A stretch of 14,073 bases of DNA from positions 1-14,073 of the forward strand of contig DXJL01000140.1 of NCBI GenBank assembly GCA_019057635.1, given 5' to 3'. The notes beneath the pieces were generated by a model. The model did no database searches. It worked only from the letters and a program-made list of their open reading frames with translations, and had not been told where the DNA came from. Positions 1 through 14,073 of this stretch are shown one piece after another (position 1 is the stretch's first letter; every line of letters starts with the position of its first letter). The stretch comes from Candidatus Heimdallarchaeota archaeon (GTDB taxonomy: Archaea > Asgardarchaeota > Heimdallarchaeia > Hodarchaeales > Hodarchaeaceae). Position numbers and translations under genes: made by a program.

Positions 1-1
1 A

Positions 2-199
2 AAAATCTACATTCAATTGTTCATTGGATTCATGCTTCTTTTGACACTAATACTTCTTGTTATTTCCCTATTTTTGGGACAAAACTCAGCTTCTCCTCCT
101 CCAAATTCTGATTCCGAGTTTCCTATAATTTATATTGCTCTCATGGTGTTGGCTGGACTCGCAATATTGCTTGGAGCGGTTATTCGTATGTGGAGATGA
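2..199 (+). CDS. 3' end of a membrane protein, probably truncated by the window edge
   Basis: The frame is open from position 2 (KIYIQL) into the listed TTG ORF. It has two hydrophobic segments joined by a Pro/Ser linker and ends at TGA 197-199. Confidence 0.6.
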   Translation, partial: KIYIQLFIGFMLLLTLILLVISLFLGQNSASPPPNSDSEFPIIYIALMVLAGLAILLGAVIRMWR

Positions 200-324
200 A
201 TAATTGGATCGGAATGGAGAATTGGAGCTTATCTCATGAGTAGCTCTTTACCCATTGCTTCGTAGTAAGTTACGAAAGATATTAGAAAAAAGGTTGGAAA
301 AAAGGATCTAATTTTTGATTTGTA

Positions 325-1011
325 TTAAATCCATCCTAGAATACCAACAAATAGAATGATAGCGATAATATTAACAGCGTAAATCACTATCAATGTGATA
401 ATTTGATTTTTCCGCTCTTTCATATCATATACCCAAAAAGATACAACCATAAAATGAAGATAACCAAATATTATGATAGGAATTACTCCTAGCAGACTAG
501 CTTTCCAGAAATCGTAAACCCAAAGTAAAGCGCCTGCATCATTAAGAATTACTTCTACAAATACACAGAAGATTGAGTTTCCGACTGCTAATGCCCAGCG
601 ATTAGGAATCTTTAGCGGAATCTTAAGTGGAGTGAGATCAAATTTGAAATTCTTGTCTTCAGGGAGCATTTTTGTGAATCCAATACCAGCCATCGCAAAC
701 ATCATACTGATCTCTATATTTAAACCTACAAATATGAGAAAGCCTGTTTCTCCACTACACGTCCAGAATGCCTGATAATCAGTGAAATACAATACTAGGG
801 CATTCCAGATTTCATTAAACCAATCCATACCCCAAAAAGCAAGTCCTGCAAATACTCTGTTCCAATTTTTTTTCTCAATCTCTACTGCATACATGTAGAT
901 AACGATCGCAAATAAAGGAATGATGAACCATTTGAAATCCTCGGGCCATACGCGTAAAATCGCTAGTGCGGCTTCTGAATCAGGTGTAGGAGTCATTTGT
1001 TGTTTCACCAT
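325..1011 (-). CDS. Conserved hypothetical multi-pass membrane protein
   Basis: 228 aa with about 6 hydrophobic helices and polar intramembrane motifs (GMDWFNEIWN, GLNIEI, FVEVILN). A TATA-like box lies upstream. Confidence 0.85.
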   Translation of the reverse strand: MVKQQMTPTPDSEAALAILRVWPEDFKWFIIPLFAIVIYMYAVEIEKKNWNRVFAGLAFWGMDWFNEIWNALVLYFTDYQAFWTCSGETGFLIFVGLNIEISMMFAMAGIGFTKMLPEDKNFKFDLTPLKIPLKIPNRWALAVGNSIFCVFVEVILNDAGALLWVYDFWKASLLGVIPIIIFGYLHFMVVSFWVYDMKERKNQIITLIVIYAVNIIAIILFVGILGWI

Positions 1012-1049
1012 CTATATGAAATTATTTGGAATGATTTAGTTAGTATTCG

Positions 1050-1060
1050 TATAAATCTTT
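1050..1060 (-). promoter_or_regulatory. Putative archaeal BRE/TATA box for the 325..1011 gene
   Basis: The minus strand reads AAAGA-TTTATA (1060-1050), about 40 nt upstream of the ATG at 1011. Confidence 0.45.
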
Positions 1061-1178
1061 GGTAAAAAGGTCTTATTTCCGAAGGTATCATAGAATCATT
1101 TTCCTTTCCGTGAAAAGTAAGATTATTAGATAAAGAGGGAAATAGTGGATAATGATAGAGGCGAGTTAAGAGAGGAAA

Positions 1179-2066
1179 ATGGCCACCCCAAAAATTAGCT
1201 TTGATGAAGCAATAATACGATTAGATTCCAAAGATTACCCTGATGAAACAGTAATTGACATAGAATTTGAGTGTCAAGCTACTGAAAGTTGTTCCGAAGA
1301 AGTCACCTATGGCGTTGCACCATATCGTCAGATTGCAGTCACAGATAACCAACAATCTGCAACAAGAATGTTATTAGTCTGGGTAAATCCAGCGAATCAC
1401 CACAATGTCAATGCAGTTATCAAATTTAGTAAAGGGGATAAATTATTAATCAAGAACCCCATTGTTCCAAAAGAAGGGAGTTATGCAAGAGATCAATGGG
1501 GAAATCGTGTATTTTGGGTTGGTAATCCACTAGGAGAATCGAATCAACCAAATACCGAGCTAATCCTTCTTGCAAGTGTCAAAGAGACATGTTCTGTATG
1601 TAGACACCTAATTAAGGAGGAAGAAGACCGAATTTATTGTCCTACCTGTCATAATCCTTTCCACCTTCCTCACTTTGCTGAATCATTGAAAGTTACGGGA
1701 AAATGCCCAATATGCGCTGCTAAAAGTTCTTTAAGCGAAATCATAGATAATAATGTCACAGAATCTTTTGATTTTTCAAAAATTCTTACTCTAAAAAAAT
1801 TTCCATTCATCAGAAGAACCTCACAATTTTATCTAAAAGATAATCCAGAATCAGGGAATTACGGTGTATTCCTGCTCCAAGATCAAGAGGAATCAAACCA
1901 AGGAACTTATTTGGAAAATATCTGTGAATATATTAATACTCGCACAGGCGCTCAAGCAGAGACCGCTACCAGAGTTGGTCAAACTTTTATAATAATTCCT
2001 TATCAAGATACGATCACATTAGATATTTTGGAAAAATTACTCCTTCAACTCGAACAATCGGAGTAA
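1179..2066 (+). CDS. RING-type zinc-finger protein with a putative N-terminal OB-fold and an unknown C-terminal domain
   Basis: aa 138-179 read C-x2-C-x12-C-x2-C-x4-H-x2-H-x10-CPIC. The N-terminal stretch RQIAVTD...MLLVW...FSKGDKLLIKNP resembles RPA/SSB OB-fold strands. GAGG lies just before the ATG. Confidence 0.8.
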   Translation: MATPKISFDEAIIRLDSKDYPDETVIDIEFECQATESCSEEVTYGVAPYRQIAVTDNQQSATRMLLVWVNPANHHNVNAVIKFSKGDKLLIKNPIVPKEGSYARDQWGNRVFWVGNPLGESNQPNTELILLASVKETCSVCRHLIKEEEDRIYCPTCHNPFHLPHFAESLKVTGKCPICAAKSSLSEIIDNNVTESFDFSKILTLKKFPFIRRTSQFYLKDNPESGNYGVFLLQDQEESNQGTYLENICEYINTRTGAQAETATRVGQTFIIIPYQDTITLDILEKLLLQLEQSE

Positions 2067-2203
2067 TCAGGGAAATAATGGAATAAAATTGGAAATAATT
2101 AATCTACCGTTAATTCTCTCTATTATCTTATTGGATAATCAGTTTTCATCTACACCTGAATTTTTTAACTTCTTAATAATATTACGGAGAACTGAGATTG
2201 ATC

Positions 2204-3400
2204 ATGGATAGCACTCAAACAACGAAGAAAAAGCCTTTCTATCTGGTCACAACCGATATCGGAATGGGATTCTCTGTTTTTCTTTTTGTAATCGGTCACA
2301 CGAGTCTGTGGTGGGATAATACTTTGGATTCTCAATGGCCCAATCTTCCACTTCCGGCATGGTTACTTTTAATTGTAGCTTTTCTAGTTCCACCAGGTTT
2401 TCTATTCTGGTACACCTTTAATACCGCAAACTCTCTTTTAAGAAGAAAAAGTGATACCGAGCGCTTGGGTAGTCGTCACAGACTTCTGAAGAGGACTATA
2501 ATCTTTTTGTTTATTGCAGAATTTGGAGAAGTGGCGACAGCAATATTTCTTGGAGAACCTGTGCTTAATTATCTATTAACCTGGGAATTATTTCATATGT
2601 TTTCCCTTTCAACAATTTTTATTTTAAGTATCTTTGAATTGGCATGGTTAACTGAAAGAAAGGGCTTTGGAAATTATAAACAAGCGGCTATGGTAGGTTT
2701 ATTATCTACTATGGCCATAGTGATAGGAATCTATCTTATTTTCCATGATTATACCCAGAGTAGATTCATGACTCATACTGTTGAACTCACTTTCCAATCA
2801 ATATTTGAAAGGATTCTTTTAGATTATGGCCAGGCTCCAATCGTCCCCTATCTTGCATTCTCAGCAGTAGGGGGATTATTGGCGGTATATCTTGATTTAC
2901 CTAATGAAGACAAGAGCAAAATTCCTCAAAAAGCCATACCTGTTTTCATTTTAGGAGCTATTTCGTTTATAATAGGAATATTATTACTGAGTGTTGAAAC
3001 GTATACATCTCCACCAGTTCAAGCACCTATTTCCTCAAATTTAGTATTTATTTCAATCGGATTCCACCTTATCTCTGTTACAGGTGGAGTGATACTATTA
3101 GATTTAGATACACTCTATGGAATACCTAAAATCAATAAAAAAATTCTTCCATTGGTTCTAATAAGTAAAATTACCTTAACAGTCTACCTATTACACAATC
3201 TAGCTTATGGCATTCCTTCTGAATCTGATTTAGTGCAAACTTTGATTCCAACTGTGGAGATATCAATGTTCGTAGGGTTATTGTATGTTTTATTATGGGT
3301 TCTAATTGCCTTTATTTGGCAAAAATCGAGATTTAAATTCAGTGTGGAATGGATCATTGTAAATTTGCAGAGAAAAAGCTGGCGTTGGTGGATAAAATAA
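2204..3400 (+). CDS. Multi-pass membrane protein, DUF1624 (HGSNAT-like acyltransferase)/DUF418-like
   Basis: About 10 TM helices. Motifs DIGMGFSVFLFVIGH (cf. DxxRG...H), LLKR, WELFH, PIVPYLAF, SKITLTVYLLH and SVEW. ATG 2204 is preferred; TTG 2198 is the alternative start. Confidence 0.7.
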   Translation: MDSTQTTKKKPFYLVTTDIGMGFSVFLFVIGHTSLWWDNTLDSQWPNLPLPAWLLLIVAFLVPPGFLFWYTFNTANSLLRRKSDTERLGSRHRLLKRTIIFLFIAEFGEVATAIFLGEPVLNYLLTWELFHMFSLSTIFILSIFELAWLTERKGFGNYKQAAMVGLLSTMAIVIGIYLIFHDYTQSRFMTHTVELTFQSIFERILLDYGQAPIVPYLAFSAVGGLLAVYLDLPNEDKSKIPQKAIPVFILGAISFIIGILLLSVETYTSPPVQAPISSNLVFISIGFHLISVTGGVILLDLDTLYGIPKINKKILPLVLISKITLTVYLLHNLAYGIPSESDLVQTLIPTVEISMFVGLLYVLLWVLIAFIWQKSRFKFSVEWIIVNLQRKSWRWWIK

Positions 3401-3523
3401 CCTTTTGGGGTAACTAAGATATTTTAACAAAGAATCTGGTTGACACTCTAAGTATATTTTCCCTTCACGATCTCGTACACGTAAACTTAAGTGAGTACTA
3501 GTCCGGTTTGGGCGTCTAACCAT
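3302..3523 (-). CDS. Small hypothetical protein (73 aa) or gene remnant
   Basis: The ATG is preceded by GGTGA (3534-3530) with a 6-nt spacer, an archaeal-type Shine-Dalgarno. However, the 3' end overlaps the convergent gene by 99 nt. Confidence 0.3.
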   Translation of the reverse strand: MVRRPNRTSTHLSLRVRDREGKIYLECQPDSLLKYLSYPKRLFYPPTPAFSLQIYNDPFHTEFKSRFLPNKGN

Positions 3524-3572
3524 AATTTTTCACCCAAAGAAGAGATTTTTATGATGTTGCAGGTGATGTGAA

Positions 3573-3728
3573 CTATAATGAATCAGCATCCAAAAACTCA
3601 TCAGCTAGCTCCTCTACCCCTAACACTTTAAATGAAGATTTTACTGTCTTCTTCACATGAGAGATTCCAAAATTAATGATATACTTAAACAAAGAATCGC
3701 TTTCGATTATTCCTTCATCAATTGACAT
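3573..3728 (-). CDS. Small acidic hypothetical protein (51 aa, not in the ORF track)
   Basis: Hand translation gives MSIDEGIIESDSLFKYIINFGISHVKKTVKSSFKVLGVEELADEFLDADSL* (ATG 3728, TAG 3575-3573). It fills an otherwise empty gap and has AT-rich upstream sequence. Confidence 0.45.
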   Translation of the reverse strand: MSIDEGIIESDSLFKYIINFGISHVKKTVKSSFKVLGVEELADEFLDADSL

Positions 3729-3852
3729 AATTCATATATTATATTATTATGGCCTTATTTGAAATGGTCTGAAACAATCTTCAGCAATTAACACCAGGTG
3801 GAGTATAGCCGAAAGGATACATAATAGGCTTGATTCAATCTTTCATAATGTT

Positions 3853-4932
3853 TTAAAGAGAATTAAGTAATTTTTCTACTTGGTACTTAGATTGTACAGA
3901 AGCTTCTCTCCAGCAGGAAACAATCTCAAGTATGTTATTGACTTCTGATTGAAAGGCATTTTCATCGATTTCTTTTAAACCAGTGGAAATCAAAGTAATC
4001 AACCCGAAAAGGTTTACAAACCTGGAAAATTTATCTGAATTATACCACAAGACATCTTGAAACCGGTTTAGATTTAAAAAATCGTGAATTTCAGGATCTG
4101 CAAGTAAAGAGCGAAGGAGCGTAGTTGCATTTGTTGACATATTACCTTGATACTTATCTTGATGTCTAACTAAGATTTTAATCAGATTGACACTCATATC
4201 AATCTCTTCATCCGAATTAGTAGACATTGGGGATAGTTGATCCCTTAGCATATGTCCGAGATGCCATTCATCAATACGAGCTCGATTTTTAATTAGATAA
4301 TCCATTTCCTCTTTATTGCTTCCTAGATCCTTTAGTAGGATCCATGCGTAAGCAATTGCAAAATCATCAATAGTTTTGGGGATTAGATTACCCATTTCGG
4401 CGGGAAACTTTGTCTTTTCCGTATATATTCTATTTAAGCTTTTCAAACACTTCAAAGTGTTACCATAAGAGGTGTGACTTAGTTGATTTTTCTCTGAAAC
4501 ACTTAGCGTGTCATTAGTATACGTAGCGACCTGGAAATAGAACTCTACATAGCCATCACGGGTATCAGTAATGATTTCAGAGAGATGACTTGGGTCTGAA
4601 ATCATGATTGCCTCGTTCAATTTAGAAATCAAAGCAGCATTATATATTGAGCGGAAGCTATCCAATAAAGGTTCATAAATAAGTTTTACTCGCGCTTCTT
4701 CAATGTTAGGAACTCCTCGTCCTCCAAGAAAATCATTCAAATGAGAATATTGTCGCCATTCGTTGTCAATGACTTCTCGAAAGTTTACAAGAGCCATTGA
4801 TTGATAACCTTTTAAGATAACATAAAACCCATTCTCAAATATCTCCACTGACCGTCTGATATACTCGAGATTTGTGAATTGATCTTTGAATATCCAAAAT
4901 TGATCTGGCTGATTTGACAGCAATAATCCCAC
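3853..4932 (-). CDS. C-terminal portion of the GH13 gene (helical domain of unknown function)
   Basis: 359-codon ORF in frame with the catalytic portion. The GTG start is probably just an internal Val codon. Confidence 0.7.
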   Translation of the reverse strand: MGLLLSNQPDQFWIFKDQFTNLEYIRRSVEIFENGFYVILKGYQSMALVNFREVIDNEWRQYSHLNDFLGGRGVPNIEEARVKLIYEPLLDSFRSIYNAALISKLNEAIMISDPSHLSEIITDTRDGYVEFYFQVATYTNDTLSVSEKNQLSHTSYGNTLKCLKSLNRIYTEKTKFPAEMGNLIPKTIDDFAIAYAWILLKDLGSNKEEMDYLIKNRARIDEWHLGHMLRDQLSPMSTNSDEEIDMSVNLIKILVRHQDKYQGNMSTNATTLLRSLLADPEIHDFLNLNRFQDVLWYNSDKFSRFVNLFGLITLISTGLKEIDENAFQSEVNNILEIVSCWREASVQSKYQVEKLLNSL

Positions 4933-5040
4933 TCCCAGTGTTTGTTGATGAAGATTGTCTGTACTCTTATCTAGCTTGGCAGAAGATGTTTTAATACATC
5001 CCGCTGTTCCACTGAATTTGTTATTATATAAAATAAGTGA

Positions 5041-7272
5041 TCATTTAGTTTCTGTTCCATTTGAATAACAGAATACATTTTCATCTACATATCCATCAGT
5101 TGTGTACAAATCATAAAGATAAAAATTATCTATATTCGAGAATAAATAACGGTTTTTGACTAATGGAAAAATGACTCTTTCATGATGCTGGAGTAATCCC
5201 TGATCGACTTCTTCCTCCCAATAAGCTTGTCGATACTCCATTCCGTATTTTTCTGCAAAACCTTCAATCATTCCATGTCCAAACATTGGTAGACCGGGTA
5301 AAGTGACTAAAAGGAGGCAAATACCAAAGTATTTCTCGCCTTTGCCAAATTGTTTAGCAGCGGTTTCTTCATCAGGGTTGTTCATAAAGTTAACAAACCG
5401 TTTTAGGATTTGTGGGTCAAATTCAAGAGTATTCTTAATAACGGAACGATATTTTGCATTATCCTCATCACGAAGCATATTCATGAAGGCTGAATTGTAG
5501 ACACGATGCATACCTAGTGTCCTTACAAAGAATCCCTCTAAGAGCCAGAAAGCTTCTGCTAATAACAAAGTATCAGGCATTTCTTGATTGATACGATCCA
5601 CCACTTCCCGCCAAAATTCTTGAGGAATGGCCTTATGAAATTCTTCTTGTGTTATCCCCATGCCTGCTCTTGAGGGAATATCACCTCCACTACCTGGGGG
5701 TGGGAACCATAAACGCTGAAAATGTTTCTTGGTTAATGTCATTGCCGCGTCGAATCGTATAATTGGGAATTTTTTAGCAACATGCAAAATAGTCTCAATA
5801 ACTGCCTCGCGTACCACTGGTAAAAGGTAATTTAACTGCGCGGTGTCGTTCCATGGCATACTTGTTCCATCATTTCCGTGATAAATGTACTTCGTTTCAT
5901 TCGTGCGGAAATCAACTCTTTTGAATGTAACTGCGGCATCTGATCGAGAAAAGTAGTGATCTTCCAGATAAATACCTAAATTTGAGTCACTTGATAAATT
6001 ATCCCCAGAGTATGAGTAGGAAGGAAATGGAGGATAGTCCAAGGAAACATACCAGTCAGGATGTTCTCTAATCCATTTGGAGTCAATTCCTGTATGATTT
6101 GGAACCATATCTGAAGCTAAACGTATTCCTTTACTTTGTGCACGTTCTTTTAGAATATCAAATGCTCTTTCTCCCCCTAAATCATCTGCTATAACATAAT
6201 CAAATAAACTATATGCAGATGCTTCTGCATCAGGATTACCGCACCAATGTTTTACAGTTTTCGATGCAGGACTTCTTTCCCAAAGGCCGATTAACCAGAG
6301 AGCGTTAAATCCCCATGTAGCTAGTTGATCTAGTTCCTCGATCGGTATTTGATCCAGATGACGGATTTCTCGATTATGTTTTTTAGATAATTGGTCTAAC
6401 CAGACGTAAGTAGTTTTAGCTAACATTACTACGTTAGGCATCCAGTCTTTATCAGGTGTATATCTTTCTTCTAGGCCTTCTCCGTAATCTATTGCTTGGG
6501 CTTCTCCAGGTCCTAGTCCTCGCATCTTTTCTTCTTCAGCAAAAAGGTCAAGGGCATATAATAATCGATAATAAGTGGTTGGATCAAGGAAGGTCCCCCA
6601 TTCTTTAGTCATATATTCCAATTGATTTTTTATGGAATAAGGGTGTTCGGAAACAGGCCTTTGAAGTAATTGGATTAGGGGTAAGTTTTCGGGACCAAAC
6701 GGTTCCTGATTAGCAAAATAACTGTCAATATTCTCTACAACTTCGAGATAGCTGGTATTTTTTTCAAGATTTACATCGTCAAAAAATTCTAAATGCTTTG
6801 AGAAAGATGGATTAGAATTATTTAACCAAACATGCACCATCTCTTCCAAAACAATTTCTCGATTGTTTTTTCCTTCGGTTGACCCCTCAAGATACGTCGC
6901 AGCATCAACTTCTCCTGAATATACATCTGGAGGAGGAAATTCTTCAATGAACGATTTCATGCCCATTTCGAGAGTATTTTCATCAATGCTACTTTTTAAT
7001 TCTGTGAATAAATTTGTATAAAGATCAGGTTCTTTCTCTTCCTCAAATTGTTTAAACAATTTGTGAGAGATTTCATTTATTAACCCTATACCATTAATTT
7101 CTGATGCGCGTACCGCAAGTTCTGGGAAATTAACTAAATCTTTTTTTCCATTAATTGAATCTACAAATAATCTAACTAAGTAAATTTCTGGAAAGGTAAT
7201 ATACCCTTCCTGAGTATTGAAGAATTCATTTGTAAAATTATACTTATTACGCGCTTTCAAAGAGATTCTCAT
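5041..7272 (-). CDS. GH13 alpha-amylase-family catalytic portion
   Basis: Conserved regions are intact: LASDMVPNH (I), IRFDAAMTL (II, Asp nucleophile), LLAEAFW (III, Glu acid/base), FMNNPDE (IV) and TLPGLPMF. Confidence 0.92.
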   Translation of the reverse strand: MRISLKARNKYNFTNEFFNTQEGYITFPEIYLVRLFVDSINGKKDLVNFPELAVRASEINGIGLINEISHKLFKQFEEEKEPDLYTNLFTELKSSIDENTLEMGMKSFIEEFPPPDVYSGEVDAATYLEGSTEGKNNREIVLEEMVHVWLNNSNPSFSKHLEFFDDVNLEKNTSYLEVVENIDSYFANQEPFGPENLPLIQLLQRPVSEHPYSIKNQLEYMTKEWGTFLDPTTYYRLLYALDLFAEEEKMRGLGPGEAQAIDYGEGLEERYTPDKDWMPNVVMLAKTTYVWLDQLSKKHNREIRHLDQIPIEELDQLATWGFNALWLIGLWERSPASKTVKHWCGNPDAEASAYSLFDYVIADDLGGERAFDILKERAQSKGIRLASDMVPNHTGIDSKWIREHPDWYVSLDYPPFPSYSYSGDNLSSDSNLGIYLEDHYFSRSDAAVTFKRVDFRTNETKYIYHGNDGTSMPWNDTAQLNYLLPVVREAVIETILHVAKKFPIIRFDAAMTLTKKHFQRLWFPPPGSGGDIPSRAGMGITQEEFHKAIPQEFWREVVDRINQEMPDTLLLAEAFWLLEGFFVRTLGMHRVYNSAFMNMLRDEDNAKYRSVIKNTLEFDPQILKRFVNFMNNPDEETAAKQFGKGEKYFGICLLLVTLPGLPMFGHGMIEGFAEKYGMEYRQAYWEEEVDQGLLQHHERVIFPLVKNRYLFSNIDNFYLYDLYTTDGYVDENVFCYSNGTETK

Positions 7273-7425
7273 CTAAAAAAGACACTTCCTCGTCAGAATG
7301 GTCAGTGGGAATACAGCTGATTAAAGATGACTAATATTCTAACTAATAAGGATTAGAATTCAGAGATTAAAATTATTATCTTCGGTATGCAAAAAGTGCC
7401 TGATTTTTCTCATTTCTATAGAGAT

Positions 7426-8232
7426 TCATTTCCTTAGTGCTTTGATAACTTGCATAAACTCTTGGACACGATCTTTATCAACGTTTTTCCAAGTATCTCC
7501 GTCAAATTTTAAGCTGGTGCCTACAATAACGCTATCAGCAACTTCTAATTGTTTTGCAATATTATCCTTTCGTGCACCTGTATTTACAATAACTGCCGCT
7601 CCTAATGAATTGTCTTTAACAATTTTCAGTTCCTTTAATTTAGCTTCCATACCAGTCATAGGGCCTGAGACACATAATGCATCAGCAATGCCCACAAAAA
7701 CAGCACCTTTGGCAATAAGTGATAAATTCCTTCTATCCAAGGGATGAGCAAATTCAGCATTGACGATACTGAAAATTTTCACATCACATGCCTCTATGGC
7801 TTTCTTATACCTCAAAGCTTCAGCTCCAGGAGCGCTGAAAAAGCCCATATCCCCAGCAAAAGCTCCGGTGAAAACACCTCTAACGTATTTTGCTTGAGTT
7901 GCTTTGGCAACAGACAAAGCAGATATTGGATCCCACATGATATCAACACCGAATGGTATGTCGATATCTGTTTTTAATTCACCAATAGCTGCTGACATAG
8001 CTGCGACAATTACTGGATCAACACCATTAGCATAAGGACGATCTCCCTCATTACAGAACAAAAGGCCATCTATTCCTCCTTCTTGCAAAGCATAGATGTC
8101 CTGTCGTGCACTAGATATAATATTCTCCATCCCTTCTTCATCATCGTATTCAGGGGTATGAGGAAGAGGTGGAAAATGAACCATTCCTATTACAGGTTTC
8201 GTAATGTTAAAAATTTCATCTAAACATTTCAT
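7426..8232 (-). CDS. BtpA/SgcQ family TIM-barrel protein
   Basis: Motifs KPVIGMVHFPPLP, GGIDGLLFCNEGDRPY, PFGVD, ADALCVSGPMTG, NTG and IVGTSLKFDG. The 268-aa length is typical of the family. Confidence 0.92.
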   Translation of the reverse strand: MKCLDEIFNITKPVIGMVHFPPLPHTPEYDDEEGMENIISSARQDIYALQEGGIDGLLFCNEGDRPYANGVDPVIVAAMSAAIGELKTDIDIPFGVDIMWDPISALSVAKATQAKYVRGVFTGAFAGDMGFFSAPGAEALRYKKAIEACDVKIFSIVNAEFAHPLDRRNLSLIAKGAVFVGIADALCVSGPMTGMEAKLKELKIVKDNSLGAAVIVNTGARKDNIAKQLEVADSVIVGTSLKFDGDTWKNVDKDRVQEFMQVIKALRK

Positions 8233-8424
8233 GATTAATCCCAGAGCGTTCCTGATATCAATTATTGCTTTTTATCGTTAATTTGCCAAATATTTTTCTA
8301 CTAATTAGCATTTTTAAGATGAATAATAAATTTTGACTAACAAAGAAATAGGAGAATAATAACTTTTATGGGTAAAATTACATATTCTTATTCAAGATAT
8401 TGTTGTGTTACGAGATGAATTAGA

Positions 8425-8850
8425 ATGGCAGATATTAAATTTCATACGAAGTACATTGCTGTGCAGACAAAACGAGCAGGTGAATACTATGATATCACTG
8501 ATGACATAATAGAATTTGTTAAAACTAGTGAGGTCGAGAAAGGGCTCTTGATGGCTTATAGTCTGCATACCACAACTGGCCTAGTAGTGAATGAAGGATC
8601 TGATCCCGGAGTAGGTAAGGATGTTTCTGAAGTACTCTGGGAATTAATACCTGAATCAAGAAACTGGAATCATAAAGAGGAAAGTCCTTTAGACTCCGCA
8701 GCACATGTAAAAGCACAATTAATGGGTAACTCAATCTTTTTGGGGATAGATGGACATTTTTTAGTACTTGGTACTTGGCAACGAGTTTATTTCGTTGAAT
8801 ATATCGAAGCGAGGGACAGAAAAGTATTTTTGATCTTGTTTGGGGAATAA
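8425..8850 (+). CDS. yjbQ: YjbQ/UPF0047 family protein (secondary thiamine-phosphate synthase activity described for the family)
   Basis: Motifs DIT, HTTTGLVVNE, AAHVKA and LGTWQRVYFVE; 141 aa. Confidence 0.92.
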   Translation: MADIKFHTKYIAVQTKRAGEYYDITDDIIEFVKTSEVEKGLLMAYSLHTTTGLVVNEGSDPGVGKDVSEVLWELIPESRNWNHKEESPLDSAAHVKAQLMGNSIFLGIDGHFLVLGTWQRVYFVEYIEARDRKVFLILFGE

Positions 8851-8994
8851 TTCAAGATAAAGTAAGTTCTAGGTTGAGTCTGGTGGTAAAAATTGTTCAG
8901 ATACCTCCAACATATTATTCTAATAATCAATTACTGAATTTTAATAAGAATCCCTTCGATTAAGTAGGATTAAGTCAAATTTACACAGATTGAA

Positions 8995-9299
8995 TTAAAT
9001 AGCAAGTTGTCCAAATTGATTAGCCCATATTCCGTGTGTTTGCACCAAATCACGTGATTTTAAGACCGCAAGAACATTTTTGGCTTCTTCATCACCGATA
9101 TCCACGTCAGAAAGTGGTAAAACAGTCTCTCTAGTCCGTTTTCCCCCAATTATAGCTGGTTTTTCCAAATAAATCCTTACCCAATTGTCAAAGAATTATC
9201 TTTCAAACCACATAGAAAAGGTTTAGTAATTATGGTAACACAAAAACTGTTTTCTTTGTTCACCCTCTGAAAGTCCAATCTGGAGAATATTTTGTCCAT
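8995..9299 (-). pseudogene. Frameshifted small gene with an OB-fold-like C-terminus
   Basis: The frame from ATG 9299 (MDKIFS...SLTIG*) stops at 9177. An overlapping -1 frame is open from 9195 to 8995 and reads FFDNWVRIYLEKPAIIGGKRTRETVLPLSDVDIGDEEAKNVLAVLKSRDLVQTHGIWANQFGQLAI*. Confidence 0.45.
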
Positions 9300-9358
9300 C
9301 CCTACAGGAAAGAATTTTATCTCAATATTTCTTTTGTGTGCATCGAAAAATAGCGAAA

Positions 9359-10396
9359 TCAAGTGAGTTCTGATTCCAAATATTGTTTTGCATCATATTC
9401 ATGTAAAGCATTGAATCCTCGTGTTACGATATCTGTGAGATAGCAAACTTGATCTGCTTGTTCAAGTAAACTCGATAATAATCGCGCAAGGAACCAAGTG
9501 GACTCATCTGCAGCTTCTTCAGAAATAATTACTAACAATGGTTGTACCTGGTACTTTTTCTTTTTTACTTCTTTGACTGTGATAGCAGCTTTTTCTGTGT
9601 CTTTATTCAAGAAAGCCTCAATTGCAGTATCAAGTAATTCAATGTGTTTTTCAGCAATTTCCTTTACCATAGATTCAGTTTCTGTAGTTAAAAATGATTT
9701 TTGAAATTTTCCAATCCGTTCCGCTAGCTCTTTGCAGGAACGTCCTAGTACTTCTCCTTGATAAGCGACTATCTGGTAGTTTAAACCCTCAAACGGATAT
9801 AAACTTTCATTAATTTCTTCTAGTGGATCCTCAAACGATTTTTGTAGCAATCGAACAATGAAATAATAAACTCGGTCTATTTCAGAATATCTTTTAATGA
9901 TTTTTTCCCGTTTCTCACCATCTCCAGAAAAAATTGCGCTAATCGCATCATCTAACATACTGAAAGATAAAGCGTAGATTTTTCTTACCAAAGTTTGCAA
10001 ATCTAGTACTGAAGTAGCAATAAATTGAATTTCTAATTGATTTGGGGATTCACGAATTATTTCCAAACCAATCTGATGTCTTATTTCCTCTCGTATTTTA
10101 TCCGGATCCTTAATTTTTTTTCCTTCGCTGGGATATATTACCATTGTATCAAAGCCTGTGATATATCGCGAAAGAAGTTCCAACTCAATGCTTTCGGATT
10201 CTGGAATTGTTGTGGTCTTTCTAGGAGTCAAGCGGGGATTTCGGGGATATAGAAGTAAGTACGTTTCATTTTCGATACGGATACCTATTTCATCCTTTGC
10301 TTCCAGTCCATTTCGCTCAATCCACTCTCTTGGGAGACTAACTAGATAAGTTCTAGCTCCTGTCAGTTGTAAACTACGTGTAATATCTTTTGGCAT
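9359..10396 (-). CDS. Archaeal phosphate-uptake regulator-like protein (N-terminal AbrB/SpoVT domain plus PhoU-like helical repeats)
   Basis: N-terminal RSLQLTGARTYLVSLPREWIERNGLEAKDEI, then LLSRYITGFD, IGLEII and EIDRVYYFIVRLL. ATG 10396 is preferred over 10450 and 10408 because the family motif begins right after it. Confidence 0.88.
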   Translation of the reverse strand: MPKDITRSLQLTGARTYLVSLPREWIERNGLEAKDEIGIRIENETYLLLYPRNPRLTPRKTTTIPESESIELELLSRYITGFDTMVIYPSEGKKIKDPDKIREEIRHQIGLEIIRESPNQLEIQFIATSVLDLQTLVRKIYALSFSMLDDAISAIFSGDGEKREKIIKRYSEIDRVYYFIVRLLQKSFEDPLEEINESLYPFEGLNYQIVAYQGEVLGRSCKELAERIGKFQKSFLTTETESMVKEIAEKHIELLDTAIEAFLNKDTEKAAITVKEVKKKKYQVQPLLVIISEEAADESTWFLARLLSSLLEQADQVCYLTDIVTRGFNALHEYDAKQYLESELT

Positions 10397-10511
10397 TAAA
10401 TAAGTCATCTCATATTCAATGAATGCTGGGAATCCTATTAAAGGAAACATTTAGCGGCAATTTTTGAGTAGCAAATGCAATTTACTCGTAATCCCGAAAA
10501 GGGTCTATATA

Positions 10512-11252
10512 CTAATTTAGTATTTCTCCCAAAGTAATCAACATTTCTCTAAAAATTATTAGAGCAAATACAAGTAAAATAAGTGCTGTCCCCCTAGTAA
10601 TGATAGAAAAGAATTGTGGATGCGGAAATTTACCAATCATAGTCAACGTGGTACTAAAAGCAATCACCCAGAAAAATACTCCCGATATGAACATTATCAC
10701 AACGACAAGCCTTGAAAATAAGTCTGGTAAACTAAAATCGCTAAATAGAATTATAGTTCCAGCTGAGGTCCACCATAGATATGACCAAGGCGAGGTTACA
10801 ACGATTGAAAGTCCAGTGAAATACTTCTTAAGTAATAGAGTCGATTTGACTTGTTTCAAAGTCTCCCCAGATTGTAAGTTTGAACTAAAAGAATTAGGAT
10901 AATCTATTGGTGCTTTAAGCAGAGTAATAAGCCCCAAATAGCTTAAAATTATCAAATTTATTGCAAATAATAAAAACTTAATCCAATGATTACTAAAAAA
11001 CGTTTCTAGCACTTCTCCACCGATAGATAAAGCTGAAAGTGCGATAATAAAATCTCCAGTCATCGCACCGACCCCTAGAAAGAATGCTGAAAACCATGCA
11101 GCTTTACGCGTTAACGAAGTGTTAAGACCATTTTTTATCAGTTCTAAATTAATCGGGCCTAACGGAGCAGCTAAAGTTACCCCTAAAAACGCAATAATTA
11201 TCCAAATACCAAGGATTTCACTAATATTCACTTCTTTCGGTTCCTTTCTCAT
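10512..11252 (-). CDS. LysE/RhtB family translocator
   Basis: Motifs AAPLGPINLELIKNGL, GVGAMTGD, YLG and GLSIVVTSPWSYLWW; about 6 TM helices. Confidence 0.88.
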   Translation of the reverse strand: MRKEPKEVNISEILGIWIIIAFLGVTLAAPLGPINLELIKNGLNTSLTRKAAWFSAFFLGVGAMTGDFIIALSALSIGGEVLETFFSNHWIKFLLFAINLIILSYLGLITLLKAPIDYPNSFSSNLQSGETLKQVKSTLLLKKYFTGLSIVVTSPWSYLWWTSAGTIILFSDFSLPDLFSRLVVVIMFISGVFFWVIAFSTTLTMIGKFPHPQFFSIITRGTALILLVFALIIFREMLITLGEILN

Positions 11253-11376
11253 TCTATTTTTGTTTCTGAAACCTTCACCTAATCAAAGGAGAGAATGATA
11301 TAAAAATGGGTAATTTACGAAAATTAATATATTCTTCTCATCAGTCAAATAATGTTGAGAAATTCATTCTACGAGG

Positions 11377-12057
11377 ATGCTCCTGATGGATTTGACTTAT
11401 GATATTATTGCATTAGGTATTTTTGTCATATGCATACTTATTTATAGTATTATGATCATCTATGGACTTCGACACCCTACTACTTCAAGAAAAGGGTCAT
11501 TAAATCTTATTTATGAGTACTACGTGGATGAAAGAGTAAAAGAATCTCCTTTAATAGCTGTACAAGCAATACGAAATATAATCATGGCAAATACAGCTTT
11601 TATTTCTTCATTATTAGTTCTACTTGGATTGTTGCTCGCTTTCTACCAACTAATTTTCTCTGGTGAAATGATCCCAGGCAGTAATATTTCACTTGGATTT
11701 ATTCAGATGGTTGTAATGGTGATAATAATCGTCTTTTGCCTTTTTAATTTTGTTTTAGCCATCCGAATGCTAGTCCGATTTACTCTTTTAATTTCGGCCA
11801 ATCCAGAAAAAATTGAATTTTGTGGAATGACTGGTCTTCAGTTCACAAAAGACACAATGATAAGTGCCCAGAATCATTGGTCCTTTGGCCTTCGTGGACT
11901 ATTTTACTTGCTAACAGTTTTAGCTTGGCTAGCTCATCCGATTCTATTCCTTATCGGAGCTATTGGTGTCACAATATACTTGATTTTCTTTGAGGATATT
12001 TATGATTCCCATCTCACAGAAAAAACATGTGAAGATGAGAATTTACAGGCTGAATAA
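11377..12057 (+). CDS. DUF599 family membrane protein
   Basis: Motifs AVQAIRNIIMANTAFISS, FNFVLAIR and WSFGLRGLFY...WL..P. The start may instead be ATG 11386, which gives better GAGG spacing. Confidence 0.85.
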   Translation: MLLMDLTYDIIALGIFVICILIYSIMIIYGLRHPTTSRKGSLNLIYEYYVDERVKESPLIAVQAIRNIIMANTAFISSLLVLLGLLLAFYQLIFSGEMIPGSNISLGFIQMVVMVIIIVFCLFNFVLAIRMLVRFTLLISANPEKIEFCGMTGLQFTKDTMISAQNHWSFGLRGLFYLLTVLAWLAHPILFLIGAIGVTIYLIFFEDIYDSHLTEKTCEDENLQAE

Positions 12058-12092
12058 GTAAATTACGTTGTTTAGAAGAAAAATTATTCCTT

Positions 12093-13049
12093 TTAGGAAG
12101 AAGAGTCAGGTTGTGGCGGGAGAATTGGCTTTCTTCTTCTATTCGTAATTGGTTGAATAATACGACCAATGAAATCTAATCCTCCGAGATAAATCATAGA
12201 TGGGTTCTCGATTAAACGTCTTCTTAAGTACGCAACTGCACATTTCCATTCGATTGTAAATGGAACATATAAGCGAACAGTATACCCTCTTCGTATCAAT
12301 TCATTTTGAATACGCTGCCTGGGGACACCAAGGAGAAATTGGAATTCGGCAACATCTTTCCCTTGTCTTCGCTCTTCTATTTGCTTAAGAGCTGCAACAA
12401 TGCACTTATGGTCATGAGTAGCCACATCAACTTTATGCTGGTTATCTAACAATAACCCTGTATATTCTACTAATTTTTTCTTCATTTCATGCTTTTTGGT
12501 GTATGCAATACTTTTATCCTCATTATAAACACCAATACACATACGTACTCGTGCATTCAAGCCTGTTAAATTTAGTATATCATCTTTAGTCCTGTGCAGT
12601 CGACTTTGTAACACGGTTCCAAACTCATATTTAGGTTTCAAAGTCTTATATAACTCGAGTGTTATATCAGTATAAGTAGAATCTTCCATATCTAAGGTAA
12701 TAATGACTTTTTCTTCTTCTGCACGTTTTAGAATATTCTCCAGATTTTCAAGACATAGGCTCTTATCAATATCTATTCCAAGACTGGTAGGTTTTACAGA
12801 GACATGCTTTGGAAAGGATTCTCCATGTAATTTTTCAATGAGTGATAGGTATATTTGAACAATTTTGTCCACATCCTCCCGATTCGTAACCTCCTCACCA
12901 AGCATGTCAATAGTTGAGGCGATTTTTTGTTCTTCCCAAAGCTCTCGAGCTTTTTTAATTCCACAATCAATGCCTACTCCAGTGACATATGCTCGAGCAA
13001 AGAATTTAACCATAAATGAAGGAAAGAGATTGACTAAGAAGGATTTCAT
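12093..13049 (-). CDS. Monofunctional FAD-dependent proline dehydrogenase (PutB/FadM-type)
   Basis: Motifs DMLGE, SVKPTSLG, LDMEDS, GTVLQS, VATHD, EFQFLLG, RLYVPF and YLRRRLIENP. Confidence 0.92.
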   Translation of the reverse strand: MKSFLVNLFPSFMVKFFARAYVTGVGIDCGIKKARELWEEQKIASTIDMLGEEVTNREDVDKIVQIYLSLIEKLHGESFPKHVSVKPTSLGIDIDKSLCLENLENILKRAEEEKVIITLDMEDSTYTDITLELYKTLKPKYEFGTVLQSRLHRTKDDILNLTGLNARVRMCIGVYNEDKSIAYTKKHEMKKKLVEYTGLLLDNQHKVDVATHDHKCIVAALKQIEERRQGKDVAEFQFLLGVPRQRIQNELIRRGYTVRLYVPFTIEWKCAVAYLRRRLIENPSMIYLGGLDFIGRIIQPITNRRRKPILPPQPDSSS

Positions 13050-13099
13050 AGTGAGTTCATTCCAATTTCTTTTGATTTGGCGTTTAATACATAATCAAT

Positions 13100-13112
13100 A
13101 TTGTCGGACAAT
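13100..13112. promoter_or_regulatory. Palindromic candidate operator upstream of proline dehydrogenase
   Basis: ATTGTC-G-GACAAT is a perfect 6-bp inverted repeat 51-63 nt upstream of the ATG at 13049, next to an AT-rich TATA-like tract. Confidence 0.35.
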
Positions 13113-13243
13113 TATTCAGACTCATTCTCGCTTATCTCTCGCTCTCTCTGAAACCCTTTAAAGAGTTTACCCCATTCAAATCCTAAAGAATGAGGTGATG
13201 AACTAGGTAGAACCAAGTAGCTAGCTCTCATCTCGGAATTCTT

Positions 13244-13936
13244 CTATTTGAGAATTTTATTTCTCCGTATTACTACAATAAGGGTACTAGTTAGGATGAG
13301 CATAAGAATTGAAACACTAAAAGAAGCATTTGAAGTAGTTGAATCAGGAATGCTATTGCTTGTTAGAGTTATGGTTTCTCCTGTATTTAAAGAAACACGG
13401 AGAATATCAACCTGTCTTACCCAGTATTTGCTAATTGTAAGAATACTTTGATTGTTCTCACCAATAAATACTATTCTGAGAGGACCATCGTCATCTGATA
13501 ATGCAGTATCGTTTTCCTCGTATGCTAGTACTGGAATGACTTTTATTGAGAGAGTATTGTTATCTTTATCAAACCCTCTTAGTCCTCCTTCTACTTCATC
13601 ACGAGTGAAGTTTCTACTGTACAAATCAGCAGCTATAACGCTGAGATTATAGTCTAAATCACCTAAAATTGATGATAGAAACAGTGGAATATGAATTCCC
13701 TTCCATATAGATCCAGTAATAATAGTACCAGTTGATTTTTCGTAGCCTCCGTATCCAGTTACCGTTGGTAAAACTTGTTTTATTTCAGCCTCGGTAAGTA
13801 CACCAGTTACATTACCCGTTAAAGTGAGTTGCATGGTTGTAAGTGAAGCTGGAATTATTGATAGATTGCTACTAAATAAAACTAAACCTGTTAGTACAAT
13901 AATAGTCATTGATTTTGATGCTTTGTTGAATTTCAT
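13244..13936 (-). CDS. Secreted, C-terminally membrane-anchored protein with a molybdopterin-oxidoreductase (sulfite oxidase-like) domain
   Basis: N-terminal signal peptide; motifs WKGI, AADLYSRNF, VLAYEEN, GPLRIV and WVRQV; then a Thr/Ser linker, a TM helix and a basic tail (RRNKILK). Confidence 0.75.
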   Translation of the reverse strand: MKFNKASKSMTIIVLTGLVLFSSNLSIIPASLTTMQLTLTGNVTGVLTEAEIKQVLPTVTGYGGYEKSTGTIITGSIWKGIHIPLFLSSILGDLDYNLSVIAADLYSRNFTRDEVEGGLRGFDKDNNTLSIKVIPVLAYEENDTALSDDDGPLRIVFIGENNQSILTISKYWVRQVDILRVSLNTGETITLTSNSIPDSTTSNASFSVSILMLILTSTLIVVIRRNKILK

Positions 13937-13960
13937 GTTTAACTAATACAAATACTGCGT

Positions 13961-13968
13961 TTTATAAA
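13961..13968 (-). promoter_or_regulatory. Putative TATA box of a leaderless or short-leader transcript
   Basis: TTTATAAA lies 25-32 nt upstream of the ATG at 13936. Confidence 0.5.
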
Positions 13969-14073
13969 TTATAATGTATGAATGAATCGTAAGTCCAATT
14001 TTTACGGGTTTTATTCGTATTGTAAAATATGGGATTTATAGAATTCAGCTAAATAGGTTGGAATTTCCTTCTC

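Follow-up and report, generated by a model that had tools for sequence, protein, structure and literature searches.

Our results indicate that a Hodarchaeales-type Asgard archaeon carries a conserved gene for a protein, P0001, in which a predicted OB barrel, a RING/U-box-like zinc finger and an alpha/beta domain are joined in one chain. Barrels of the OB kind usually bind single-stranded DNA or RNA, and zinc fingers of the RING kind are used by ubiquitin ligases. We propose, with a probability of about 0.4, that P0001 is a soluble and lineage-specific adaptor of RING-type, E3-like character that serves the ubiquitin or ubiquitin-like conjugation of its host. The gene was analysed within a stretch of 14,073 nucleotides, hereafter the window, in which its parts occupy the following positions.

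1179..2066, forward strand: the whole gene, encoding protein P0001 (295 codons plus stop, an open frame)
1179..1577, forward strand: N-terminal OB-fold domain, residues 1-133 (AlphaFold2 model, pLDDT about 90)
1578..1730, forward strand: RING-like binuclear Zn finger, residues 134-184 (ligands, profile matches and a match to the Prp19 U-box)
1731..1808, forward strand: linker, residues 185-210, with conserved E195, F197, D198, K201 and F208
1809..2063, forward strand: C-terminal alpha/beta domain, residues 211-295 (modelled alone, pLDDT 83)

The gene and its constraint

The gene is real and is conserved in a small group of Asgard archaea. Its start Met coincides in the alignment with that of the full-length homologues. 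When it is compared with the closest relative, L015, dN/dS is 0.185 (about 0.19) over the whole gene, and 0.305, 0.035 and 0.141 over the OB domain, the finger and the C-terminal domain, respectively; the gene and all three of its domains are under purifying selection. The AlphaFold2 model of P0001 (pLDDT 81) contains three domains, in the predicted order OB barrel, RING/U-box-like finger and alpha/beta domain.

One contig of the metatranscriptome library X21 spans positions 1502-1855 with 14 differences and, given that such libraries may contain DNA, it is not taken as evidence of transcription. A PADLOC scan for defence systems returned only a chance-level match to a Cas10 Zn finger (E 0.0078, 13 bits).

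A binuclear zinc finger of RING type

The earlier note on this DNA had described an eight-ligand Zn motif, and the codons of the ligands do run from 1590 to 1715, from C138 (1590-1592) to C179 (1713-1715). The ligands are C138, C141, C154, C157, H162, H165, C176 and C179, in the pattern C-x2-C-x12-C-x2-C-x4-H-x2-H-x10-C-P-x-C, a spacing that is compatible with RING domains. All eight are invariant in an alignment of 16 sequences, and the motif is found in each of the 17 family proteins (P0001-P0017). H158, which adjoins C157, is replaced by Q in the other members and is therefore not a ligand. The finger is the best-conserved part of P0001, with a mean pairwise identity of 0.78 in addition to its dN/dS of 0.035.

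The best Pfam match of the query is Prok-RING_1 (PF14446; E 2e-4), at 21.7 bits against a cut-off of 29.1 and over profile positions 3-35 of 54 only; zf-RING_2 (PF13639) likewise stays under its cut-off (17.6 versus 27.3 bits). Prok-RING_1 is matched by 18 of the 23 aligned members at E<=5, with a best E of 1.1e-5, and a precomputed PF14446 annotation exists for 11 of 15 other proteins that were compared. Profile searches against the PDB gave matches almost exclusively on the finger and never on the OB part, and the RING of Arkadia matches the finger of the query at E 0.0011-0.005. In the model, which was built without Zn, the finger has strands at 151-153 and 160-162 and a helix at 163-173 (pLDDT 75-80), and VIA-align superposes model residues 136-198 on the Prp19 U-box with a Z of 7.9 (56 aligned residues, 2.1 Å). 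The modelled finger appears to have a RING/U-box-like fold, as in the "small RING finger" proteins of archaea.

The E2-contact positions are partly kept within the family. At C1+2, 14 of the 17 members have V (V140 in P0001) and the other three have I, and C7+1 is Pro in all of them. The helix position seven residues before C7 (S169 in P0001) is S in eight, T in eight and A in one member, and never Trp, the residue found there in 82 of 139 related fingers. The linchpin position right after C8 (A180 in P0001) is A (14), T (2) or D (1), with no Arg or Lys in any of the 17, and is K or R in 81 of the 139. An invariant Lys stands at C8+3 (17/17). As described in PMC5654768, the small RING finger protein (srfp) of Caldiarchaeum acts as an E3, and is the only archaeal RING E3 tested; its activity is impaired by the mutations W58A and R69A and abolished by I30Q, at the position that matches C1+2.

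The N-terminal OB domain

In the AlphaFold2 model, the N-terminal domain is made up of helix 8-16, strands 29-34, 49-55 and 62-68, helix 71-81, and strands 88-92, 112-114 and 127-130. The segments from which an OB fold had been suspected are indeed present, with IAVTD at 52-56, LLVW at 65-68 and KGDKLLIKN at 85-93, and the suspicion is supported by the model, in which five predicted strands form a barrel that is capped by a helix lying between the third and fourth strands, and by OB matches in both Foldseek and VIA-align. Foldseek relates the domain to RPA at E 1.8e-4, and then to Pot1, SSB and HIN, with probabilities of 0.99-1.00. With VIA-align the best match is Teb1 OB-A (Z 10.2, 108 aligned residues, 3.1 Å), followed by RPA, POT1, SSB and AspRS; 45 library chains reach a Z of at least 8, nearly all of them OB domains, and the best 50 structural matches are nucleic-acid-binding OB domains almost throughout.

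No Pfam OB family matched the query at E<=5 or appeared among the 25 families matched by most of the 23 members, and no NCBIfam match covers the domain. Alignment with hhalign to two OB domains of the host genome gave a probability of 0.1%, and no sequence link to the OB domains of RPA or of aminoacyl-tRNA synthetases (aaRS) was found. The OB domain of P0001 has a net charge of -6 and a pI of 4.8, and within the family the pI ranges from 4.8 to 9.3, P0009 and P0013 being examples of basic members. Both protein families with this domain conserve R63, W68, Y102, D105, G108, F112 and W113, which the model places on strands 3 and 5 and in the loop that joins strands 4 and 5. In RPA-type OB folds, the side formed by strand 3, loop 4-5 and strand 5 is the one on which bases stack.

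The linker and the C-terminal domain

The linker is modelled with low confidence, the pLDDT being below 50 at residues 192-210. The C-terminal domain consists of three strands, a long helix, two strands and a helix. Its best VIA-align match is the OspG kinase (chain residues 30-157; Z 8.6, 72 aligned residues, 2.3 Å) and, because a Z of 7-8 is typical in VIA-align for models without true relatives, this match is not counted as a convincing relative. Further matches are NleH1 (6.9), eIF1/SUI1 (5.6-7.0), and aminotransferase and RNA polymerase alpha domains. Foldseek against the PDB gave nothing at E<=1e-3, the ESM Atlas gave no usable match for the C-terminal part, and no Pfam or NCBIfam match covers the domain; a profile search against the PDB returned a single weak row (E 0.92). 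The Deltex C-terminal domain is not among the best 50 structural matches listed.

A protein kinase was considered for this domain of about 85 residues and was rejected on account of the missing catalytic features: there is no Lys in strand 3 (NYG[VI]F.L) and no GxGxxG, and helix 238-256 has no invariant Glu. We read the likeness to OspG as one of arrangement, three strands, a helix and two strands, that of a kinase N-lobe.

Distribution and neighbourhood

A profile search with the OB domain retrieved 31 proteins, all in this lineage and of two architectures. A RING-like finger follows the OB domain in 30 of the 31: in all eight proteins of the soluble type and in 22 of the 23 of a membrane-anchored sister type. 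The finger of the sister type has seven Cys, and 1-4 transmembrane segments are predicted in 22 of its 23 proteins. The pairing of OB and RING is conserved. The earlier note did not recognise the three-domain architecture, which is indeed unrecorded: for the OB and C-terminal domains, Pfam and NCBIfam gave no sequence match and the PDB no convincing one. Among the literature matches listed, which did not extend to supplementary catalogues of Asgard RING proteins, there was no archaeal OB-RING protein.

The gene has no conserved neighbourhood. Flanking genes are common only to the three closest loci (L015-L017), and the five more distant loci contain none of the other open reading frames of the window and have no flanking gene in common; the sole other match among these five is a short reverse-strand frame that overlaps the start of the gene.

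The ubiquitin system of the host

The host has a ubiquitin toolkit of its own, one of the points that had been raised for checking: its genome contains four UQ_con (E2), two ubiquitin and five ThiF/E1 matches, which form clusters on contigs C20, C150 and C82, away from the gene for P0001. The sets on C20 and C150 each comprise ubiquitin, E1 and E2, and that on C82 a ubiquitin-like protein with GG, E1 and E2. As had been stated for the window itself, a Pfam scan of its 12 open reading frames found no E1, E2 or ubiquitin. Scanning all six frames of the host genome for the motif detected five fingers of this pattern, one of which is a 70-residue protein whose gene on C20 is flanked by the ubiquitin/E1 genes on one side and an E2 on the other. 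This protein matches residues 99-183 of P0001 at E 1.5e-4, and its place in the operon is that of the "small RING finger protein". Other RING fusions are also present in the genome.

A putative E3-like adaptor and its alternatives

If P0001 is an E3-like adaptor, its OB barrel would be the module that recognises the target (probably single-stranded nucleic acid or some protein bound to it), its finger would dock one of the four E2-like enzymes of the host, and its C-terminal domain could provide self-association or a second contact. These parts do not stand equally firm. Docking of an E2 by the finger has roughly even odds, and binding of nucleic acid by the OB domain is a more tentative proposal, with odds somewhat below even. 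Since the helix Trp and the linchpin are missing and the charge of the OB domain is not conserved, ligase activity and nucleic-acid binding are both regarded here as putative. The same applies to ubiquitin transfer by P0001 and to the function put forward in the earlier note, in which recognition of ssDNA or RNA may be coupled to ubiquitin-like modification.

Counted in favour of the E3-like reading were the ligands, the RING-H2 and U-box matches, the kinship with the operon RING, positions C1+2 and C7+1, the toolkit of the host, the OB fold with its conserved residues, the pairing of OB and finger, and purifying selection. Counted against it were the missing Trp and linchpin, Pfam scores under the cut-offs, the variable charge of the OB domain, the absence of a sequence link for it, the membrane anchoring of the sister family, which fits poorly with a role on chromosomal ssDNA, and the absence of a shared neighbourhood among the distant loci.

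It is rather unlikely that P0001 has no role with ubiquitin and that its OB domain and finger form a composite nucleic-acid-binding unit, the finger being a structural or DNA/RNA-contacting treble-clef. OB and Zn modules are paired in MCM10, in the C-terminal DNA-binding domain of RPA70 and in the N-terminal domain of MCM. The structural search with the OB domain returned, among others, MCM10 (Z 8.8 with 3ebe and 8.7 with 7y01) and N-terminal domains of MCM (Z 8.1-8.5), and the internal domain of MCM10 also has its Zn module directly after the OB. The finger of MCM10 binds one Zn, not two, whereas that of P0001 has eight ligands and a putative RING/U-box-like fold. Such a unit would accord with the loss of the Trp and linchpin positions in all 17 members, with the weak resemblance that residues 134-159 show to the Csl4 Zn ribbon (E 0.0023, far under the cut-off), and with the location of the gene away from ubiquitin genes. 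However, in sequence the finger comes closest to RING-H2 E3s, to Prok-RING_1 and to the host's other fingers, including the one from the ubiquitin operon, and the V/I at C1+2 and the Pro at C7+1 have been kept in 17 of 17. Moreover, the surface helix of the finger, HFAExLKVTGK, is almost invariant in the family alignment, which suggests a conserved protein partner.

An E3-like adaptor whose OB domain binds a protein, a peptide or another ligand that is not nucleic acid, the likeness to RPA and SSB being one of fold only, is an unlikely variant. It would accord with a charge that is not conserved and is acidic in the P0001 copy. It would also suit the only other carriers of the domain, which are membrane-anchored, and the finding that no OB family known to bind nucleic acid is linked to the domain by sequence. 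OB domains of many functions are matched at Z 8-10, including the engineered binder OBody (Z 9.2) and Stn1. Against this variant, R63, W68, Y102, F112 and W113 are conserved on the side of strand 3, loop 4-5 and strand 5, and the strand 2-3 pattern pointed out in the earlier note resembles an OB domain of the host genome in a short alignment that is not significant.

A PHD-type finger that reads a modified or unmodified peptide tail and does not bind an E2 is highly improbable. In its favour are a PHD-like spacing (C4-H-(H/C)-C2), one homologue named "PHD finger domain-containing protein" at NCBI, and weak scores: PF00628 gives the query E 0.045 and 14.2 bits, under its cut-off of 24, and is matched by 17 of the 23 members with E values down to 4.1e-4, and the PHD fingers in WSTF, Pygopus and KAT6 reach E 0.19-1.1. 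Against it, RING families and RING-H2 structures outscore PHD in every search, the model has helix 163-173 between ligands 6 and 7 as well as the U-box match, and Gly stands two residues before C7 in place of the Trp that is typical of PHD fingers. The earlier note had named three outcomes that would refute its idea, and none of these checks did so: the N-terminus models as an OB barrel, the host has E2 and ubiquitin genes, and Arkadia, Prok-RING_1 and Prp19 all match the finger better than PHD does (E at least 0.045).

The E3-like reading can be carried further, to an archaeal precursor of the ubiquitin signalling that eukaryotes direct at DNA and RNA, in which an RPA-like OB would read exposed single strands, the RING would tag the bound proteins or the nucleic-acid end itself, as has been reported for DTX3L, and the sister family would act likewise at the membrane. 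This is a long shot.

Comparison with known systems

According to PMC5654768, srfp E3s sit in ubiquitin operons, in Caldiarchaeum subterraneum and also in Asgard archaea. The finger of P0001 resembles srfp, as described there, in being binuclear and in having an additional Cys close to ligands 3/4, a hydrophobic C1+2 and a Pro after C7. It differs in lying between an OB and a C-terminal domain, in being encoded far from ubiquitin genes, and in having S, T or A in place of W58 and A, T or D in place of R69 in all 17 family members; the activity of P0001 is putative. Prok-RING_1 is the nearest Pfam family to the finger, but the match is partial and under the cut-off.

A small OB-like barrel that reads DNA, the HIRAN domain, is combined with a ubiquitylating RING in one chain in HLTF/Rad5, as presented in PMC4666394, where HIRAN is described as six-stranded and without significant similarity to OB. 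HLTF also has a SWI/SNF motor. The comparison with P0001 would be one of functional analogy only, and no homology is implied. Not4 (RING plus RRM; PMC5970261) and DTX3L, for which PMC11460948 reports ubiquitination of ssDNA and RNA, likewise combine a RING with a binding domain for single-stranded nucleic acid, and in DTX3L a further domain comes directly after the RING (PMC11460948). In the accounts given in these sources, the binding domains are RRM or KH-like, not OB.

With RPA, Teb1, POT1, CST and SSB, and with the anticodon-binding OB of class-IIb aaRS, the N-terminal domain shares a barrel of five strands and the helix that separates strand 3 from strand 4. Matches to folds of the RPA/SSB/aaRS type have Z values of 8-10.2 over 90-112 residues at 2.5-3.4 Å, and Foldseek E values of 1.8e-4 to 1e-3. 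The differences are an identity of only 6-16%, the lack of a Pfam OB match and the acidic character of the P0001 copy, in which binding is putative.

Implications

The reach of ubiquitin in eukaryotes depends on hundreds of E3s, in each of which the RING is fused to a different recognition domain. As far as PMC5654768 describes them, the archaeal systems tested so far employ a bare small RING protein. P0001, its membrane-anchored sister family and the other RING fusions of the host suggest that one Asgard lineage was already diversifying its RINGs through fusion to other domains. Should the finger prove active and the OB domain bind nucleic acid, P0001 would offer a compact prokaryotic model of nucleic-acid-directed ubiquitylation. 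If the finger is inactive, a RING would have been recruited to another use, which matters wherever counts of RINGs in Asgard archaea are taken as counts of E3s.

Gene, constraint and distribution

P0001, the 295-aa product of the open reading frame under study, is predicted to be a RING-type E3-like protein that combines a new OB family with a new C-terminal domain and is found in one Asgard family only. Its parts are as follows.

1179-2066, + strand: open reading frame for P0001, 295 aa
residues 1-133: N-terminal OB domain (AlphaFold2 model)
residues 134-184: RING-like zinc finger
1761-1802 (aa 195-208), + strand: conserved linker motif E-x-F-D-x-x-K ... F
residues 211-295: C-terminal domain

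The earlier note had proposed an OB-fold and RING-finger fusion. Its eight zinc ligands lie where it placed them, from C138 (1590-1592) through C179 (1713-1715), and the strand motifs that it quoted are found in the translation. The finger has the pattern C-x2-C-x12-C-x2-C-x4-H-x2-H-x10-C-P-x-C, with all eight ligands invariant in the family alignment, and a motif scan recovered it in 17 of 17 family proteins. H158 is Gln in the other aligned members, and is therefore not a ligand. Against L015, the closest relative, codon-based dN/dS was 0.185 for the whole gene, 0.305 for the OB part, 0.035 for the finger, 0.136 for the linker and 0.141 for the C-terminal domain; synonymous sites were saturated against the other two close relatives, L016 and L017. 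These values show that the gene is real and under constraint in every part, the finger most of all. Mean pairwise identity was 0.78 in the finger, 0.52 in the OB part and 0.55 in the C-terminal domain.

The family has a narrow distribution, within one Asgard family. Of 474 candidates from a word-indexed search across 5.8 billion proteins, 16 (query included) had E<=1e-3, with the source names Promethearchaeota, Hodarchaeota and Hodarchaeales only; complete members have 276-299 aa and are 46-76% identical to the query. At E<=1e-20, a match was found in 10 of 400 genomes of the phylum, the host assembly counted, all in one genus of one family: the host and 9 of the 21 others in that genus, with none in the 378 genomes outside it. 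Nine of the ten, the host among them, encode the full-length protein, and G065, the tenth, encodes just a longer paralogue with the OB part in common. A scan of species-representative genomes gave nine loci, one finger-only and eight full-length, the latter in MAGs titled Hodarchaeota (5), Hermodarchaeota, Promethearchaeota and Heimdallarchaeota. In a bacterial MAG titled Deferrimicrobium, L023:2429-2590 matches the finger only (41% identity to residues 138-190), so this kind of finger is not confined to archaea.

The finger and its possible E3 activity

The RING reading of the earlier note is supported, as a RING/U-box-like fold, by Pfam (Prok-RING_1, E 2e-4, 21.7 bits, below the cut-off of 29.1; zf-RING_2, E 4.7e-3), by matches to PDB sequences, namely Arkadia and RNF165 RING-H2 domains (E 1.1e-3 to 5e-3), and by the Prp19 U-box, which aligns with model residues 136-198 (Z 7.9, 56 aligned residues, 2.1 Å). 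A PHD finger is very unlikely, as it scored worse than RING in all searches. The nearest known kin are the archaeal small RING finger protein (srfp)/Prok-RING_1 group. The srfp of Caldiarchaeum was shown to be needed for substrate ubiquitylation in vitro and carries an extra Cys near ligands 3/4, a feature common to the P0001 finger; the I30Q mutant loses activity, and W58A and R69A are impaired (PMC5654768).

We placed these srfp residues on the P0001 family by distance to the ligands (C1-C8), a mapping of our own, and compared them with 139 other related fingers from 130 of 144 other proteins. The I30 position (C1+2) is V or I in 17/17 family members, and I in 83 and V in 49 of the 139. The W58 position (7 before C7) is S, T or A in 17/17 and never W, whereas W occupies it in 82/139 elsewhere, and in three of the four other host fingers. 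Similarly, the R69 position (C8+1) is A, T or D in 17/17, with K/R in none, against K/R in 81/139. Pro follows C7 in all 17 family fingers, and Lys at C8+3 is invariant. The family thus keeps two E2-contact positions and has lost, throughout, the two positions tied to full activity, which lowers the odds of canonical E3 activity; we put them at about one half.

A six-frame motif scan of the host gave five fingers of this pattern, P0001 included; the others are listed here.

C189:2209-3183, - strand: 324-aa protein, finger C-terminal
C82:93984-95285, - strand: 433-aa protein, finger C-terminal
C127:14186-16060, - strand: 624-aa protein, finger C-terminal
C20:27023-27235, + strand: 70-aa operon RING between ubiquitin/E1 genes and an E2, the srfp position

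The three C-terminal fingers on larger proteins suggest that RING proteins have diversified by fusion in this genome.

Absence of an E2 or ubiquitin from the host had been named in the earlier note as a refutation of its reading, and both are present. The 3.19-Mb assembly, of which the window is contig C114, is 91.6% complete and has four UQ_con matches above cut-off, two ubiquitin matches and five ThiF matches, on three contigs. The C82 genes form a third ubiquitin-like cluster (L008 is C82:9286-12657).

C20: E2-like 19189, E1 23348, ubiquitin 24360, E2 29899
C150: ubiquitin 5666, E1 6603, E2 7791, then a 273-aa ORF read as JAB/MPN-like from sequence
L008 680-1252, - strand: JAB-like ORF, by sequence reading
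L008 1348-1899, - strand: E2
L008 2215-3003, + strand: 262-aa Zn-ribbon protein
L008 3026-3355, + strand: 109-aa ORF ending in Gly-Gly
C82:12733-13509: E1, directly downstream of L008

The OB domain

The AlphaFold2 model rests on an alignment of 23 rows; its pLDDT averages 81, with about 90 across residues 1-120, and its pTM is 0.56. Its N-terminal elements (helix 8-16, strands 29-34, 49-55 and 62-68, helix 71-81, strands 88-92, 112-114 and 127-130) follow the OB order. Foldseek against the PDB found archaeal RPA (E 1.8e-4), Pot1, SSB, HIN domains and the LysRS N-domain; in an exhaustive VIA-align search the best match was Teb1 OB-A (Z 10.2, 108 residues, 3.1 Å), followed by CST, AspRS/AsnRS anticodon-binding domains, SSBs, MCM and MCM10, with 45 chains at Z>=8. 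The OB guess made for the N-terminus is therefore supported on the predicted model. At the sequence level, the searches made indicate no link to known families: even at E<=5, Pfam gave no OB family for the query, and none figured among the families hit most widely across the 23 aligned members; the PDB profile search had no hit in the OB part, and in hhalign comparisons with two OB domains encoded by the host the probability was 0.1%.

When a profile of the OB part was run against longer proteins, 31 of 7998 scored candidates passed E<=0.01, in two architectures only: 8 of the soluble type, and 23 of 287-469 aa forming a membrane-anchored sister family (P0018-P0021, P0043, P0163-P0180; some partial) with the source names Hodarchaeales, Hodarchaeota and Heimdallarchaeota. 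The order in the sister family is 1-4 predicted TM segments (22/23), a Zn ribbon (4/5 scanned against Pfam), the OB domain, a linker and a 7-Cys RING-like finger, C-x2-C-x11-C-x2-C-x4-C-x13-C-P-x-C (22/23). It was located at these places.

G062:C120:4308-4700
G074:C56:168408-168803
G065:C1:662815-663216
G067:C63:256-654

Across 1.84 billion representatives, an exhaustive single-sequence HMMER search turned up the OB part in only five proteins besides the full-length relative P0017, all of the membrane type; neither a second OB copy nor the sister family was found in the host assembly. The recurrence of a finger behind the OB domain in two proteins that otherwise differ speaks for joint action of the two domains.

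An OB fold by itself gives no function. Nucleic-acid binding is favoured by the strong VIA-align neighbours, nearly all of which bind nucleic acid, and by residues conserved in both OB-bearing families, among them R63, W68, Y102, D105, G108, F112 and W113, which map in the model to strand 3, the 4-5 loop and strand 5, the side on which bases are stacked in RPA. Evidence to the contrary is the acidic copy in P0001 (net charge -6, pI 4.8) and a pI that varies from 4.8 to 9.3 across the family. Functional coupling of OB and RING in P0001 is plausible, with specific evidence for it and against it. The closest functional analogies are HLTF/Rad5, a DNA-binding barrel with a RING (PMC4666394), and also Not4 (PMC5970261) and DTX3L (PMC11460948). 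No description of the OB-RING-C-terminal architecture was found in the literature searched.

Linker, C-terminal domain and gene context

Linker residues 192-210 have a pLDDT below 50, yet E195, F197, D198, K201 and F208 are conserved, and the motif at aa 195-208 may be a short docking motif. Folded alone, the C-terminal domain reaches pLDDT 83, with three strands, a long helix, two strands and a helix. Foldseek gave no match at E<=1e-3; the best structural match was residues 30-157 of the effector kinase OspG (Z 8.6, 72 aligned residues, 2.3 Å), followed by the kinases NleH1 (6.9) and PknB (6.1) and then by eIF1/SUI1 proteins (Z 5.6-7.0). A kinase identity was rejected, the domain being devoid of the Gly-rich loop, the strand-3 Lys and the C-lobe.

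The gene is neighboured by two membrane proteins with no family matches, then by sugar-metabolism and housekeeping genes, with no defence-system match of note. Flanking genes are common only to L015-L017; the five more distant loci have none in common, and the sole non-query match among them is a short reverse-strand ORF overlapping the gene start. A contig from a metatranscriptome library covers 1502-1855 at about 96% identity, which is no proof of transcription. On the - strand, a gene that L016 and L017 carry intact, with 1143 aa, is present as two ORFs, one at 5041-7272 (743 aa, with an alpha-amylase catalytic domain) and one at 3853-4932 (359 aa). The relative's protein matches window 3853-7284 without a change of frame, at 73.7% identity; the in-frame TAA at 5041-5043 that splits it may reflect a nonsense mutation or an assembly error, or may be read through. 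Also on the - strand, 9359-10450 encodes a 363-aa protein with a MazE/AbrB-type DNA-binding domain and a PhoU domain.
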